Sequence record: NC_073083.1
Reading direction: 5' to 3' (one strand)
Origin: Escherichia phage BF9
Length of the DNA: 44,963 nucleotides
Shown: positions 1-44,963 of the stretch, piece by piece
How the letters are laid out: each line of letters starts with the position of its first letter
How positions within the stretch are numbered: position 1 is the stretch's first letter
Made by a program: the position numbers and the translations under genes
Notes under the pieces: model-generated
Told to the model about the DNA's origin: nothing
Seen by the model: only the letters and a program-made list of their open reading frames with translations
Databases searched by the model: none

Positions 1-1610
1 CCTTCCAGCTTCTCCACTTTCCGCAACAGGTGAACGAAGGCGGCGCACAGATCCATCAACAGCACGTTACTATCGAGAGTCAGCACATCGTCTGTGTACC
101 CGATTTCCTTTCGGTCGATTACAACTTCGTTCCCTTCCTCGTCCACCCCCTTGATATCCTCATAAATGGCATAACCCGGCAGCAAGTGTACGTATTCTGG
201 GTCAATCCTTGCCAGATCCTGTGCGATAAGGCCGTATCGCTGTACGTCCGACTCCTTATACTTGAACATTGCCGGAAGCCATTGACGAACGCGGTTGTAG
301 CTTTCCTCGCCGTCAGTGTATTGGATTTCTTTTTTAAGGTCGCGGTCTGATAGCGGCGCTTTCTGGAACTCGTTAACCGAAGGGTTGCCGCTGGTACCAC
401 TAATCAGCCTTTGGTCTGGCATAAAGCGGAATAAAGCCTCACTGACACCACTTTTCCACACGTGGACGCGGTAGTCTGACAAGTGGGTGTCGCCCGCACG
501 CACAAGTCCTGCGCGTGCCCAGTCTATATACCACCGATGCATTGTATGCCCCACCCAGTTATCTACCCCATACAGCGCGTTTGACAGACTGGTAGAGTTA
601 GCCTCTAATGCCTTTAACACTACTGACTCGCCGCCATTCAGGTGCAGCGCACCCAACTTAACCAAACTATCATCACCAACCCCAAGATTAGTGCGCGCCT
701 CCGCTGCCGTTGTTGCTGCCGTGCCGCCTTTTTCGATGGGTACGGTGTTCTCCGTAGCTACAGACCCCAAACCAAGATTAGCGCGTGCTGCAGATTTATC
801 TGCGACGTCTGCCAGGTTCTGCGACTTCTTCATGAATTGCGTAGGGTCGATCGCGTTTTTGAAGTCTTCGGCTTCATCCCGATACCCCTGCGCGGCATCG
901 CGGGCGGCTTGCGCGTCCGTCTTCGCTGTATTGGCCTGATCTCGAATAACGCCAGTATCAGTCTTAATCTGGTTCGTCTGGTCCTTGATGGTCTGCGTAT
1001 CAGTCTTGATCTGGTCCGTCTGCGTCTTGATGGTATTAGTGGCGTCGTGGATCGCCTGCGTATCCGCCTTAATCTGATTGGTGGCGTCGCGAATACCCGC
1101 CGTCTCGGTCTTGAAGCCTTCGGCCTCATTGCGAAATCCTTGCGCGGCGGCTTCCGATGCGGCTGCTTGTTGTTGCAGGTTGCGCATCTCAACTGGGTCG
1201 ATCTGTTTCATCAACTGCGACAGATAGCCCCATGACATGCCCTGCATAACCTGCCCGTTAGGTAACGTCACTGTGATTTCTTCAGCGTCGCCGAAGATTG
1301 CACGCCAGTTGTTTTCATCTGCAATCATCAAGCGCAATGCTTTTTGGGCCTGTACGGTAACGCCCATCGTTGCCAGTGACATGGTATCGCGCTTAACGCC
1401 ATCCCACGCAAGACCGGTTGCCGTTGGGCCGTCGAACGGTAACACTAGCGTAAGCGCGGTCTCGCTTTCAATGGACGCGATCGCAACCGTGTAAGGCACT
1501 TGCCCCACCACCAGAGTTAAGAAGTCGCCAGCGTTAAACGAGGTAAACGTTGTGCCGACCCCTACAACCGCCTTGCTGTTATTCGTTACGGATAGAGTTC
1601 CCGCTGCCAT
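1..1610 (-). CDS. Tail fiber protein with C-terminal intramolecular-chaperone-like domain; 3' end runs off the window start and is represented again at 44688..44963
   Basis: ATG at 1610..1608 preceded by GAGGA. Hand translation begins MAAGTLSVTNNSKAVVGVGTTFTSF, has a central run of degenerate repeats (IKADTQAIHDATNTIKTQTDQIKTDTQTIKDQTNQIKTD), and ends with SDVQRYGLIAQDLARIDPEYV, which resembles the auto-cleaving chaperone domain of endosialidase-type fibers. Not in the ORF track because the frame has no stop before position 1. Confidence 0.6.
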   Translation of the reverse strand, partial: MAAGTLSVTNNSKAVVGVGTTFTSFNAGDFLTLVVGQVPYTVAIASIESETALTLVLPFDGPTATGLAWDGVKRDTMSLATMGVTVQAQKALRLMIADENNWRAIFGDAEEITVTLPNGQVMQGMSWGYLSQLMKQIDPVEMRNLQQQAAASEAAAQGFRNEAEGFKTETAGIRDATNQIKADTQAIHDATNTIKTQTDQIKTDTQTIKDQTNQIKTDTGVIRDQANTAKTDAQAARDAAQGYRDEAEDFKNAIDPTQFMKKSQNLADVADKSAARANLGLGSVATENTVPIEKGGTAATTAAEARTNLGVGDDSLVKLGALHLNGGESVVLKALEANSTSLSNALYGVDNWVGHTMHRWYIDWARAGLVRAGDTHLSDYRVHVWKSGVSEALFRFMPDQRLISGTSGNPSVNEFQKAPLSDRDLKKEIQYTDGEESYNRVRQWLPAMFKYKESDVQRYGLIAQDLARIDPEYVHLLPGYAIYEDIKGVDEEGNEVVIDRKEIGYTDDVLTLDSNVLLMDLCAAFVHLLRKVEKLE

Positions 1611-1690
1611 AGCTAAATCCTCATAAATTGGTTGCATTCTCGATTGAGCGGTGCAATACTAAAACTCGACCAAATATGGGAGATGATAAC
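1611..1690 (+). promoter_or_regulatory. Candidate promoter for the rightward lipoprotein cassette, containing one TTGGTTGCA motif
   Basis: aaATTGGTTGCATtctcgattgagcggtgcAATACT gives TTGCAT-N17-AATACT, a sigma70-like spacing, immediately upstream of the lipoprotein gene. Confidence 0.35.
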
Positions 1691-1912
1691 ATGAAAACAT
1701 TAATTGTGATTTGTTCGGTTCTTCTGTCCGGCTGTGCGGTAGAACGTAACAACGGCGATTGCATTACGGTAGCTTACGGTAGCTGCATGTTGCGCTACGT
1801 CGATGGGCAAAAAGTGCCTGCCGGAGATGTGGATATGCGCTTCACTGGCCTGTCTTCGGATGCCGACGGCAATTTCTCAGGCACTGTATCAGTTAAATCA
1901 CGGGAGTGGTAA
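1691..1912 (+). CDS. Small secreted lipoprotein (73 aa); possible Cor/Llp-type superinfection-exclusion protein
   Basis: MKTLIVICSVLLSGC has a signal peptide and lipobox (LSGC). Sits next to the tail fiber/J genes on the opposite strand, as cor and llp do in T1- and T5-like phages. Start is the internal ATG of track ORF 1628..1912. Confidence 0.5.
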   Translation: MKTLIVICSVLLSGCAVERNNGDCITVAYGSCMLRYVDGQKVPAGDVDMRFTGLSSDADGNFSGTVSVKSREW

Positions 1913-1914
1913 TT

Positions 1915-2880
1915 ATGGGCGCTGGAATACTTATCGACTACAACGACGGGCGGCCTGTTATGGCGATAACTGCCGGTCTACGCGCTCCGTCATACTGCAC
2001 TACGTTTGATCAACGCTGCCAGTCAGACAAGACGCTGACCATTAACACCCCGCTAACCCCTGGGTCGGATCTTGTCGTTGCGCTCACGCGCCCGGTCGAA
2101 GTGATTGAGGTATTCGACCAAACGCTGGTTCTTCCAGATCCGTTCTACGTGACGTCGGTACAACGCAACGGGGATAGCGGCATTATTCTACGAGGCGCGG
2201 ACGCGTATAACGCATATAGTGGTCTCCCGCAATGGGCGGGGATAATTATGGAAGTGCTGCCGGTTGGGTCGCGCAATGCGGGCTTACTGGTGGCGAACTC
2301 GACTGACTTCACCGCGATATCGAACGTATCCCGGCTTATGACCTGCCGATATGCGCAGCGCGTGCATGTGAACGACAGTATGCCTTTACCGGTGGGTGGC
2401 ATCCCGTTCGCGCGCTGGGATAACGGCAACGTGTCGGTAGGATTTGATGGCAGTAATATCATCGTCCGCAATTCGTCTTATGGCGGGATCGACGACGTAG
2501 GGGCCGAAGTGGACCTGGATTTGGTTATCTTCAATAACACGCCACCATCTCCGGGGACCGGTATAACCATGACGAACAACCAGGGGCAGGTCACGTTCTC
2601 CACCGTGAATAAGCCGTTTGTTCTCAATTCCGTTATTAATATCGGCACTGGTGGTCAGAATATCGGTAACAGCCTCGTACAGCTTTCATATACCGGCGCG
2701 CTCATTGAGAACAACAGCGGATACAACCACGTGAGAATGAACGGAATACGCATGGCAGGCAACGTGGTTAGCGCGGCACGAAATCGCGTGATTGGTAACT
2801 ACTCACGACAGCAATTCCAGATGCCTAACCGCAACATAACCGCACCCACCCCGTTACTCGTCATCCCTAACATGTATTAA
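1915..2880 (+). CDS. Hypothetical protein (321 aa), Gly/Asn/Thr-rich, probably beta-rich; function unknown
   Basis: Track ORF 1906..2880; ATG at 1915 is preceded by GGGAGTGG. Co-oriented with the lipoprotein gene and followed by a hairpin terminator. Confidence 0.5.
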   Translation: MGAGILIDYNDGRPVMAITAGLRAPSYCTTFDQRCQSDKTLTINTPLTPGSDLVVALTRPVEVIEVFDQTLVLPDPFYVTSVQRNGDSGIILRGADAYNAYSGLPQWAGIIMEVLPVGSRNAGLLVANSTDFTAISNVSRLMTCRYAQRVHVNDSMPLPVGGIPFARWDNGNVSVGFDGSNIIVRNSSYGGIDDVGAEVDLDLVIFNNTPPSPGTGITMTNNQGQVTFSTVNKPFVLNSVINIGTGGQNIGNSLVQLSYTGALIENNSGYNHVRMNGIRMAGNVVSAARNRVIGNYSRQQFQMPNRNITAPTPLLVIPNMY

Positions 2881-2906
2881 AAAAGGGGCCGGATGGCCCC
2901 TTCGCA
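2881..2906. terminator. Bidirectional intrinsic terminator between convergent genes
   Basis: aaaaaGGGGCCggatGGCCCCttcg: GC stem flanked by an A-run on one side and T-rich sequence on the other. Confidence 0.6.
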
Positions 2907-2907
2907 T

Positions 2908-5900
2908 TTACCACGTCCCAACTTTCACCCTACCTCCTCCAGGTAATGGCACGTTAATGCCGGTTGCGTCGATCTGTACCGACCCGCCGGAGAAACCGAA
3001 GTTACCAGTGGTCGCGAACAAGTTGCCGCGTACCGTTACGTTGTTGAACTCCGCCCAGCCATCCTTCGCGATACGCCAGCCGCTGCTACCTGGATTCCAG
3101 TTATTCGATTGCAGCGTGTCCGTGATCTGTGCGAAGTTGATGGACGCGTTCTTGATGCGCGCCGTGTCGATGTACACCTGACCGCCGTCAACGATAAACG
3201 CAGACGAAAGTGACCCATTCGACGGGTGCATGATGTAGAACTGGTCCGCCTTGAACGCGATGCTGGATTTAACCGCACCGCCTTCCACCACAACTGAAAG
3301 CTGCATACCGGCATCATAGTAAGTCCCGTTATACGTCACGCCAGCATTAAGGCTGTATGTGGCACTACCGCCAGCATGGTTAAACGAAGACGTCATCTTC
3401 TGCTCGATAGCTGCGGACTGCTGACCGAACTGCGCCGCTACCTGGGTCTTGTACTCCGCCAGCGCTCCCGCTACGTCTGCCGTTGCCGTTTGTACCTGCT
3501 GGATGGCAGCTTCCTGTTCCCCGAACTTAGCGGCAACAGTTTGTTGGTACTGGGCGAACGCTTGTTCGTGCGTGCTTTGCGCGGTCTGCAACGTGTGGAT
3601 CGCCGCTTCCGCATCGTCAAGGCGAGTACCGATCAACGTCTCAAGTTGCGCGACCGCCTTGTGGGCATCCGCCGCCACGTTATACGCTACCTTGATTTCT
3701 GCGTAGATCCCCTGGTACTCGGCGCGGGCGTTAAACAATTGCTGTGCGTCCGTGAGCATGGCTTCATAAATGCCTTGCGGCATGGTGTCGATCGCTTCCT
3801 GGAAGCGTTTACCATCCTCTGAAGTCAAGAACTCGTCGTCCAACCCCTTCATATACTCGTCAACTTTGTCACTCACCTGGCCTTCAAACGGGGCTGACCA
3901 GTCCGACAGGTTGCCGATTTTATCCGCTACGCGGGCGCGCAACTGCTGGTAGATCCCGAACTCCAGCGACGTTTGCGCATAGTCCGATCCCGGATATGGG
4001 ACGTTGGTCAAGAACTTCCATTCCGTTTCGCCCCGCTTGCGCACTTCAAGCTCGGTGTAAGAGATATCCGTCGCGGCGTTGTTGTGGTTCCACTTCCACA
4101 AAATTTGGTGAAGGCCCGAAATCGCGTTGGTGATGATAGGCGCGTTAAGCCCGCCGAGACGACCTTCGATCGGCGTGATGGCAGACGACACCCACGGGGA
4201 TGAAATCTCACCCATACCGATTGCGCGGACGCGTGCCTGGTAGTTACCGGAGAACACGTTAGGGATGTGAGCGCCGTTCGATGCCGTGCGAGGGATGTTC
4301 ACCCAGTCGTTACCCCACTGGATTTCCATATTCTGCAAGCTGGTACGTCGCCACTGGATTTCATATACAACGGCATCCTTCACCGGCGGGAAAACAATAT
4401 CCACGTTGGTGATTAGCTGGCCTTGCGATGAAATCTGCGACGGGGTGATGGTCACGGACTCCGGCCCCTTCATTACGCCGTCAGGTACTTGCGTAAAGAT
4501 GCCTGGGTCAAGGCGAGCGCCATTATCAACGGCATCATATTTGCTATCGTTGTACTCGATCCCGCGCACTGAAAAAGTGCTGGTAGAGTCGTCATATTCC
4601 AGGTCGGTGATGCGGAACTTCTGCAACTGGATATCATCGCCATCAACGCAAAACGGCTGGTCTGGAATCGGGTCGGCGTCCAGTGCGGTTTTTAGCGTAA
4701 CCTTGTTGCCGTTGACGCTGGCGATCTCGCGAGTCTCCACATTACCGCTATCGGTGCGTACCAGGAATTTATCGCCAGGGCGGAACGTGATTTCGCTGTC
4801 TGTGTTCAGCACCGTCCGCGTGCCCGGATCTGACAACAGGCGACCGCCGCGTGTCTCGAAGCCGCCAGAAATGTTTGTATCGGCGATCGCTACTACGCTA
4901 CCCGGAATAAAGAATAGTCCTTCCATGCCAACCTTAAAGCTAACTTGCTGGTCAAGCTGGTTGGAGATTAGCGCCCAGTGCCCCCGGCGTTGCGCTTCTG
5001 ATTCACGCGTACAGCCGATCGCCGTTATATCGAGACGGTTAATCTTATGGCGGCGTACCAGTTCGACACGTTGCCCCGTTGCGATGGCATCCTCATAGTG
5101 GTTCTTCGGGTTGCCGTATGCTACCGCGAACGTGGAATAGCGAGTTTTCTGGCTCCCTGACGCGTAGTCGAATCTGCCATCAATAACAGAGGCGTTGGTG
5201 ATAGTGTGCGATACCGCTGCGACCGGCTGGTCACTTACGATATTCAACATCTGGTTGCCCCACCAGGTCATACCGGCAAAGATGGCGGCTAAATCCTTAA
5301 GCACGGTCCAGGCGTCGGTCTGCGACTGGATGTACATATCATTCTTAAATCGGATTTCCTGCCCGCCGTTGCCGTCGCTGACAAGCTGGTCACAGCGCTG
5401 CGCAATCTGGTAGAGCGCGTACCGGTTCAGCATTTGCGGCTTGATCCTACGACCGAGGCCGAAGCGCTCAGTAATACAAATATCGTACCAGTGCCACGCA
5501 GGGTTGTCCGTCCAGGCGCGTTTAAACGTGCCATCCCAGTCGCCCGAATATGTATGATTAATCGGGTCGTAGTTGTTCGGAACCAGCACTTTGCGGCCTT
5601 TGCACTTGATGGACACCCGAGGGATGTTCTGAAACGCTTTAGCGTCGAACTCCACGAACAACAGCGCGGTTAGCGGGTAGCGCAGGCGGGCGTCGATAAT
5701 CTCAGTGATTGATTGCACCTGAATATCGTTCACCACTTTTGCCGATGTGGAATCAGCCGTTGTGCGGTGCACTTCCACGCGCCAGCCAGTGTTAACGTTC
5801 GGCGGTAACTCGATGCGGTGGTCTCGCTCGTACAGCGACATTGTTTTACCAACGGCAGCAAATGTAAACTCGCGCGGATCTGCGTTATCCGTATACACAA

Positions 5901-6354
5901 CGATTTTATAGTCGATGCGCCCGCCTACCAGGTCGCCATTATCTTCGTTGGTGTACAAAGCCGGAATGCCGATTCGAATGCGCACGGCGTCAAGACTTGT
6001 GTCATTAATCTGGCGCACCCACGGCGTGCCGTTTTCCAGTTTTACGCCTACTGTTTGCTCACTTTCCACCGCGGAAAATCCGTGGATTACATCCTGGTGC
6101 TGTGTGCCTGGGCGGAACTCCACGCGCGCGCCGGGGAAGTTTTCCGACAGGTCGGCGTTCTGGATCGGTGTGCCGTCCAGGTATACGCGCTGCCGTAATT
6201 CGTTAGGGTCGGGAATACCTTCGAATTCCCCTTCACCCAGCGCAAGCAAGATGCGGATTTTAGCCAGGGAATGCAGGCTGTCCGGCGTTTCCTGCGGGGT
6301 GTGCTGTTTGCCTCCGCCGCCTTTATGGCCTGTAACGTCGTAGATAATCGTCAT
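2908..6354 (-). CDS. Central tail fiber / host specificity protein (lambda gpJ-like), 1148 aa
   Basis: Size, position after the K and I homologs, and conserved gpJ-type N-terminus MTIIYDVTGHKGGGGK...LLALGEGEFEG. Confidence 0.85.
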   Translation of the reverse strand: MTIIYDVTGHKGGGGKQHTPQETPDSLHSLAKIRILLALGEGEFEGIPDPNELRQRVYLDGTPIQNADLSENFPGARVEFRPGTQHQDVIHGFSAVESEQTVGVKLENGTPWVRQINDTSLDAVRIRIGIPALYTNEDNGDLVGGRIDYKIVVYTDNADPREFTFAAVGKTMSLYERDHRIELPPNVNTGWRVEVHRTTADSTSAKVVNDIQVQSITEIIDARLRYPLTALLFVEFDAKAFQNIPRVSIKCKGRKVLVPNNYDPINHTYSGDWDGTFKRAWTDNPAWHWYDICITERFGLGRRIKPQMLNRYALYQIAQRCDQLVSDGNGGQEIRFKNDMYIQSQTDAWTVLKDLAAIFAGMTWWGNQMLNIVSDQPVAAVSHTITNASVIDGRFDYASGSQKTRYSTFAVAYGNPKNHYEDAIATGQRVELVRRHKINRLDITAIGCTRESEAQRRGHWALISNQLDQQVSFKVGMEGLFFIPGSVVAIADTNISGGFETRGGRLLSDPGTRTVLNTDSEITFRPGDKFLVRTDSGNVETREIASVNGNKVTLKTALDADPIPDQPFCVDGDDIQLQKFRITDLEYDDSTSTFSVRGIEYNDSKYDAVDNGARLDPGIFTQVPDGVMKGPESVTITPSQISSQGQLITNVDIVFPPVKDAVVYEIQWRRTSLQNMEIQWGNDWVNIPRTASNGAHIPNVFSGNYQARVRAIGMGEISSPWVSSAITPIEGRLGGLNAPIITNAISGLHQILWKWNHNNAATDISYTELEVRKRGETEWKFLTNVPYPGSDYAQTSLEFGIYQQLRARVADKIGNLSDWSAPFEGQVSDKVDEYMKGLDDEFLTSEDGKRFQEAIDTMPQGIYEAMLTDAQQLFNARAEYQGIYAEIKVAYNVAADAHKAVAQLETLIGTRLDDAEAAIHTLQTAQSTHEQAFAQYQQTVAAKFGEQEAAIQQVQTATADVAGALAEYKTQVAAQFGQQSAAIEQKMTSSFNHAGGSATYSLNAGVTYNGTYYDAGMQLSVVVEGGAVKSSIAFKADQFYIMHPSNGSLSSAFIVDGGQVYIDTARIKNASINFAQITDTLQSNNWNPGSSGWRIAKDGWAEFNNVTVRGNLFATTGNFGFSGGSVQIDATGINVPLPGGGRVKVGTW

Positions 6355-6968
6355 TCGTTCAAATCCTCGGTTACGATTCCGGCTGAAATAATAGCGCCGC
6401 CGATCTCACGCTCGCCCCATAATACACCAAGTGCCGTGCCTTGCGCGGTGGTGTTCACTGGTCCGCCGAACGCATACGACGCCTTGTTATCCACGTCCTG
6501 CCTTGTCTGCAATCCTTTCGGTTGCGGTGATAACAATTGCATAACGCCACCCAGCGCCATCGACATCCCGAACGAAAACGTCGCTGCACCGATAGAGGCC
6601 GCGGTCGCCGCTGAAGCTCCGAAAGCGGCAGTCGCAAGCCCGCCGGTATAGAACGACGCCACCACGATTGCTACACCCGCCAGCAATTGGCCCAGTCCGC
6701 TTTTTGCGCCAGTCATAACCGGCGCGATGGTCACTACGCGGTCGCCGTGTAACTCACCCAACTCGTCGTAGCCGGTCATAGTGTGATTGCCCTTGCGCAC
6801 TTTGAACATCATATTGTCCAGGTGGGCAGACATTAGAAAGTCCTGTAATCCTGGTAACTTCACGCACAGGCCGGTGATACCCTCGCCCGGTGTGAAGCAG
6901 TCCAGCTTGTGCACTTTACCGAATCGACGTCCTAAAACGCCGTATAATTTAAATGTGGTCATTGCCAT
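6351..6968 (-). CDS. Tail assembly protein (lambda gpI-like)
   Basis: 205 aa between the K-like and J-like genes, with a Gly/Ala-rich hydrophobic C-terminus; 4 bp overlap with the J gene. Confidence 0.7.
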   Translation of the reverse strand: MAMTTFKLYGVLGRRFGKVHKLDCFTPGEGITGLCVKLPGLQDFLMSAHLDNMMFKVRKGNHTMTGYDELGELHGDRVVTIAPVMTGAKSGLGQLLAGVAIVVASFYTGGLATAAFGASAATAASIGAATFSFGMSMALGGVMQLLSPQPKGLQTRQDVDNKASYAFGGPVNTTAQGTALGVLWGEREIGGAIISAGIVTEDLNE

Positions 6969-7699
6969 TCTGTGATATTCCCCGGTAGGTCTTTATGACG
7001 TACCCATTTAACCACATTGTCCCGGAAAAATCCTGCCCGGAAGGGAATGACGCTCGACAGGCTGCCGTAGATATGGTGTAGTAGTTGGTTGCCCGGAAGG
7101 TAGATTCCGGCATGGTTAGGCACTGGCGCGCTAATCTGCATGATGACCATCGCCCCTGGCGTATTCTCCTCACACTCCCGGAAGCCCGCGCCATACCAAT
7201 TGTCCATATACAGGTTTTCGCCTGTCTCCCACCAGTTATACGGCACACGGAAGTCTGGCAGGTTTACGCCCTGCTTTTTGTGCCAGTCCATGACGAGGCC
7301 GTAACAATCCGTAATTCCGAGAACAAATCGACGCCCCACCAGCGGAGGGTCTTCAGGGTCGATCTCGATAAAGTCGCCATACTCATTGGTAATTGTCCAG
7401 ACGACGCCGCTGCCGTTGCATCCGTTAACGTCGCCCAATGACGGGGTTAACTCGCGCTGACCTGGGTGCGAGTGGACTACGCGCACGACGTCGCCCATAT
7501 CCTCGGCATCCATCCAGGCCATATCACTAATTGTAAACGCGTCTTTGCGCGAGCGCACGCCGGTCGGGTCTTCGAAGACGTTCAGGCACGGGATAAACAC
7601 TTGTTTGCGTCCCACCATGACGACCAGCCCGCACGCTTCTTCCGGCAGACACGCCGCAACGTGTGCGGCGATATCGCGTTTAACCTTCTTCGTTAGCAT
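6959..7699 (-). CDS. Tail assembly protein gpK-like (JAB/MPN metalloprotease plus NlpC/P60-like domain)
   Basis: HSHPG (JAMM) motif in VVRVVHSHPGQRELTPSLGD; position between the L-like and I-like genes. Confidence 0.8.
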   Translation of the reverse strand: MLTKKVKRDIAAHVAACLPEEACGLVVMVGRKQVFIPCLNVFEDPTGVRSRKDAFTISDMAWMDAEDMGDVVRVVHSHPGQRELTPSLGDVNGCNGSGVVWTITNEYGDFIEIDPEDPPLVGRRFVLGITDCYGLVMDWHKKQGVNLPDFRVPYNWWETGENLYMDNWYGAGFRECEENTPGAMVIMQISAPVPNHAGIYLPGNQLLHHIYGSLSSVIPFRAGFFRDNVVKWVRHKDLPGNITEWQ

Positions 7700-7701
7700 G
7701 A

Positions 7702-8490
7702 CTACCCCTTAATTAATTTGGACCCTGGAAAACCGCCGAAGTCCAGCACCGCCGCTTTAGGGTCCGCCAGACCTTGCCCAAAACGAAGATAACAGTCGGA
7801 CAAACAGCCGCCGCATCGGTCCATATTCATCGCGATAACTTCGTTTCCGCGCTCGTCGTAATATTTGATGCCCGGCTGTGCAAGGTTCCATGTGCAACCA
7901 TCCCCGCTGGCGTACTTCCCATTGAGCGCCCATTCGCACATGTTCATGATCTGGCGGCGGGGTACTACTTGCCCCTCCATATCCGCGGGGGAGGATAGCG
8001 CGAAGGTGATCTGCTTGCCCGGATTGCGCCCGACCTGTGAGTCGATGTAATACTCCTGGACACGTTTTTGCGTCGGGTCCGGGTCCGATCCGTTATCCAA
8101 GAACTTCGCGAACGTATCAATGATCTCAACCTTCGCGCCCAGTAGCTGGTCGTGATTCAGCGACAACCGGGTGATGATTCCGCCAATATCCACGATGGTT
8201 AGCTGCGGTTCTGCTGCCGTTGATGTGGAAAAGTTGAGTCCGGATAAATCGAAGGGCCAAAATTCGAATTCCTGCCCGCCGAAGAAGATAGATTTGGGCT
8301 TTAGCTTGTCCTCGTCTCCGCCTGCTGCGGCAATATCCTCGGCAGTGTGCGGAATAAAGCAATAGTGAAAATAGTGGTGGCCCGCGCCGATCGCGCCGTC
8401 GCCCGGTTCCACGTCCTGCGCGTCAATGTGAATCAGGCGAACGCGTCCCGATGGGTCAAAGCGCGTCGCCTCGCGGTATAGTTTATTCAT
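7702..8490 (-). CDS. Minor tail protein (lambda gpL-like)
   Basis: 262 aa, C-terminal cysteine cluster (CGGCLSDC), position between the M-like and K-like genes. Confidence 0.7.
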   Translation of the reverse strand: MNKLYREATRFDPSGRVRLIHIDAQDVEPGDGAIGAGHHYFHYCFIPHTAEDIAAAGGDEDKLKPKSIFFGGQEFEFWPFDLSGLNFSTSTAAEPQLTIVDIGGIITRLSLNHDQLLGAKVEIIDTFAKFLDNGSDPDPTQKRVQEYYIDSQVGRNPGKQITFALSSPADMEGQVVPRRQIMNMCEWALNGKYASGDGCTWNLAQPGIKYYDERGNEVIAMNMDRCGGCLSDCYLRFGQGLADPKAAVLDFGGFPGSKLIKG

Positions 8491-9086
8491 CTTACGAATC
8501 CAATAGCTGTCTTAAGGGTTGCGGATACCGTTGCCGTGTAGTGCCCATTGTCAGTGTACGACAAGCTCGAACGCTCGACCACGAATAAACCCGTTTCGCC
8601 ATCCGGCGCGGTGACGACAAACGGTTTGACGAAGTGACCGCGAAGAAAGTTGTAAACCAGTTTAGGGTCGCACCACTTGTCAGTAGTCAGTCCGATGAAT
8701 TGCACGGGGAATTGTTTCGTCTCGGCGTTCGGGCCGTCTGCGATGTTCTGACCGTAACCATTACCGAATTGCAATTCCTCGGCCCGGAAAGCCAGCTGCA
8801 CGTCTCCGCCGCCTTGCAATTGCATGTGCCAGTAATAGGGCCATTCGTTTGACCGCGGGTCGTGCGCTTCGATTAGCTCATAAGCCACACCGGCTTTTGT
8901 CGGACCGGCCCAGTTATCCGCCAGGGTGATGACGGTGTTAGAGTTGAATGCTGCAATTTTGCCGGTGTAGTCGTTGCCGTCGATGCGGGCAAATACGCGG
9001 ACTTTACCGATCTCGCTCAGGAACGCGGTTCCCGCGCCAGTGACGGTCTTACTTCCCTTCGTAAGTGTGATTGTACCTTGTGACAT
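8487..9086 (-). CDS. Minor tail protein (gpM-like, distal tail)
   Basis: First gene after the tape measure gene; start taken as the internal ATG (MSQGTITLTKGSK) of track ORF 8487..9125 so it does not overlap the tape measure stop. Confidence 0.55.
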   Translation of the reverse strand: MSQGTITLTKGSKTVTGAGTAFLSEIGKVRVFARIDGNDYTGKIAAFNSNTVITLADNWAGPTKAGVAYELIEAHDPRSNEWPYYWHMQLQGGGDVQLAFRAEELQFGNGYGQNIADGPNAETKQFPVQFIGLTTDKWCDPKLVYNFLRGHFVKPFVVTAPDGETGLFVVERSSLSYTDNGHYTATVSATLKTAIGFVR

Positions 9087-9121
9087 AAAAAAGCCCCCAC
9101 GTTGTAGTGAGGGCCATTTTA

Positions 9122-11764
9122 TCATCGTTTGTAAAGTACACCACCCGGTTTCGTCGCCTTCACGATCTCGGCCTTGACCGACTCGGTGATTTGCTTCCCG
9201 AACGCCTGCGCGGTGCGCGGGTCCGGTCCGCTAACACTGGTATCCGTCTTACCGGTCCCCATGTTAACGTTGGTCGTCACGACCATACCACCGCCTGCGC
9301 CAGACGCGGCAACGCCCAGTTTCCCGTCGGGCCCGCGCTTCAGTGGCATGATGGCTTCGGGTCCGGCCTCACCCATCAATCCTGCGCCCTTAGCGAACGC
9401 CTGGACGCCATAACTGAAAAAGGTAGGCTGGCTTACCACCTGCCCCGAATAGGCCGCGAGGTTGCCCCCTGCGTACGCTCCGCCGTCCGCATTCTTAGTG
9501 AGGCCCGAGAAGATCGCGCCGAACAATCCGTTTTTGCCGCCGTCGCCACCGAAAGCGCTAACAATGGACTTGAACGCCTGCGATGTAGCTAGCTTGATTA
9601 ATTCGCTCAGGATGGACTTAACCATATCCTTTGCGTTCAGCTTGCCAGTCTCGAAAAACTCGTTCATAGAGTCCTGCATTGCGCTGAACGTGAATTTAGT
9701 GAGTGACGTCATCTGCGTGTATCCGTTACCCATTTCGTCAACGCTATCCTTAAGCCCGCGGCTGAAGCCATCCCATAACGAGGCATTAGCACCGGTCTGT
9801 GCTTCCTGCACTTCGCGCAGCTTAGACACCGCCAGGTCAATATCGGTATCGTTAGCGCCAACACGACGAAGGCGGTCAATTAGCTGCAATTCTTCGCGCA
9901 GGTTAGCCGCTTCGCGAGTGGAAAGTGCATAGCCCGCGGCGGTGGCTTTTAGCTCTGCGTTCTGGTTCTTAACGAAGGCATCGATCTGCGCGTGCGCCTT
10001 GACCTGCTTCTCTTTCGCGTCCAGCAATTTGGCTTCTTCGACGATCTGCTCGCGGACTTCCTTCACGCGTCCAAATTCGACTAATTGCTGCTTCTCTGCT
10101 GCCGTGAGTGCCCTTTCCTTGCTAGCTGCGATTAACTGCTCATTATCGGCAATCAGCTTGTTAAGGGCCGCTTGCGCGCGCTGTGTGCGGGTCTGAGTTG
10201 AGGAGTTGGCCTCAATCTGCTTGCCTGATTCCCGAAGCTGTGCCAGTTCGCTCCGTGCGACCTCCAGCATTTTCATGCCGGCATCCACGCGAACAGCCGC
10301 TGCCTTCTTCGGTGCCGGGTCTTTGTAGCGCTCGTTGACCTGCTTCACCGCCTCAGCCAGTTCCTTCTCGTCGATCACGCCGCGCTTATTCAGCAAATTG
10401 AGGCGGGCGATCTCGTCGGCGCGCTTCTTAGCGTTGGTGGCGTATTCCTTCTCGAACGCGGCGCGGTCACGGGCGGTGCGGTTGGCCTCCTCGTTCGCCT
10501 TCGCGGATTCGTCCGCGGCGCGGGCGTTGTCTCGCTCTGCACGGTTTCGCAGGGTGAGCGATGCCACTACTTTTTCCTGTGCGACCAGTTCGCTGTAAAG
10601 CATGTTAATACGTGCTTTCTGCGCCTCTGTCATTACCCCACCGGCAGCGTTGACCGCTTTCATCTCGGCATAGTAAGCCGTTGTCAGACGCTGTAAGGAC
10701 TCTCGCGCCTTCATCTCGGACTCATTTGAGGACTGCGCGCGGCCCACATCCAGGATTGCATCCCACATAGATTTCGCTGCCGATGTGACGACGTTCATCG
10801 ACCGCTCGAGCGTTCCCATGTTGGACTTAATATCGTTGGTCATGGTGGTGAACGACGCCGCGGCTGTTTTATTAGCCAGCGCCACCGCTTCAGTCTCACG
10901 ACCCATACCCACCAGGGATTGTACCTGCTGGATCTGCGCTTCGTTTACGACGTGATACTTATCAGCCAATGCTCGCAAGCCACCTACCGGGTCTGTAGAC
11001 AGCTTCGCCACCGCCGCGACCACATCCTCGATCGGCTGGCTGGACACCTTCGCAAAGTCATTCACTACCTTCGCCAGTGCGCCGAAGTCACCACCCGCTT
11101 TCACACCCGCCGCCGCCAGCGCCTGGATTGTGTCACGCGTCTTGCGGAACGACCCGCCCATGCGCTCGGCGTTCTCGGATAGTACCAGGATCTGGTTTGC
11201 CGTCAGGCCGGAAATGTTACCGGAAAGTGCCAGCGTCTTGTTAAGCGCGGCGACCTGGTTCTCTGCGCGGGACGTAATTGCCACGCCCACGCCTAACGTT
11301 GCCGTTACGGCGGCAAGGCCGATCCCTACTGGGCCGAGGAAGCCCGCAACATAACGCAGCGTGTTACCCAATCCACCGAACGCCCCAGTTAGCTGCGGTA
11401 ACTGCTGAAGCATGACGCGGTGAACAGGCATCCCCATCTCAAGCGTAACTGCGATATCCTGTAATTGGAATGCGGCGTTACGCGAGGCAAAGCCCAGGTT
11501 TTTGGTCGACATGCCTAACCTGTTGGCAAGTCGCTCCTGTTTCGTCATGCCATCGGCGGCGCGCTGCGATTCAGTCGCCAGCTTCTCCATTCCGCCCGCG
11601 GCGTCACTCGTCACCTTTTTGGATTTGCCGAGTGTGTCGTTTAATTTCTTAACCTTGTTTTCTGTGTTCTCGGATTTCTGTGCGAATGAATCAAGCACAG
11701 TATTCGCCGTTCTGATTTGTGCAACATCCGCCTTTAGCGTGATGCCTGCTGCTTGATCTGCCAT
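9122..11764 (-). CDS. Tail tape measure protein (880 aa)
   Basis: Long, Ala/Gln-rich, predicted coiled-coil protein with Gly-rich hydrophobic segments, downstream of the G/GT chaperone. Confidence 0.9.
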   Translation of the reverse strand: MADQAAGITLKADVAQIRTANTVLDSFAQKSENTENKVKKLNDTLGKSKKVTSDAAGGMEKLATESQRAADGMTKQERLANRLGMSTKNLGFASRNAAFQLQDIAVTLEMGMPVHRVMLQQLPQLTGAFGGLGNTLRYVAGFLGPVGIGLAAVTATLGVGVAITSRAENQVAALNKTLALSGNISGLTANQILVLSENAERMGGSFRKTRDTIQALAAAGVKAGGDFGALAKVVNDFAKVSSQPIEDVVAAVAKLSTDPVGGLRALADKYHVVNEAQIQQVQSLVGMGRETEAVALANKTAAASFTTMTNDIKSNMGTLERSMNVVTSAAKSMWDAILDVGRAQSSNESEMKARESLQRLTTAYYAEMKAVNAAGGVMTEAQKARINMLYSELVAQEKVVASLTLRNRAERDNARAADESAKANEEANRTARDRAAFEKEYATNAKKRADEIARLNLLNKRGVIDEKELAEAVKQVNERYKDPAPKKAAAVRVDAGMKMLEVARSELAQLRESGKQIEANSSTQTRTQRAQAALNKLIADNEQLIAASKERALTAAEKQQLVEFGRVKEVREQIVEEAKLLDAKEKQVKAHAQIDAFVKNQNAELKATAAGYALSTREAANLREELQLIDRLRRVGANDTDIDLAVSKLREVQEAQTGANASLWDGFSRGLKDSVDEMGNGYTQMTSLTKFTFSAMQDSMNEFFETGKLNAKDMVKSILSELIKLATSQAFKSIVSAFGGDGGKNGLFGAIFSGLTKNADGGAYAGGNLAAYSGQVVSQPTFFSYGVQAFAKGAGLMGEAGPEAIMPLKRGPDGKLGVAASGAGGGMVVTTNVNMGTGKTDTSVSGPDPRTAQAFGKQITESVKAEIVKATKPGGVLYKR

Positions 11765-11827
11765 TATGCAGTCCCCTTTTTTATGCAGTTGCCGGTTGAC
11801 ATTGTATCAGCGAATTTAAAACAAACC

Positions 11828-12150
11828 TTATTCAGTCTCAGACGAGGGGGGCCACTGACCCCCGTCTAGTCTGAAAGACTGGGCTTTGTCCCGCTTGTCC
11901 CGATCGGCTGAAAACCGCGGCAGCACTGGCGGGGACGGGGCGCCGTCCCGCTTTGTCCCGCATCTTGTTTGTCCCGCTTTTTGTCCCGTTTGTTTTATGC
12001 ACGAAATCCGAATAGGTATGCACATTTGTGGGGTGGGACAAAACGGGACGTCCCGATTGTCCCGCTTTTAGATTATGCAATGGAAGTGAGTAGGTATGCA
12101 CATTTGTGGGGTGGGACAAAACGGGACATCCCGTTTTGTCCCGCTTCATT
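11828..12150. repeat. Iteron region A: about 67 bp hairpin leader followed by 10 or more GTCCCG(C) heptamers in both orientations, including a roughly 74 bp tandem duplication
   Basis: Leader ttattcagtctcagacgaggggggccactgacccccgtctagtctgaaagactggg, then ttgtcccgc copies and gggacaaaacgggac inverted pairs. Near-identical leader at 28280. Non-coding in my reading; track ORFs across it are repeat-driven. Confidence 0.8.
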
Positions 12151-12840
12151 ATGCGGGGTTCTGCTGCGCCATCTCATCAAGCGCGATTCGTTCCATTAGC
12201 TTGATATCTTTAAACGCGCGCTGTTCGTTTTCGATACCGTGCATCTTAAATAACCACTCCAGCACGCCGTAGTCGATGCCGTATGCGCCACCAAATCCGG
12301 TGCGCCATTGCGTGGCGCAATCTGTGAAGACTGCGACTATCTTCGCGTTGTCAGGCCATAGCGCAACAGGCGGACAAACATCTTCGGGGGCCGCGCCCCA
12401 TAAACTTGCGGCTAAATCTTCAGAGGGTGGCGGCGGGCCATAAAAGCGTCGCGCCGCCTCAATTAGTTTTTTTCACGCAACCCCATCAGTTCGAGATAGT
12501 ACGACGTGTGGAACACACCGAACGCGCGTGGATAGTTGACCACCAGGCGGCGGACGTTCTCCGCGTTAAATTCGTCCGGCAGATTCCAGCCTTCTGCGAC
12601 GTGCATGATGGCCTCGACCATAACGTTAAAGCCGTCAGGGTCATTGTCGTCATATTCCGATAGCTTTCGTTCAGTTTCCTGCATGGTTTGCGAAAATTCG
12701 TCGATCGGGCGGTGGCGGACGGTAAACGTCATCTTGCCCGGTTCGTTCTCACCAGGGCGCGGGATCTCAATCGGCAGCTTAAAGGTTGGTTTAGGGTCAA
12801 GTGTGAAGAGTGGTGCTTTAGCCATTGTAGTATTCTCCAA
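12149..12840 (-). CDS. Tail assembly chaperone GT-like fusion made by programmed -1 ribosomal frameshift
   Basis: Slippery heptamer A_AAA_AAC (plus-strand T7 run at 12467..12473) at the end of the G-like ORF. The -1 frame continues open to a TAA at 12151..12149 and encodes ...DNAKIVAVFTDCATQWRTGFGGAYGIDYGVLEWLFKMHGIEN... Confidence 0.6.
12463..12840 (-). CDS. Tail assembly chaperone (gpG-like), 125 aa
   Basis: Track ORF between the major tail and tape measure genes, ending in the slippery site. Confidence 0.75.
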   Translation of the reverse strand: MENTTMAKAPLFTLDPKPTFKLPIEIPRPGENEPGKMTFTVRHRPIDEFSQTMQETERKLSEYDDNDPDGFNVMVEAIMHVAEGWNLPDEFNAENVRRLVVNYPRAFGVFHTSYYLELMGLREKN

Positions 12841-12842
12841 TA

Positions 12843-12868
12843 AAAAAGGGGCCGTGCTGGCCCCATAT
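12843..12868 (-). terminator. Intrinsic terminator after the major tail protein gene
   Basis: Minus strand reads GGGGCCAGCACGGCCCC followed by TTTTTT. Confidence 0.6.
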
Positions 12869-12894
12869 TAACACTCGCTAATTAAGCGACCAAA

Positions 12895-13620
12895 TCAAGA
12901 CAATGCCTCGACCAGATCCTTACGGTAGATAACCATATCAGACTGCATGGTCAGAGTGGATTGTACTGTTTCCACGTTGTTTACTTCAGCGGACGGAATC
13001 TTCTGGAAAGATACCTTAGCCGGGTAAATACGGATCTCACCTTTGCCGCTTGCCGCTGCCGGGTTAGTGAACTTGATCACAGTGGTTTTCTGTGTGCCGT
13101 CCAGGTCTTCCAGGATTGGGCGGATCGGGTCTTCTTCGTCGTGGGTGAAGGTGTAAGTCTGAACAAACGGGTTTTTCGTGGTGTTCAGACTGATTGCGGT
13201 GTTCACCTGCAACGGCTGGAAGGTAGTAGTCTGCTGGTCGCCACCAGACACGGCAACGTTAGTAATGAAAGGGAAGTCGATAAAGCTCGACACCTTCACC
13301 ACTTCGCCCGGAGTGCCTGCCCCAAACGCGCCAGTAGGATATTTGGTCACGTCCGAGGTGTCGAAGCGCGCCAGCGTAACGTCGTTGGTAGCTACTTTAC
13401 CCACGATGAACGCTCGGTTCAGCGCACGGACCCACGGAGTTTTAGTGAACATTACCACATCGCCTACTTGCAGGCCATGAGAAGCCGCGCAGGTGATAAC
13501 GCAACCTTGCGTAAGATCAGAGATAGACGCTGCGGCGTTGGTTGCTGCCGTAACAGCGATGCCGCTACCCAGTACGGACCCAATCTGGACGCTGGACCCG
13601 TTAGGAAGTTGATAACCCAT
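12895..13620 (-). CDS. Major tail (tube) protein
   Basis: 241 aa, immediately upstream of the chaperone/tape-measure genes, followed by a terminator; RBS present. Confidence 0.75.
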   Translation of the reverse strand: MGYQLPNGSSVQIGSVLGSGIAVTAATNAAASISDLTQGCVITCAASHGLQVGDVVMFTKTPWVRALNRAFIVGKVATNDVTLARFDTSDVTKYPTGAFGAGTPGEVVKVSSFIDFPFITNVAVSGGDQQTTTFQPLQVNTAISLNTTKNPFVQTYTFTHDEEDPIRPILEDLDGTQKTTVIKFTNPAAASGKGEIRIYPAKVSFQKIPSAEVNNVETVQSTLTMQSDMVIYRKDLVEALS

Positions 13621-13681
13621 AATGAACGCTCCTGTTTAGATATACGGTTCAATGATACAGCACGCGCAGAATAGCGCAAAA

Positions 13682-14104
13682 TCAGGCGCAACAGGTGTAG
13701 GGGACTGTGACCACGATGCGGGCACGATCAACATCCTCAATCACCGAACTGGTGTAGGGCGCGTCCTGAAGCTGGAACGCAGCGCCAGTAAGCCTTACGG
13801 CCTGCCACTTGTCAGACGTCGCGATGGCGTCCGCCAGTTCACTCGCATACTGTGTGCCAGTTCCCGCAGGAAATACCACGGCAACCTGATACACGCCTGC
13901 ATAGATCCGGCCCTTCTGCTGGAAGCCCACAAACTGGGTCGGGGCCGGAAGCAGATATGGTTCCAAGTAGACACCGCTGCCGTTTGCGTGGTCGCCGCTC
14001 ACGTTCTCCCAGTTAACCTTTATCGGGCGCGTGCTAGTGCTCAGGCTAACCGATAGCTCTTCGATAACGCTGTTAAGCGCCTTGCGGATTAGAGTATTGC
14101 TCAT
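13682..14104 (-). CDS. Tail terminator-like neck protein (gpU-like position)
   Basis: 140 aa gene directly upstream of the major tail gene; assignment by synteny only. Confidence 0.45.
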   Translation of the reverse strand: MSNTLIRKALNSVIEELSVSLSTSTRPIKVNWENVSGDHANGSGVYLEPYLLPAPTQFVGFQQKGRIYAGVYQVAVVFPAGTGTQYASELADAIATSDKWQAVRLTGAAFQLQDAPYTSSVIEDVDRARIVVTVPYTCCA

Positions 14105-14697
14105 TATTTCACCTTCGAATTAATTTCTGCCGCTACGACGCGAACAATCCCCGCGGGCGCTTGTTTACTCCAGCCATACTCAAGTCGCTGCGCATACGGC
14201 ACATTGTTAGTAAACCAGATCGACCCGTATTCACCTGAATCGTAATGTGCCAGCACTTCACGCCCTGCGGCTAATGTTGCCGTTCCGGCCTTGTCCACGC
14301 GGTCGATAGCGCCTACAGCCGGGCGGTCGAACGTAACCTGCCAGTTCCCCCGGAAGCGTCCGCCGGTGTAATTCTTCGCAGCCCAGCCACGCTGGCGGAA
14401 CGTGACGTTGCCGTTTTTAGTTTTGAATGAGATTAGCACACTGGCGTGCTTCTTCTGCCCGCGCTTCAGTTTGCCGCCATTCTTGCGGCGCTGTGCGGCG
14501 TTCACCTTGTTCGCGTGCTGGCAGGCCATTGCATAAGCCTTGTTAATCTTCCACCGGCGAGGGTCGCCCACCGGGGAGATCTCAATAAGGCGTCCGAGTA
14601 TTTGCATCCCGTACGCCCGCACCGCCTTATCGTTGTTCTCCTTCGTCTTACCCACCCACGTAGCAATAGTGGCGGCGAATGAATAGACTTCAGCCAC
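14104..14697 (-). CDS. Neck / tail completion protein (HK97 gp10-like)
   Basis: 197 aa between the capsid and tail genes; the C-terminal YGWSKQAPAG region resembles gp10-family proteins. Confidence 0.5.
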   Translation of the reverse strand: MAEVYSFAATIATWVGKTKENNDKAVRAYGMQILGRLIEISPVGDPRRWKINKAYAMACQHANKVNAAQRRKNGGKLKRGQKKHASVLISFKTKNGNVTFRQRGWAAKNYTGGRFRGNWQVTFDRPAVGAIDRVDKAGTATLAAGREVLAHYDSGEYGSIWFTNNVPYAQRLEYGWSKQAPAGIVRVVAAEINSKVK

Positions 14698-14698
14698 G

Positions 14699-15052
14699 TT
14701 AGCCCCTTAGCTGTAGTTGAAACAGCATGGTCGTGCCTGCCGGTTGCAGTGGGTTAGGATTGACGACCCGGTAGTCAGCACCGTTCAGGTTAACCAGGTC
14801 GCCCACCCGCAATTGCTCAACCGCCCGACATAAAAACTTCACATCTCCGGCAACGATACGCGTTCCGTCGATCTCGCTGGGCTTGTACTCCTCGCGAAGA
14901 CCGATGATGTCAAACGACGTTGGCGGGATTACCACTTCGTCGCCGTCTACGCGGTCAACCGATCCCGGACGCGTAACCGTAACGGTCATGCCGAATTTTT
15001 TAATCAGCGGATTCACTTTCCGCTTTAATCCTGCGTAATTAAAGCCCGCCAT
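14699..15052 (-). CDS. Head closure / head-tail joining protein
   Basis: 117 aa, position in the neck gene block; synteny only. Confidence 0.45.
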   Translation of the reverse strand: MAGFNYAGLKRKVNPLIKKFGMTVTVTRPGSVDRVDGDEVVIPPTSFDIIGLREEYKPSEIDGTRIVAGDVKFLCRAVEQLRVGDLVNLNGADYRVVNPNPLQPAGTTMLFQLQLRG

Positions 15053-15156
15053 CTTCTTCGCTCTCCTGTACCGGTGGTTCCGGTTCTGGCTCCGGTTGTT
15101 CTGGTTGCCGTTTAGCGTTGGCGGCGATTATCGCCGCGAGTAATGCAGGATTCATA

Positions 15157-15657
15157 TTACCCCCTGAATACGTCGAAATTGCCTGCGGCGTTGCCGCCTG
15201 AATCAACCCAGTGCCCTAACAAGCCATCCCACCACGGGAACGACACCCCGCTACCAATCGACGCGGGGTCATACTCCATCGTGATCGGGCCTACAGTTTC
15301 GCGGATAGTCTCCTTACCGTCCCCGATCGGAGAAATATCAACATCGTCCGCCACCAGCATAGCCAGCCGGTAAACGGCTTGCTCAACGGCAACAGGGATT
15401 GACGCGAAGTCTACAATCTGCCCAGCGGGAACTACTGCCAAATCTTCAGTAAGCGTGTTTTGCACCGGCTTACCGTCTGACGGGTAGTTGACGCGGGGCC
15501 ATGCGTCTATTCCTGTCTGGTCCGCCTGTTCGCCGATCCAGTTGATGCCGTTAAGGAAGTCATTAACGATGGTAAGGTGTCGCGTTGCATCGCCCAGCGT
15601 AATTTCAACGCCTCGCGCAGCGGCATAATCGACAAAGGTTTGCGGGTCGCCATACAT
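15157..15657 (-). CDS. Head-tail adaptor (putative)
   Basis: Internal ATG (MYGDPQTFVDYAAARG) of track ORF 15157..15699, preceded by GGAG; first gene after the capsid terminator. Confidence 0.45.
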   Translation of the reverse strand: MYGDPQTFVDYAAARGVEITLGDATRHLTIVNDFLNGINWIGEQADQTGIDAWPRVNYPSDGKPVQNTLTEDLAVVPAGQIVDFASIPVAVEQAVYRLAMLVADDVDISPIGDGKETIRETVGPITMEYDPASIGSGVSFPWWDGLLGHWVDSGGNAAGNFDVFRG

Positions 15658-15669
15658 TAGATTCACTCC

Positions 15670-15700
15670 TATAAAAAAGGCGGGCATAAGCCCGCCCATT
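15670..15700 (-). terminator. Intrinsic terminator after the major capsid protein gene
   Basis: Minus strand reads GGGCGGGCTTATGCCCGCC followed by TTTTTT. Confidence 0.65.
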
Positions 15701-15715
15701 TGGGATGTGCGTCGA

Positions 15716-16810
15716 TTAAGACGCTGTGGTAGCCGTCAGAGTAACCAGTACGCCCGCCGTTTCCTTGATGTGACGGGTCGGCACTGCCTGTGCGGCCTGT
15801 GTCTTACGACGGCCTTTAGTATCGCTATCGCCGCCAACGTCCTGCACGGTTGCCGGTGCGTTGTCTACCTGGCCCTGATCCAGTTCCCAGTTAGCGGAAG
15901 TGGTGATGTCGTCCAGTTTGAACGAGCGCACACCTTCGATCGGGGTACGAGCGGACGCCTTCAGACGATAGCCTTTAACAGCCACGTTGAAGTCGAACTC
16001 GCCCTGCCACCAGCGTTCGATGTTCTCGTTACCGCCTTTTTCCTGCGCCAGCATATCGAGGCCGTTGGTGGTAACTGCAACCGCGCCAGGGACCAGACCC
16101 AGCATGTTACCAGCACCCATAGCATCGGCAGCGGCATCGGAGATAATGAAGCGACGGCCCAGGCCATCACCCATTACCTGGAGATCGCCAATTGCGAATA
16201 CCTGTTCAGCGGAAGGGAGTGCCTGGTACGCAATGAAGTTTGCCCAGGTAACGCCGTCCATAAACCAGGACTTAATCAAAGACGCCTGATCGCCGAACTT
16301 AGAAGCAGCCAGCGGGAAGTCTGCCAGGGTCGGGAAGGTACGACCGCCAACGCCGTCAACGCGCGCCGGTTGGGTGTATTTTGCCGCTGCGTTGCTTTCG
16401 ATCGCCGCTTTACTTGCGCCGATACCCGCTTTCAGGTAGTGCAGCATAATCGCTTGAGTAGCCTGTGCCGCGATCTCCGCCGCAACGCTGTTAACGTTGG
16501 TTTCGATCTTAGCCATCATGGCCTTCGTGATTGCTACCGGACCCACTTTCGCGGAAAGGTTAACCGAGTTGGTCAGCATACGCGCCAGCACTTTTGCGGT
16601 CGCCGGAGTACCTACAGGGGCGTAGGCGTTACGGTCGGTAACGAGGTTGGCAATCAAGCCTACGGACATTTTCTCAATAACATCCTTCAGCACTTCACCA
16701 GTACCGAGAACAACAGCGCCATTGGCGGCGGCGTTGAAAACGTTCAGGTTGTCGGGGATCATTTGCGTAACCGCGGTAACGAGTTTACGCTGGAACACTG
16801 TTAAAGACAT
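15716..16810 (-). CDS. Major capsid protein
   Basis: 364 aa, follows the scaffold gene, RBS AAAGGA, terminator downstream; Ala/Gly-rich composition typical of HK97-fold capsid proteins. Confidence 0.8.
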   Translation of the reverse strand: MSLTVFQRKLVTAVTQMIPDNLNVFNAAANGAVVLGTGEVLKDVIEKMSVGLIANLVTDRNAYAPVGTPATAKVLARMLTNSVNLSAKVGPVAITKAMMAKIETNVNSVAAEIAAQATQAIMLHYLKAGIGASKAAIESNAAAKYTQPARVDGVGGRTFPTLADFPLAASKFGDQASLIKSWFMDGVTWANFIAYQALPSAEQVFAIGDLQVMGDGLGRRFIISDAAADAMGAGNMLGLVPGAVAVTTNGLDMLAQEKGGNENIERWWQGEFDFNVAVKGYRLKASARTPIEGVRSFKLDDITTSANWELDQGQVDNAPATVQDVGGDSDTKGRRKTQAAQAVPTRHIKETAGVLVTLTATTAS

Positions 16811-16877
16811 ATCGAAATCCTTTGAGTTGTGAGCATTCGCCCAGTGACGTTAATGTTACCTTAGATTTACGCGCTCG

Positions 16878-16905
16878 CAAAATTGCCCGCTTTCGCGGGC
16901 AATCT
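16878..16905 (-). terminator. Hairpin with T-rich tail between the scaffold and capsid genes
   Basis: Minus strand reads TTGCCCGCGAAAGCGGGCAA followed by TTTTGCG. Confidence 0.4.
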
Positions 16906-16907
16906 GC

Positions 16908-17612
16908 TTACTCGTCGTCGCCCATCTTAGCGATGATTTCACCTGCCTGTTTCGTAAGGTCAGTGATACCGAAGCTGTGGCCCATAGTGATTTTCGACTT
17001 CACATCTTCGACAACCTGCGTCGGTTTGCTAGGCGCGCCACCGGCTGGCGTGCCAGCCAGGACGGATGCAAAATCGGCGTTATTACGGAACTCTTTTTCA
17101 AGCTCTTCCATAGTCAGCGCGGACGGTTTGCCATCCTGCAAGACACGCACTTTCAAGCTGCCGTCTTCGCCGTCCTCCAGCGTCAGGCGGTCCATTACGT
17201 GGCGTTGCATGATCCCAGCATTCTTACCGAACAGCTTCGATGCCAGGTCTTTGGCAGCGCTGCCGATGGTGAGATCGTGGATCTGCTTGCGGTAGGCTTC
17301 GATTTTTCCCGATGTGTCTGCTTCGTGTTTCGCAAACTTATCTTTCCAGGACTTGTCGATCGCTTCGAGGTCGCCATTTTTGCGCGCGGCGGCTTCCTCT
17401 TTCTCTTTCGCAAGGCGCTCAGCTTCGGCGCGGCGTTCGGCTTCTGCTTTCTTCTCGCTCACCAGCTTCGCGTTGTTGTCTTTCAGACCCTTGATTTCCG
17501 CCTGTACTTCTTCTGCGGTCATGAAAGTTGATTTATACCCGTCGCCATCGGCAACAAAAAGCGCCTTCATACCTTCCGGCAACGCGTCATATTCTGCTTT
17601 AGTAAGTTTCAT
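16908..17612 (-). CDS. Capsid scaffolding protein (putative)
   Basis: Internal ATG (MKLTKAEYDALPEG) of track ORF 16908..17759 with RBS GGGGGA; acidic, Lys/Glu/Ala-rich coiled-coil protein directly upstream of the capsid gene. Confidence 0.6.
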   Translation of the reverse strand: MKLTKAEYDALPEGMKALFVADGDGYKSTFMTAEEVQAEIKGLKDNNAKLVSEKKAEAERRAEAERLAKEKEEAAARKNGDLEAIDKSWKDKFAKHEADTSGKIEAYRKQIHDLTIGSAAKDLASKLFGKNAGIMQRHVMDRLTLEDGEDGSLKVRVLQDGKPSALTMEELEKEFRNNADFASVLAGTPAGGAPSKPTQVVEDVKSKITMGHSFGITDLTKQAGEIIAKMGDDE

Positions 17613-17699
17613 GCTATCCCCCTGGGATTGTGGCAGAGCGGGCCACCCGCTCGACTTCACGCTTCTAATATTATCAGCGATAAAAATAATCGCAAAATT

Positions 17700-17750
17700 C
17701 GCTTGCAATCCGCGTATTGGTTGCACTATATTGGTTGCACACCAACCACG
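17700..17750 (+). promoter_or_regulatory. Promoter with tandem TTGGTTGCA motifs driving the rightward gene inside the head module
   Basis: TTGCAAtccgcgtaTTGGTTGCACTATATTGGTTGCACaccaacc gives TTGCAA-N17-CTATAT. The same 21 bp core (CTATATTGGTTGCACACCAAC) recurs in reverse orientation near 28085. Confidence 0.5.
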
Positions 17751-17761
17751 AGGACACACAA

Positions 17762-18526
17762 ATGAGACTGACTAAAGACATTAAAAACCAGATCCTGGCT
17801 AACATCCTGCGCGACCACGAAATAGCTACCGAAGCCAAATCAATCATGATGGACTCACGCGACCTGGCGTACGCCATTACGCTGGACTGTATGCCGGAAG
17901 GCATTCGCACATTCGCCGAGCTACTCGCGCGCATTGAAGCAATCGGCGATGATCCGTCGCAGATGTACGGCGTCTGTGTATACACCAATAAGGCGACGTA
18001 TAGACATGACGCCGACAACCCATATGGTATAGGCTGCGTTTACGACGCCACTTTCGAAATCAACGCAGGCGGAAACGTCCGTACCGTGTCATTGAGCGGA
18101 GACGGACACCGATTCCGAGTACATCGCGGATACTGGGAGTATAAATACATGAATAAACTGTCTCCCGATCTCGGCGATATTGTGCCAGGGTATGAGGAAA
18201 TTTTGTTAGCGTCAGTGTGCGAAGTCGACGACGACGGGAAAGCGCTGCCGATATATCTTCCGCGCGGTCGAGTAGACTACCCTGCGGACCATGATTTCTG
18301 TAAGCGCCTGGACCGTAACGACAAGGCCCGCCGCGAGTTGCGAGCTAAGTATGACGCGTTCAAACTAACCGTTACCGGCGTGCTGGATATGCACAATACC
18401 GATAAGAAGCTGATCAAGGCGTGGCCTGAAGTGGAACAGTTCATTCCGCACCCTGACAAGCCGAAGTCCACGGCGGTGGCGCTGGACGTGAAGACGCTAA
18501 ACGAGATTTGCGGTATTCCGCGCTAA
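17762..18526 (+). CDS. Hypothetical protein (254 aa) on the opposite strand within the head gene block; accessory (moron-like) gene
   Basis: Internal ATG (MRLTKDIKNQ) of track ORF 17717..18526 with RBS GAGGA; own promoter upstream and terminator downstream; no motif recognised. Confidence 0.6.
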   Translation: MRLTKDIKNQILANILRDHEIATEAKSIMMDSRDLAYAITLDCMPEGIRTFAELLARIEAIGDDPSQMYGVCVYTNKATYRHDADNPYGIGCVYDATFEINAGGNVRTVSLSGDGHRFRVHRGYWEYKYMNKLSPDLGDIVPGYEEILLASVCEVDDDGKALPIYLPRGRVDYPADHDFCKRLDRNDKARRELRAKYDAFKLTVTGVLDMHNTDKKLIKAWPEVEQFIPHPDKPKSTAVALDVKTLNEICGIPR

Positions 18527-18527
18527 C

Positions 18528-18550
18528 AAAAGGGGGCCATCACGGCCCCC
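18528..18550. terminator. Bidirectional intrinsic terminator
   Basis: aaaaGGGGGCCatcacGGCCCCCgaattatttt: GC stem with T-rich tails on both strands. Confidence 0.6.
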
Positions 18551-18779
18551 GAATTATTTTCTGCAACTCCAGCACTTGCGCCCTCAGCTTCGCACCACAT
18601 TCCATATTTTTCACGTCAATCATCAAATCTTCGTCGGGGTCCGCGGACGGGTTATCGAACTTGCACGGCGGTCGCAGTGCCGACTCCGTTAGCGGCATCA
18701 ACGGCACGTTGCTTGATCCGCACGCGCTCAGCATCAAAACTACAATCAGGGCGGTTAGGGCGCGTAACATATTTAACAA
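18540..18779 (-). CDS. o-spanin (Rz1-like outer-membrane lipoprotein)
   Basis: MLNMLRALTALIVVLMLSACGSS has a lipobox; the mature part is Pro-rich with conserved Cys. The gene lies in the +1 frame overlapping the 3' end of the i-spanin gene and extends beyond it. RBS AAGAGG. Confidence 0.7.
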   Translation of the reverse strand: MLNMLRALTALIVVLMLSACGSSNVPLMPLTESALRPPCKFDNPSADPDEDLMIDVKNMECGAKLRAQVLELQKIIRGP

Positions 18780-18981
18780 CCTCTTTCGTGATAGTCCGGT
18801 ATTCTACGTCGCGGGCTTGTTCGGCCTGCACGGAGCGCTCAATAACTTTAGTTTGCTGCCGTTGGGCTTTCGCTTGCGCTTCTTGCGCCGCTCTCGCCTC
18901 AACGCCAGTGCGGTAGGAATCACCCTGCCAGAATCCAACCGCCAGACCTATAACCAGTCCGATCGCCGCGTATTTAATCAC
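18652..18981 (-). CDS. i-spanin (Rz-like)
   Basis: N-terminal transmembrane segment (AAIGLVIGLAVGFW) followed by a Gln/Ala-rich coiled-coil. Start is uncertain: the track uses TTG at 19011; I prefer GTG at about 18981, which has CAGGGGG upstream. Confidence 0.6.
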   Translation of the reverse strand: MIKYAAIGLVIGLAVGFWQGDSYRTGVEARAAQEAQAKAQRQQTKVIERSVQAEQARDVEYRTITKEVVKYVTRPNRPDCSFDAERVRIKQRAVDAANGVGTATAVQVR

Positions 18982-20077
18982 GCCATAGCCCCCTGTTTTT
19001 AAGCTGTGCAATAGTCATCAATTCGCCCGTATCGGTGAACATCTTCGGCACTTTCACGCCTCGCATAATCTGGTCTGCGCGCTGCACCCCATATAATTCC
19101 TCCAGAATATGGCGCGGCTGGCGCTGCACCCATGAGAAGAAATCAGTCTGCGCGTCGACCTGCTCACTCAGCAATCTGCCCGCTTCAGCCTTCAGTGCCG
19201 GACGCTTACCACTGGGCCAATCTTCCATACCTTTGACTTTCCACGTCTCCGTCGAACGGCAGCAATAATGCAGCTTGCCAGGACCAGCGCCATATTGTGA
19301 CCCCGCCACCACTTTCCCGCCGCGCTTTCCTTTGGTGTCGGGAGTAACATCAACTGGATAAAACAGGCGATCGCGTAGCTGGCACATGGGAGAAGTATGC
19401 GTGTCCAATGTAGCCAACCATTGGCGACCTTCGAGAATATCGTCATTAGCTTTTACCATTAATTCGCGGGCGGTTGCCGCATAGTGGTTGACCGCGGACT
19501 TAACAACGCTTGAGATTGCTTGCGCACTACGACCGCCTAGCGCGCGCCTCACGTCCGCAATAATTTCCATAGTCGGCTTGCCCTGGATGAATCCAGCGCG
19601 CACCTGATTGCCGATCTGCGTCCTGGTCCACTCGGAAAGTGAGTCAGGCCATTGCATCATGGTGTTACCCTGGAACGGGTTTTTCATTGCAGTCGCTGCG
19701 ATCTGCGCGCCGGTCACAACACCCACCACCTCGACAGCCGGTACGGCGACCGCTGGCTGGATCGCTGCCGTTAATGTGTCGGCGAGATAATCAGCCTCGG
19801 TGTCTGCGAACTCCTGAAGGCTTTCAGCCAGCGCCTTAAACTCGGTGCGCAGTTCCGTTTTGACGGTCTTGTCGAGTTGCGTTAAAAGTGTGGTAAGTGC
19901 CTTGTTGCTCATGGACTTTTTGCCATCAAGTAACTCGGTCAGCTTACCCAGTAAAGCGGGCCGGAACTTCTCCCACATAGCCAGCACCCTTCGCGCCTGG
20001 TCATTGCTCAGGCGCTGGGTGAAGATGTGACGGCGAATCATTCGATCCGCCATATATTGATTAATTGTCTTCGCCAT
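18974..20077 (-). CDS. Head morphogenesis / minor head protein (phage Mu gpF-like)
   Basis: 367 aa directly downstream of the portal gene; WLATLDTHTSPMC-type region typical of the Mu F family. Confidence 0.7.
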   Translation of the reverse strand: MAKTINQYMADRMIRRHIFTQRLSNDQARRVLAMWEKFRPALLGKLTELLDGKKSMSNKALTTLLTQLDKTVKTELRTEFKALAESLQEFADTEADYLADTLTAAIQPAVAVPAVEVVGVVTGAQIAATAMKNPFQGNTMMQWPDSLSEWTRTQIGNQVRAGFIQGKPTMEIIADVRRALGGRSAQAISSVVKSAVNHYAATARELMVKANDDILEGRQWLATLDTHTSPMCQLRDRLFYPVDVTPDTKGKRGGKVVAGSQYGAGPGKLHYCCRSTETWKVKGMEDWPSGKRPALKAEAGRLLSEQVDAQTDFFSWVQRQPRHILEELYGVQRADQIMRGVKVPKMFTDTGELMTIAQLKNRGLWRD

Positions 20078-21581
20078 TGTCCGCTACCTTGTCCGGGTCT
20101 TCTTCGGTCGATTCTACCGCATCGGGGGACATTTGAGGCAATGGATTCTGATTTCGCAATTCGTCTTCCACCTGCTCGACGGTTTGCGAGTCGTCGATGA
20201 CGCCCTGCGCCATCATCCACTTGATGAAATCAGCCAGGCGGACCGTACCAGTCTGCACACCCGACATCATCGCGGTCATAAGCTGCGCATCAACCGTGAT
20301 TTCGGTGTAGAACTTATTCAGCGTCACACGCTGGTCGGCGGTGTCCCCAGTGAAAAGCTGCACGATTTGCAGCGCACGGTTGAAAGCCTTCTCAACGTTA
20401 CCGGCAATAAGCGACAGGATACTGTTATCAGTCTGCGCATCATAGGCCGCCTCGGTTGCCGTCTTAGGTGCGGTCCCCTTCTCGACCAGGGCTGCGCCCA
20501 GTTTAGCCATTTGCAACTCGCGACGCTCACACAGTGCAACCGACAAGTTGCGCTCCTCCGCCTGGATCAGTTTAGCGTCCATGTTCTGGCCCAGGATAAC
20601 GCCCTTAGTTGCACCGAGGGCAATGCCGCCCTTCAGGTTTTTGTCAGCCCATGATTGAGTCAAGCCCGTTGCTACCAGAGTAGGTTGACCAACGATGTGC
20701 GCAATCTCGGCGACGTCCGCTTCGGCGTTGTAGTGCTTAATGTTGATGGATGCGATATCCGCCAGCGGAGCGGCGTCAGGCGTTGCGTTGTTGTCCACCG
20801 CGCCACACCAGCAAAACGGAAGCTGTGTCAGCGCTTTACCGGCAGCATCCACCAGCGGCACAAGGTCGGTGCGGGTAAATCCACGCGGCAAGTCCATTTG
20901 CACCTCAGACGTGTCCGCGTTATAAAACCAGCGGCGGGCGTGTGCCGCACCGTTAATCATGCGAAGCTCGGTCCAGATTGTTACTTCGTGGTTTGCGAAA
21001 TCGTCCGGGTCTTCGGTGCTGATTTCGTCCGTTTCCTTCAGCACAATTAGCGTATCGACGCCGTGGGTCTGCCGCCAGTTGATGATCTGTTCTGCCGTGT
21101 ACAGGCGGATAAGCGGGCGGTGTGACGCCATCTCGGCGGCTGTCTGCGGCACTACGTTACCAAGTTCATCAAAATGCGCCTGGCGGTCATAGTCGACCAT
21201 AAAGCCAGCACGTCCTGATTGCAGAACTTCAGACATAGCACCGCGCAGGAGTTGCGGCAGCGGCATGCCGCTGCCGTCTACGTCGTCAATCAGGTCAGCC
21301 ATCGCCCCGGAAAGGTCAAGACTTACCGGTTTAGCAAAGGCTACGCCTAACAGCGCGTTAAGTGTGCGGGCGGTGGCGTTCAGGAATACAGCGCGTTGCT
21401 TGTACGCCTTATACCGCGCCCGTGCTTTCGGGTCAGTATTGTCGCCACTGGCGGGATGAGGCAGGTACAAGGGGCCGCACGCCTTCACGGCGCGCTCCCC
21501 TGCTACACAATCGCGGATCATCTTCCACTCTGGCGCGATGCGCGCATAAAGTGGGTGCTGGTTGTCAACGTTAACGGTCAT
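20061..21581 (-). CDS. Portal protein
   Basis: 506 aa between the TerL and head morphogenesis genes; acidic C-terminus. Confidence 0.7.
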   Translation of the reverse strand: MTVNVDNQHPLYARIAPEWKMIRDCVAGERAVKACGPLYLPHPASGDNTDPKARARYKAYKQRAVFLNATARTLNALLGVAFAKPVSLDLSGAMADLIDDVDGSGMPLPQLLRGAMSEVLQSGRAGFMVDYDRQAHFDELGNVVPQTAAEMASHRPLIRLYTAEQIINWRQTHGVDTLIVLKETDEISTEDPDDFANHEVTIWTELRMINGAAHARRWFYNADTSEVQMDLPRGFTRTDLVPLVDAAGKALTQLPFCWCGAVDNNATPDAAPLADIASINIKHYNAEADVAEIAHIVGQPTLVATGLTQSWADKNLKGGIALGATKGVILGQNMDAKLIQAEERNLSVALCERRELQMAKLGAALVEKGTAPKTATEAAYDAQTDNSILSLIAGNVEKAFNRALQIVQLFTGDTADQRVTLNKFYTEITVDAQLMTAMMSGVQTGTVRLADFIKWMMAQGVIDDSQTVEQVEDELRNQNPLPQMSPDAVESTEEDPDKVADNGEDN

Positions 21582-21591
21582 GGTCGTTTCC

Positions 21592-22977
21592 TTAGTAGAA
21601 GTCTACAGTTGGAACAACGGCGATTGGGCGAATCACTGGGAACAGGTGCGCAATTGGATAGCCCGCGGCATCGTTCATGTGGTCCACACCGGCGGTTTTA
21701 TCCGGCTCGCCTTTCTTCAGGTCGTAAACCTGCTGTTCCAGACATTTCGCTAGTGTAGGGCATTTATCCAGGTTGACAAAATACTGGCGCACGCCCTTCG
21801 AGTTGCACATCATCGTATTCATCGCGATCAATCGGTCTTTCACAGGTGGGTTAACACTGTCATACTCCACCTCGAAGCCCGCGTCTTCCAGTTGCGCTAT
21901 ATCGGACGATGATGCGTTGACAGTCTTGCGAGACTTGCCGCTGCTATCCGGGTAAACGACAACACGACCGGCAGCACAATGATCGGGGTATCGCTCCTCG
22001 ATCGCCTCAATCATAGCCGGGGTGTCAAACAGGTCCACAAATTCATCCACTGCGTGGATCTCGTCGCGGAACTCCTTGTTTTCGGTGATGCGCTGCCGTC
22101 TGACGTACACGACCGCCGCCATCTTCGTGACGTTAAAGTCCATACCGATAATCAGCGTGTCTTCCGGCTGAACTTCTTCGGTGCTGGCGTTCTCCTCGCG
22201 GTTAAACATCTTGTATACAGCGCCCGACGTAAGGTTGACAAACAGGCCGTTCAGGTACGCATCAATCAGGTTAGACGGGTACTGACTGCGCAGCGTGTCG
22301 ATAAAGTCTGCCGGTAGGTGGTGGTTATCGGTAGTCTTCGCCCGGATCAAACGTTTCTGGCTATCCTTCTCCACTTCGAAAATCTGGTACATCGCCCGGA
22401 AGCCTTCCGGCGTGGATACGATGACGAACTGGCGTACCAAGCCCGCACGAAGACGACCAAGCAATTTGTGATAAGCCGCCATCGCTACGTCTTGCTTCGT
22501 GGTGTCGAACTCGTCGGCAACAATCCACGCGGCGTTGACCCCGATCAGGCGGGTATAGTTCTCCATTGATTCACAGATAACGCGGGTCCATTTGCCTTTC
22601 ACCAGCACGCTATAAATCTTGTCCTGCTTATTGAACTTCCACCGGAAGCCCGCCTCGTCGAAAGCCTTCTCCAGTTCCGGGTACATGATCTTAACCAGGA
22701 GGGGAATAGTCGGTTCTGTAACGATGCCATCATGACCGGGGTTCAGGGTTAAAAGCTGGATGACCTTACGTGCCGCAACCCATGACTTACCGCCACCGAA
22801 GCCGGAGCACAGGCCGAGGATTTTAGTCTTCGTGTCGCGCAGTAGTTCCACCTGGTGCGGAAGGCAATCAGGTTGATACAGGCGGACGGCCTGCGCAACG
22901 CGTGTCGGGCGCGGCGGTCGGTTTCTCTTTGCGATCGCTCGTTCAAGGGCGCGATGTTCTGCCGCATAGTTACGCAT
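21592..22977 (-). CDS. Terminase large subunit
   Basis: 461 aa; P-loop (LCSGFGGGKSW) near the N-terminus and an acidic nuclease-like C-terminal half; follows the TerS gene. Confidence 0.8.
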   Translation of the reverse strand: MRNYAAEHRALERAIAKRNRPPRPTRVAQAVRLYQPDCLPHQVELLRDTKTKILGLCSGFGGGKSWVAARKVIQLLTLNPGHDGIVTEPTIPLLVKIMYPELEKAFDEAGFRWKFNKQDKIYSVLVKGKWTRVICESMENYTRLIGVNAAWIVADEFDTTKQDVAMAAYHKLLGRLRAGLVRQFVIVSTPEGFRAMYQIFEVEKDSQKRLIRAKTTDNHHLPADFIDTLRSQYPSNLIDAYLNGLFVNLTSGAVYKMFNREENASTEEVQPEDTLIIGMDFNVTKMAAVVYVRRQRITENKEFRDEIHAVDEFVDLFDTPAMIEAIEERYPDHCAAGRVVVYPDSSGKSRKTVNASSSDIAQLEDAGFEVEYDSVNPPVKDRLIAMNTMMCNSKGVRQYFVNLDKCPTLAKCLEQQVYDLKKGEPDKTAGVDHMNDAAGYPIAHLFPVIRPIAVVPTVDFY

Positions 22978-23528
22978 TAATCACCCTGACCTTTGCCGGT
23001 AGGTTCCACAACGACGTCGCCGTTATCATCTTCGTCGTCATCCAGCGGTACATCGTCCCGGACGCCGTGGTTTGCTTTAAGCAGGAAGGTAGCGAAGCCC
23101 GCCGCGATGGTCACGCCGCCAGCTTCCATCAGGAAGGTTTTCTGTAGCTCCATAGCGTCAGCCATCGCCTCGGCGAACTCCTCATGTGCGCGCGCCCAGC
23201 GATAAAGGCAGGCGACGCCTACGCCAATCTTTGCGGCGAAGCGACCGAAGGTAGGCATCATGTTGCGGGGGATTACTTGCGCAGCACCCTTGTCGGAGTA
23301 GTTAACTTGCCAGGCTACGGCATCGGCAAAATAGCGACGAAGCTGATCACAATAAACGGTGCGGTAGTCGGTTGGGCGTCCACATTTGCCACCCCTACGG
23401 CGCTTGCCGTATTCGATCTCCGGTCCGAGATTGGTGTGTTCTGTTTGCTCGCCTGGTTTACGGCGCGGGGTAACTGCTACTCGTCCGTCCAGTTTAGCGC
23501 GACGGCCCTTAACTTTGATTTCTGCCAT
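22977..23528 (-). CDS. Terminase small subunit (putative)
   Basis: Basic N-terminus, acidic C-terminal tail, abuts the TerL start; start taken as the internal ATG (MAEIKVKGRR) of track ORF 22977..23549. Confidence 0.55.
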   Translation of the reverse strand: MAEIKVKGRRAKLDGRVAVTPRRKPGEQTEHTNLGPEIEYGKRRRGGKCGRPTDYRTVYCDQLRRYFADAVAWQVNYSDKGAAQVIPRNMMPTFGRFAAKIGVGVACLYRWARAHEEFAEAMADAMELQKTFLMEAGGVTIAAGFATFLLKANHGVRDDVPLDDDEDDNGDVVVEPTGKGQGD

Positions 23529-23644
23529 GATATAAGCCCTTTTGTGCATATGCGCCGACCATCGGCAACATAGGAGACGGCCCTGCCATCTAAGGGGATT
23601 ATAACAGGCACAAAAAAGCCCACCAAATCGGCGGGCTAGGAGGG

Positions 23645-23857
23645 TTAAAAGGGGCGACCGTAGTATCGGGTTAACATGCTTTTTACTTCGCTTATAGCGC
23701 CTTCTGTGTAGCGTATTTGCGATAGTATCTCGATCCGCTCGCTGATAGACATGCCTATCGCCGCTGCCGTTCGTTCGAATCGGCGCAAGCCTTCGAGTTG
23801 TTTGCGTAGCTCTTTCAGGCGTGCGGCCTGCGTGCTCATGAATACTTGTCTAATCAT
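23645..23857 (-). CDS. Hypothetical small protein (70 aa)
   Basis: Track ORF whose end overlaps the upstream gene by 4 bp, suggesting translational coupling. Confidence 0.4.
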   Translation of the reverse strand: MIRQVFMSTQAARLKELRKQLEGLRRFERTAAAIGMSISERIEILSQIRYTEGAISEVKSMLTRYYGRPF

Positions 23858-24996
23858 TTCAACATTTCCGGGCTAATGGTTAAGCGCGCTACTTCGCCGT
23901 AGTTGGCGCTGTAGGTAATGACATTGGCGCTACGACCGGACATCCAACCGCCGCGGCTGGCATATGCGTCTTTCGCCGCGAGTGTCCGGTGCTGCTCAAC
24001 AATCATGTTGCGGGATTCTACAATCTTCTGGTGGTGCAAGTGGCCTATATGCGCGTAGCTGTACTCGCTGGCCCCGAAAGCCTGTCTGAATTTAGAAATC
24101 ATGACGGTTTCGATAGCATCGAAGCGCGCTTTGTGCCCGTGGTGGAAGAACAGCGTTGTTTTACCGTGTTGCACCATTTTGTACACATCCGGGGATGTAT
24201 CCACATCGACGCGCGGCTCGTTATCATACAGAGTATTGAACATTTCGGCCAGCCAAATCATGCCAGACTCGTCATGATTCCCCTGGACGATTAGAAGTTT
24301 GACTTTGTGGTGTTTTTGCAGCGCCAGGTCTACCACGTTGCGCACCATGCGAATCATGTAGCGGACCAGCTTCTGGTAACGGGTATCCGCGTCCAGTACG
24401 TGACCGCTGGCAGGTGTGACGGCATCGAGGCTATCAAAGTGGGCCATATCCCCGAGGATATTGATAACGGCAGTGCCTGCGTCCGGTGCGCGTGCGAAGG
24501 CTTCGACAAACCAGCGGTAGAACAGGTCTTCGGCAATCGCCATATCCCAATCCTCGCCAGTCTCCTCGCCCCAGGCCAACATGCCCAGGTGGAAGTCGGA
24601 CACGGTGTACAGGTTGAGTAGGTCAAGTGCCTGGATCGGGACTGGTGGGGCGCTTACTGGTGCTGCCGGAGTGATTTCGCTGTTCATACCTTCGACAACG
24701 GCGCGCATTGCTTCAAGCTGGCGCTCCTTGTCCTGCTCAGTGATAACCCACGACATGACTTCTTCGCCATTGCCGCGCACCAGGGCGGATACGCGCTTAA
24801 CGCCGAAGCCATCGGCAACGCGCTTACGGATTACGGCATCGTTACCGTGACCAATACCTTTCTTCGACAGGCGGGCTTTGCGCATGTAGACATTTCGAAG
24901 AGCAATTCCGTACTTCTTCGCAATCTCTTTCGCGGTAGTGCCGGATTGCAACTCGGTGATCAATTGCTCGTCGGTGATTTTAGTTTGCGGGTGCAT
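23854..24996 (-). CDS. Calcineurin-like metallophosphoesterase with N-terminal helix-turn-helix domain
   Basis: N-terminal TAKEIAKKYGIALRNVYMR looks like an HTH; metallophosphatase motifs GDMAHFD, GNHDE and GHLHH are present. Confidence 0.6.
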   Translation of the reverse strand: MHPQTKITDEQLITELQSGTTAKEIAKKYGIALRNVYMRKARLSKKGIGHGNDAVIRKRVADGFGVKRVSALVRGNGEEVMSWVITEQDKERQLEAMRAVVEGMNSEITPAAPVSAPPVPIQALDLLNLYTVSDFHLGMLAWGEETGEDWDMAIAEDLFYRWFVEAFARAPDAGTAVINILGDMAHFDSLDAVTPASGHVLDADTRYQKLVRYMIRMVRNVVDLALQKHHKVKLLIVQGNHDESGMIWLAEMFNTLYDNEPRVDVDTSPDVYKMVQHGKTTLFFHHGHKARFDAIETVMISKFRQAFGASEYSYAHIGHLHHQKIVESRNMIVEQHRTLAAKDAYASRGGWMSGRSANVITYSANYGEVARLTISPEMLK

Positions 24997-25233
24997 ATTA
25001 ATTCACTTCCAGATTATGGGACCGAGGACAATATACCACGGTCCCTATTGCGGCGGGTTATAGCAATTCGCAAATAACCATGCCGATAAAAGCCGCGGTG
25101 GTCCAGATCGCTAATACCCAAATATCTTTACGTGCCATCTTGATTACTCCTCCAGTTGATTGGTTGCAGTATGGCCCCTGTGTTGGTTGCGAGTCAAGCA
25201 ATAAAAAGCCCGGTTAATTCCGGGCTTAATTGT

Positions 25234-25401
25234 TTACGCTGCGGGGCCAGATTCCTCCTGCGGTGGTGGGCTTGGCAGCTTCGCATCGAAGACCCCGGCG
25301 TGGTTGATAGAGTCCGCGATGATAGCGCGTGCGCCTGGGTCTTCGGTTTTAGCCAGTGCGGCAAGCGCGTCCGCATTATGATCAAGAATACTTTTTAACA
25401 T
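25234..25401 (-). CDS. Hypothetical small protein (55 aa), not in ORF track
   Basis: ATG 16 nt after the endolysin stop with RBS GAGGTGA; followed by a hairpin and T-run terminator at about 25203..25230 on the minus strand. Confidence 0.4.
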   Translation of the reverse strand: MLKSILDHNADALAALAKTEDPGARAIIADSINHAGVFDAKLPSPPPQEESGPAA

Positions 25402-25417
25402 ATCGTGTCACCTCGTA

Positions 25418-25909
25418 TTATGCAGCGTTTCGACCGATTCGTTCGGCAACGTCCCACTGCTTACCATCAAACAACGCCTGTCTGCCGATTGCACGGCGTA
25501 CCAGACCCTTAAGCACTTCGCCGCCTTGCTTGCGGAACTGCGGCAGCGTAGCACGGACCTTCGCCCAGTCGCCCAAGCGCACCGCGTCGTCGAAGTCATT
25601 GGCAATATGGTCCGGTACGATCGGACCTTGACCTGCATTGATAACCAGGTCCACCAGCGCGTCGAATTGCGCCTGGTTAATGCTCGGATGTGCGTATTTG
25701 TTCACCCAATCTTCCGCATACGCCACATCGCGCTTGAGTAGCTCCAGCGCTTCCGCGCGGGTAATGCTTCGCGGCGGGTTAGTGCCGGTGTGACCATAAC
25801 CCCAGGTGTACAGGCCGCGGGCCTGCTCTTTCTTAGTCGCGAAATACGGCACTGGGCTAAACGACTCCCATGCTGCCGTAAATCTTAGACCGTTGTCACT
25901 GAATCGCAT
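25418..25909 (-). CDS. Endolysin (T4 e-type lysozyme / GH24-like muramidase)
   Basis: 163 aa; N-terminal catalytic region ...WESFSPVPYF...GLYTWGYGHTG matches the lysozyme E/D/T pattern; directly downstream of two membrane-protein genes. Confidence 0.8.
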   Translation of the reverse strand: MRFSDNGLRFTAAWESFSPVPYFATKKEQARGLYTWGYGHTGTNPPRSITRAEALELLKRDVAYAEDWVNKYAHPSINQAQFDALVDLVINAGQGPIVPDHIANDFDDAVRLGDWAKVRATLPQFRKQGGEVLKGLVRRAIGRQALFDGKQWDVAERIGRNAA

Positions 25910-26141
25910 GTTTTACCCCATTCAAAACAGCATTACGCAGCGTGCGCAATGCAAACAACCAGATTAACGCGGTCCAGGTGGTGTCAGATACGTCTCCTGT
26001 TTGCAACAATCCGACAACGCAGATCATCGCCGTTAGCAGATATAACACCCGGCCTAAAATGCCATCCTGGACGGACGGCGCATACACGTTAAACAGGGAC
26101 GAAGCCCCTATGATAACAAACAACAGGACGGAGATAATCAT
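25896..26141 (-). CDS. Small membrane protein (holin/antiholin candidate), 81 aa
   Basis: Two or three hydrophobic segments; lies between the holin-like gene and the endolysin gene with overlapping stop/start. Confidence 0.5.
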   Translation of the reverse strand: MIISVLLFVIIGASSLFNVYAPSVQDGILGRVLYLLTAMICVVGLLQTGDVSDTTWTALIWLFALRTLRNAVLNGVKHAIQ

Positions 26142-26428
26142 TTTGCGCCCCCCGGAAGTCGGAACGACTCAATAGTCTCCCTGATCCGGGCGGCTATTGG
26201 CATCCAGAAGATTGCAGTTACGAAGCCCAAACCGGCGACAGTGCGCTCGCCCGATAAACCAGCCCACTCGGCGATAGCTGGCGCACCAAATATGGCACAC
26301 AGGAAGCCAACTACGATATATAAAACGAAGTTTAGCGGCCCTTTCGTAGCCTCGCCATGAATGCGTGCGCCTACGAAGCCGCCAGCCAGACATGCGAGGG
26401 CAAATAGCCACTCGTTTATCTTATCCAT
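26138..26428 (-). CDS. Holin candidate (96 aa membrane protein)
   Basis: Three hydrophobic helices and a charged C-terminus; first gene of the lysis cassette. Confidence 0.55.
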   Translation of the reverse strand: MDKINEWLFALACLAGGFVGARIHGEATKGPLNFVLYIVVGFLCAIFGAPAIAEWAGLSGERTVAGLGFVTAIFWMPIAARIRETIESFRLPGGAK

Positions 26429-26435
26429 AAAAAAG

Positions 26436-26466
26436 TCCCAGTAAGTTTTAGCTCACTGGGACTATA
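26436..26466 (-). terminator. Hairpin plus T-run immediately upstream of the holin gene
   Basis: Minus strand reads AGTCCCAGTGAGCTAAAACTTACTGGGACT followed by TTTTTT. Confidence 0.45.
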
Positions 26467-26480
26467 TCACGCTTGCGTAT

Positions 26481-26768
26481 TTAATCGAAAATGGACCACT
26501 TGCCGACGCCTTTCCACTCCCATCCTTCCGATCGGACGGCCTCGAACATCCGGCCCCCTATCATATCCCGATACCATAGCCACCACATGCGCAACCTGGT
26601 CGGGTGCTCCGTGATGCCACGGCGCTTGTATATCTGAAACGTCATGCGGGTAATGCTGGCGGCTTCCGCCGCAGGCCAAATCAGGAATACCCACACCAAC
26701 AGCGCCAGCACCGTAACAAAGAGTGTCGCGCACCCCAATCCAAACCAATATATCAAATCGTGTAGCAT
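26481..26768 (-). CDS. Hypothetical membrane protein (95 aa)
   Basis: Track ORF with an N-terminal transmembrane segment (LGCATLFVTVLALLVWVFLIW); preferred over the overlapping 26467..26811 frame. Confidence 0.45.
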   Translation of the reverse strand: MLHDLIYWFGLGCATLFVTVLALLVWVFLIWPAAEAASITRMTFQIYKRRGITEHPTRLRMWWLWYRDMIGGRMFEAVRSEGWEWKGVGKWSIFD

Positions 26769-27040
26769 CGTATTGCCCCTTCCGGCTTGCCAATATGGCG
26801 CGCCCAGGCACGCGCCACGAAGTAATTGCGGAACACCCGACCGCCTATCTCAAAGCGGTTGTGCATCAGCATATCACGAATCACAGCCGACACGGGATAC
26901 TACCTCCAGGTGTGGGTTATGGCGTGGCGCCCAGTGCGCTTGCTTAGTAGCCATATTACGTAGTTTAACCTGGTAATGGGTTACGGCTACAACCAGATAC
27001 AAATCACGGGTTAATTTATCCCGCACTAAATCGAATTTAT

Positions 27041-27352
27041 TCATTTCAGAATCACCGAGCGCGGGTCAATGGCGTTCATGCTGCCGTCTGGTTCGACACG
27101 GATGAATCCTACACCGTATTCCTGCGCATGGCGCTGTGCATTCGTCACGGCATCAAAGCGATTGACTATCTCACGCGTGGCATGGCGAATTTTAGATTGC
27201 TGGTTATGGTCACACCCGCTTTCGTCGATCTCGTCGGCTGTAAGGTTGTCGCCGTCGCATACCGTAGCGATTCCGTAGTGGGTGTAGTCGTCATAGCAGG
27301 ACACGAGGTCGATAAACTCCTGCGAACATCCTGCGAATAGTGCTGGGGTCAT
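27041..27352 (-). CDS. Hypothetical early protein (103 aa)
   Basis: Internal ATG (MTPALFAGCSQEF) of track ORF 27041..27454; the start overlaps the upstream stop (ATGA) and has RBS GGAGAC. Confidence 0.45.
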   Translation of the reverse strand: MTPALFAGCSQEFIDLVSCYDDYTHYGIATVCDGDNLTADEIDESGCDHNQQSKIRHATREIVNRFDAVTNAQRHAQEYGVGFIRVEPDGSMNAIDPRSVILK

Positions 27353-27501
27353 TTGCTCAGTCTCCGATAGTTCTTGTTCAGGGTAAATTGGCTGATAGTG
27401 TGGCGAGATTTGGTTTTTGGGTGCATGAGCGTTACGCTTCCGTCCCCCTCCCACACCACAAGATAAATCAGACCGGTTGCCTTGCTCTGAACTTTGATCA
27501 T
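27349..27501 (-). CDS. Hypothetical small protein (50 aa), not in ORF track
   Basis: MIKVQSKATGLIYLVVWEGDGSV...; its 17 nt initiation region (GGAGACTGAGCAAATGA) is identical to that of the next gene, with ATGA overlaps at both ends. Confidence 0.4.
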   Translation of the reverse strand: MIKVQSKATGLIYLVVWEGDGSVTLMHPKTKSRHTISQFTLNKNYRRLSK

Positions 27502-27767
27502 TTGCTCAGTCTCCAGTGTTTGCCTACCCGCTCAACGGCGGGCTTCCGGCGTAATGTAATACGTATTCCCATTGGTTGCAAGGAAGTCCGCACCCTGAAA
27601 TCGTGTTGTGCTGCGAACTGGTGCAAGTAGCGAGTCTGCGTCAACGGCTTCACGTCATCGCGATAACACCAGAATACAGATTCGCCATCAACCGCATTCT
27701 CAGCCCATATTCGTATGCAATGCAGTGGAATATGCCACGAAAGCTGTTTCGCTCGTCTGCGGCTCAT
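27498..27767 (-). CDS. Hypothetical early protein (89 aa)
   Basis: Track ORF, translationally coupled to the downstream small gene. Confidence 0.4.
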   Translation of the reverse strand: MSRRRAKQLSWHIPLHCIRIWAENAVDGESVFWCYRDDVKPLTQTRYLHQFAAQHDFRVRTSLQPMGIRITLRRKPAVERVGKHWRLSK

Positions 27768-27776
27768 TTTGGCCCC

Positions 27777-28067
27777 TTATTTCGCAAGCTGGGCGAATAG
27801 TTCGCGCTGGGCTTTAATCCGGGCGACGTTTGTCACTGCCGTCTCGCCGATCCCGAAGCGATACGCCAGGCGCTCACGGGCAAAGGCAAGCGCGTAAGCC
27901 CTGATAGCCGCGCGCAACGGCTCGGGGTCTTCCATGCCCGCGGTCGCATCCATGATCGCAAACCAGGTCGGAGCTACCAGGCGCTCCCACGGTGCTCTGC
28001 CGTTGGTGTATCTCACTTCGACCGGTTTTGCCACGGCCATTGTGTAATTCCAGATTAATGCTCTCAT
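27777..28067 (-). CDS. Hypothetical early protein (96 aa)
   Basis: Track ORF; first gene downstream of the 28068..28600 control region; RBS GAGGA. Confidence 0.45.
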   Translation of the reverse strand: MRALIWNYTMAVAKPVEVRYTNGRAPWERLVAPTWFAIMDATAGMEDPEPLRAAIRAYALAFARERLAYRFGIGETAVTNVARIKAQRELFAQLAK

Positions 28068-28279
28068 CGTTCAGTCCTCATGTTGGTGTGCAACCAATAT
28101 AGCAGGGTGCCAGGGCGAGCGCAACCAAGATTAATCACGCGCATGAAAAAGTTGATCGCTATCTGCTGTAACTGCAAACCGCATTTTTCACTCAACATAA
28201 TACAACCCGCATTGGTTGCCTAGTTCATCGACGACCGCACTTCGCGTCATGCTGCCGTGTATTTTGCAATCCCCGGATT
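28068..28279 (-). promoter_or_regulatory. Leftward promoter/operator region with several TGCAACCAA motifs
   Basis: Minus strand reads CTATATTGGTTGCACACCAAC (28085..28105), identical to the core at 17727..17747; further copies near 28123 and 28211. Confidence 0.45.
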
Positions 28280-28445
28280 TTATTCAGTCTCAGACGAGGG
28301 GGGCCACTGACCCCCGTCTAGTCTGAAAGACTGGGGTTTGTCCCGCCTGTCCCGCTCCTCTGGAAGCCGCGCCATCCGGGGCGGGACTGGGGTGCTGTCC
28401 CGCTTTGTCCCGCCCCCGGTCTGTCCCGCTTTCTGTCCCGCTTAC
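28280..28445. repeat. Iteron region B: same hairpin leader as region A (one mismatch) followed by 6 or more TGTCCCGC copies and one inverted copy
   Basis: ttattcagtctcagacgaggggggccactgacccccgtctagtctgaaagactggggtttgtcccgcctgtcccgc...ctgtcccgctttctgtcccgc. Lies about 160 bp 3' of the primase-helicase stop; three more GCAACCAAT motifs occupy 28480..28600. Confidence 0.8.
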
Positions 28446-28601
28446 TTTATGCAGTAAAACTGCATAACTATTCATTATATTTACACTACACGGCAACCAA
28501 TACGACCGGATAAAAACACTCAAAATGGCAACCAATGCGCGCAAATTTTAATCTTTTAGCGATATGGGAATTCCCATATCGGCAACCAATACACGCACAA
28601 A

Positions 28602-30866
28602 TTAATCTTTCAGGTCGTCATCGGTCGCCGAAAGCGTGATGGGTATATTCGTTTTGATGACGATATTAGACGACCCATAGATGGCCCCTGTGTGTGGGTC
28701 TGTGTAAAACCCAAGCACGCCGCGCTCGACCATATCGTCTATTGCCTTCGTCGATGTGCCACCTTTTGCCAATCCCGCCTGGCGGACAATTGCCGATTTA
28801 CTGAATCCGGTATGGTCCGGGTTATCTTCCATCAGTTTTTCCAGTGCCGCATAAAGCACTTTCTCTTTTTCGTTGCGCGGTCCTGCGGCGTTCTCATCCT
28901 TAACTGCGGCCTTGCCAGCGGACTTCGCCTGTTCGATGGCGAACGGTGCCAGGGCGACCGGTACGAGGTACAGAGTCTCGTCGCGTGGTGTGGATGCAAT
29001 TGGCTTGACGTCCCAACCGGCAACTACGTCGCCGAAGTCTGGCCCGGTGCTGGTGGACTGGTGCGACGCGAACGCTTCTGACTTGCGGAGATCCACCTTC
29101 ACCTTGCACTTGAGCAGGACGAAGCCACGCGGCGCTTGCTTGATGCCGTTACGTGATTTTTCGTGGTACAGGTTCAATTGTCCGGGCTGGTTGTCGTCCG
29201 GCTGTTCCAGGAAGAAAGCTGAATCGACAGCACCATGAAGCGCACCGGACCCGCGCGGGGATCTGCTGCCGTTTGCACCTTTCGCCGGGTGGTGGATGAC
29301 GCCCGCACTGCCACCTGTATTTTCCGCAATGGCTTTCAGCGCTTTGACCACTTCACCCATATCGCTGGCGTTGTTCTCGTCGAACGGTTTAGCATCGGCG
29401 GACCGCAGCGCAACAGTCTGGTTGAGTGAGTCGAACGCCACCAGGCCAACCGGCTCGCCGTTAGCGGTGCGGTTGATGAAGCTGATAACTTCACGCAAGC
29501 CGGATTTGCTGGTGATATCCCAGCCGCGTGATTGCAGATCGATAATGTGCAGCTTGTCCAGGTCGTGCTCATATTTAATCTGCAATGCTTCTTTGCGCTG
29601 GTTAGAGGCTTCACCACCTTCCGCGTCGAAATAGAAGCAATGAGACTGGACGACCTTCGCGCCACCGAACGGAATCCCCGCGGCAACCGCACCCATTTGC
29701 CCCAGCACGTAGAACGATTTACCGATGTTCGACTCACCCGCCATATACCAGGTTGATTTAAAGTTAACCAACCCCTCGATAATCGGGTCGTGCTTACTGA
29801 ACAGCGCAACCGGCTCGTTATCCAGATCCGCATCGGTGCACACGCCGTATTCTTCGCCGTCGCCAACCGCATCAACAATATGTTCATATAAGGATTCGAC
29901 TTCCTCGTCGTCCAGCCCTGGGAGGATGGCGGCGATTTGCTTACGTGACATGTTGTGCGGTTCGACGTTCAGGTGGTCCGGTATCCCGATGAGGCGTAGC
30001 GCAAGGTGCTGGTGTCTATTTAGCTCCGAGCAACACTCGTTGCCGGTGTGCATACACTTGAAACGGATCTCGCCATCCTTAACCATGATAGCGGTGGACC
30101 CTTCGCCGCTGTGCAGGTGTTCGTTTGGGCATGGCACTTCATAACCACGACCGGACGACAGCGGTTCTAATCCCGCCTGGAAGCACCAATCCAGAATACC
30201 GTCCGCCACGCCGTCATCGCCCTGGGTTAGTTCGCGGCGTACTTCCTCTTTTTCCACTCCCAGCTTATCAGCCAGGCGAAGCAGACGACGGACGCGGGCG
30301 CGCTTGCCGTAGTGGCACTTAACGACAGACTGCTGGTGTGGCAGGTACATCAGGCGGTTTGTGTCTTTCGTGCAATCGTCGAAGTCCACATCTGACAGAC
30401 CCAGTTGGTGTAATAGTGCATACTGGACGCGGCCCAGGTCTTCAGCCGGTACGGGCTTATCTGTTAGCACCAGGAAACGAGCGCAACGCGTGCCGCCTTT
30501 CAGCGGGTGGCGGTCGCCGGTAGTGGTGTGAAATACATGTTCCAGTCCCGCGTCGATGAAAGCCTTACGGCAGCGGCGCAGGGTGCGGGTGTCGGTGCGG
30601 TCAATATCGAAGAACAGGATCGAGCGGTCCACAGCACTGGTCTTGCGGCGTAAGCCGTCACTGGTATACGCCACGATGCCATCGGCCTTACGCTTACGGC
30701 GCGCATACTCGGCTTTATCCTCGGTCTTGTTGATATGCACCGAGGAGATTTCTTTCGCGTCATTGATGAATTCGAAAAATTCATCGGTAGTCATCTGGAA
30801 GTTTTCCGCCCTGGCTTTTTCGCCTTTTTTAGCGGGTCGTGTTACAGCGAATTTAATTAAGCTCAT
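28602..30866 (-). CDS. DNA primase-helicase (N-terminal primase-polymerase-like domain, central P-loop NTPase, C-terminal putative DNA-binding domain)
   Basis: 754 aa; acidic FFDIDRTD motif in the N-terminal domain, Walker A-like MAGESNIGKSF, Walker B-like LVAFDS, and a C-terminal region of about 150 aa. Confidence 0.65.
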   Translation of the reverse strand: MSLIKFAVTRPAKKGEKARAENFQMTTDEFFEFINDAKEISSVHINKTEDKAEYARRKRKADGIVAYTSDGLRRKTSAVDRSILFFDIDRTDTRTLRRCRKAFIDAGLEHVFHTTTGDRHPLKGGTRCARFLVLTDKPVPAEDLGRVQYALLHQLGLSDVDFDDCTKDTNRLMYLPHQQSVVKCHYGKRARVRRLLRLADKLGVEKEEVRRELTQGDDGVADGILDWCFQAGLEPLSSGRGYEVPCPNEHLHSGEGSTAIMVKDGEIRFKCMHTGNECCSELNRHQHLALRLIGIPDHLNVEPHNMSRKQIAAILPGLDDEEVESLYEHIVDAVGDGEEYGVCTDADLDNEPVALFSKHDPIIEGLVNFKSTWYMAGESNIGKSFYVLGQMGAVAAGIPFGGAKVVQSHCFYFDAEGGEASNQRKEALQIKYEHDLDKLHIIDLQSRGWDITSKSGLREVISFINRTANGEPVGLVAFDSLNQTVALRSADAKPFDENNASDMGEVVKALKAIAENTGGSAGVIHHPAKGANGSRSPRGSGALHGAVDSAFFLEQPDDNQPGQLNLYHEKSRNGIKQAPRGFVLLKCKVKVDLRKSEAFASHQSTSTGPDFGDVVAGWDVKPIASTPRDETLYLVPVALAPFAIEQAKSAGKAAVKDENAAGPRNEKEKVLYAALEKLMEDNPDHTGFSKSAIVRQAGLAKGGTSTKAIDDMVERGVLGFYTDPHTGAIYGSSNIVIKTNIPITLSATDDDLKD

Positions 30867-30876
30867 TGCCGTTGCC

Positions 30877-31206
30877 TTACTTCGAAGTTTTGTTATTGCG
30901 TACCCAGGAGCGCACGGTGCTCTGATTAATTCCCGTCAACTCGGCGATCATCGCCCATGACTTCCCCTCATCGCGCAAACGGATAACCTGCTTTTTGTAT
31001 TCTTCCATTTCTTCATTGTGTTTTTGCAGCTTGCTTGCTGCCGTGCCGTTGAGCAATTCCAGCTTCGCGGTAAGCTCCTTCTCCGCACGCGATAATCTGG
31101 ACACTTCAAATAACAGAGTATCCACCGCATTTGTGTAATACCAGGATTTACCCGCTTCGCCGCGGATTGCATTAGATAACACTTCAATTGCTTCTTTGAT
31201 ATTCAT
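30877..31206 (-). CDS. Helix-turn-helix DNA-binding protein (putative transcriptional regulator)
   Basis: 109 aa; C-terminal GKSWAMIAELTGINQSTVRSWVRNN is HTH-like; first gene of the leftward operon. Confidence 0.5.
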   Translation of the reverse strand: MNIKEAIEVLSNAIRGEAGKSWYYTNAVDTLLFEVSRLSRAEKELTAKLELLNGTAASKLQKHNEEMEEYKKQVIRLRDEGKSWAMIAELTGINQSTVRSWVRNNKTSK

Positions 31207-31608
31207 AATTCAGTCTCCTGTTGGTTAATGGCCAACGAAACTACACCCAAAACTGCACGGTGTCAAATCCTTTGGATATTGAAACGGGCGCGCACGCGTG
31301 TAATAATAATTCCCGTCTCATTGTCTCTTATTGGTTAGCGCCGGTGCATTTTGCCTCGGCGCTTTTTTTTTTAAATTAGTTGTTGACACCCATCCTGCAA
31401 CCAATCTATTATTCACCCCGTCGACAGGATGCAGGACGCAAACTGGAGAGGGGCAACGCAGGGGCCGGATCGAAGTGTCAGGATTCCCAACCGTGATTAT
31501 ATAACCAGGTCCACTACCCGAACGGGAGAACGCGTAACCTGGCAATATGTTAAGGCCACCGACGAAGTTAACTGCCGACACCTAAACTAAACCAATCGGA
31601 GATATACC
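31207..31608. promoter_or_regulatory. Divergent control region between the leftward and rightward early operons
   Basis: Plus strand: TTGACAcccatccTGCAACCAATcTATTAT (about 31374..31405). Minus strand: TTGACA-N17-TAGTTT followed by the near-palindrome TTGGCCATTAACCAA (about 31221..31235). About 400 bp with no ORF of 60 codons or more that is not antisense to neighbouring genes. Confidence 0.5.
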
Positions 31609-32127
31609 ATGTTTGAGCAAATCGTAAACCTGATCACTCGCGGCGTAGTAGCACTGGAAACCATCGCTAAACATTATGAAACCGTTGGCGCTGCCGTTGG
31701 TAAGCAGGAAGACAAGAAGCCGTCTAAGGCCAAAAAAGAAGTTGTCGAAGATGACGACGATGAAGCCGAAGACGAAAAACCGGCGAAAACTAAAAAAGCC
31801 CCGGCGAAGGGTAAGGCCAAAAAAGAAGTCGTAGAAGATGACGACGACGAAGACGCCGAAGACGAAAAACCGGCTAAGGCTAAAAAAGCACCGGCGAAAG
31901 GCAAAGGTAAGAAAGATGCCGATCCGCTGGCGGAGATGCGCGACGAAATCAAACAGTATGCCGCGATTATCGCCGGTGGTGATGACGACGATGCGAACGA
32001 CGAATTCGACGACCTGCTGGAATCGTTCGAGATCAAATCAATCGCCAAGCTGGAAGATGACGACGTCGAAGACTTCCACACAGAGTTAAAAGAAATCGTC
32101 GAAACCTATTTCGAACTGGAAGATTAA
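31609..32127 (+). CDS. Highly charged acidic/basic repeat protein (172 aa); first rightward early gene
   Basis: Two copies of KKEVVEDDDDE(D)AEDEKPAKxKKAPAKGK, then a DDDD-rich C-terminus; strong terminator follows. Confidence 0.6.
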   Translation: MFEQIVNLITRGVVALETIAKHYETVGAAVGKQEDKKPSKAKKEVVEDDDDEAEDEKPAKTKKAPAKGKAKKEVVEDDDDEDAEDEKPAKAKKAPAKGKGKKDADPLAEMRDEIKQYAAIIAGGDDDDANDEFDDLLESFEIKSIAKLEDDDVEDFHTELKEIVETYFELED

Positions 32128-32129
32128 TA

Positions 32130-32160
32130 TATTCCGGCCCGCAGATTAGCGGGCCTCTTT
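32130..32160 (+). terminator. Intrinsic terminator
   Basis: GGCCCGCagattaGCGGGCC followed by TCTTTTT. Confidence 0.6.
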
Positions 32161-32175
32161 TTAGAGGACGAGACA

Positions 32176-32427
32176 ATGGCACGCTTCACGCTAATCGAGG
32201 CGGTGGACTCCCGCGACCAGCGCCCATATTATTGGCTATTCGAACGCATCGGCAGCTTTCAGTCACGCGTTGCCGTAATAGATAAACGCCGTAACACCCC
32301 CGCGCAAATTAAGCGCACCACCTTTATTAACCCCGACTTTTATATTTGGGCGGATTCCAATCTGGAATATGTTCGCTTCGCAGTTGCATCCGAAGCAAAA
32401 ACAATCGACCGCTGGGAGACGAAATAA
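32176..32427 (+). CDS. Hypothetical protein (83 aa)
   Basis: Track ORF with RBS GAGGA. Confidence 0.45.
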   Translation: MARFTLIEAVDSRDQRPYYWLFERIGSFQSRVAVIDKRRNTPAQIKRTTFINPDFYIWADSNLEYVRFAVASEAKTIDRWETK

Positions 32428-32616
32428 ATGGCTATATTCTTTGTTTTATTTCGTTGCCGTATCACCGGCGACGAGCAACCAGAAATTGTTATGAATCAAA
32501 ACTGGAATTGCTGCTGGACGCAAGCCCGAGAACTGGCATCGACCATGAACGAAGCCGCGAAGCGGGCCAATGTTAAACACGACTATTACATTGCTCAATT
32601 TTCAAGGGTGGAATAA
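32428..32616 (+). CDS. Hypothetical protein (62 aa)
   Basis: Track ORF with RBS GGGAGA; tightly packed between neighbours. Confidence 0.4.
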   Translation: MAIFFVLFRCRITGDEQPEIVMNQNWNCCWTQARELASTMNEAAKRANVKHDYYIAQFSRVE

Positions 32617-34046
32617 TGGCGATTAAACCAAAACGTAAAACGCAATCCGGTAGCAACACGGAGCATTCATTACTCGGCCCATCCGGTGCTAAAAAATGGA
32701 TGGGTTGCCCTGCCGCCCTGGTGGTGGAAAAAGATATCCCGAACGAATCCGGGCAAGCGGCGATTAATGGTACGAGTATGCACACCGTATCTGAAGTGGT
32801 GCTAAACCGCATTATCGCCGGGGAGAAGCTGATAACCGCGAAGACTTACAAAGGGTGTTACGTCGAGAACGAAGGTAAGGGACCGGTAAAGGCGCACCCG
32901 AAAGCACCGAAAGGCGGCGTACTGGTCAACGACGACATGGTGAAACAGTGCGACGCGTACATCGACCACTGGCGACCGCTCCTCGAAGTGGCGGAGTTTG
33001 TTCGGCTTGAGATGCGCGCCGATCTTACCCGCGTCCTACACTCTGGCTTCGAGGTCAACGGCAACCGGGTTAAGACGTTCGGTACTGCCGATATGGTCAT
33101 GGTCATGAAGAAGACCGACGGCACGTACATGCTGATTGTTGGCGACCTGAAGACGGGGCGGCATAAGGTCGAGGCGAAAGAAAACAAACAGCTTATGTTG
33201 TACGCGCTCGGCCTGCTGCGCAAGCTGAAAACTATGTACGACATTACGACCGTGCGCCTGGTTATCTTCCAGCCGTATTGCGGTGGGGCGTCGGAGTGGG
33301 ATATTTCGGTAGAAGCCCTGGAGATATTCGCTAAGTTTGCGTCCAAGCGTGCTATCGCCGCCCTGGAAGCGTACGCCCGAGGCAAAAAGGGACTCACCCG
33401 CGCCGACTTCCGACCGAGCGTTGATGCGTGTCAGTGGTGTCGATTTGCGGATCAGTGTAGCGCCCGCGCTAAGGCTGCAATCGACACGATGACCCCACCA
33501 ACGGCAACAGACGAAGACCTGGGCGACGACGTGAGTATTGCGACAGAGGAAGAATGCGCCAATCTCGACCGCAATATGGCCCGCGAAGCCCGCAAAGCGG
33601 CACGACGTGAGAAGCGTGGTAAGAAAGAAGCGGCCCCCGGCGCTATGACCGCCGCGGAACTTCGCAAGGCATATGAAGGTCTAGACGCAATGCGCCAGCA
33701 CATCAAGGCTATCGAGTCCGCGGTATTCAAGGCGGTTATGGCGGGCGATGGCGAATCGCTGGGCCTCAAGATGGTTGCCGGTAAGGAAGGGATCCGCAAG
33801 TGGGCGGACGAAAGCGAAGTGATTGAAATCTTCACGAAGGCCAGGATCAAGCGCGATGTGATGTACAAAGAAACATTACTCAGCCCTACCGATGCCGAAA
33901 AGGTACTGAAGGACGAGAAGCCGAAAGTGTGGGCGAAGCTGTGTGATAAAATCACGCGCGCACCGGCAAAACCGGTATTAGCACCAATCGACGACCCGCG
34001 CCCTGCGTGGTCTGAAGCCACTGACGAGGACTTAAGCAATGAATAA
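32616..34046 (+). CDS. PD-(D/E)xK nuclease with Cys cluster (Cas4/RecB-like, DUF2800-type exonuclease)
   Basis: 476 aa; D...VGDLKTGRHKV...QLMLYALGL core; N-terminal Cys plus C-terminal CQWCRFADQC, the pattern seen in Cas4-like Fe-S nucleases. Confidence 0.55.
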   Translation: MAIKPKRKTQSGSNTEHSLLGPSGAKKWMGCPAALVVEKDIPNESGQAAINGTSMHTVSEVVLNRIIAGEKLITAKTYKGCYVENEGKGPVKAHPKAPKGGVLVNDDMVKQCDAYIDHWRPLLEVAEFVRLEMRADLTRVLHSGFEVNGNRVKTFGTADMVMVMKKTDGTYMLIVGDLKTGRHKVEAKENKQLMLYALGLLRKLKTMYDITTVRLVIFQPYCGGASEWDISVEALEIFAKFASKRAIAALEAYARGKKGLTRADFRPSVDACQWCRFADQCSARAKAAIDTMTPPTATDEDLGDDVSIATEEECANLDRNMAREARKAARREKRGKKEAAPGAMTAAELRKAYEGLDAMRQHIKAIESAVFKAVMAGDGESLGLKMVAGKEGIRKWADESEVIEIFTKARIKRDVMYKETLLSPTDAEKVLKDEKPKVWAKLCDKITRAPAKPVLAPIDDPRPAWSEATDEDLSNE

Positions 34047-34281
34047 AGTATTCGCAATCTTATTGATGTTTGTTATCGGCGCGCTGGGCTTTATCCTGAA
34101 TTGTGTGCAAGGCGTGTTAATGGTGGCGTGGATGATTCGACATCCGACCCGCTGGCTGGATGACGGCTATAGCGAAGCTGCCGTCGATTGGGTGGAGAAG
34201 AACATCAACCGCCCGCCGTTAAGCTGGATCGAGAACGCGACCAACTACGTGACAAGAAATCTTTTTAATGAAAATGCTTGA
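34039..34281 (+). CDS. Small membrane protein (80 aa)
   Basis: Track ORF with a hydrophobic N-terminus (AILLMFVIGALGFIL); 8 bp overlap with the upstream gene. Confidence 0.35.
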   Translation: MNKVFAILLMFVIGALGFILNCVQGVLMVAWMIRHPTRWLDDGYSEAAVDWVEKNINRPPLSWIENATNYVTRNLFNENA

Positions 34282-34371
34282 CCGCTTAGGCGCAACCAAG
34301 TAGATTAGCAACCAAGCCGAACGGGGTGGCTCACAATAACCCCGATACATGTGAAAATGAGGAATTGGAAA

Positions 34372-35100
34372 ATGGCTAAAGTCAACCTGAAAAATGTGCG
34401 CGTATGTTTCCTTAAAATTTGGGAACGCGACACCCCTAAACAGGATGGTCAAAAACCGGCATACCGTGCAGTGATTCTTCTTGATAAAGAAGATCCGCAG
34501 GTGGACAAAGTGGAAGCGGCAGCGCGCGCAGTGCTCACCGACAAGCTGAAATCCGAGAAGAATGCTGATAAGTGGATGGACCGCCACTACGCCCAGGATT
34601 CGAAGGAATGCGCAGTCCGCGACGGTGACGAGCGCGACGAAGTGACCGAAGAATTCGAAGGCATGTTGTACATCAACGCCAAATCGTTCAAACAGCCTAT
34701 CATTCAAACGTCACTCGGCGAGAAGCAGACTGAACAGGGTCTGACCATCGACGGCGACGAGATTGAAGGCCAGGAGATCTACTCCGGTTGTTATTGCAAC
34801 GTGTCCCTTGATATTTGGGCATGGAACAATACCAACGGCAAGGGTCTCGGGGCGGGCTTGCTGGGTCTGCGATTCCGTGAAGACGGCGAAGCCTTCGGAG
34901 GTGGCGGGTCTTCATGTTCCGACGAAGACCTGGACAACGATGACGAAGACGAAAGCCCGCGTAAGTCCAAAAAGTCAAAACGTCGTGATGACGATGACGA
35001 AGACGACAAGCCGCGTAAGTCCAAAAAGTCCAAGCGCCGCGATGACGACGACGAAGACGACGACGAAGACGAAGCACCACGTAAACGTCGCCGCCGTTAA
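34372..35100 (+). CDS. Single-stranded DNA-binding protein (DUF2815-like) with repetitive acidic/basic C-terminal tail
   Basis: Start at MAKVNLKNVRVCF (RBS GAGGA), internal to track ORF 34351..35100; C-terminus carries two copies of PRKSKKSKRRDDDDEDD. Sits between the nuclease and polymerase genes. Confidence 0.5.
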   Translation: MAKVNLKNVRVCFLKIWERDTPKQDGQKPAYRAVILLDKEDPQVDKVEAAARAVLTDKLKSEKNADKWMDRHYAQDSKECAVRDGDERDEVTEEFEGMLYINAKSFKQPIIQTSLGEKQTEQGLTIDGDEIEGQEIYSGCYCNVSLDIWAWNNTNGKGLGAGLLGLRFREDGEAFGGGGSSCSDEDLDNDDEDESPRKSKKSKRRDDDDEDDKPRKSKKSKRRDDDDEDDDEDEAPRKRRRR

Positions 35101-35103
35101 GGG

Positions 35104-35136
35104 CAAAGCCCACTATTCAAGCCCGCTTAATGCGGG
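35104..35136 (+). terminator. Intrinsic terminator
   Basis: AAGCCCGCttaatGCGGGCTT followed by TTT. Confidence 0.6.
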
Positions 35137-35159
35137 CTTTTTAATAGGACAATGAAAAA

Positions 35160-35330
35160 TGCGTATTAAAGCCAGCGAAGTAAAAGTCGGAATGCAAGTA
35201 TGGTCCAAGCTACTGGGGGAATATTTCACAGTTGCCGAGATTCGCAACAACGGCGAAGAAATCACCCTATCCGACGGCATCTTCTCCATGATCGGCAGCG
35301 CTGACGCCGTAGTAAGGATAAAGCAATGAA
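35160..35330 (+). CDS. Hypothetical small protein (56 aa), not in ORF track
   Basis: MRIKASEVKVGMQVWSKLLGEYFTVAEIRNNGEEITLSDG...; its TGA stop overlaps the polymerase ATG (ATGA). Confidence 0.35.
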
Positions 35331-37617
35331 AGACTTCGAACGCCTGTTTCTCGACACCGAGACATTCAGCGGGGTGGACCTGAAGAAAGTAGGCGCGTAC
35401 GCCTACGCGGAGCACCCATCCACCGAAATTATGATTTGCACCTACGCCATCGACGAGGGCCGCGTGCAGACATGGGATTGCACTGAATCCCCTAAAATGC
35501 CGCGTGAACTGCGCAAGGCGCTCCGTCAGGTATCCCGCAAGAAAGCAAAAATCGTGATGGCTAACGGCCTCCTGTTCGACCGCCTGGTTATCCGCGAGAA
35601 GTGGGGTATCGACCTGCCGGTAAGCCAGATCGAAGATACAATGATTATGGCCTTTCGCCACGCGCTTCCGGGTAGCCTCGATATGCAGTGTCAGGTTCTG
35701 GGCGTTGACGCAGAGCACGCGAAGGATAAGGCGGGCAAGGCGCTGATTAAACGATTCTGTAAGCCTACCCCTAAGACCTACAAAATCCGCCGCTACACCC
35801 GCGAGACTCACCCGGAAGAATGGGCCAAATTTTTGCGCTATGCCGCGCTGGATATTATCGCAATGCGTGAAGTCTACTGGCGCATACCGGACTGGGGTAA
35901 TACTCCGAAGGAAGATGAAATCCTGCTTATCGACCAGTTGATCAACGACCGCGGCTTCTATGTGGACGTTGCCCTGGCGAACGCCGCGATCAAAGCGGTG
36001 CAGGCGCATAAGGAAGAATTGAAAGAAGAAGCCTGGGAGCGATTTGGCGGTAAGCTGACCGGCAATGACTTCCTGCCAATCCTGCGTGATATTGCGCCAG
36101 CATTCACAATACACAACGCGCAGAAATCCACACTTAACGACCTGCTTGAAGACCCGGACTTCCCCGACGAAGGCAAAGCGCTTATCGAAATGCGCCTCGG
36201 CGCGTCATCAACGGCATCGACTAAATACAATCCGCTCGTTAATGGCCTGTCTGCCGATGGTCGCCGCCGTGGGTGTCTTCAGTATGGTGGTGCAAAGCGC
36301 ACGCTGCGCTGGGCCGGTAAAGGCTTCCAGCCGCAAAACCTGGCACGCGGCGAGTATAGCGACGACCATGAAGGTAAGATTAAGCGCCGCGAGGGCGAAA
36401 GCGACGTCGCTTTCTGGGTCAGGTCGCACATGCTTACCAACGGCATCAACTCCCTGTTACGCGGGACCGCGCACTGGGCGTATGACATATCTAAGCTGAC
36501 CGCCTCGACCGTTCGCGGGTGCATCATTCCGGCGAAGGGCAAGAAGTTTGTCGTCGCGGACTACTCCAACGTGGAAGGGCGCGGCCTTGCCTGGATCGCT
36601 GGCGAGAAAACCGCGCTAATGGTGTTTAAGGCCGGTCGCGATATCTATTGCGAGACTGCCGGTAAGATGTTCGGCCTTGACCCGGATTACATCAAAGCCA
36701 ACCGCAAAGACTTGCGACAGATCGGTAAGGCGTGTGAGTTGGGACTGGGCTATGGCGGCGGCGTCGCGGCGTTCTTGCAGTTCGCTAAAAACCTGGGCCT
36801 CGACCTTTACACTATGGCGGACGTGATGAAAGGCACGTTCCCGGATCACATTTGGGCGGCGGCGAAACGCGGCTATGAGTACGCCCGCATTAACGAAGCG
36901 AAACGCCCGCCGAAGCCTGGCAAGAAAGACGAGCGCCCAACATACATACTGCCGAAAAACGTATGGCTGACGTGCGACGCGATCAAACGTATGTGGCGTG
37001 AGGCGCACCCGAAGACGGTAGCCTTTTGGGCCGAGCTTGAGGACGCGGTGTTGTGTGCAATCCGCAATCCGGGCAAAGCATACTGGGCGGGCGCGAACGT
37101 TCGCCTGGACGGTAGAAAAGCGCTCAAAATTGTTCGAACGAAGGCGAAGCATGACCCAACCTTCGACGAGGAGCGAGACGACCCGAACGCGGCAGGGTGG
37201 TGGCTTACAATTGAGTTGCCGTCAGGGCGCATCATGAGCTACCCCGGCATCGCACTGTCTGTCACGACCGAGATCGACGAAGACACCGGCAAGAAGTGCA
37301 CCAGTACCCGCATCAAATATCAGGGCGAGAATCAGACGACGCGCCAGTGGGGATTCCAGTACACCTACGGCGGCAAACTTACGGAGAACATCGTGCAAGC
37401 GTTGTGTCGCGATATTCTCGCGTGGTCCATGCCTGGCGTTGAAGCTGCGGGCTATGAAATCGTCCTGTCAGTGCACGATGAATTGATCACCGAAGTGCCG
37501 GACACTGACGACTACACGACCGAGGAACTTTGCGCGCTGATGTGCGACCTGCCGATTTGGGCGAAAGGCTTCCCACTTGCCGCAGAGGGCGATTGTATGT
37601 ATCGATACCGCAAGTAG
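35326..37617 (+). CDS. DNA polymerase, family A, with 3'-5' exonuclease domain
   Basis: 763 aa; FLDTET (Exo I), RQIGKACELGLGYGGG (motif B) and SVHDELITEV (motif C). Confidence 0.9.
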   Translation: MKDFERLFLDTETFSGVDLKKVGAYAYAEHPSTEIMICTYAIDEGRVQTWDCTESPKMPRELRKALRQVSRKKAKIVMANGLLFDRLVIREKWGIDLPVSQIEDTMIMAFRHALPGSLDMQCQVLGVDAEHAKDKAGKALIKRFCKPTPKTYKIRRYTRETHPEEWAKFLRYAALDIIAMREVYWRIPDWGNTPKEDEILLIDQLINDRGFYVDVALANAAIKAVQAHKEELKEEAWERFGGKLTGNDFLPILRDIAPAFTIHNAQKSTLNDLLEDPDFPDEGKALIEMRLGASSTASTKYNPLVNGLSADGRRRGCLQYGGAKRTLRWAGKGFQPQNLARGEYSDDHEGKIKRREGESDVAFWVRSHMLTNGINSLLRGTAHWAYDISKLTASTVRGCIIPAKGKKFVVADYSNVEGRGLAWIAGEKTALMVFKAGRDIYCETAGKMFGLDPDYIKANRKDLRQIGKACELGLGYGGGVAAFLQFAKNLGLDLYTMADVMKGTFPDHIWAAAKRGYEYARINEAKRPPKPGKKDERPTYILPKNVWLTCDAIKRMWREAHPKTVAFWAELEDAVLCAIRNPGKAYWAGANVRLDGRKALKIVRTKAKHDPTFDEERDDPNAAGWWLTIELPSGRIMSYPGIALSVTTEIDEDTGKKCTSTRIKYQGENQTTRQWGFQYTYGGKLTENIVQALCRDILAWSMPGVEAAGYEIVLSVHDELITEVPDTDDYTTEELCALMCDLPIWAKGFPLAAEGDCMYRYRK

Positions 37618-37665
37618 CGGAAACGTCAGGCAATATTGTCTGGCGTTTTCTTTTTCGGGGGGTAT

Positions 37666-38268
37666 ATGAAACATTGTGGGCGTTGTAATACGGATAAAGA
37701 TGAGTCCGCTTTCAACAAGGGTCAGTCGTGGTGTGCCAAATGCATGGCGGCGTATAAGAAAGAGAGACGTGATAAGGAAAGAGGAGCGCCGCCGCGCGAA
37801 GTATGGCGAGAGTATACCGGGGAGATCGTAACGTGCCGTCAGTGCGGGGAACGCAAGCCGCTTACGCCGGAAAACTTCCGGCCCGGAAACCGGGCAAGCC
37901 AGTCACACATTCGTAAAGAATGCAGGTCGTGCTCTAATAAGTCCCGCCGTGAGTACAACCACCGGACACCAGAGATCCGAGCTTACTATAAGCTCTTTCA
38001 GTACCGTAAGGCGGACGAAAGGAAGGGGCTAACCACCGACCTAACCACCGAGGACGTGCTACGCCTTACTTCTCAACCATGCGCATACTGCGGATTCACC
38101 GGCGACAATGGCGCGGACCGACTCGACAACGCAGTAGGCCATACGAAAGATAACTGCGTGCCGTGCTGCGTAGAGTGCAACATAGCCCGCGGGGACCGGT
38201 TTACCCCGGACGAAATGAAGAAGTTTATCGGACCGGCCATCGCGGCCGTAAGGAAAAGCCGACAATGA
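37666..38268 (+). CDS. HNH endonuclease-like, Cys-rich (zinc finger) protein
   Basis: Several CxxC pairs (CGRC, CAKC, CRQC, CRSC, CAYC, CCVEC) and DRLDN...GHT...N, HNH-like; start at MKHCGRC with RBS GGGGGG. Confidence 0.5.
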   Translation: MKHCGRCNTDKDESAFNKGQSWCAKCMAAYKKERRDKERGAPPREVWREYTGEIVTCRQCGERKPLTPENFRPGNRASQSHIRKECRSCSNKSRREYNHRTPEIRAYYKLFQYRKADERKGLTTDLTTEDVLRLTSQPCAYCGFTGDNGADRLDNAVGHTKDNCVPCCVECNIARGDRFTPDEMKKFIGPAIAAVRKSRQ

Positions 38269-38543
38269 CACCAGAAGGCAAGATACAAAGTCACCTGATG
38301 AAGCTGGTTAAAGCCGTTGGGGGATTCTGCCGAAAACTGGCATGGGAGGGGCGCGCAGGTGCGCCCGACCTGATTATTATCATCAACGGCAAAATAGTGT
38401 TCGTCGAAGTGAAGCGCCCCGGTGGCAAACCGAAGCCGCACCAGGTACGAGAACATGAGCGAATGGTCCGACGAGGTGCGGACGTTCGCGTCATCGACAA
38501 CATAGCCGACTGTGATTTATTGGTTGCTGAATTGGTCGCGTAG
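38265..38543 (+). CDS. VRR-NUC domain nuclease (PD-(D/E)xK)
   Basis: 92 aa; ...GAPDLIIIINGKIVFVEVKRPGGKPKPHQ... gives a D...E-V-K...Q pattern. Confidence 0.55.
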   Translation: MTPEGKIQSHLMKLVKAVGGFCRKLAWEGRAGAPDLIIIINGKIVFVEVKRPGGKPKPHQVREHERMVRRGADVRVIDNIADCDLLVAELVA

Positions 38544-38583
38544 CGGTATAGTGGGCCGGTTAGCACTATCGAGGATTTTAGAA

Positions 38584-38757
38584 ATGGTTGAAGAAAAACG
38601 TTGTAGTAATTGCGGTTGCGTCAAGCCGCTTTCCCAGTTCCACAAATACACCGGTAAGACTGCGCGCAGCCCAGACGGGTATCGGGCCGAGTGCAAATCG
38701 TGCCGCAATAAAAAAGAGCGCGAACGGCAGCGCCGCTACCGCGCAGCGCAAGAATAA
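38584..38757 (+). CDS. Small zinc-ribbon protein (57 aa)
   Basis: CSNCGC...CKSCRN pairs; internal start of track ORF 38512..38757. Confidence 0.4.
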   Translation: MVEEKRCSNCGCVKPLSQFHKYTGKTARSPDGYRAECKSCRNKKERERQRRYRAAQE

Positions 38758-38762
38758 TTAAT

Positions 38763-38790
38763 ATGGCGGGCTTGTCCCGCCATTTTTGGG
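38763..38790 (+). terminator. Intrinsic terminator
   Basis: TGGCGGGCttgtCCCGCCA followed by TTTTT. Confidence 0.6.
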
Positions 38791-38800
38791 AGACATGACG

Positions 38801-39019
38801 ATGAAAGAACATTATCGACTCACCACACTGGGCGAATGCAAACCTGGCGATCGCGTATGGTTTATCGCTGGCATGAATAACCCGCTGCCGTTGACGGTGT
38901 GCTGGCAAAAATTTAAGAGCTTCCGGGCGACGGGTGTGCACATCGGTCACCGCACCAACTACGACGCCACAAAAAGGAACTGGAACAGTGAGACAGAAGT
39001 CTGGAAAAAGGCGGAATAA
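38801..39019 (+). CDS. Hypothetical protein (72 aa)
   Basis: Internal ATG (MKEHYRL) of track ORF 38786..39019 with RBS GGGAGA. Confidence 0.4.
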   Translation: MKEHYRLTTLGECKPGDRVWFIAGMNNPLPLTVCWQKFKSFRATGVHIGHRTNYDATKRNWNSETEVWKKAE

Positions 39020-39023
39020 AGAT

Positions 39024-40448
39024 ATGGCACGATTCCGACGCCGCGAATATCAGAAGTTGATAACCGCGTTCATCCTCAAGCATAAGCGATGTAATATCTG
39101 GGCGACAATGGGTTCCGGTAAAACCGGCGCGACAATGTGGGCGCTGAATAAAATGTTCCAGACGGGTATCCTGTCCTACCAGGAGGACCGCGTACTGGTG
39201 CTGGCCCCGCTGCGCGTTGCGTCAGGTACGTGGCCCCCGGAGCAAGAAAAATGGCGATTCCCCGCCCTGCTGGTAGTAGACGGCACAGGACCAGAGAAGG
39301 ACCGCATAGCCGCGCTGGAGAGTAACGCTAATGTGGTTTGTGTTAACTATGATGTAGTTGAGTGGCTGGTTGACTATTACGGCGATGCGTGGCCCTTTAC
39401 GGTCGTTGTTGCCGATGAATCGACTAAGCTGAAAGGCTACCGAAGCAAGCAGGGAAGTAAGCGCGCACGCGCACTGGCGGCGATTGCACATAAGCACGTC
39501 AAGCGCTGGATTAACCTGACCGGCACACCAGCGCCAAACGGGCTGAAAGACTTATGGGGTCAGACGTGGTTTGTCGACGGTGGCGAACGCCTCGGCAGTA
39601 GCTATACGGCATTTACGGATCGCTGGTTTATTAGCAAGCCTGTTAAGCCTGGCAGCTTCACGATGCAGCACGCCCCGCTAAAGAACTCCGAGAAAGAAAT
39701 ACAACAACGCCTGTCTGACGTATCACTAACCGTTGACGCGGCTGAATACTTCGGATGTGACAAGCCAATATATACGCCGGTTGTTGTGGATCTGCCGAAG
39801 AAAGCCCGCAAGATTTACGACCAGTTTGAAAGCGAGCTATTTGCCGAACTGGAAAGCGGAACAGTGGAAGCGGCGAACGCGGCATCGAAGACCATCAAGT
39901 GCCTTCAGCTTGCTTCCGGCGCTGTGTATAAGGTGGACGAAGACGGCGAACGGACCGACGAGTGGGTGAAGATTCACGACGCGAAGCTGGACGCGCTGGA
40001 AAGTATCGTGGAGGAATTGAACGGGGCGCCGTTGCTCGTTGCGTATCAGTATAAGCATGATCTGGCACGTCTTAAGAAGAAATTCCCGCACGGCGTCGCG
40101 ATGGGTAAGGGTAAGCAAGGAAATAAGGATATGGAAGCGTGGAACAGGGGTGAGATCCCCATCATGTTCGCGCACCCGGCATCGGCGGGTCACGGCCTTA
40201 ACTTGCAGGATGGCGGACACCACCTTGCTATATTCTCAGACACCTGGAACTATGAGCACTTTGCGCAGATCGTGGAGCGTATCGGGCCAGTTCGCCAGAT
40301 GCAAGCCGGACACCCTCGTCCCGTATTCGTCTACATTATCCAGGCGCGCGGCACACTGGACGAACTGGTTGCCGAACGTCGCGACAGTAAGCGCGATATT
40401 CAGGATGACCTGATGGAATACATGAAAGCTAAAAAGGCGCGCAAATGA
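39024..40448 (+). CDS. Superfamily 2 DNA helicase (SNF2/DEAD-like)
   Basis: Walker A MGSGKTG, DEAH-like VVADEST, and a C-terminal helicase domain; start at MARFRRREYQ, internal to track ORF 38934..40448. Confidence 0.7.
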   Translation: MARFRRREYQKLITAFILKHKRCNIWATMGSGKTGATMWALNKMFQTGILSYQEDRVLVLAPLRVASGTWPPEQEKWRFPALLVVDGTGPEKDRIAALESNANVVCVNYDVVEWLVDYYGDAWPFTVVVADESTKLKGYRSKQGSKRARALAAIAHKHVKRWINLTGTPAPNGLKDLWGQTWFVDGGERLGSSYTAFTDRWFISKPVKPGSFTMQHAPLKNSEKEIQQRLSDVSLTVDAAEYFGCDKPIYTPVVVDLPKKARKIYDQFESELFAELESGTVEAANAASKTIKCLQLASGAVYKVDEDGERTDEWVKIHDAKLDALESIVEELNGAPLLVAYQYKHDLARLKKKFPHGVAMGKGKQGNKDMEAWNRGEIPIMFAHPASAGHGLNLQDGGHHLAIFSDTWNYEHFAQIVERIGPVRQMQAGHPRPVFVYIIQARGTLDELVAERRDSKRDIQDDLMEYMKAKKARK

Positions 40449-41140
40449 TAATTTGGTCATTGTTCGACGGCAGCGGCTTGATGATTGAGCGTGCGGCCGA
40501 GATGGGGCATAAGTGTTATTGCTTCAACTACTCCGAAGCCGACCACGGGTCGTACCTGGACTACCGGATTTATGGGCGCGGTATCCGATATCGTAATGAG
40601 TTTATCGATCTGGACTTCGTGGACCGCGCGATGAATGGTGATTTCGGCACGCCGGATATCATTTATGCATTCCCGCCGTGTACGGATCTGGCGGTTAGCG
40701 GTGCGCCAGCGTTCCCGCGCAAACGCGCCCGCGACCCTGCCTTCCAGCTTAAGGCGGTGCGCACCGCGAAGATCGCCGCTTACCTGGGTGATTTCTTTGA
40801 AGTGCCGTATATGATTGAGAATCCGCGCAGCGTGCTATCAACTCAATGGCGTAAGCCTGACCACTCGTTTGACCCGTGGGAGTATGGCGGATATCTGCCG
40901 GAGGATGACGTACACCCGTTATTCCCTGAATACATCAACGCCCGCGATTCATATCCGAAGCTGACCTGCTTATGGACCGGCAACGGCTTCCGTATGCCAG
41001 AGAAGAAACCTGTTTTCGTTGAAAAAGGGTACTCGAAGCAGTATAGTCGCCTCGGAGGCAAATCTGCCCGCACCAAATTAATCAGGTCGCTCACCCCGCG
41101 CGGCTTCGCGATAGCGGTTAACGAGGAAAATTTAAAATGA
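40445..41140 (+). CDS. Putative DNA (cytosine-5) methyltransferase-like protein, short (231 aa)
   Basis: LFDGSG (motif I-like), AFPPCTDLAVSG (PC catalytic motif-like), MIENPRS (ENV-like); shorter than typical C5 methyltransferases. Confidence 0.4.
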   Translation: MIIWSLFDGSGLMIERAAEMGHKCYCFNYSEADHGSYLDYRIYGRGIRYRNEFIDLDFVDRAMNGDFGTPDIIYAFPPCTDLAVSGAPAFPRKRARDPAFQLKAVRTAKIAAYLGDFFEVPYMIENPRSVLSTQWRKPDHSFDPWEYGGYLPEDDVHPLFPEYINARDSYPKLTCLWTGNGFRMPEKKPVFVEKGYSKQYSRLGGKSARTKLIRSLTPRGFAIAVNEENLK

Positions 41141-41460
41141 ATACTGCATTCGACGCCATCGACTTTTCAGTGGCAATGACCAATCAGCTTTTTTCCTACG
41201 ACAGTAAAACGGGCGTTATCCGCCTTAAGTCAACCGGCTGCAAGATTGGCAACCTCAATACTGCCGATGGCGGTACTCGTATCGAATGCAACGGCAAGAC
41301 GCTGTCTGGCGCACGCGTGGCGTGGATTATCGCGACCGGCAATACAATTCCACCAGGCTTCGCCGTTGTGTGCCGTCAGCGCACGCCAGGCCATTACGGC
41401 AACCGGATCAGCAATCTTTATTTGGTGGACGTTGCACGCGACCCGAACTTTTATGCGTAA
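41137..41460 (+). CDS. Hypothetical protein (107 aa), possibly a degenerate HNH-like DNA-binding domain
   Basis: Track ORF; the pattern ...NGKTLSGARVAWIIATGNTIPPG...NRISNL resembles HNH_3-type endonucleases but lacks the His. Confidence 0.3.
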   Translation: MNTAFDAIDFSVAMTNQLFSYDSKTGVIRLKSTGCKIGNLNTADGGTRIECNGKTLSGARVAWIIATGNTIPPGFAVVCRQRTPGHYGNRISNLYLVDVARDPNFYA

Positions 41461-41541
41461 ATTGGTTGCATAATCATATTGGTTGCATTATATTGAGGGT
41501 GTCCGGTTTGGACGCCCTTTTTAATACCTGGAGACGACACG
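41461..41541 (+). promoter_or_regulatory. Promoter with tandem TTGGTTGCA motifs
   Basis: aaATTGGTTGCATaatcataTTGGTTGCATTATATTgag gives TTGCAT-N17-TATATT. Confidence 0.5.
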
Positions 41542-41784
41542 ATGAGATCATTATTTTTCGACTACGACGGCGACCTTCGATTTTGGGTGATACTCACCCT
41601 CATGTTTGCCGTTTGTATTTTCGTACCTACCGCGGCTATTTACTACACGGAACGCTACGAATGCAAGACCGTGTATGCCGAGCAAACTGGCCGTAATACC
41701 CAATGGCGCTATGGAACTTGCTGGGTCGAGAAGGACGGCAAATTTATTCCACGCGATGAAATCCGCACTACGGAGATTAAATAA
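41542..41784 (+). CDS. Small membrane protein (80 aa)
   Basis: One transmembrane helix (FWVILTLMFAVCIFVPTAAIYY). Confidence 0.45.
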   Translation: MRSLFFDYDGDLRFWVILTLMFAVCIFVPTAAIYYTERYECKTVYAEQTGRNTQWRYGTCWVEKDGKFIPRDEIRTTEIK

Positions 41785-42243
41785 ATGAAAATTTTACAAG
41801 AAGAAAAAGCATACTGGGCCGCGCAATGCCTCGAAGCCCGCGAACAGGCCGACCGTGCGAACGCGTTGGCGGACACCAACCAGGCGCTATATGAAGGCGA
41901 GGAGAAGGCGCGCAAGGAATTAGAGGAGCGCTTCGATCTGCTGTATGAGTTGATGGGTATTATGCAGCGCACCGGATACACCACCACCGTCGCGCTAAAC
42001 CGCATCACTGCCGAAGGTCTGCGCGAGCATTGCAAACGTGCCGAGGAGTACGTGCGTCCGAAGGGTCGTCAGTCTAAGATCGACCGGAAAGACCTGGTGC
42101 TTATGGCGTGGCGCGCAAACGGTAGCTACTACTCCGATTGCCGACCGCTTAGCGTCGAGGGAGCAAAGCGCCGGCAACGCGTTCTAAACAGTGGTAAGAA
42201 AATTGCCCTGTACGCGATAGATCAAGACCATGCAGAAGAGTGA
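41785..42243 (+). CDS. Hypothetical protein (152 aa), coiled-coil N-terminus
   Basis: Track ORF, tightly coupled to its neighbours. Confidence 0.45.
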   Translation: MKILQEEKAYWAAQCLEAREQADRANALADTNQALYEGEEKARKELEERFDLLYELMGIMQRTGYTTTVALNRITAEGLREHCKRAEEYVRPKGRQSKIDRKDLVLMAWRANGSYYSDCRPLSVEGAKRRQRVLNSGKKIALYAIDQDHAEE

Positions 42244-42715
42244 GCAGAAAGATAGCTGGCGCACACCGCCAGCTTTATTTAAACCGCTTCGTCGGAAATA
42301 CCGATTCCGTTACGATATGGCGGCGAGCGACGCCAATCATCTGCTACCGCGTTACTTCACGGCGGAGCACAGCGCGCTTGATGTGGACTGGGCAGAGTTG
42401 AAAGGGTGGAAATGGTGCAATCCGCCGTATTCCGACCCGCTGCCGTGGGTGGAATGCGCAGCGCACGGTCGCCGGACTGTCATGCTACTGAATCAGGATA
42501 CGTCGACGAAGTGGGCGAAGTTGGCCCGGAAGACTGCAAACCTGATAATTCTTCTGGACTGGCGGATACGATTTATACATGCTGTCACCGGCGAAGTCGG
42601 TCCGAGCAATAACAAGTGCCAGCAATTGATAATCTTTGACGAAGCGCCGCCCATCGGCAGCGCACAAATTGAAATAATGAGCGAGAGTGAGTTACATGAA
42701 TATCTTAATCGTTGA
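42230..42715 (+). CDS. DNA N6-adenine methyltransferase (phage Dam-like)
   Basis: 161 aa with the NPPY motif (WCNPPYSD) and a conserved N-terminal WRTPP. Confidence 0.6.
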   Translation: MQKSEQKDSWRTPPALFKPLRRKYRFRYDMAASDANHLLPRYFTAEHSALDVDWAELKGWKWCNPPYSDPLPWVECAAHGRRTVMLLNQDTSTKWAKLARKTANLIILLDWRIRFIHAVTGEVGPSNNKCQQLIIFDEAPPIGSAQIEIMSESELHEYLNR

Positions 42716-42920
42716 CCGCGACCCCGAGGTCGTATACCGGATTCAAAAAGACTACGGCATCGACCAGCGCCGCGATCGTGTGAAGCGCGTGTCACGTCCC
42801 GAACATATCCAGGGCCTGGATCTTACCGGCTGGCTTGTCATGACACAGCGATGCCATTTCGTATGCAACTCCATTACCGCGCGCAGCGCCCGATACACCC
42901 TTATTGAGAGCTTAAAATGA
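42696..42920 (+). CDS. Hypothetical protein (74 aa)
   Basis: Internal ATG (MNILIVD) of track ORF 42687..42920. Confidence 0.35.
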   Translation: MNILIVDRDPEVVYRIQKDYGIDQRRDRVKRVSRPEHIQGLDLTGWLVMTQRCHFVCNSITARSARYTLIESLK

Positions 42921-43387
42921 AACTACTGATTTGTGATCTGGATGGCGTTATTAACGGTTCAAGTGATGCGCGCGCCGACCTGGTGCCGGGGATAAAAACG
43001 AAATCAACATTTTGGGCGAAGTGGCACAAAGCGCACGTACGCGAAGACCTGAACATGGATATGCTGCCGCTGTTGCGCATGTACAAAGAGCAAGGCTTCG
43101 AGATCGCGTATCTGACGAACCGGCAGCGCGAATGTTGGGACACCACCGCCGAGCAATTGGAGGTCTTCCCCGTAGGTCGATTGTTCATGCGCCACATGCT
43201 GGACGACACCCCGCCGCCAGAGTTTAAGGCGTGCGCCGTTTTCAAAATGGTCTGCTATGCGGACGTGTCGGAACTGGTCATCATTGAAGACTGTCCGAAG
43301 AACATCGCGGCAATTCGTCGGGCGTGTGGTGATTTGGTCCCGAAAATTTACGCAATAAACGTTGCAAAATTCACTTGCAACCAATAG
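42917..43387 (+). CDS. HAD-superfamily hydrolase-like protein (possible nucleotidase/phosphatase)
   Basis: N-terminal LLICDLDGVI matches HAD motif I (DxDG). Confidence 0.45.
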   Translation: MKLLICDLDGVINGSSDARADLVPGIKTKSTFWAKWHKAHVREDLNMDMLPLLRMYKEQGFEIAYLTNRQRECWDTTAEQLEVFPVGRLFMRHMLDDTPPPEFKACAVFKMVCYADVSELVIIEDCPKNIAAIRRACGDLVPKIYAINVAKFTCNQ

Positions 43388-43400
43388 GTTGGTTGCACTA
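43370..43400 (+). promoter_or_regulatory. Promoter/operator with inverted TGCAACCAA / TTGGTTGCA pair
   Basis: cacTTGCAACCAAtaggTTGGTTGCACTATAGtt: an inverted repeat that also gives TTGCAA-N17-CTATAG. Confidence 0.45.
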
Positions 43401-43450
43401 TAGTTAACGCGTCGGGAGGCAATACGGCCTCCCATAAACAGGGCCACATC

Positions 43451-43900
43451 ATGAAAGCATACGAATACTGCAAAAACGCCGCCACCACTATGGAACAGCG
43501 CGGAAAAGAAAACGGCTATGGCAACGCGAAAGAAGAACGCATCGCTAAACAAATCGCTGCCGTGTTTAACGCGCTTACCGGTCGCGACCTGACCGAGCAA
43601 GAAGCCTGGACCTTCTTGATTTGCCTGAAGCTGGTACGCCAGCACCGTAAGCACCGGGAAGACAATATCGTCGACCTGGTAGCGTATGCGGCCTTGCTGG
43701 GCGAGTCGTACATGACCGTACACGACGAGATTCAGATCGATACAACGGCAGCGCAATACGATAGACTTAAATACGGCGGCGCATTCCCCCCGGGCAAGAC
43801 TACGGTCGTGCTCACCGGCGAAGACGGATCCAAAATCCTCATGACGCCGGAAGACTTCCGCAACATGGAAAAAACACTGGTACGTAGCGCACTGAAATAA
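43451..43900 (+). CDS. Hypothetical protein (149 aa)
   Basis: Track ORF downstream of the promoter-like motif pair. Confidence 0.45.
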   Translation: MKAYEYCKNAATTMEQRGKENGYGNAKEERIAKQIAAVFNALTGRDLTEQEAWTFLICLKLVRQHRKHREDNIVDLVAYAALLGESYMTVHDEIQIDTTAAQYDRLKYGGAFPPGKTTVVLTGEDGSKILMTPEDFRNMEKTLVRSALK

Positions 43901-43942
43901 TTCTAATCGCGGGCCGAGGCCCGCATCAATGAGGACCACACG

Positions 43943-44518
43943 ATGTACGGCGAATATGAAATATCCGGTAAACAATTCCACCTGGCGGCAATGATCGCAA
44001 GCATCGAGTTTGACCAGTGGCGCTTAAAGTCCGACTCGTGCAAGCAAAGCCGTCTTGTCGGTGTTCTGGGCGAGATGTTTGCAGGTATGTACCTTGAGGG
44101 GCAGGCGGGCGGGCGTAGTTGCATACCGCAAGGCTTACTAATGCGTACCGGCCTGTTTAGCGCCAATACCATCGACCGCGGCGATATTATCATGGTAGGT
44201 AAGCGCAAGGTTAAATCTGGCCCCGACTTCCGCGAGCATGTGGTCGATGCCGTATGGACCTACGAGGTTAAGGCCACCAGCGGCATCCGTCGTGGACTGG
44301 TTGAGGCGCGTTGCGCTCGCGAATATCTGACCCGTCGCGTTGCCGGTGTTATCCTGGTGGGCGTATCGTTCGGGCAACATAGCGCGCACGGCGTGATTGA
44401 GGATATTGCGGAACCATACGTGATTGTGAACGACTGGCCCCTGGTGGAAGTGGAAGGAAAGGAATATTACGAAAGCCCGTTGGTACGGCGTAAAATGGAC
44501 TGGGAAAACTTAAACTAA
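43943..44518 (+). CDS. Hypothetical protein (191 aa), possibly PD-(D/E)xK-like
   Basis: Track ORF with RBS GAGGA; weak D...E-V-K pattern in GDIIMVG...DAVWTYEVKAT; last gene of the rightward block. Confidence 0.45.
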   Translation: MYGEYEISGKQFHLAAMIASIEFDQWRLKSDSCKQSRLVGVLGEMFAGMYLEGQAGGRSCIPQGLLMRTGLFSANTIDRGDIIMVGKRKVKSGPDFREHVVDAVWTYEVKATSGIRRGLVEARCAREYLTRRVAGVILVGVSFGQHSAHGVIEDIAEPYVIVNDWPLVEVEGKEYYESPLVRRKMDWENLN

Positions 44519-44547
44519 AAAAGGGGCCGCATGGCCCATTCTCCTTA
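44516..44547. terminator. Bidirectional terminator between the last rightward gene and the tail fiber 3' end
   Basis: aaaaaaGGGGCCgcatGGCCCattctcc; the minus strand reads GGGCCATGCGGCCCC followed by TTTTTT. Confidence 0.6.
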
Positions 44548-44551
44548 TTTA

Positions 44552-44687
44552 CCTTCCAGCTTCTCCACTTTCCGCAACAGGTGAACGAAGGCGGCGCACA
44601 GATCCATCAACAGCACGTTACTATCGAGAGTCAGCACATCGTCTGTGTACCCGATTTCCTTTCGGTCGATTACAACTTCGTTCCCTT
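44552..44687. repeat. Extra tandem copy of the 136 bp unit that equals window positions 1..136
   Basis: Exact match read directly in the sequence; the next copy starts at 44688. Confidence 0.85.
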
Positions 44688-44963
44688 CCTTCCAGCTTCT
44701 CCACTTTCCGCAACAGGTGAACGAAGGCGGCGCACAGATCCATCAACAGCACGTTACTATCGAGAGTCAGCACATCGTCTGTGTACCCGATTTCCTTTCG
44801 GTCGATTACAACTTCGTTCCCTTCCTCGTCCACCCCCTTGATATCCTCATAAATGGCATAACCCGGCAGCAAGTGTACGTATTCTGGGTCAATCCTTGCC
44901 AGATCCTGTGCGATAAGGCCGTATCGCTGTACGTCCGACTCCTTATCCTTGAACATTGCCGGA
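44688..44963. repeat. Terminal overlap: duplicate of window positions 1..276 (one mismatch, C at 44945 versus A at 258)
   Basis: Read directly in the sequence; encodes the tail fiber C-terminus (track ORF 44621..44956, minus strand). Confidence 0.9.

Follow-up and report, generated by a model that had tools for sequence, protein, structure and literature searches.

A conserved repeat and hairpin module downstream of the primase-helicase gene of Dhillonvirus phages is a candidate replication origin

What is the function of the roughly 530 bp that separate the primase-helicase gene of Escherichia phage BF9 from the small leftward genes that follow it? The window, which here means the whole stretch of 44,963 nucleotides analysed (NC_073083.1), belongs to a Dhillonvirus, a phage of E. 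coli. A preliminary description had seen in this region (28068-28600) a block combining motifs, a repeat array, a hairpin and promoter-like copies, where an origin, an early promoter and an operator would overlap. All of these features were found, with slightly corrected coordinates, and they follow one another on the gene strand as three ATTGGTTGCC motifs, an AT-rich stretch, six direct copies and one inverted copy of GCGGGAC, a three-tier hairpin and a sigma-70-like promoter. The block had also been placed at the 5' end of the small leftward genes, but it follows the HTH and primase-helicase genes within a long series of leftward genes. The genome papers on Dhillonviruses, Cornellviruses and related phages that we searched yielded no description of an origin or promoter. 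The features of the region and its flanks are as follows:

30877-31206, minus strand: gene of a small HTH protein (109 aa, sigma-70 region-4-like), just upstream of the primase-helicase gene
28602-30866, minus strand: primase-helicase gene (754 aa), with a modelled AEP primase-polymerase fold at about aa 1-205, a Cys/His-rich region, a RepA-like RecA-type helicase at aa 357-531 and a C-terminal winged helix at about aa 666-737
28483-28593, minus strand: three ATTGGTTGCC sites ('M' sites) just past the primase-helicase stop codon; relatives have two or three syntenic copies
28560-28581: perfect 22-bp palindrome CGATATGGGAATTCCCATATCG, inside a 54-bp duplicated unit and confined to genomes with the duplication
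28445-28500, minus strand: AT-rich stretch, candidate unwinding element, holding a GAATAGTTATGCA box and the palindrome TTATGCAGTAAAACTGCATAA (28447-28467)
28340-28441, minus strand: iteron array, on the gene strand four direct GCGGGAC, one inverted, a spacer of about 25 bp and two direct
28285-28333, plus strand: three-tier hairpin, with a greater predicted stability on this strand (antisense to the genes)
28250-28259: CACGGCAGCA box, bracketing the core on the downstream side
28208-28220: inverted M site, a 13-nt exact inverted repeat of 28527-28539, which brackets the core downstream together with the CACGGCAGCA box
28082-28128, minus strand: sigma-70-like promoter for the small leftward genes, with -35 TTGCGC (28119-28124), a variable spacer of 17 bp and -10 TATATT (28096-28101)
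27777-28067, minus strand: first small leftward gene past the promoter (96 aa; PHROG 9839, E 2e-43), with conserved RBS and ATG

The answer that we favour, with a probability of about 0.55, is that 28250-28600 constitutes a cis-acting replication origin, or one of two cooperating replication sites, directly downstream of its putative initiator gene, through a mechanism that we infer at every step. What stands of the origin proposed earlier is a conserved cis-acting module whose anatomy (iterons, AT-rich stretch, hairpin and a primase-helicase with a winged helix) would fit such a function; that proposal had missed a second copy and had not set the promoter apart. The array, described before as GTCCCGC repeats, has its direct copies at 28340, 28349, 28397, 28407, 28423 and 28435 and its inverted copy at 28381-28387, which places seven GCGGGAC within 102 bp. 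Besides coding repeats near 34.9 kb, a genome-wide scan for 7-mers clustered at least five times in 220 bp returned just this array and its twin at 11.9 kb. This copy of the module, copy B, begins about 160 bp past the primase-helicase stop codon. Next to the array, the 100-bp window that starts at 28466 has a GC content of 0.35, the third lowest in the 45-kb window, and the GAATAGTTATGCA box of the AT-rich stretch is also conserved in Cornellvirus-like lineages. The three motifs reported at 28480..28600 correspond to GCAACCAAT at 28493-28501, 28528-28536 and 28582-28590 on the plus strand, the third M site existing because of a 54-bp tandem duplication. The window contains 22 copies of the element GCAACCAA, where shuffles lead one to expect 1.8, and none of 100 shuffles reached 22. 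None of the three upstream GCAACCAAT copies is a promoter: the sole nearby -10-like hexamer is wrongly spaced and is not conserved in a divergent sub-clade.

Conservation analyses showed that the order and spacing of the module are constant in 18 Dhillonvirus genomes, with an identical iteron arrangement in all of them. The homologous gene is followed by the same architecture in Cornellvirus FSL SP-031, in Hafnia phage TS33 and in 12 viral or metagenome contigs, namely L027, L029 and L032 (37-44% protein identity) and L232-L240 (46-70%). Jerseyvirus and Kagunavirus, which carry a homologous primase-helicase (about 30% identity), lack the module at the corresponding position. The repeat itself differs by lineage (GCGGGAC, GTGTGGCA, GTGTGCCA, GGTGCCA, TCCGACA, AGGGATA, GGGGAT, GGGGAGA, TTGCGAGT and GGGGATC) while its arrangement is kept, a pattern that would be expected for initiator/iteron pairs. 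In lambdoid origins with their O proteins and in iteron plasmids, lineage-specific initiator-binding repeats lie by an AT-rich stretch and specificity shifts between close relatives; the repeats described here likewise adjoin an AT-rich stretch and change between close relatives.

For the hairpin at 28285-28333, where a hairpin leader had been noticed before, RNA folding gave a minimum free energy of -28.4 kcal/mol (z-score relative to shuffles, -4.2). In each of the 12 lineages tested, the final two iterons are followed by a hairpin of about 50 nt (z-scores from -1.5 to -4.7), and per-lineage folding with shuffle z-scores showed that its stems vary in sequence between lineages while the fold is kept with compensatory changes. 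Among members of the genus, the stems do not change and variation is tolerated in the loop. For the Cornell-like hairpins, RNAalifold was applied to a MAFFT alignment, which lacked structural coherence because their sequences are too divergent. Of the 12 lineages, 10 have the more stable predicted hairpin on the antisense strand, by a mean of 3.1 kcal/mol.

The putative initiator was analysed by profile and structure searches. AAA_25 of Pfam matched aa 357-531 (E 5.9e-19), the protein matched PHROG 3228 and its match to the RepA structure 1g8y was weak. Sequence-profile searches of Pfam, NCBIfam and PDB gave no match for the N-terminal domain, and its AEP fold was identified by fold search alone: in an AlphaFold2 model of aa 1-350 (pLDDT 84), the top Foldseek match was the AEP domain of the S-2L PrimPol (6zp9_A, E 2.7e-5), and an AEP primase-polymerase fold is accordingly predicted for the N-terminus. 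In both clades, no part of the protein varies more than the winged helix. At equal core identity, its similarity was 0.60-0.67 for lineages sharing an iteron and 0.43-0.65 otherwise (Mann-Whitney p = 0.015, with non-independent pairs), and 12 of 21 iteron-correlated residues fell within aa 612-748, a proportion that was non-significant by Fisher's test against control partitions. The winged-helix sequence thus appears to track the repeat type weakly. A plasmid search with the protein returned just one 44-kb E. coli record (34% identity), presumably of a phage genome deposited among plasmids, and two matches to part of the helicase domain.

The notion of a single origin at this locus overlooks a second copy of the module at 11765-12150, in the tail gene region and about 16 kb away. 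A 56-bp stretch (28280-28335) recurs exactly at 11828-11883, and the duplicated array and hairpin amount to about 195 bp. This copy, element A, is composed as follows:

11765-12150, minus strand: element A, after the tail chaperone stop and ahead of the tape-measure start
12010-12146 (approximately): two 78-bp direct repeats with CGGGACGTCCCG palindromes
11888-11989: iterons of element A
11833-11881: hairpin of element A
11801-11809: invariant extended -10, TGATACAAT

Element A was present in 17 of 17 aligned Dhillonvirus genomes and in every metagenome contig examined. The two copies predate the diversification of the sampled genus and have been retained since: identity reaches 0.89 among A copies and 0.87 among B copies, A and B match each other at about 0.80, and their spacers have diverged while iterons and hairpin are conserved. 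The two copies share the same orientation within one long leftward gene array. Element A shows no pronounced AT-rich stretch, its minimum GC content being 0.45. Three TTATNCACA matches (with at most one mismatch) were considered as DnaA boxes in copy A and discarded, as their CACA is not conserved in relatives, only TTATGCA. Assemblies often break inside copy A, because of the 56-bp exact repeat, and apparent third copies in some records turned out to be contig ends overlapping within it. Cornellvirus FSL SP-031 carries a single cluster. When second copies were sought in distant lineages, exact 14-15-nt repeat patterns searched against IMG/VR gave mostly chance matches, and the L029 contig had only its one known cluster.

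A putative sigma-70 promoter follows the module in every lineage, and because of this the repeats could instead be transcription-factor sites. In the window, a conserved sigma-70-like promoter does lie at the downstream edge, as had been suggested, and TTGGTTGC copies cover its -35 and its -10/+1, a placement that looks operator-like. Its -10 matches the consensus at 5 of 6 positions and its -35 at 3 of 6, and because of the latter a strict sigma-70 consensus scan of 27500-28900 made no call. Across the 18 genomes, the hexamers and the M copies are invariant and the spacer is constant in length and variable in sequence. The 21-bp identity reported with another promoter is real, although shifted by one base: CTATATTGGTTGCACACCAAC at 17726-17746 (plus strand) equals 28082-28102 (minus strand), while 17727-17747 matches 20 of 21 positions. 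This other promoter reads:

17700-17747, plus strand: promoter of the rightward gene at 17763, with TTGCAA, an 18-bp spacer, TATATT and two M copies; 21 bp are common to 28082-28102

The leftward promoter had been thought to overlap the origin core. With about 160 bp between it and the hairpin upstream, it is clear of the iteron core, and therefore a coupling of replication to early transcription at this locus stays speculative. Nor was the HTH protein confirmed as the operator protein: its HTH is invariant in all lineages that share the TTGGTTGC motif, but Edwardsiella phage eiAU and contig L238 pair the motif with an unrelated HTH_3 regulator at the same position. The TTGGTTGC motifs may be regarded separately from the core, as a genome-wide promoter/operator element that flanks it, covers the promoter at 28082-28128 and would set transcription of the small leftward genes, possibly also transcription through the origin.

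The alternative that survives best, although we hold it to be unlikely, is that the whole module is a transcriptional control region, in which the 7-bp repeats bind a phage transcription factor that switches the promoter behind them (28082-28128 after B, TGATACAAT after A) and the hairpin is a terminator or insulator closing the HTH/primase-helicase unit. Besides the good sigma-70 promoter of all lineages, it would account for the position of both Dhillonvirus copies ahead of blocks of timed expression (small and lysis genes after B, tape-measure and tail genes after A) and for the U-rich tract, UUAUUCAUUUAU, that follows the hairpin on the gene strand in Cornellvirus-like lineages. However, the spacing between repeats and promoter is not constant (about 30 bp in A, about 160 bp in B), and the module tracks the primase-helicase gene and no particular downstream gene, the downstream genes being mosaic. 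The sole nearby candidate regulator, the HTH protein, keeps an invariant HTH where the repeats differ; this C-terminal HTH had been considered as an iteron binder and was rejected for the same invariance across lineages with different iterons. A terminator role is further opposed by the internal loops of the hairpin and by the lack of a U-tract in Dhillon-like lineages, where the gene-strand tail is GAGACUGAAUAAAAUCC; a terminator scan requiring an uninterrupted GC-rich stem and a U-tract did not call the hairpin on either strand. The greater stability of the antisense-strand hairpin also speaks against transcriptional control.

Even less probable, in our judgement, is a structured non-coding RNA or another RNA-level signal, such as a nut/put-like antitermination site occurring twice in the leftward transcript or an antisense small RNA from the plus strand. 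Two copies in the same orientation in one long leftward gene array, a hairpin conserved with compensatory changes and a repeated GGA-containing motif that an RNA-binding protein could recognise are compatible with it. The strand asymmetry, however, favours the antisense strand and argues against a role in mRNA, and for an antisense RNA no conserved promoter was seen on reading the sequence. Rfam 15 had no match at the gathering threshold in the window, and raising E up to 1 added only chance-level matches to mir-606 and SCARNA11. Inverted and palindromic repeats such as CGGGACGTCCCG point rather to dimeric binding of duplex DNA, and the one copy in Cornellvirus FSL SP-031 also counts against an RNA-level signal.

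A DNA-level cis site of another kind, i.e. a packaging site (pac/cos-like), a recombination hot spot or a self-copied small mobile repeat, seems very improbable. Repeats, inverted copy, spacer and repeats resemble the layout of terminase-binding sites, of which lambda cosB is one with a similar repeat layout, and both the presence of the module in duplicate and the frequent assembly breaks inside copy A could be taken in its favour. Nevertheless, about 5 kb separate the module from the terminase genes, across genera it is invariably linked to the primase-helicase gene, the 56-bp exact repeat accounts for the breaks, and there is no sign of mobility, because exactly two fixed positions were found in 157 records, without target-site duplications or other copies.

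Finally, that the block encodes small proteins is scarcely credible: SECphi18 and further records list the 44-aa ORF 28064-28198 and the 84-aa ORF 28290-28544 (both minus strand) as CDS, and the former has a PHROG 23498 match and a stop codon overlapping the next start (ATGA), but the latter has no Pfam or PHROG match, neither shows a third-codon-position excess (diversity at positions 1/2/3 of 0.13/0.11/0.11 and 0.18/0.14/0.09, respectively, in 18 aligned genomes, against 0.09/0.02/0.27 at the end of the primase-helicase gene), frameshifts, stops or missing start codons hit them in 5-6 of the 18 genomes, and conservation is promoter-like, with invariant hexamers and a spacer fixed in length and variable in sequence. 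The earlier view that 28068-28600 holds no convincing gene agrees with these data, and the two ORFs that public records place over the module are probably spurious.

Returning to the replication origin, we propose that the C-terminal winged helix of the primase-helicase would bind the 7-bp GCGGGAC iterons in their arrangement of four direct, one inverted, spacer and two direct. This binding would concentrate the protein, and its RepA-like helicase domain could then assemble on the adjoining AT-rich stretch and open the duplex. Once the DNA is single-stranded, the three-tier hairpin may form on the strand antisense to the genes and provide the N-terminal AEP primase-polymerase domain with a single-strand initiation signal. 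From a primer made there, DNA synthesis would proceed leftward, as transcription does. The copy at 11765-12150, with its iterons, hairpin and two 78-bp repeats with palindromic iteron pairs, might be a second origin or a partner required in cis, like the crr of P4. Cumulative GC skew turns at 30-32 kb, not at 28.3 kb; this turn coincides with the switch in gene orientation where transcription diverges and is therefore uninformative, giving no independent support to an origin.

Our preferred reading, somewhat better than an even bet, is that an iteron-type origin is combined here with a second cis site, as in P4 ori/crr, and with a single-strand initiation hairpin, as in RSF1010 or pRN1. In the annotated record of satellite phage P4, the alpha gene is immediately followed by crr, made up of two 120-bp repeats with 8-bp repeats in both orientations, and ori is found at a distance of 4.7 kb. 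Both systems have a single multifunctional protein (primase, helicase and C-terminal winged helix), short repeats of 7-8 bp in both orientations and two repeat clusters, of which one stands directly 3' of the gene and one is made of two long direct repeats bearing the short ones (120 bp in P4 crr and 78 bp in copy A). In contrast, alpha joins a Toprim primase to an SF3 helicase, whereas an AEP fold and an AAA_25/RepA-like RecA-type helicase are predicted here. The winged-helix domains have no sequence homology, and homology to the origin-binding domain of P4 alpha was rejected on an hhalign probability of 0.15% against the alpha C-terminus. No conserved hairpin stands beside the P4 repeats according to its annotated record; the simpler cluster adjoins the gene and the long-repeat cluster is distant here, the reverse of P4, and the sites are 16.5 kb apart instead of 4.7 kb. 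In lambda, the origin is part of the O gene and contains four 19-bp repeats, and the helicase is supplied by the host, whereas the present repeats are of 7 bp and outside the gene, and both helicase and primase are phage-encoded.

The iterons of the IncQ plasmid RSF1010 are 20 bp long and all direct. Like the module, its oriV unites iterons and an AT-rich region with hairpin initiation signals. RepC binds the iterons, RepA is the helicase and RepB' is an AEP primase that acts on the ssiA/ssiB hairpins (PMC8567376). A RepA-family helicase and an AEP-class primase would thus be common to both, the RSF1010 primase needing a hairpin site (PMC8567376), although for the primase only the modelled AEP fold class is shared. 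The three proteins of RSF1010 are separate and the present one is fused; its two hairpins lie on opposite strands, whereas here there is one per module and both modules have the same orientation. In the Sulfolobus plasmid pRN1, the orf56 repressor gene is followed by a gene for a prim-pol/helicase/winged-helix protein (ORF904) and, just downstream, by a stem-loop origin, and its authors noted a similar layout in some bacteriophages (PMC4234260). The same succession of a small DNA-binding protein gene, a prim-pol/helicase/winged-helix gene and an immediately downstream candidate origin is found here, as is a stem-loop conserved in structure and not in sequence. The helicase is SF3 in pRN1 and AAA_25 here, and pRN1 has no iterons and a stem-loop of about 100 nt, unlike the iterons, the hairpin of about 50 nt and the second copy of the present module.

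Tentatively, these lytic siphoviruses might replicate from a pair of sites, with an origin by the initiator gene and a distant crr-like partner between the tail chaperone and tape-measure genes. A fused AEP primase, RepA-like helicase and winged helix would read lineage-specific iterons and prime on a strand-specific hairpin, and iteron switching would act as a replicon-specificity code. If this were true, the rapid switching of iterons (GCGGGAC, GTGTGGCA, GTGTGCCA and GGTGCCA at about 70% protein identity) would prevent cross-use of initiators between co-infecting phages. Cornellviruses, Dhillonviruses (with 157 records in the phage collection) and their relatives find wide use in phage therapy and in work on anti-phage defence, and the module gives them a concrete origin candidate that is open to testing. 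It also offers a natural series of protein-domain and repeat-sequence pairs in which the evolution of initiator specificity could be studied, with functions that are split over three proteins in RSF1010 appearing fused in one. The second copy stands where siphoviruses normally have no spacer, and could show how lytic phages coordinate replication with late gene expression.

The window is a genome of Dhillonvirus, the genus of HK578/SSL-2009a-like E. coli siphoviruses, and 157 phage records match 27700-29000, with a top identity of 92.5%. Two leftward genes bound the block at 28068-28600:

28602-30866, minus strand: primase-helicase gene (754 aa), whose stop codon forms one boundary
27777-28067, minus strand: first of several small leftward genes, the other boundary

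All the elements that the preliminary description had placed in this block were present, namely three GCAACCAA motifs (28493, 28528 and 28582), the GTCCCGC array, with six direct copies and one inverted copy (28340-28441), and a stable hairpin (28285-28333; -28.4 kcal/mol, z = -4.2). The 21-bp identity with a distant promoter was exact, but it joins 17726-17746 (+) to 28082-28102 (-), the coordinates first proposed being one base off. The finding was real and extended further than had been noted. Two ORFs are annotated over the block in some public records. When 18 Dhillonvirus genomes were aligned, neither ORF displayed a third-codon-position excess, in which the end of the primase-helicase gene differed, and both were disrupted or had lost their start codon in several genomes. 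The 37-44-aa ORF overlies conservation of the promoter type, two blocks being invariant and the spacer between them fixed in length but free in sequence. By these sequence comparisons, 28068-28600 is non-coding, in agreement with the absence of a convincing gene suggested at the outset.

The same alignment gave the order of parts of copy B, the iteron/hairpin module of this block.

Parts of copy B, in order along the minus strand
1. Primase-helicase stop codon
2. Two or three CGCATTGGTTGCC sites
3. AT-rich stretch with box GAATAGTTATGCA and the palindrome TTATGCA-N7-TGCATAA
4. GCGGGAC repeats: four direct, one inverted, a spacer of ~25 bp, two direct
5. Hairpin, with stems invariant within the genus and a freely variable loop
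6. Box CACGGCAGCA and inverted GGCAACCAATGCG
7. Variable sequence, ~90 bp
8. Promoter ATTGGTTGCR-N17-TATATTGGTTGCAC, then the RBS and ATG of the next gene

The third CGCATTGGTTGCC site, found in about half of the genomes, is the product of a 54-bp tandem duplication carrying a 22-bp perfect palindrome. The AT-rich stretch has a GC content of 0.35, the third-lowest 100-bp window within the 45-kb sequence. Since the inverted GGCAACCAATGCG exactly repeats, over 13 nt and in inverted orientation, one of the sites upstream, the core of copy B is bracketed.

A second module, copy A, lies between the tail assembly chaperone and tape-measure genes, where it takes up the 385 bp from the stop of the former to the start of the latter (11764). 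The segment 28280-28335 is identical to 11828-11883 (56 bp), and ~195 bp of copy B, comprising the hairpin, two repeats, the spacer, the inverted repeat, four repeats and the TGCATAA box, align in the same orientation to 11828-12030 at ~85% identity. Copy A has two 78-bp direct repeats, each with one GCGGGAC and a palindromic CGGGACGTCCCG, and an extended -10 element that is invariant, TGATACAAT, comes after it. It was present in 17 out of 17 aligned genomes and in all the metagenomic Dhillonvirus contigs retrieved. Between genomes, identity was 0.89 for A versus A and 0.87 for B versus B, compared with 0.80-0.82 for A versus B, from which it follows that the duplication is old and that A and B have both been retained. 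Divergence has affected the internal spacer, whereas the iterons and the hairpin stay conserved. Apparent third copies were rejected, as they came from contigs beginning and ending within copy A. Circular metagenomic Dhillonvirus assemblies (L250, L256, L258, L259 and L262) often start and end there, probably because the 56-bp exact A/B repeat breaks the assembly graph.

Loci with relatives of the primase-helicase were taken from public assemblies, IMG/VR and GenBank phages. In Cornellvirus FSL SP-031, Hafnia phage TS33 and contigs whose protein is 37-70% identical, the parts come after the gene in an unchanged order: motif copies, the GAATAGTTATGCA box, three or four direct and one or two inverted repeats, a spacer, two direct repeats, a three-tier hairpin, an inverted motif-like box and a promoter. 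The repeat itself is lineage-specific (GCGGGAC, GTGTGGCA, GTGTGCCA, GGTGCCA, TCCGACA, AGGGATA, GGGGAT, GGGGAGA, TTGCGAGT and GGGGATC), and four types occurred among proteins each 66-70% identical to that of the window. The hairpin kept its position in 12 out of 12 lineages folded (z-scores -1.5 to -4.7), with stems that differ by lineage, such as AGUCU/AGACU, CAUCUA/UAGAUG, UCCUC/GAGGA and GAGGGA/UCCCUC. In 10 of the 12 it was more stable on the strand antisense to the genes (mean advantage 3.1 kcal/mol under RNA and 1.05 under DNA parameters), which speaks against an mRNA function. The module was absent 3′ of the primase-helicase gene in Jerseyvirus and Kagunavirus (~30% protein identity), where a terminator and a reverse HTH gene take its position.

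Several features of these relatives were recorded besides. In Kagunavirus (L211 and L215), 2640-2760, downstream of the primase-helicase gene, contains GTGAATAGT boxes in divergent promoters beside the reverse-oriented HTH gene; the same segment was listed for Jerseyvirus (L212). GTGAATAGT is related to the GAATAGTTATGCA box preceding the iterons in Dhillon- and Cornell-like modules. Box TGATTTATAAGGA or its reverse complement recurs between the iteron groups of many lineages outside Dhillonvirus (L213, L234, L235, L236, L238, L239 and L240), and a host bending protein could bind there; the spacers of Dhillonvirus, unlike these, are GC-rich. In Edwardsiella phage eiAU (L213), TTGGTTGC/GCAACCAA occurs nine times in ~900 bp of non-coding DNA after the primase-helicase gene (2700-3620). 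This DNA also has an inverted repeat of 27 nt (GCCCCGGGGGCACTTATTGATTTATAAGG ... CCTTATAAATCAATAAGTGCCCCGGGGC) with arms ~230 bp apart, and no clear heptamer iterons were visible there.

By sequence, the primase-helicase matched only AAA_25, a RepA-like helicase family. For the AlphaFold2 model of residues 1-350 (pLDDT 84), the best match was the AEP domain of cyanophage S-2L PrimPol (E 2.7e-5), and further AEP enzymes came next. In both clades the protein varies most in its C-terminal winged helix (identity 0.43-0.55 versus 0.75-0.9 elsewhere). Two relatives sharing the GCGGGAC repeat of the window (L232 and L237) have cores nearer to the GTGTGGCA lineages and a winged helix nearer to the window. 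At equal core identity, winged-helix identity was higher in same-repeat pairs (p = 0.015, the pairs not being independent), and a residue-clustering test for repeat-linked residues was not significant. The upstream HTH protein (30877-31206) was rejected as the repeat binder, its HTH being invariant across lineages with different repeats. The winged-helix segment GFSKSAIVRQAG-LAK-GGTSTKAI (residues about 685-715; 28605-28880, minus strand) matches every repeat (GFSQADIVKIAGNxGGAQ) of the TALE-like protein BurrH, with a summed E of 2.5e-37 and weak single repeats (best E 0.2); this may reflect convergence of the helix-turn-helix motif. In phage bob (L001), whose match to the window is ~90 bp longer than those of other genomes, a 155-bp repeat_region annotated within the 3′ part of the gene (5066-5220) may have arisen by duplication within the variable C-terminal part.

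The motif GCAACCAA occurs 22 times in the window, compared with 1.8 expected, a count reached in 0 out of 100 shuffles. The 22 TTGGTTGC copies stand mostly at sigma-70-like promoters on both strands, usually in pairs, one copy providing the -35 element (TTGCAx) and the other lying in the spacer beside the -10 or overlapping it as TATATTGGTTGC; copies at 34292-34315 are inverted. Sites were noted at 1628, 17717/17731, 25160/25183, 31404, 34292/34308, 38520, 41462/41479 and 43377/43389. The promoter design recurs in relatives. SECphi18 has 20 copies and Ioannina 22, and by eye their numbers and positions look syntenic with those of the window. Genome-wide, the copies probably mark promoters on both strands, and their placement is operator-like. 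The sigma-70 region-4-like HTH protein is a candidate binder, against which it counts that eiAU and contig L238 carry the identical motif but an unrelated HTH_3 protein at its position.

Tandem repeats were also observed elsewhere in the window. Near its end (44552-44826), a 136-bp unit is repeated 2.0 times at 100% identity, and could be a real duplication or an artefact of assembly or terminal redundancy. Two in-frame repeats within ORFs, at 31725-31898 (90 bp x 2) and 34937-35061 (54 bp x 2.3), are rich in Asp, Glu and Lys codons; the former lies in a 172-aa gene divergent from the HTH gene and conserved in all related lineages.

No earlier description of these elements was found in the searchable genome papers. 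The arrangement is best explained as a putative iteron-type origin that lies directly 3′ of the gene for its initiator and is accompanied by a second cis site, and origin function is plausible. The main rival is that the module is a transcriptional control array for the downstream promoter, which always comes after it; the two roles could coexist. By analogy, three systems fit the origin reading as precedents: P4, with crr directly 3′ of the alpha gene, two 120-bp repeats containing 8-bp repeats and ori 4.7 kb away (annotated record); RSF1010, where iterons are bound by RepC, RepA serves as helicase and RepB′ primes on ssi hairpins (PMC8567376); and pRN1, whose stem-loop origin comes after genes for a repressor and for a prim-pol/helicase/winged-helix protein (PMC4234260). 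By the features tested, the module falls outside all three families, since its primase and helicase belong to different classes, the winged helix of P4 alpha has no sequence homology to that of the window and each module has one hairpin. Working as an origin, the module would be bound at its repeats by the winged helix, and the helicase would assemble at the AT-rich stretch. The hairpin would then form on the displaced antisense strand and signal priming by, or loading of, the AEP domain, and DNA synthesis would proceed leftward, co-directionally with transcription.

Follow-up and report, generated by a model that had tools for sequence, protein, structure and literature searches.

Gene Content and Organization of the Locus

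The DNA analyzed here, referred to as the window, is a stretch of 44,963 nucleotides and is a Dhillonvirus genome. In a megablast comparison, region 31300–32450 matches 174 phage records, nearly all of them from Escherichia and Shigella phages. The records examined among these matches belong to the genus Dhillonvirus, and the best match is phage GeorgBuechner (97.4%). The gene under study encodes a protein of 172 amino acids, and translation of its ORF gives exactly the sequence reported in the initial annotation. The features of the locus are collected in Table 1.

The larger ORFs between ~2.9 and 31.2 kb run leftward and comprise structural genes followed by a 754-aa primase-helicase and a 109-aa helix-turn-helix (HTH) protein. 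From 31.6 kb onward, the larger ORFs run rightward, and the gene under study is the first of this arm. The minimum of the cumulative GC skew lies at 30–32 kb, i.e., in the divergent intergenic region. Together, the strand switch of the ORFs and the skew minimum place the gene at the single divergence point of the genome. The skew minimum also fits a single strand switch, and a replication origin possibly lies nearby.

Apart from the more distant primase-helicase, the divergent neighbor is the 109-aa HTH protein (30877–31206, − strand), whose gene is directly divergent from the gene under study. In public records and in phrog_9366, this protein is labeled as a “putative transposase”. Since its secondary matches are to HTH or DNA-binding families only, and since the same position in related phages is occupied by HTH_3/HTH_31 regulators, it is more likely to be a Cro/CI-type regulator of the divergent promoters than a transposase. 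On the strand opposite to the gene under study, a Ser-rich ORF of 135 aa (31674–32081, − strand) overlaps the repeat region. This ORF is apparently not a gene but a by-product of the GA-rich composition of the coding strand.

Table 1. Positions of the features of the locus in the window.
Feature	Position	Strand	Basis or remark
Copy of motif AACCAAYNRGAGA	31214–31226	−	
TG-extended promoter-like site, TTGAAA-17-AATAAT	31279–31307	+	
Possible small RNA unit: promoter-like site, GTCTCATTGTCTCTTATTGGTTA, hairpin, ten T	31279–31376	+	
Copy of motif AACCAAYNRGAGA	31324–31336	−	
Sigma-70-type promoter, TTGACA-18 nt-TATTAT, 11/12 consensus	31383–31412	+	Motif; upstream of gene
Leader, ~190 nt	31419–31608	+	Start inferred from −10 hexamer
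Copy of motif AACCAAYNRGAGA	31590–31602	+	
Shine-Dalgarno sequence, GGAGA	31598–31602	+	Within leader
Coding sequence, ATG start, 172 aa, phrog_3127 member	31609–32127	+	ORF list, profile match
N-terminal amphipathic helix, aa 1–28, one narrow charged stripe	31609–31692	+	
Disordered linker, alternating basic (K/P/A-rich) and acidic (D/E) blocks	31693–31923	+	AF2 pLDDT <50
Repeat copy 1, aa 40–68, KAKKEVVEDDDDEAEDEKPAKTKKAPAKG	31726–31812	+	
Repeat copy 2, aa 69–98, KAKKEVVEDDDDEDAEDEKPAKAKKAPAKG	31813–31902	+	
Acidic C-terminal domain, aa 106–172, three helices, net charge −20	31924–32124	+	
Intrinsic terminator, 7-bp all-G-C stem, 6-nt loop, T-rich tail	32136–32162	+	
gp2.5-like SSB/annealing protein gene	34351–35100	+	

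Promoter, Leader, and Terminator

Among 18 Dhillonvirus loci, the −35 hexamer of the promoter of the gene is invariant and the −10 hexamer nearly so. The initial annotation had placed a strong terminator directly 3′ of the gene, and this is borne out by a hairpin of seven G-C pairs (GGCCCGC-AGATTA-GCGGGCC at 32136–32155) followed by the T tract TCTTTTT. In the PTXU06 record, a terminator has been independently annotated under the matched stretch. Because the promoter and the terminator bracket a single gene, the gene is largely its own transcription unit and not simply the first cistron of an operon. The earlier description of the gene as the first of an early operon is therefore right about its place at the head of the rightward arm behind a strong promoter, but the operon itself is at odds with the gene having its own terminator. 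Early expression of the gene is presumed. A family member in Salmonella phage MB78 (BFVD match Q9T1Z8) carries the UniProt name “13.88 kDa late protein”, a label whose origin was not traced in the literature searched. If this name reflects real timing data, it conflicts with the assumption of early expression.

About 150 nt of the leader (31432–31583, + strand) form an optional but nearly invariant segment that is present in 14 of the 18 Dhillonvirus loci, the other four (L020–L023) having ~20 nt instead. The leader has no match in Rfam, and its single-sequence fold is unremarkable (z = +1.2). A stem formed by 31499–31510 and 31537–31548 covaries, with AU, UA, CG, and UG observed at one of its pairs. 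In the window, the reading frame of the leader is interrupted by an in-frame TAA at 31588, so the leader is not coding here. Two records, EE09_56 and Opt212 (231–232 aa), annotate the leader as a 60-aa N-terminal extension of the protein, which was located at 31429–31590 (+ strand) of the window (locus L007, 4846–5544). This extension is most likely an annotation artefact, since Met1 of the family and the ribosome-binding site are conserved.

Family Membership and Distribution

The protein matches the phrog_3127 profile over its full length (E = 1.4e-53, residues 1–172 against profile positions 1–178 of 178) and is 95–97% identical to deposited Dhillonvirus proteins. The records of Dhillonvirus, Jerseyvirus, Cornellvirus, and eiAU-type phages label this family (phrog_3127/VOG1545) as “hypothetical protein”. 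The window gene has the same profile and the same genomic position as the family and differs from it in nothing. It is an ordinary two-repeat member of a catalogued, uncharacterized phage family.

A search of 5.8 billion proteins yielded 166 homologues with lengths of 99–239 aa, and an exhaustive search of 1.84 billion representative proteins with a profile of the C-terminal domain (C-domain) yielded only 38 clusters. All 38 are 31–212 aa long and have the domain at the C-terminus. Members are distributed over Dhillonvirus (153 records) and Cornellvirus with related Salmonella phages (17 records). They also include gp41 of the Jerseyvirus vB_SenS-Ent2, a protein of Edwardsiella phage eiAU that was added by structure search, and proteins of GC-rich metagenomic phages. 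Within what was searched, the family is found in phages only. A scan of 185,579 GTDB representative bacterial and archaeal genomes gave no copy within the sensitivity of the search patterns, and there is thus no sign of prophage carriage.

Searches for characterized relatives gave little. When the window protein was scanned against Pfam (E up to 10), the six matches obtained were all low-complexity chance matches, and a scan of 39 family members likewise returned chance matches of this kind, such as BUD22 and GET2. Sequence searches of the PDB with whole-family, C-domain, and N-helix profiles gave nothing meaningful, and comparison of the C-domain fold gave no specific fold relative. With no relative in Pfam, among PDB sequences, or by specific fold, the family is a true orphan, catalogued yet without an assigned function.

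Conserved Ends and Charge of the Protein

With a shallow alignment, the first AF2 run was uninformative (mean pLDDT 48.5). With a diverse alignment, AF2 predicts a helix at residues 2–28 (pLDDT 66–72), disorder at 27–101 (<50), and a compact three-helix domain of 63 aa at 106–168 (~90). The alignments divide the family in the same manner into an N-terminal segment of ~28 aa, a middle part that cannot be aligned, and a C-terminal segment with a constant length of 62–64 aa. Conservation of the two ends extends to members with only ~25–30% identity. The three-part architecture is supported by the AF2 model, by linker lengths of 22–86 aa in 102 family proteins of the Dhillonvirus type, and by three family members that carry a duplicated C-domain.

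In 19 diverse N-terminal segments, Arg11, Val13, Ala15, Glu17, and Ala20 are invariant, and Met1 and Leu8 are nearly so. About 70% of the circumference of the helix is hydrophobic, the rest being one stripe in which acidic and basic residues are paired. This mostly hydrophobic surface implies that the helix must be buried, either in a homo-oligomer, against the C-domain of the same protein, or in the groove of a partner.

The C-domain is formed by helices at 106–123, 127–139, and 150–168. The acidic, DDDD-rich C-terminus noted in the initial annotation is evident in its composition, as residues 106–172 contain 25 Asp/Glu and 5 Lys/Arg, which gives the net charge of −20. This charge is not a conserved property of the domain and ranges from −4 to −19 across the family. 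The whole protein has an overall net charge of −24 and contains 29 Lys/Arg among its 172 residues.

An anti-restriction protein in the form of a DNA mimic of the Ocr/ArdA type would agree with the acidic C-terminus and with the place of the gene as the first after a strong promoter. The initial annotation had raised an anti-restriction role, which we consider highly improbable. Neither Ocr nor ArdA is among the Pfam matches at E up to 10, no Gam profile is matched either, and the C-domain has no specific fold relative. The 29 basic residues argue against a uniformly acidic surface, and the gene belongs to a conserved module (see below), not to the variable accessory genes. In the passage of the BASEL study that compares these groups (PMC8594841), Queuovirinae are described as resistant to type I/II restriction “particularly if compared to” Dhillonvirus and Drexlerviridae. 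Dhillonviruses are comparatively sensitive to restriction in that comparison, which would tend to argue against an effective Ocr-like function. The reservation, made at the same time, that the protein does not resemble a classical DNA mimic agrees with both its basic residue content and its compact three-helix domain. A DNA- or nucleoid-interacting role, also suggested at that stage, is possible.

The Repeat and the Linker

Tandem Repeats Finder detects a repeat with a period of 90 bp at 31725–31898 (2.0 copies, 88% matches, score 278). In codon register, the two copies are identical at 28 of 29 residues and differ additionally by an indel of one codon, a likeness far beyond chance. Two near-identical repeats had been described from the outset and are indeed present, but the unit comprises 29/30 aa and not about 25 aa. 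The codon differences between the copies, eight synonymous and one non-synonymous, indicate that both are kept at the protein level under purifying selection and that the duplication is not brand new.

The emphasis that the initial annotation gave to the repeat does not survive comparison with the family. The repeat region falls in the length-variable linker, which is disordered in the AF2 structure prediction. The repeat is a polymorphism of a variable, flexible linker and not the functional core. Among the 102 Dhillonvirus-type proteins, the linker has no acidic block in 7, one in 44, and two in 51, and a natural member of 115 aa (P0098) has almost no linker. In the phage welsh record, a “repeat_region” is annotated within the middle region of the family gene.

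The linker of the window protein contains 22 Lys/Arg and is near neutral (net charge −3). Its Lys/Ala/Pro-rich tracts, KPAKTKKAPAKGKAKK and KPAKAKKAPAKGKGKK, are predicted to be disordered (pLDDT <50). Local charge segregation exceeds that of 1000 shuffles (p ≤ 0.025) in 26 of 33 diverse linkers, with z values up to 6.7. With the sequence-charge-decoration statistic, which is suited to diblock patterns, linkers and shuffles could not be told apart. The local kappa-type measure did separate them. These comparisons indicate that the sequence and the length of the linker are free, while its charge-block character is conserved.

Disordered charged segments are likewise found in the tails of T7 gp2.5 and E. 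coli SSB and in histone H1 and AT-hook tails. In these proteins, the charged tails make electrostatic contacts with DNA or with replisome partners. Unlike T7 gp2.5 and SSB, the window protein has no OB fold, and unlike in H1 and AT-hook tails, its basic blocks are interleaved with acidic blocks. The R-G-R-P core of the AT-hook is absent from the window protein. In the linkers of several distant members, AT-hook-like motifs are present (KRGRP, KRGRK) or approximated (TRTRK, TRGK).

The polar hub protein PopZ of Caulobacter (DUF2497) consists of a short conserved N-terminal helix, a disordered linker that is charged or proline-rich and varies in length, and a small conserved helical region at the C-terminus. 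The window protein has only this three-part plan in common with PopZ. The PopZ linker is purely acidic, whereas that of the window protein alternates. DUF2497 is not among the six Pfam matches that the window protein gave (E up to 10), nor among the 25 families listed of the 82 matched by 39 family members at E up to 1.

In phage lambda, the replication origin consists of iterons inside gene O. A reading of the 90-bp repeats as replication-origin iterons was set aside here, given that the repeat number varies and that 7 of the 102 proteins are without an acidic block.

Position in the Replication–Recombination Module

For the analysis of synteny, the neighboring proteins of the window were mapped onto 30 related loci. 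A DUF2800 exonuclease gene follows on the same strand in each of the 26 loci with sufficient downstream sequence, and a gp2.5/Enc34-type SSB and PolA follow wherever the locus extends that far. Upstream, the primase-helicase is encoded on the opposite strand in each of the 28 loci with sufficient upstream sequence. A Jerseyvirus locus (L034) outside these 28 keeps the divergent HTH gene, but its primase-helicase gene, also upstream, is on the same strand as the family gene. In the window, as in every related locus that extends far enough, the gene comes after the divergent HTH gene and before the exonuclease, SSB, and PolA. Its conserved domains show 35–62% identity versus 43–69% for the core neighbors, i.e., a similar rate of divergence. 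The fixed position and the core-like divergence argue for a component of the module and against an accessory or anti-defence gene with fast turnover. On these comparisons, the gene is a fixed module component in a large clade of virulent siphophages, with Dhillonvirus, Guernseyvirinae, and GC-rich phages among its carriers.

The SSB gene of the window has a tandem repeat of its own with a period of 54 bp (34937–35061, + strand; 2.3 copies, 90% matches), which encodes DDDDEDDKPRKSKKSKRR blocks. The window SSB ends in the basic sequence PRKRRRR, whereas T7 gp2.5 has an acidic-aromatic tip. The SSB tails of the divergent relatives L002 and L006 also alternate between acidic and basic segments. 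In the SSB tails of three divergent phages, including that of the window, charge segregation is above that of shuffles (z 5.8–9.0).

The main rival to the role that we favor below is also based on this gene order. As an inhibitor of RecBCD comparable to Gam or T7 gp5.9, the protein would use its C-domain to block the DNA-binding site of RecBCD and would protect linear replication or recombination intermediates. It would be expressed first and at a high level, ahead of the exonuclease and the annealing protein. The order of the gene, the exonuclease, and the annealing protein/SSB mirrors lambda gam-bet-exo, the C-domain is all-helical with a net charge of −20, and the annotations of these phages include no RecBCD inhibitor. 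Lambda Gam and T7 gp5.9 are likewise small, acidic, helical, and encoded just before an exonuclease and an annealing protein, but they are without the long Lys-rich disordered linker and the conserved hydrophobic N-terminal helix of the window protein. RecBCD inhibitors (Gam, gp5.9, and HK75 Gp33) trigger the P2 OLD system, which defends robustly against Dhillonviruses, but the authors of that study conclude that OLD activation during infection depends on origin hairpins and is not strictly RecBCD-dependent (bioRxiv 10.64898/2026.07.10.737580).

A short motif, KSIxxxDDDVE, is common to the window protein and Gam at 8 of 12 residues, but the match covers only these 12 residues and has a pairwise BLASTP E value of 0.049. 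Homology to lambda Gam was rejected, as the hhalign probability for Gam (PF06064) is 1.8% and there is no Pfam match to Gam. Three features of the family also count against RecBCD inhibition: the C-domain charge is not conserved, the Lys-rich blocks are atypical for DNA mimics, and the most conserved element is a hydrophobic helix and not an acidic surface. Altogether, we consider inhibition of RecBCD unlikely.

In several hundred sequenced phages of E. coli and Salmonella (Dhillonvirus, Guernseyvirinae), the family gene stands at the head of the replication–recombination module. Many of these phages are candidates for phage therapy or biocontrol.

Expression of the Protein during Infection

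The orthologue of the gene in phage vB_EcoS-EE09 is CDS56 (EE09_56), whose product is 97% identical to the window protein. In EE09-infected cells at 25 min, only four phage proteins have been detected, namely CDS29, CDS40, CDS56, and CDS61 (PMC10673088). CDS61 is the gp2.5-like SSB. The cell-free lysate of EE09 contained 24 phage proteins, and CDS56 was not among them (PMC10673088). A role as a virion component would have spoken against the initial annotation, and the absence of the orthologue from the lysate is in its favor. Based on these proteomic data, the protein is made, abundant, intracellular, and not detectably virion-associated. The family protein is among the most abundant intracellular proteins of these phages, and the strong promoter and the terminator of the gene itself fit such high expression.

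High abundance and a strong sigma-70 promoter of its own would also suit a host-takeover protein that acts on the nucleoid or on transcription in the manner of H1 or nucleolin. Early in infection, such a protein would either coat or remodel host DNA or sequester a DNA-binding protein of the host. The K/P/A-rich blocks are similar to H1-type tails, and the AT-hook-like motifs described above are found in distant members. However, the position of the gene is fixed in the replication module over deep divergence and not in a variable early region, and the net charges of −24 for the protein and −3 for the linker count against strong DNA coating. The host proteome of EE09-infected cells changed only modestly, with 19 host proteins significantly altered (PMC10673088). 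Host takeover is, in our judgment, quite unlikely.

Several Dhillonvirus proteins with published functions were considered and are encoded by different genes. These are the anti-Tmn protein ORF35 (PMC11846954), the 74-aa Ksap1 (10.1101/2024.01.31.578182), and the RAZR trigger, which is the portal protein (PMC13017515). For escape mutants of SECphi4 and SECphi18, the main text of the respective study names only SSB, DNA polymerase, and primase-helicase (10.1101/2022.08.27.505566). The literature search returned no essentiality or transcriptome data for Dhillonvirus or Jerseyvirus.

Proposed Role of the Protein

The explanation that we tentatively favor, while regarding it as somewhat doubtful, is that the protein is an electrostatic adaptor working with DNA and SSB in the replication–recombination module. 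It is favored because the protein, like SSB, seems to be needed in bulk, because the linker is free in sequence and length with conserved blockiness, and because the SSB has a tail of the same type. The protein would act stoichiometrically to organize the replication–recombination machinery of the phage. The N-terminal helix would anchor or oligomerize the protein, the basic blocks of the linker would provide a loose hold on DNA, and the acidic C-domain together with the acidic blocks would contact a partner at its basic surfaces. The likeliest partner would be the gp2.5-like SSB/annealing protein, contacted through its tail or its DNA-binding cleft, since it has the same alternating-block tail and is the other replication protein found at high abundance. 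The tandem repeat would then be one recent way to lengthen the tether and not a functional unit.

We infer DNA binding, oligomerization, and contact with SSB from composition and gene context, and some observations count against the adaptor. The acidic blocks would weaken DNA binding, and the window protein is without an AT-hook core. Some members are almost without a linker (P0098) or have no acidic blocks, so the polyampholyte part is not essential everywhere. The likeness of the linker to the SSB tail is one of composition and could be a coincidence or the result of a shared mutational bias. A host-directed function would agree equally with the conserved synteny, by analogy with lambda gam, which lies beside bet and exo.

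A more far-reaching possibility, which we consider distinctly unlikely, is that the protein is a hub nucleating a membraneless replication–recombination compartment in small siphophages. The buried N-terminal helix would oligomerize, the acidic C-domain would recruit clients, and the blocky linkers and the blocky SSB tail would co-condense with phage DNA. If true, such a hub would explain the high abundance of the protein and SSB among the proteins of the replication module, as well as a linker that is free in length with a conserved charge pattern.

Whether the protein proves to organize the replisome or SSB or to be a new type of host-nuclease inhibitor, elucidation of its role would close a gap in the understanding of the T7-gp2.5-type replication system of siphophages. 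It could also account for the triggering of OLD and similar defences by these phages. The family merits experimental attention since it is conserved, abundant, structurally an orphan, and situated at the head of a widespread replication module.

Divergent Intergenic Region

Within the divergent intergenic region of 400 bp, the + strand carries a second unit of very high conservation, which starts with the TG-extended promoter-like site (Table 1). Its hairpin (31337–31363) is followed by ten T residues and has a ΔG of −16.9 (z = −2.5). Upstream of this terminator, there is no gene on the + strand for it to serve. Among the 18 Dhillonvirus loci, no other part of the intergenic region is as conserved as this unit, and locus L023 has two compensatory double changes in the hairpin stem. 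From these sequence features, a small RNA of ~60 nt (31314–31376) is a possible product of the unit.

A single-stranded segment of 13 nt in the putative RNA, TCTCTTATTGGTT, is complementary to the ribosome-binding regions of two genes, namely the gene under study and its divergent HTH neighbor. With 0.5 copies expected in the 45-kb window, the motif AACCAAYNRGAGA has three, all of them in the intergenic region. Two copies coincide with the ribosome-binding regions of these two genes, while the third, read on the + strand, is an anti-Shine-Dalgarno sequence inside the putative small RNA. This arrangement of sequence motifs suggests translational control of both divergent genes. The observations on the intergenic RNA, on the motif, and on the leader are to be taken as leads and not as conclusions.

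Region 3′ of the Gene

In phage welsh (locus L001, 2335–2448), an extra ORF of 114 nt, encoding 37 aa, is annotated 3′ of the family gene and before the next conserved gene, which corresponds to that of the 83-aa protein of the window. The megablast matches of Zar3M and PTXU06 are ~128 bp longer than the query across the same stretch. Given the extra ORF of welsh and these longer matches, the spot 3′ of the gene may be an insertion site for small accessory genes.

Follow-up and report, generated by a model that had tools for sequence, protein, structure and literature searches.

By sequence, the window (the whole stretch of 44,963 nucleotides analysed here) is a Dhillonvirus genome, with ∼91% DNA identity to many public records and 161 matching records. 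A tightly packed string of early/replication genes on its + strand very probably encodes two solitary SAM-dependent DNA methyltransferases, one a minimal Dcm-like C5 enzyme and the other a Dam-family N6-adenine enzyme (Table 1). The original prediction had placed two methylase genes here, and both open reading frames are exact and between them contain the FDGSG, PC, ENP and NPPY motifs that it cited. The C5-methylase gene shares a 4-nt ATGA overlap with the upstream helicase gene and another, at its stop codon, with the downstream gene for an HNH-like protein, which lies between the two methylase genes. Neither this 107-aa protein nor the 152-aa protein encoded just before the Dam-like enzyme has a Pfam or NCBIfam match, and the PHROG label 'DNA ligase' for the latter is unsupported. 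A promoter and terminator scan returned 6 promoter-like sites compared with 5.5 in shuffled sequences, and no convincing internal signals separating the genes.

Table 1. Genes of the + strand string that contains the two methylase genes
Gene product	Coordinates	Strand	Basis and remarks
SNF2-family DNA helicase	38934..40448	+	Pfam SNF2-rel_dom E 3.2e-10; phrog_62 E 3.7e-157; ATGA at 40445-40448
Putative minimal Dcm-like DNA cytosine-C5 methyltransferase, 231 aa, ATG start	40445..41140	+	C5 motifs; phrog_757
HNH-like (homing-endonuclease-like) protein, 107 aa	41137..41460	+	phrog_99 E 4.2e-16; 'putative homing endonuclease' in Bas15
Protein of no assigned function, 80 aa	41542..41784	+	phrog_18961 E 4.3e-51
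Protein of no assigned function, 152 aa	41785..42243	+	phrog_10530 E 4.8e-92; 14-nt overlap with the Dam-like start
Putative Dam-family DNA N6-adenine methyltransferase, 161 aa, ATG start	42230..42715	+	PF05869 E 1.5e-35
Probable Ksap1 homologue, 74 aa	42696..42920	+	Between the methylase and phosphatase genes
HAD-type phosphatase (polynucleotide kinase/phosphatase-like)	42917..43387	+	phrog_415 E 4.6e-37; weak Pfam Acid_phosphat_B match
PD-(D/E)XK-fold nuclease-like protein, 191 aa	43943..44518	+	Last gene of the + strand string

Both methylase genes are conserved in about 150–160 Dhillonvirus records. In Bas15 PaulFeyerabend (bas15_0036 and bas15_0033), SSL-2009a (gp38 and gp34) and Henu5_1, the two genes and their order are identical and the proteins are 92–100% identical, differing only at the strain level. 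The Bas15 proteins are labelled 'Dcm-like C5 cytosine methyltransferase' and 'Dam-like N6-adenine methyltransferase' in the BASEL collection, and the Henu5_1 counterpart of the 231-aa protein, which is 100% identical to it, is labelled putative C5 methyltransferase. The 74-aa protein is probably a homologue of Ksap1, the trigger of KpAvs2 defence in Dhillonviruses, judging from its position, its length and residues L47 and T50, which fit the published description (PMC11564622).

The 231-aa protein appears to retain the core of a C5 methyltransferase, with motif I, the cysteine nucleophile (C79), the glutamate of ENP (E125) and a version of motif VIII that contains lysine. Motif I (FDGSG, residues 7–11, nt 40463-40477) directly follows strand 1, and only its last glycine is well conserved across the family. 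Motif IV (PPC, residues 77–79, nt 40673-40681) provides the catalytic cysteine C79, which is invariant in an alignment of 58 sequences, as are E125 and P127 of motif VI (ENP, residues 125–127, nt 40817-40825), with N126 present in at least 90%. The canonical QxRxR of motif VIII is absent, and the corresponding strand carries the likewise invariant residues Y170-x-K172-x-T174-x-x-W177. Motifs VIII and IX are not separated by a target-recognition domain of substantial size; the recognition region comprises only about 35 residues (about 180–213), flanked by the last core strand and a conserved R214-S-x-T-P-R-G-F segment. An asparagine occupies the motif II position, which is acidic in most relatives. 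In the 335 stop-to-stop segments of 60 aa or longer from the six frames of the window, the ordered combination FxGxG...PC...EN[VPI] occurs once, at nt 40463, and [DNS]PP[YFW] only twice, while NPPY is found only in the 161-aa protein (residues 64–67, nt 42419-42430). Hence, neither is a chance motif match.

The 231-aa protein belongs to PHROG 757 (phrog_757, E 2e-82 over residues 1–229). Its 2,880 homologues are, among the matches listed, mostly about 226–250 aa in length, and the PHROG 757 family as a whole forms 816 clusters at 50% identity, with full-length members mostly of about 210–260 aa. Minimal C5 methylases of this type are present in 1,510 of 50,697 phage records. Some longer members (P0218, P0222, P0245 and others) contain extra regions with no Pfam or PHROGs match and give no informative fusion. 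Searches of Pfam, NCBIfam and PADLOC with the 231-aa protein yielded no match, PF00145 not appearing even at E 0.1, and the 11 of 58 relatives that do reach PF00145 are all sub-threshold (best E 3e-4). Against PDB sequences, the single sequence gave only noise and the 58-sequence family profile gave Rossmann-type noise, with M.HaeIII at E about 1. Sequence methods alone were therefore unable to place the protein and structure prediction was needed. The AF2 model (pLDDT 93.8, pTM 0.91) has the C5-methyltransferase fold, and all 50 of the 50 Foldseek matches listed are DNA C5 methyltransferases, the best among them being DNMT3A/3B (E 4e-7). The profile searches that the original prediction had recommended for classification assigned the 161-aa protein to PF05869 and the 231-aa protein to phrog_757, leaving the latter outside Pfam and NCBIfam.

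Experimental data are available for a related enzyme. The Dcm-like protein of phage KarlJaspers (711-bp gene) is 54% identical to the 231-aa protein (E 2e-86) and collinear with it over its full length. The near-identical Dcm of phage K42 raised the level of 5mC on the msDNA of retron Ec86, as measured by LC-MS, while its C82A/E128A/K175A/K176A mutant did not (bioRxiv 10.1101/2023.08.16.553469). Residues C82, E128, K175 and K176 of the K42 enzyme align with C79, E125, K172 and L173 of the Dhillonvirus protein, so that K176 is replaced by leucine. This relationship to a phage Dcm that is reported to form 5mC, together with the fold and the invariant catalytic cysteine and ENP motif, bears out the C5-type assignment. 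In all likelihood the 231-aa protein is active and recognises its target through a minimal region, given the size and uniform length of its family, the invariance of C79, E125 and P127, and its identity to the reported-active Dcm. The enzyme would flip its target cytosine and attack C6 through C79, the methyl group of SAM then passing to C5, and would most likely deposit 5mC on both phage and host DNA. A methyltransferase fold that is catalytically dead or has been repurposed, for example for DNA binding or regulation, would fit the lack of a Pfam or NCBIfam match, the loss of the canonical motif VIII, of motif X and of a normal-sized recognition domain, and the asparagine at motif II. Yet such a fate is highly improbable, as the catalytic cysteine and ENP glutamate are invariant across 58 diverse relatives, family length is constant over 816 clusters, and the reportedly active K42/KarlJaspers enzyme has the same motif II asparagine and the same architecture. 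For the same reasons of catalytic invariance and constant length, an inactive remnant was rejected. It had been suggested initially that so short a protein might be minimal, divergent or inactive; the first two descriptions are favoured and the third is unlikely, since proteins of about 230 aa are the conserved norm in this large family rather than truncated forms.

The target site of the 231-aa enzyme is likely of the Dcm type, CCWGG. The family is curated as Dcm-like, and retron defence was lost when the CCTGG of the msDNA stem was altered (bioRxiv 10.1101/2023.08.16.553469), which fits a Dcm-type site. It is from this mutation of the msDNA site, and not from mapped methylated bases, that CCWGG was assigned to the K42 enzyme, and a literature search for direct methylome data on Dhillonvirus or Drexlerviridae Dcm-like enzymes returned only the retron Ec86 study. 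There is, nevertheless, an appreciable minority chance that the enzyme is active with a specificity or substrate unlike that of host Dcm, acting on a motif that is very short or relaxed, or on single-stranded or hairpin DNA. Its recognition region is small, the closest folds, DNMT3A/3B, read just CpG, and Ec86 msDNA was poorly methylated or not methylated in the dcm+ host MG1655 alone, and was methylated by the phage enzyme (bioRxiv 10.1101/2023.08.16.553469). Since the dcm+ host alone left the msDNA unmethylated, the substrate or site of K42 Dcm may differ from that of host Dcm, and such a difference would explain why it is the phage enzyme that methylates retron msDNA. Against this, in addition to the CCTGG result and the curation, Dhillonviruses are less resistant to restriction than Queuovirinae in the BASEL phenotyping, which argues against very dense modification. 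Slightly more speculative is the idea that natural minimisation of this C5 methyltransferase, with a recognition region of roughly 35 residues, has itself given the protein a specificity or substrate range unlike that of host Dcm. If so, its target might be a very short motif, or it might favour hairpin or single-stranded substrates, and the family would provide a compact tool and represent an anti-restriction strategy of its own. Site counts are uninformative on specificity: the window contains 169 GATC and 151 CCWGG sites, at 0.77 and about 0.92 of Markov expectation, respectively, and neither is strongly avoided.

By its profile match, the 161-aa protein clearly belongs to the phage Dam family PF05869 (122.8 bits; cut-off, 28.1), with residues 3–143 aligned to model positions 5–152 of 169. 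Its identity is 31% to T1 Dam (E 1e-16) and about 30–37% to relatives annotated as Dam; D8, W10, P13, D29, A31-S33 and N64-S68 are invariant with both T1 Dam and the 933W-type Stx-phage Dam. The profile score and these shared family-invariant residues uphold its description as a Dam-like N6-adenine enzyme. Its best PADLOC match is an orphan-MTase model, and no match was found among PDB sequences. The enzyme would methylate adenine at N6 through its NPPY motif, probably within GATC, as does M.EcoT1Dam, and possibly with relaxed fidelity. With 85.3 bits it lies below the TIGR01712 equivalog cut-off of 97.05 and is divergent, so GATC equivalence is not assured. In M.Btr190III, a 35% relative, modification of GATC is accompanied by off-target activity (PMC4996451). 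This marked off-target activity in a relative of T1 Dam, and the sub-equivalog score of the 161-aa protein, would also suit a promiscuous adenine methyltransferase that is not GATC-specific; we consider this unlikely, given that Dhillonviruses, like Drexlerviridae, withstand type I and II restriction less well than Queuovirinae, that the window has 6 EcoRI and 15 EcoRV sites, cleavage at which dense m6A should prevent, and that the known non-specific enzymes of the Hia5 group belong to another family. Kinship with the Hia5 group was rejected, as its members have DPPY plus FxGxG in a different motif order.

No restriction endonuclease adjoins either methylase gene, the neighbours encoding the helicase, the HNH-like 107-aa protein, small proteins and the phosphatase, and the proposal that both enzymes are orphans holds with one caveat. 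The only candidate nuclease partner is the 191-aa PD-(D/E)XK-fold protein, whose gene lies 1.2 kb downstream, adjoins neither methylase gene and is restricted to Dhillonviruses. With its invariant D81/D102/E108-x-K110, its place in the same gene string and one public record that names it restriction endonuclease, it could form with the methylases a phage-borne restriction-modification-like module, for example as a nuclease attacking unmarked host or competitor DNA, a prospect to which we assign very little probability.

A protective role for two solitary methylases, as first proposed, is plausible. Both enzymes probably keep the rapidly replicating phage DNA fully methylated, which would probably give narrow protection against restriction enzymes that are blocked by these marks. 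Any such protection must be narrow, because in the BASEL phenotyping Dhillonviruses, like Drexlerviridae, resisted type I and II restriction less than Queuovirinae did, and a broad role is not supported. There is also a cost, the Dcm-like enzyme of K42/KarlJaspers being the trigger of retron Ec86 (Eco1) defence (bioRxiv 10.1101/2023.08.16.553469). Both methylases appear dispensable in laboratory hosts: K42 escapers deleted dcm (bioRxiv 10.1101/2023.08.16.553469), and in SECphi18 escapers the gene preceding ksap1, which by position is the methylase gene, was partly lost (PMC11564622).

Both genes are already known, as they represent widespread phage families and are annotated in near-identical public genomes, and the finding is therefore correct but ordinary. 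Its importance is modest, in that a routine annotation is confirmed and the small size of the 231-aa protein is recognized as a conserved family trait rather than decay. The analysis also draws attention to a short Dhillonvirus stretch that holds two immune-sensed proteins, the Dcm-like methylase (sensed in a related phage by retron Ec86) and the probable Ksap1 (sensed by KpAvs2). The family of minimal C5 methylases is widespread in phages and outside Pfam and NCBIfam coverage, and mapping of its recognition sites would fill a real but small gap.

In comparison with known systems, the 161-aa protein has in common with the phage Dam family (PF05869/TIGR01712; M.EcoT1Dam, HP1 Dam and VT2/933W Dam) the NPPY motif and the N-terminal W-x-T-P and D-x-A-A-S motifs, but has neither the N-terminal extension of roughly 50 aa nor the internal insertion of T1 Dam. 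The 231-aa protein is about 100 residues shorter than the canonical C5 methyltransferases of PF00145 (M.HhaI, M.HaeIII and E. coli Dcm), with only about 13–15% identity to them, lacks their large recognition domain and QxRxR, and falls below the Pfam gathering threshold. A comparably reduced recognition region is seen in the small catalytic domains of DNMT3A and DNMT3B, although these are eukaryotic, CpG-specific, about 280 aa in length and work in DNMT3L-containing oligomers; at an identity of again only about 13–15%, this likeness, seen in the predicted model, concerns structure and does not indicate that the proteins are directly related. The Dhillonvirus copy differs from the enzyme of KarlJaspers (Bas06, bas06_0055; Drexlerviridae) in phage family and gene neighbourhood, but the two are of similar length (231 and 236 aa) and share the same short architecture and the same PHROG 757.

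The original prediction placed a short C5-cytosine-like and a Dam-like N6-adenine methyltransferase gene in the window. Both reading frames lie exactly at the predicted positions with the predicted motifs: the 231-residue protein contains FDGSG (residues 7–11), PPC (77–79) and ENP (125–127), and the 161-residue protein contains NPPY (64–67). A chance origin of these matches is ruled out. When all six frames were scanned for stop-to-stop segments of 60 amino acids or more (335 in total), the ordered FxGxG…PC…EN[VPI] pattern occurred once and [DNS]PP[YFW] twice, with NPPY solely in the 161-residue protein. The observation is confirmed and the methyltransferase interpretation is supported.

Coordinates of the two methyltransferase genes and surrounding features in the window
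Feature	Coordinates	Strand	Length (aa)	Remarks
Endonuclease VII/HNH-like ORF	37636-38268	+	210	phrog_1035; upstream of helicase
126-aa ORF	38163-38543	+	126	overlaps 210-aa ORF; upstream of helicase
SNF2 helicase	38934-40448	+		
Dcm-like C5 methyltransferase gene	40445-41140	+	231	ATG start
HNH-like protein	41137-41460	+	107	phrog_99; no Pfam match
152-aa protein	41785-42243	+	152	phrog_10530, labelled 'DNA ligase'
Dam-like methyltransferase gene	42230-42715	+	161	ATG start
Ksap1-like ORF	42696-42920	+	74	between Dam-like methylase and HAD phosphatase
PD-(D/E)XK-like protein	43943-44518	+	191	

A 6-kb query around both genes matched 161 phage records at about 80–92% identity, nearly all from Escherichia phages of the genus Dhillonvirus (HK578/SSL-2009a group). 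In Bas15 (the BASEL phage PaulFeyerabend) both genes are already present in the same order, labelled "Dcm-like C5 cytosine methyltransferase" and "Dam-like N6-adenine methyltransferase", and a "putative homing endonuclease" separates them; the 231-residue protein is 100% identical to a Henu5_1 phage protein whose annotation reads putative C5 cytosine methyltransferase. The methylase genes are therefore already annotated in near-identical public genomes, and the finding re-discovers existing annotation. What the analysis adds is the placing of the short enzyme in a known phage family, as a member that is conserved, minimal and probably active.

The 231-residue protein has no match in Pfam or NCBIfam, and its comparison with PDB sequences gave only noise. 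A profile of 58 family sequences reached M.HaeIII at an E-value of about 1 and no better, and PF00145 was matched in 11 of the 58 relatives, in each case below threshold. The protein does match PHROG 757 ("DNA methyltransferase") at 2e-82. An AlphaFold2 model built on the 58-sequence alignment is confident (mean pLDDT 93.8, pTM 0.91), and the 50 matches listed by Foldseek against the PDB are all DNA cytosine-C5 methyltransferases, led by the catalytic domains of DNMT3A/3B (E about 4e-7, TM about 0.5–0.55); generic Rossmann-fold methyltransferases rank lower and align over about 120–135 residues only. The fold matches and PHROG 757 uphold the assignment to the C5 class. In the model, secondary-structure elements follow the C5 core order: motif I comes after strand 1, PPC follows strand 4 and ENP lies on strand 5. 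The last core strand (174–179) and the conserved C-terminal helices are only about 35 residues apart, so that the target-recognition region is minimal, as it is in DNMT3.

The family comprises 2,880 homologues in a set of 5.8 billion proteins (those listed being mostly about 226–250 residues). Clustering at 50% identity gives 816 clusters, in which full-length members are mostly about 210–260 residues. The family occurs in 1,510 of 50,697 phage records, among them those of Dhillonvirus, Drexlerviridae, Klebsiella siphoviruses and large myoviruses (JSE-type and others). These short lengths throughout the family indicate that the size is a conserved property and not a truncation. A few minimal C5-methylase relatives from metagenomes (P0218, P0222 and P0245) are 400–453 residues long, and their N-terminal extensions of about 180 residues have no match in Pfam or PHROGs. 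Across the 58 diverse members C79, E125, P127, G86, P144, Y170, K172, T174, W177 and P185 are invariant, and the C-terminal segment R214-S-x-T-P-R-G-F-A-x-A is almost so. In place of the canonical QxRxR motif VIII the family has an invariant Y-x-K-x-T-x-x-W.

The Dam-like assignment was sustained by profile search. The 161-residue protein, of normal length for the family, matches nearly the whole of Pfam PF05869 (Dam; E 1.5e-35), scoring 122.8 bits where the cut-off is 28.1, and scores 85.3 bits against the NCBIfam equivalog TIGR01712, under its 97.05 cut-off; it is a divergent member of the Dam family. Phage T1 Dam is 31% identical to it (E 1e-16), the KarlJaspers Dam-like protein 30% and Dam of 933W-type Stx phages about 37%, and in the alignment with these proteins D8, W10, P13, D29, A31, A32, S33, N36, W54 and N64-P-P-Y-S68 are invariant. 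The Hia5 group of non-specific adenine methylases was ruled out as its family, the motif arrangement being different. We conclude that the protein is an active-looking Dam-family N6-adenine methyltransferase, for which GATC would be the most likely target. GATC is modified by M.EcoT1Dam and by the 35%-identical relative M.Btr190III, the latter with marked off-target activity (PMC4996451).

Both genes belong to a compact plus-strand string that runs from the SNF2 helicase to the 191-residue protein, and in which neighbours either overlap by 4–20 nt or lie no more than 81 nt apart; internal promoter signals did not exceed shuffled expectation and no convincing internal terminator signal was seen. 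The methylases' neighbours are the helicase, the HNH-like protein, two small proteins of unknown function, a probable Ksap1 and a HAD phosphatase. A 4-nt overlap joins the HNH-like gene to the stop codon of the C5-methylase gene, and the HNH-like product may be an inactive homing-endonuclease remnant, since by eye it looks degenerate where an HNH_3-type catalytic His is expected. The 'DNA ligase' label of the 152-residue protein, which RefSeq repeats in SSL-2009a, is probably wrong, because it lacks Pfam or NCBIfam support and a protein of this size is much too short to be a ligase. The 74-residue frame, whose first 20 nt overlap the 3′ end of the Dam-like methylase gene, fits the published description of Ksap1, the Dhillonvirus activator of the Klebsiella Avs2 defence (PMC11564622), and contains L47 and T50, which are mutated in escaper phages; its identity as Ksap1 is probable. 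Upstream of the helicase, the 126-residue frame includes a …PDLIII…VEVK… sequence resembling a VRR-NUC/PD-(D/E)XK nuclease.

Both methylases had been proposed to be orphans, and no restriction endonuclease gene adjoins either; the best PADLOC match of the Dam-like protein is an orphan-methyltransferase model. The caveat is the 191-residue PD-(D/E)XK-like protein, which has invariant D81, D102 and E108-x-K110, a fairly confident model (pLDDT 82.9) and, in one record, a restriction endonuclease label. A restriction-modification-like partnership with the methylases is nevertheless very improbable: its gene is three genes away, the protein is restricted to Dhillonviruses (six clusters), and both methylase families occur in over 1,500 phage records, the majority of them from other phage groups. 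The methylases plausibly have a protective role, but it must be narrow. In BASEL phenotyping Dhillonviruses resisted type I and II restriction much less well than Queuovirinae, and the window contains 6 EcoRI and 15 EcoRV sites, which together argue for narrow protection and against promiscuous adenine methylation. Across the window CTAG is strongly depleted (12 observed versus about 50 expected under a maximal-order Markov model) and GGCC reaches 0.67 of its expected count; avoidance is not marked for GATC (0.77) or CCWGG (about 0.92).

The closest studied relative of the 231-residue protein is Dcm of the Drexlerviridae phage K42, which shares 95.4% identity with KarlJaspers (Bas06); escapers of retron Ec86 were isolated from K42 (bioRxiv 10.1101/2023.08.16.553469). 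The 711-bp gene dcm was disrupted in all four escapers, and deleted in escapers of this phage; expression of Dcm was toxic only with the retron present and increased 5mC on the msDNA by LC-MS, and C82A/E128A/K175A/K176A Dcm produced neither effect (bioRxiv 10.1101/2023.08.16.553469). Neither methylase of the window appears to be needed in laboratory hosts. In KarlJaspers, the 711-bp Dcm-like gene is bas06_0055 (MZ501090), whose product aligns collinearly with the 231-residue protein over its full length at 54% identity (E 2e-86). In this alignment C79, E125 and K172 of the 231-residue protein correspond to C82, E128 and K175, and L173 to K176; the suspicious-looking Asn at the motif II position is also found in the KarlJaspers protein. 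This homology and the aligned catalytic residues argue that the 231-residue protein is very probably an active 5mC-forming DNA methyltransferase. Its recognition sequence is less certain than its activity: the K42 CCWGG assignment is based on mutating CCTGG in the msDNA stem, and a dcm+ host alone left msDNA unmethylated (bioRxiv 10.1101/2023.08.16.553469), which leaves room for another site or substrate preference. Of the readings entertained for the short protein, a minimal and divergent enzyme is favoured; the constant family length argues against truncation, and inactivity is unlikely given that length, the invariant C79 and E125 and a relative reported to be active.

Follow-up and report, generated by a model that had tools for sequence, protein, structure and literature searches.

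An asymmetric repeat in the promoters of a Dhillonvirus and its candidate HTH binding protein

The repeat at 41461-41541 and across the genome

The window analysed here is a stretch of 44,963 nucleotides which forms the whole genome of Escherichia phage BF9 (NC_073083.1), a Dhillonvirus (HK578-like) and a virulent phage of E. coli. Dhillonviruses belong to the E. coli siphophages that are isolated most frequently; the BASEL collection includes them, and they serve in work on defence systems and phage therapy. To our knowledge their gene regulation is undescribed. Positions 41461-41541 contain a sigma-70-type promoter, P41466, with two direct copies of a short repeat, termed here the box, and the gene behind it begins with an ATG at 41542. 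The first copy (TTGGTTGCA, 41462..41470, + strand) supplies the TTGCA which, with the t that follows, forms the -35 hexamer TTGCAT (41466-41471), and it is kept in three relatives (L011, L018 and L002). The second (TTGGTTGCA, 41479..41487, +) ends 1 nt before the -10 hexamer TATATT (41489-41494). Directly after the promoter lies a terminator-like hairpin (41495-41519) with a T-run (-17.2 kcal/mol, z = -2.6).

The box can be written as (T)ATTGGTTGC(A); it is 9-10 bp long and asymmetric, and its last base is preferentially A over C or G. The original prediction was of a 9-mer recurring beyond chance and concentrated in intergenic DNA, and both parts held when counted. Exact matches to TTGGTTGCA numbered 11, against 0.51 +/- 0.67 in shuffled sequences, with none of 100 shuffles reaching 11, and 29 matches were found when one mismatch was allowed (11.4 expected). 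The 8-mer core TTGGTTGC occurred 22 times; 300 simulations with a third-order Markov model gave 1.9 +/- 1.3 and never more than 7. Of these 22 copies, 17 lie mostly within the 7.2% of the DNA that is non-coding (binomial p = 7e-16). The commonest 10-mer, both here and in four other Dhillonvirus genomes, is ATTGGTTGCA. There are around 20 non-chance copies of the box, 16 of them in promoters and four near an iteron array; the matches at 7085 and 13538 are ordinary coding ones, the number of which is close to the chance expectation.

The sites listed previously all exist to within a few bases, with the one placed at 31386 truly located at 31396. Most are intergenic, as was stated for all of them, except that the box at 27572 is inside a gene, where it provides the -35 of an internal promoter, and the box at 43376 falls in the last codons of a gene, as does that at 38520. 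The 38520 site was absent from the earlier list. Relative to local transcription, approximately ten sites are direct and eight inverted, and pairs of boxes are spaced 9, 12-17, 22-23, 31-37, 47 or 54 bp, most pairs being direct. No earlier description of the box was found in the literature, and a string search with TTGGTTGCA returned primers only.

Position of the box within promoters

The 16 promoter boxes are distributed over eleven sigma-70-type promoters, seven of which have two. These promoters are consensus matches only, consisting of TTGNNN, a 16-18 nt spacer and TANNNT, AATACT or CATACT, then a Shine-Dalgarno sequence (SD) and ATG, and their -35 and -10 hexamers are conserved in relatives. 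Three slots are used. In slot A the box lies over the -35, and its TTGCAx, or a T followed by the TGCAA of an inverted box, is the hexamer itself; in slot B it sits in the spacer just before the -10, ending 1-2 nt from it here and up to 4 nt in relatives; and in slot C it overlaps the end of the -10 and the start site. Slots B and C accept either orientation. Across eight genomes, in which orthologous promoters are included so that the counts are not independent, direct boxes start at -27 (25 cases), -10 (14) and +4 (12) relative to the -10 hexamer, and inverted boxes at -21/-22, -10/-9 (14) and +6/+7. A fixed position within promoters had been predicted, and these sharp offset peaks make for a stronger case than was claimed. 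The specific layout proposed for several sites, TTGCA(A/T)-N8-box, fared less well; in its exact form, TTGCAW-N8-TTGGTTGCA-YTATAK, it occurs twice (17703 and 43375), and at 41466 the gap is N7.

At 41466 the two boxes occupy slots A and B. Upstream of a 73-aa lipoprotein gene (ATG 1691), the box at 1628..1636 (+) is in slot A of P1628 (-35 TTGCAT 1632-1637, 17-nt spacer, -10 AATACT 1655-1660). P17717 (-35 TTGCAA 17703-17708, -10 TATATT 17727-17732) has one box in slot B (17717..17725, +) and another in slot C (17731..17739, +), which overlaps the final two -10 bases and the +1 region and is part of a TTGGT-N5-ACCAA palindrome just 5' of the SD of the Nmad5 gene. The same module, TTGGTTGCACACCAAC, is found at the slot C box (28089..28097, -) of P28121 (-10 TATATT 28101-28096), whose slot A holds the variant TTGGTTGCG (28120..28128, -; -35 TTGCGC 28124-28119). 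Both boxes of the minus-strand promoter P25197 are inverted; that at 25160..25168 (+) is in slot C and abuts the -10 CATACT (25173-25168), and the other, again the TTGGTTGCG (GCG) variant (25183..25191, +), abuts the -35 TTGACT (25197-25192). The internal minus-strand promoter P27581 takes its -35 TTGCAA from an inverted box (27572..27580, +) together with T27581, followed by a 17-nt spacer and the -10 TACATT (27558-27553), and the orthologous site is retained in L002.

Two inverted variants are present in P34278 (TTGACC 34278-34283, -10 TAGATT 34301-34306), the promoter of the SSB/DNA polymerase operon: TTGGTTGCG in slot B (34291..34299, -), which is invariant in 13 genomes, and TTGGTTGCT in slot C (34307..34315, -). 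The TTGGTTGCT variant is found again at 38520..38528 (+) in slot A of P38524 (-35 TTGCTG 38524-38529, -10 TATAGT 38547-38552), the spacer of which contains a degenerate second box, TTGGTCGC (38532-38539). In P43375 an inverted box (43376..43384, -) and T43375 make up the -35 TTGCAA, and a direct box (43389..43397, +) is in slot B, before the -10 TATAGT (43399-43404). The box at 31396..31404 (-) is common to two divergent early promoters. For the leftward P31397L, which leads to the HTH and helicase-primase genes, it is in slot A (-35 TTGCAG 31400-31395, -10 TAATTT 31378-31373), and for the rightward P31383R (TTGACA 31383-31388, 18-nt spacer, TATTAT 31407-31412) it is an inverted slot B box. 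P31383R is the best sigma-70 match of the genome, and the rightward promoter is annotated in the HK578 record. Among the slot B boxes, three are direct (17717, 41479 and 43389) and two are inverted (31396 and 34291).

Promoter-like hexamer pairs by themselves were not enriched in the genome. In an unbiased scan, five intergenic sigma-70 matches contained a box, including the best one (TTGACA-18-TATTAT, 11/12), and seven of the eleven -35 hexamers of the box promoters are the sub-optimal TTGCAx provided by the box. The late lysis, packaging and tail genes have predicted box-less extended -10 promoters (TGnTAnnnT), which are placed at 26469, 25038, 23606 and 11809, and no box was detected in those of holin, terS and TMP even with one mismatch. 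In the genome records of Dhillonviruses, annotation goes no further than three consensus promoters and lists no repeat, and our literature search turned up neither start-site data nor binding assays nor time-resolved transcriptomes for these phages.

Another four boxes, of the form ...CATTGGTTGCC, bracket an array of GCGGGACA iterons beside the helicase-primase gene and are without a conserved promoter. The copy on the far side of the array (CGCATTGGTTGCC, 28208..28220, +; box start 28212) is a perfect inverted repeat of 28527-28539, giving a 13-mer pair. The other three, all TTGGTTGCC (GCC) on the minus strand, are the first (28581..28589), second (28527..28535) and third (28492..28500) copies after the helicase-primase stop codon, and the first is within a 54-bp duplicated unit that takes in the end of that gene. 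The iterons are a second DNA motif, conserved as strongly as the box. These origin-type boxes may act as a roadblock or an insulator, or have a part in origin function.

Conservation of the box and a candidate binding protein

The box is under purifying selection, as 88% of box columns in ten intergenic alignments are invariant compared to 68% of other columns (Fisher p = 9e-8). It is unchanged among relatives while the adjoining spacer bases vary freely, and the conservation reaches past the bases read by sigma-70, for example to the TTGG 5' of the -35. Its orientation can also change in place: in JLBYU60 the slot B copy of P43375 (43389) is replaced by its reverse complement, and the slot A copy of this promoter, inverted here, is direct in LM40P1. 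Relatives at ~71% nucleotide identity keep the box, with TTGGTTGC being the top 8-mer in L023 and L026 and the second in L024, and in relatives of this type two abutting boxes fill the spacer of early promoters. The cargo behind the same module differs, with an extra gene after P17717 (L001 and L003) or after P25197 (L011), and both a different -10 and different cargo after P1628 (L002). None of 5,426 complete E. coli genomes contained the P17717 module (17690-17765), and a scan of viral contigs for paired boxes recovered only coding tandem repeats in unrelated viruses.

The candidate box-binding protein, of 109 aa, is encoded by the first gene of the leftward early operon (30877..31206, -). 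Its AF2 model (mean pLDDT 88.7) has an N-terminal helix, a long helix (22-79) and HTH helices (84-91 and 95-107). Residues 65-106 match the Pfam families HTH_23 (29.6 bits, cut-off 24.6), Sigma70_r4_2 (28.3 bits, cut-off 25.7) and HTH_28 (27.1 bits, cut-off 25.0), and there is a weak likeness to ECF sigma region 4. The modelled HTH, which is tri-helical, superposes locally, at 0.6-1.6 A, on the DNA-bound HTHs of DeoR, resolvases and NarL/LuxR; a fold search with the model gave no significant global match (all E >= 0.75), and PDB sequence and profile searches returned only coiled-coil and HTH likeness. Residues 45-106 are nearly invariant in all relatives and residues 1-44 are hypervariable. 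For comparison, identity in these relatives is 30-55% for the remaining small early proteins and 50-66% for the C-terminal portion of the helicase-primase.

In a search for distant homologues that might have an altered box, every true relative had retained both HTH and box without change. The distribution of the protein family is as restricted as that of the box and coincides with it, and the family is absent from 185,579 bacterial and archaeal species genomes. Two IMG/VR candidates (L021 and L022, 33-34% identity) were rejected as relatives, being AT-rich unrelated phages with a generic HTH likeness and no repeat. In HK578 the HTH allele has diverged (recognition helix INRSTIRQW vs INQSTVRSW here, with S96, T97 and R99) and yet the box is the same, which from the sequences would be compatible with this protein being the binder and adds no support to it. 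No other HTH was found among the ~30 small proteins scanned. Because it is the sole recognisable DNA-binding protein, its HTH is co-conserved with the box and a box is present in its own promoter, the 109-aa protein is a reasonable candidate for the binder, and the most likely one. That box is over the -35, with no iterons near, and its position suggests autoregulation.

The box as a proposed dispersed operator, its alternatives and known systems

Either a phage-specific promoter class or a shared operator, perhaps of the HTH protein, had been predicted, rather than chance. The motif is indeed far from chance and the tie to promoters stands, but an operator fits better than a promoter class, because the same spacer slot is used in either orientation and is flipped in JLBYU60, because a protein bound at the -35, the spacer or the -10/+1 would exclude RNA polymerase, because four copies bracket the iteron array without a conserved promoter, and because the conservation exceeds the bases read by sigma-70. 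As a protein at any slot would compete with the host RNA polymerase, the box most likely mediates repression. We infer that the box is bound by a protein, and give about an even chance to its being an asymmetric operator for the 109-aa HTH protein, which would be an autoregulated repressor of early and middle transcription. The host RNA polymerase would fire the box promoters right after infection, and with them the genes for replication and nucleotide metabolism as well as accessory ('moron') genes; the HTH protein would then build up and turn these promoters down, and the late genes, with their box-less extended -10 promoters, would escape the shut-down. It is plausible that a virulent phage has a repressor acting at almost every promoter outside the late class, and an activating role of the box at slot A is possible.

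Binding by a dimer had also been suggested from the tandem and inverted pairs. The pairs lend this loose support; their varied spacings and mostly direct arrangement are better matched by HTH domains that dock independently, or by a flexible dimer, than by a rigid symmetric one. A more speculative version of the operator reading, which we consider improbable, is that the 109-aa protein both shuts the early and middle promoters and insulates or licenses the origin via the CATTGGTTGCC boxes, so that shut-off is coupled to origin firing; here the two HTH domains of a flexibly tethered dimer would each dock singly, whichever way a box faces. Were this so, a like mechanism might account for the intergenic repeats of related T1-like phages.

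The commonest slot being exactly over the -35, the box positions being sharply fixed relative to the -10, seven -35 hexamers being TTGCAx of the box and the HTH protein scoring above the Sigma70_r4_2 cut-off, with its weak ECF sigma likeness, would all suit a positive promoter element of a MotA-box-like class, at which a phage factor, possibly the HTH protein, recruits or re-targets the host RNA polymerase. This is unlikely, as both orientations occur in the same slot and flip between relatives, the spacer and start-site boxes are where a bound protein should hinder, four boxes are away from any conserved promoter, and no MotA- or AsiA-like family was found among the ~30 scanned proteins; furthermore, the strongest promoter (TTGACA-18-TATTAT) needs no activator yet has a box, and has two in distant relatives. 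Also unlikely is an operator read by a different phage protein or a host factor, with the HTH protein perhaps reading the GCGGGACA iterons. There are two conserved DNA motifs against one identified HTH, the gene of which adjoins that of the helicase-primase, and candidates would be a small early protein, most of which are without a recognisable family, or a terminal domain of the helicase-primase, where ~350 N-terminal and 220 C-terminal residues have no assigned domain. No other early protein, however, approaches the near-identity of the HTH domain, a level of conservation that the invariant box would demand of its binder, and it is a box that the promoter of the HTH gene has, with no iterons nearby. 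The half-site of E. coli CytR contains GTTGCA and so was counted in favour of a host binder; host CytR/CRP was rejected since no CRP sites lie beside the boxes, as CytR-type regulation would need, and the conserved ATTGG half of the box is outside the CytR half-site. The absence of the 17690-17765 module from E. coli genomes also counts against an operator with a different binder.

The location of slot B between the -35 and -10, the hairpin and T-run directly after P41466 and a terminator-rich genome (31 terminators in its last third, where 18.8 would be expected) might be taken to indicate a loading site for a processive, lambda Q-like antitermination factor that allows terminators to be read through. 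We regard this as highly improbable: every transcription unit starts from a promoter of its own, located just behind the terminator before it or overlapping with it, which makes read-through unnecessary, the predicted P41466 start is inside the 5' arm of the hairpin, leaving its own transcript without the terminator, the scanned proteins include no Q-family match, and the slot A, slot C and origin boxes do not fit. There is very little likelihood, too, that the repeats mainly serve gene shuffling between phages, as sites of recombination, boundaries of modules or a promoter cassette that spreads, and have no regulatory binder. The differing cargo genes behind the same box-promoter module in different phages would be in keeping with this, but 8-9 bp of identity is too short for homologous exchange, it is the box and not the surrounding module that is conserved, and the precise slots and the flips of orientation indicate that function is selected for where each box stands. 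A function at the RNA level was rejected, as there is no Rfam family and no tRNA, the box is in both orientations relative to transcription, and TTGGT-N5-ACCAA folds weakly (-5.2 kcal/mol, z = -0.8). A sigma-54/NtrC-like site, a DnaA box, Chi and a methylase or nuclease target were likewise discarded for misfits of spacing or sequence, the intergenic promoter placement also being against them.

Returning to the box as an operator, the analysis yields a map in which eleven promoters have boxes and the late promoters, box-less and with an extended -10, form a class apart, along with a candidate master regulator and a simple testable switch. This would be useful for the engineering of Dhillonviruses, in the form of safe insertion sites, tunable promoters and orthogonal repressor/operator parts.

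The concept of a phage HTH protein with dispersed operators is a familiar one. The lambda Cro and CI sites overlap the -35 and -10 of divergent early promoters and are 17-bp pseudo-palindromes in two control regions. As in the reading proposed here, the first early-operon gene there encodes a small HTH protein that damps early transcription, its own included; unlike the lambda operators, the box is asymmetric and spread over eleven promoters and the origin region. The C1 protein of phage P1 has many dispersed asymmetric 17-bp operators, single or paired and in either orientation, which overlap the promoters of many operons, and it resembles the proposal in being one phage protein on scattered asymmetric sites. 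P1 differs in being temperate, and C1 has 283 aa and no similarity evident to the 109-aa protein. The T4 MotA box shares with the Dhillonvirus box that it is a phage-specific 9-bp box at sigma-70-type promoters with a good -10. The T4 box is always at ~ -30 and faces one way, takes the place of the -35 and activates, whereas the box described here uses three slots in either orientation and its promoters keep their -35. The lambda Q-binding element is between the -35 and -10 of PR', which matches slot B, and only P41466 is directly followed by a terminator-like hairpin.

The short asymmetric 13-bp operator/stoperator sites of cluster A mycobacteriophages (L5 gp71, TipsytheTRex repressor) offer a further comparison (PMC9283540). 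Both systems have many asymmetric sites (>20 in cluster A, ~20 boxes) in the promoters and short intergenic gaps of a siphophage genome, and those of cluster A are read by a small phage HTH protein with no symmetric dimer on a palindrome (PMC9283540), as the boxes would be by the candidate protein. In cluster A the orientation strictly follows the direction of transcription and a reversed site loses function (PMC9283540), unlike the box, which uses both orientations and flips. Most cluster A sites are elongation roadblocks in temperate immunity, whereas 16 of 20 boxes are in promoter cores; the records of related phages list neither an integrase nor a repressor module, and no prophage relatives were found. 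The cluster A repressor is a 183-aa monomer with two DNA-binding domains, and the 109-aa protein here combines a long helix with a single HTH.

Dhillonviruses have been described as relatives of the Drexlerviridae (PMC8594841), and the T1-like phages are, as this phage is, virulent small siphophages with many terminators and few obvious promoters (PMC4319613, PMC11447400). T1, TLS and Stevie carry an asymmetric, predominantly intergenic direct repeat of 21-22 nt, in 16-21 copies, whose function is unexplained (PMC4319613, PMC11447400). The T1-type repeat aaATAGCACnnnTTGnTAAAA (consensus ATAGCACnnnTTGnTAAAA) has no match in the genome at up to 3 mismatches. It has one direction relative to transcription; the Dhillonvirus box is shorter, is present in both orientations, is interleaved with the -35 and -10, and has a candidate binder that can be identified, and the box system would offer a tractable way into the similar long-unexplained repeats of these related T1-like phages.

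Genome layout and the distribution of the box

The window is a complete Dhillonvirus genome (HK578-like E. coli siphophage) of 44,963 bp, with ~94% identity to phage JLBYU60 and to >130 other records; its ends interrupt the tail-tip gene. The gene layout was obtained by mapping JLBYU60 proteins onto the window. From 31206 down to position 1 the genes are on the minus strand (HTH protein, helicase-primase, small genes, lysis, packaging, head and tail), apart from two small plus-strand islands at 1691-2880 and 17762-18526; between about 31600 and 44518 they are on the plus strand (recombination, SSB, DNA polymerase, helicase and methylases). Non-coding DNA makes up 7.2% of the genome.

The box, a recurrent word of 9-10 bp, had been predicted to exceed chance and to be enriched between genes, and both expectations were borne out. 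TTGGTTGCA has 11 exact copies against 0.51 expected, a number attained in 0 shuffles, and 29 matches against 11.4 expected when one mismatch is allowed. The conserved core TTGGTTGC occurs 22 times (1.9 +/- 1.3 in third-order Markov simulations), and is preceded by A in 15/20 copies and followed by A in 11, C in 4, G in 3 and T in 2. The top-ranking 10-mer is ATTGGTTGCA in the window, JLBYU60, LM40P1, PTXU06 and HK578. The non-coding DNA holds 17 of the 22 core copies (p = 7e-16); those at 38520 and 43377 each sit in the final codons of one gene and overlap the promoter of the following one, that at 27572 makes up part of an internal promoter, and those at 7085 and 13538 are plain coding matches, two being the chance expectation. 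All the predicted coordinates were accurate to within a few bases, apart from 31386, for which the actual position is 31396. Separately, GCTGCCGT / CGCTGCCGT are among the commonest 8- and 9-mers of the whole window, with a strand bias (25 vs 6 for the 8-mer) that is probably a codon or coding-strand effect.

Sixteen boxes are distributed over eleven sigma-70-like promoters, identified by consensus matches and named here by window position, and seven of the eleven carry two. Those on the plus strand are P1628 (73-aa lipoprotein gene), P17717 (Nmad5-domain gene), P31383R (TTGACA-18-TATTAT, the genome's best sigma-70 match at 11/12), P34278 (SSB and DNA polymerase), P38524, P41466 and P43375; those on the minus strand are P25197 (26-aa hydrophobic peptide, then the phosphoesterase gene), P27581 (internal), P28121 (hyp52) and P31397L (HTH and helicase-primase genes). 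Three slots are used. The box covers the -35 in slot A, where either its own TTGCAx serves as the hexamer or a T joined to the inverted box makes TTGCAA; in slot B it lies in the spacer in either orientation, ending 1-2 nt 5' of the -10 in the window and <=4 nt in relatives; and in slot C, again in both orientations, it spans the last -10 bases and the start region. Offsets peak sharply at -27, -10 and +4 for direct copies and at -21/-22, -10/-9 and +6/+7 for inverted copies, across eight genomes and loci, with orthologues included in the counts. The N8 gap between the TTGCA(A/T) element and the box in the original prediction was found in its literal form twice, and is N7 at P41466.

P41466, the site first singled out, reads 5' to 3' as a box at 41462, a box at 41479, TATATT at 41489-41494, a hairpin at 41495-41519 (10-bp stem, -17.2 kcal/mol) with a T-run, a Shine-Dalgarno sequence and ATG 41542. 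The predicted start falls within the 5' arm of the hairpin, which would thus stop incoming transcripts yet be absent from the promoter's own.

Several genes were also recorded, among them two small ones behind box promoters. No mapped JLBYU60 protein corresponds to the 26-aa peptide (MARKDIWVLAIWTTAAFIGMVICELL; 25061-25138, minus strand). The 73-aa lipoprotein (1691-1912, plus strand), with an LSGC lipobox, is probably a Cor/Llp-type superinfection-exclusion protein. The JLBYU60 start of the Lar-like gene (window 38551) sits inside the P38524 -10, and the true start is likely ATG 38585. Genes with a nucleotide-modification flavour lie at 17762-18526, 42917-43387 and 43451-43900; they include the Nmad5 gene (17762-18526; PF18757, E = 1e-54), a weak, sub-threshold HAD/acid-phosphatase match and a DUF6378 gene. 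Dam- and Dcm-like methylases are also encoded, and together these hint at an uncharacterised DNA or nucleotide modification pathway.

Box-less promoters and the helicase-primase gap

A search for extended -10 promoters (TGnTAnnnT, at least 5 of 6) gave five intergenic matches, all on the late-gene (minus) strand. They lie upstream of the holin (26469), phosphoesterase (25038), terS (23606) and tape-measure (11809) genes, with the sequences TGATATAGT, TGGTATATT, TGTTATAAT and TGATACAAT respectively, and upstream of hyp52, where the match is box promoter P28121. Most are conserved in other genomes, and part of the holin promoter coincides with the 5' arm of the terminator before it. At the three scanned for it (holin, terS and tape-measure) TTGGTTGC was absent even with one mismatch, so the box marks non-late promoters, and the holin, phosphoesterase, terS and tape-measure promoters form a separate class.

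Another box-less promoter (TTGAAA-17-AATAAT, TG-preceded) lies on the plus strand at 31279-31365, followed after ~30 nt by a strong terminator (GCGCCGGTGCATTTTGCCTCGGCGC + T10; -16.9 kcal/mol, z = -2.8). This unit is nearly invariant in 14 genomes, and would yield a ~60-nt RNA antisense to the leader of the HTH/helicase-primase operon. In the leader of the strong early promoter, 31445-31496 matches an unannotated gap of Warwickvirus phages (swan01, ityhuna and tunus; Drexlerviridae) over 52 bp at 92% identity, with patchy similarity over ~150 bp extending to about 31590. No Rfam match or significant fold was found for 31445-31590, which may hold an unannotated small gene (ORF 31429-31590) or serve as a regulatory leader common to both phage groups.

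Four more boxes, all (C/T)ATTGGTTGCC, occupy the 537-bp gap 3' of the helicase-primase gene: three direct (28581, 28527 and 28492) and one inverted (28212), the 13-mers 28208-28220 and 28527-28539 being perfect inverted repeats. This GCC form is retained there even in distant relatives. These origin-type boxes flank an AT-rich stretch, two palindromes and six GCGGGACA iterons. The palindromes, a perfect 20-bp GATATGGGAATTCCCATATC at 28560-28579 and TTATGCAG-N5-CTGCATAA at 28447-28467 (arms invariant in 18 genomes), are located between the boxes and the iterons. Genome-wide, GCGGGACA(A/G) has 12 copies against 2.1 expected, in two clusters, one just 3' of the helicase-primase gene (28339-28441) and one between the tape-measure and tail-chaperone genes (11887-12144), and the word is retained in relatives with ~71% identity. 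A ~165-bp segment of iterons and a long hairpin is duplicated (28250-28450 and 11790-11990, 86% identity), the long central stretch over the hairpin being identical in both copies. The clusters look like a replication origin and a second cis site, an arrangement reminiscent of P4 ori/crr. Because the helicase-primase gene has no intrinsic terminator 3', the origin-type boxes may stop transcription of its operon from running into the iterons; alternatively, they may contribute to origin function.

Conservation, candidate binder and proposed mechanism

In ten intergenic regions aligned across up to 18 distinct genomes, 88% of box columns were invariant against 68% of all others (Fisher p = 9e-8), a conservative comparison since the latter include hexamers, Shine-Dalgarno sequences and gene ends. 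The bases between -35 and box vary freely, being CCCATCC, CCC-TTC or CCCCACA at P31383R and TCCGCGTA, TGCGTATG or ATTGGCTAA at P17717, and LM40P1 (81% identity) has boxes at orthologous sites with different neighbouring bases. Two orientation changes at P43375 bear most directly on mechanism: in slot B, TTGGTTGCA of the window is replaced in JLBYU60 by its reverse complement TGCAACCAA in the same place, and the slot A copy is inverted in the window and direct in LM40P1. In three metagenomic relatives of only ~71-72% nucleotide identity (L023, L024 and L026), TTGGTTGC ranks first, second and first among 8-mers, with 9 copies in 6 kb, 13 in 20 kb and 13 in 11 kb, and at their early promoters two abutting inverted boxes, 9 bp apart, occupy the whole spacer (TTGACGCAACCAATGCAACCAATCTATTAT).

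Scans of ~30 small or unknown proteins (Pfam, PHROGs and NCBIfam) returned only one DNA-binding domain, in the 109-aa product of 30877-31206 (HTH_23, Sigma70_r4_2 and HTH_28, each above cut-off, residues 65-106), which public records name 'transposase', 'resolvase', 'Gam' or 'HTH protein'. An AlphaFold2 model (mean pLDDT 88.7) has a short helix, a 58-residue helix and a C-terminal HTH. This HTH gives local superpositions with the HTH domains of DeoR, serine recombinases and NarL/LuxR proteins bound to DNA; no significant global structural match was found. The family was found in Dhillonvirus-like phages only, and 185,579 genomes of bacterial and archaeal species lack it. Comparison of all relatives shows hypervariability in the N-terminal 45 residues and near-invariance at residues 47-106, G81-N104 varying at position 95 alone; in the 71%-identity relatives, identity falls to 30-55% for other small early proteins and to 50-66% for the helicase-primase C-terminus. 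A regulator tied to ~20 sites would be expected to show such freezing. The leftward early operon begins with this gene, and its promoter carries a box over the -35; that box is also in the spacer of the strong promoter that diverges from it. HK578 combines the same box with a diverged HTH allele in which the recognition helix is similar. As a further observation, TTGGT-N5-ACCAA palindromes at 17731-17745, 28083-28097 and 31222-31236 immediately precede the Shine-Dalgarno sequences of the Nmad5 gene, hyp52 and the HTH gene respectively; the RNA hairpin is weak (-5.2 kcal/mol), so any function is more likely to be at the DNA level, perhaps as a second mode of binding for the 109-aa protein.

From sequence evidence, the box is probably a protein-binding operator; rival readings make it a Q-like loading site, or make the boxes recombination boundaries. 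As an asymmetric operator, its occupancy in any slot would exclude RNA polymerase, and repression is accordingly graded as a good probability, the rival here being an activator or sigma-appropriation-like promoter class. Given an operator, the 109-aa protein is the likelier binder, a different protein being the alternative. Tandem and inverted pairs were originally taken to fit binding by a dimer; pair spacings of 9, 12-17, 22-23, 31-37, 47 and 54 bp, with direct pairs in the majority, speak against a dimer that is rigid and symmetric, and what survives of that reading is a probable dimer through the long helix with independently docking HTH domains. The protein would thereby shut down early and middle transcription, its own included, with box-less late promoters staying on. 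The whole chain of operator, HTH binder and repression has something just short of an even chance.

Comparison with known systems

That the box is a real cis-regulatory word is strongly supported. No description of it was found in the literature or sequence records, and the HK578 record annotates a box-bearing early promoter purely by consensus match, leaving the repeat unmentioned; the regulon is apparently undescribed. The system is of a familiar kind, conceptually unsurprising, useful and directly testable. In behaviour it comes nearest to the operator/stoperator system of cluster A mycobacteriophages, in which >20 asymmetric 13-mers are read by a monomeric repressor (PMC9283540), but the orientation dependence and temperate-immunity context that define that system are not shared by the Dhillonvirus box. 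By relatedness, Dhillonviruses being described as relatives of Drexlerviridae (PMC8594841), the nearest counterpart is an asymmetric intergenic repeat of 21-22 nt in T1, TLS and Stevie, for which no role has been established (PMC4319613, PMC11447400). The consensus of this T1-type repeat is absent from the window, and the box differs from it in length, in orientation behaviour and in its interleaving with the promoter hexamers.

Follow-up and report, generated by a model that had tools for sequence, protein, structure and literature searches.

Dhillonvirus is a genus of siphophages of Escherichia coli whose genomes range from 43 to 46 kb (PMC8594841). Five Dhillonvirus or SO-1-like phages came out circular in assembly, suggesting that their virion DNA is terminally redundant, and for one Dhillonvirus, Opt-212, headful packaging was predicted by PhageTerm (PMC9022532). 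The end of the tail fibre has a counterpart in pb1 of phage T5, where an autoproteolytic cut involving Ser1264 and Lys1269 removes a C-terminal chaperone of 133 residues once the trimer has folded (PMC4690869). The DNA analysed here, sequence record NC_073083.1 of Escherichia phage BF9 (44,963 nucleotides, taken at its full length and referred to below as the window), is a complete Dhillonvirus genome in the form of a linear contig that overruns its own start. At its end it carries an additional copy of a 136-bp unit from the 3' end of the tail fibre gene, together with a single base that differs from the contig start. We consider it probable, with appreciable room for doubt, that this unit and this base are artefacts of the contig end or paths followed through a minor variant, lying outside the consensus genome, and we infer that the true genome is 44,551 bp long, with one unit and an A at the variable site.

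The genome of BF9 and the closure of the circle

BF9 belongs with the recognised members of Dhillonvirus in genome-wide nucleotide similarity and in shared gene order. The first 24 kb of the window align to phage Pandora71 at 92.8% identity with 100% of the query covered, 128 records each span at least 80% of the same query, and between 153 and 163 GenBank phage records match the end region or the first 24 kb, nearly all of them Escherichia phages of Dhillonvirus. The gene order is that of phages Pandora71 and bov22_1, and 55 of the 62 Pandora71 proteins align to the one-unit genome as one unbroken segment that takes in 97% or more of their length; the remaining seven represent accessory-gene differences and none is divided between frames. 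A length of 44.55-44.69 kb is inside the range of the genus. Searches of complete E. coli genomes and of PLSDB plasmids gave no match to the phage, so that within those sets it occurs neither as a prophage nor as a plasmid-like contaminant.

The boundary of a phage species is usually set at 95% identity. Compared over the first 24 kb and a 1.2-kb end region, the best GenBank relatives are 92-94% identical, which is below that level, and if this value holds genome-wide BF9 may represent an undescribed Dhillonvirus species.

The record repeats its own start at its end, with 44688-44963 identical to 1-276 (the unit and the next 140 bp) at 275 of 276 positions when compared directly, which bears out the single-mismatch overlap described in an earlier, sequence-only reading of this DNA. 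Given the circular assemblies and the headful prediction within the genus, we read this overlap as the closure of a circularly permuted genome assembly, with high confidence on grounds of sequence identity and family knowledge; the large terminase is likewise of the headful type (Terminase_6N and Terminase_6C), in keeping with the prediction for Opt-212. The sequence-only reading had also proposed a circularly permuted genome, which holds in the light of the genus, the published assemblies (PMC9022532) and the terminase; where it also spoke of terminal redundancy, the 276 bp are to be taken as the way in which the circle was written out and not as the physical terminal redundancy of the virion DNA. 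Closing the record at the overlap gives 44,687 bp with two units and 44,551 bp with one. The features discussed are listed in Table 1.

Table 1. Coordinates in the window of the features of the contig ends, the tail fibre gene and the terminase
Feature	Position	Strand	Remarks
136-bp unit, copy at contig start	1-136	-	residues 494-536, flanked by two bases each of the Glu493 and Gly537 codons
Peptidase_S74 domain, residues 421-538	1-350; last residue and stop at 44550-44545	-	Ser421 codon 350-348; Lys426 codon 335-333
Lateral tail fibre gene	1-1610	-	ATG 1610-1608; passes beyond the contig start and, with one unit, ends at 44551-44545; 538 aa
Large terminase	21592-22977	-	matches Terminase_6N and Terminase_6C
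Terminase genes	21592-23549		~21 kb from the contig ends
191-aa gene	43943-44518	+	convergent with the fibre gene
GC-rich hairpin with T-run on the minus strand, terminator-like	44524-44537	.	between the convergent fibre gene (-) and 191-aa gene (+)
TAA stop, one-unit reading	44545-44547	-	from translation
Extra exact copy of the unit	44552-44687	-	adjoins the true gene end; relatives have one copy
TAG stop in the shifted frame, two-unit reading	44621-44623	-	from translation
Terminal overlap	44688-44963	-	repeats 1-276 with one mismatch; marks circular closure
C allele	44947	-	A at 260 in the contig-start copy; 17 nt from the contig end; Tyr451 (TAT) to Asp (GAT)

Several other repeats occur in the window. 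A dispersed intergenic element is found at 11828-12143 and at 28280-28474, the two places being 83% identical over 195 nt; it is made up of a strong hairpin, CAGTCTCAGACGAGGGGGGCCACTGACCCCCGTCTAGTCTG, and, after it, clustered TTGTCCCG(C) motifs. Exact TTGTCCCG occurs 11 times in the window against an expectation of 1.65, a count that none of 100 shuffles reached, and nine of them are located in these two regions, each on the plus strand; such motifs may be candidate iterated binding sites for a regulator. The first of the two regions also contains a 64-nt sub-repeat (11995-12058 and 12073-12136), both places match a 42-aa ORF annotated in Pandora71 (16531-16659 in the coordinates of that record), and Rfam gave no match to the element. 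A 39-nt repeat running from GCAAAATTCGCTTGCAA to GGTTGCACTATA is present at 17692-17730 and 43364-43402 with 79% identity and looks like a putative promoter or operator shared by the two sites. Finally, plus-strand genes of the replication region contain in-frame tandem repeats of 90 nt and 54 nt (31732-31911 and 34937-35044, respectively), which encode runs rich in Asp, Glu and Lys.

The 136-bp unit and the end of the tail fibre gene

The segment 44552-44687 matches 1-136 without a mismatch and is the third exact copy of the unit in the record, just as had been claimed for it from the sequence alone; a point absent from that account is that the unit begins at base 1 of the contig. As the extra copy adjoins the true end of the gene, 44552-44687 and 1-136 would be the same DNA in a one-unit genome. 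Tandem Repeats Finder reports 44552-44826 as an array of period 136 with 2.0 copies, 100% matches and no indels, the three bases beyond two full periods being CCT, a microhomology common to the start of the unit and to the sequence that follows it. Four 136-nt blocks upstream of the array share only 28-41 of 136 bases with the unit and show no resemblance to it, and an exact repeat of 136 nt cannot have arisen by chance. Slippage of 132 bp, in frame, between two CCTTCC hexamers (bases 1-6 of the unit, and bases 133-136 with the next two) was considered and rejected, since the junction observed has a period of 136 instead.

The single mismatch in the overlap changes a tyrosine to aspartate, as translation confirms for the earlier report; that report placed it at 258 and 44945, at the other end of the codon from its true position, which is 260 (A) and 44947 (C). 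The A allele is found at the contig start and in the relative bov22_1, the C in the contig-end copy only. Residue 451 is tyrosine in 11 of 12 homologues and phenylalanine in the remaining one, and because a non-conservative change at a nearly invariant residue falls in the last bases of the contig, the C is most simply taken as a read-end error, or as a rare variant that escaped correction where the coverage gives out.

With one unit the fibre gene encodes 538 residues and ends in VEKLEGK, the annotated orthologues in bov22_1 and Pandora71 also having 538 residues. Both translation and a scan for hairpins and T-runs support what had been described for a single copy, namely this C-terminus followed by a stop and a terminator hairpin. 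The hairpin looks like a terminator, predicted by that simple scan; folding of the 56-nt RNA context scored no better than shuffled sequences, and Rfam had no match in the window. With two units the frame shifts after Gly537 and Lys538 is replaced by 21 new residues (RERSCNRPKGNRVHRRCADSR), giving a protein of 558 residues, so that the frameshift proposed from the sequence alone is real in such a reading and the tail is 21 rather than 22 residues long. Exact-protein look-ups of the 113-aa ORF at the contig end and of the neighbouring 191-aa gene found neither on record. Copies of a repeat at 2869-2924 and 44507-44562 flank the module that contains the receptor-binding and tail fibre genes.

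The intramolecular chaperone domain

Over residues 421-474 the C-terminal end of the fibre scores 36.7 bits with Pfam PF13884 (Peptidase_S74, 'chaperone of endosialidase'), the cut-off being 22. Ser421, Asp422 and Lys426 are invariant in an alignment of 12 sequences (homologues 41-98% identical), and Ser421 and Lys426 stand five residues apart, as do the scissile Ser1264 and the activating Lys1269 of T5 pb1. A solved L-shaped tail fibre, 8hqz_d, aligns at its C-terminus with the last 115 residues (E = 2.9e-5), and a tblastn search with the last 118 residues matched 243 phage records, many of them T5-like, with 35-62% identity to many T5-like fibres. An AlphaFold2 model of the domain as a monomer, built on a three-sequence alignment, reached a mean pLDDT of 54.8, too low for a fold search; within that low confidence it has helices, four strands and a long C-terminal helix, in an order compatible with a coiled coil and a beta-hairpin 'tentacle'. 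By homology with pb1, residues 421-538 would be a chaperone that assists folding of the trimer and then cuts itself off at Ser421 with the help of Lys426, leaving residues 1-420 as the mature fibre.

The domain (1-350 in the window; loci L003, L004-L009 and L010 of our searches) is common to fibres of unrelated phages at 35-96% protein identity, including the T5-like Demerecviridae and the 50.5-kb Shigella phage SH6, with mEp021 and mEp515 recognisable at the DNA level, and, being spread over unrelated phage groups, it behaves as a mobile cassette. In one metagenome relative (P0001, at locus L010) the sequence diverges from the family over its final few codons (...KVENPF), and the gene downstream is a different one.

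The unit encodes the last 45 residues of the chaperone domain, and the two-unit reading keeps the whole domain up to Gly537. Since the domain would be kept to that residue and cut off after folding, the fibre of the virion is probably unaltered with one or two units, even if the duplication is real. The statement in the sequence-only reading that an extra unit would alter the C-terminus of the tail fibre was therefore too broad: it is right for the precursor and does not extend to the mature fibre, the unit lying wholly within the domain that is predicted to be cleaved off.

Origin of the extra unit and comparison with known systems

The unit-to-unit junction was sought in related phages and in public sequence collections and was found in none of those searched. 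All 15 phage records that cover the whole of a 1164-bp query span only 1027-1031 bp, about 136 bp shorter, and hence carry one unit; the alignment of bov22_1 shows the single unit directly, and none of the 153 related phage records matching the query contains the extra one. None of 28 phage records matches a 100-nt probe centred on the junction as a single piece; in these records the halves of the probe always map about 139 bp apart, in single-copy order. As an exact or slightly degenerate pattern the junction has no match in IMG/VR, in JGI metagenome contigs or in GTDB genome contigs, and the out-of-frame tail is missing from a protein collection of 5.8 billion clusters, where two matches cover only 83-87% of the query and belong to partial relatives without the tail, on short contigs and in a different context. 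A search for contigs of the same strain with a boundary between the upstream sequence and the unit returned none, and the relatives retrieved from IMG/VR, SSL-2009a and SH6, make up just two loci, which is not enough to survey contig breaks at this place. The nearest relatives are only ~93% identical to BF9, and their single copy is no proof of the state in BF9 itself.

The start of the contig is informative in its own right. In simulated de Bruijn graphs a node with two incoming edges starts exactly at base 1 of the unit for every one of the 13 values of k tried, from 21 to 140 with a pure two-unit genome and from 21 to 151 when genomes of one and two units are mixed, so that the opening of the circle at this point was not arbitrary and was determined by the repeat. 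This shows that the assembler met a unit-to-unit junction in its data, the source being most molecules, a minority of them or chimeric reads. De Bruijn assemblers do not invent junction k-mers, and some molecules or chimeric reads therefore probably held the junction. Attempts to derive the lengths from k-mer sizes (140 as k-1 for k = 141; 276 as 2 x 136 + 4) were set aside as numerology, no simple graph model having given the exact contig end.

In the favoured reading, that of an artefact or minor-variant path, the circle would have been opened where a few reads, or a minor type of molecule, carrying the junction made the graph branch; alternatively the assembler would have left the overlap at the closing point uncollapsed. 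The unit would thereby have been written twice, and both the extra unit and the C would fall within the last 412 bases, the least reliable part of the contig. The same contig start would be produced in a graph assembler by a true duplication, whether fixed or confined to a sub-population, and such a tandem duplication at the 3' end of the fibre gene, which the CCT microhomology would have allowed through slippage or illegitimate recombination and which would be nearly neutral and add the 21-residue tail, is the principal alternative, to which we give a minor though real share of the probability. The junction does stand in the contig with perfect flanks, for which graph assemblers need reads that span it, and the A/C site is a second heterogeneity that hints at a mixed population. 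The extension may also be tolerated: homologous chaperone domains carry C-terminal tails about 4-20 residues longer than that of BF9, and the cleavage site predicted at Ser421/Lys426 from homology to pb1 (PMC4690869) lies far upstream of the change. Against this, the duplication is absent from the related phage records and from every collection searched, would be the sole frameshift in the genome on comparison with the Pandora71 proteins, and is placed exactly at the contig ends beside an allele that resembles an error. The 100% identity of the copies means that any duplication is either very recent or non-biological, and the CCT microhomology fits illegitimate recombination in vivo and template switching in vitro alike.

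It would seem highly improbable that BF9 has a linear genome with physical short direct terminal repeats, of 136 or 276 bp, and that the junction arose by end-to-end ligation in library preparation. A contig start exactly at the unit boundary would agree with this, and the ligation of ends that bear a 136-bp repeat would indeed make a unit-to-unit junction; yet five relatives assembled as circles and one was predicted to package by headful (PMC9022532), the terminase genes are ~21 kb away, the 276-bp repeat is inexact, and the gene whose coding end contains the repeat is conserved and unbroken in all relatives. T7-like terminal repeats, by comparison, would be expected to be exact and non-coding and to belong to lineages with fixed termini.

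The main value of these observations is in the quality of annotation. As it stands the untrimmed record is 276-412 bp too long and splits the fibre gene across its ends; once circularised it would give a false, frameshifted C-terminus, and one of its ends has a probably erroneous change of Tyr to Asp. If it is cut back to 44,551 bp, keeping one unit and the A allele, the fibre again has 538 residues and agrees with its relatives both in length and in its ...VEKLEGK end, and we recommend that the record be trimmed in this way unless the reads say otherwise. No change of host range is expected, even from a real duplication. If the two-unit form were true, the phage would survive because the chaperone domain is discarded after folding, and BF9 would provide a small natural test of the tolerance of the S74 chaperone C-terminus, as well as a snapshot of microhomology-mediated duplication in a headful phage.

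Set beside described systems, BF9 is of a known kind throughout, in its genus, in the overlap of its circular assembly and in the S74 chaperone on its lateral tail fibre, and the extra unit alone is unusual. With the chaperone of T5 pb1 it shares the PF13884 match and the Ser-x4-Lys dyad; it differs in length, with 118 residues here, on a short Dhillonvirus fibre of 538 residues, against 133 in pb1, and no member of the S74 family in the protein collection searched has the 21-residue out-of-frame tail that two units would add. Like the linear genomes of T7- and T5-like phages with short direct terminal repeats, the record has the same sequence at both ends, whereas in BF9 the repeat is coding, has a mismatch and is found in a genus for which headful packaging has been reported. 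With the circular assemblies reported for Dhillonvirus or SO-1-like phages (PMC9022532) BF9 shares the genus, 92-93% nucleotide identity, gene order, the Terminase_6N/6C terminase and the repeated ends; the BF9 record differs from them by one extra 136-bp copy and one mismatch, neither of which a clean k-mer overlap contains.
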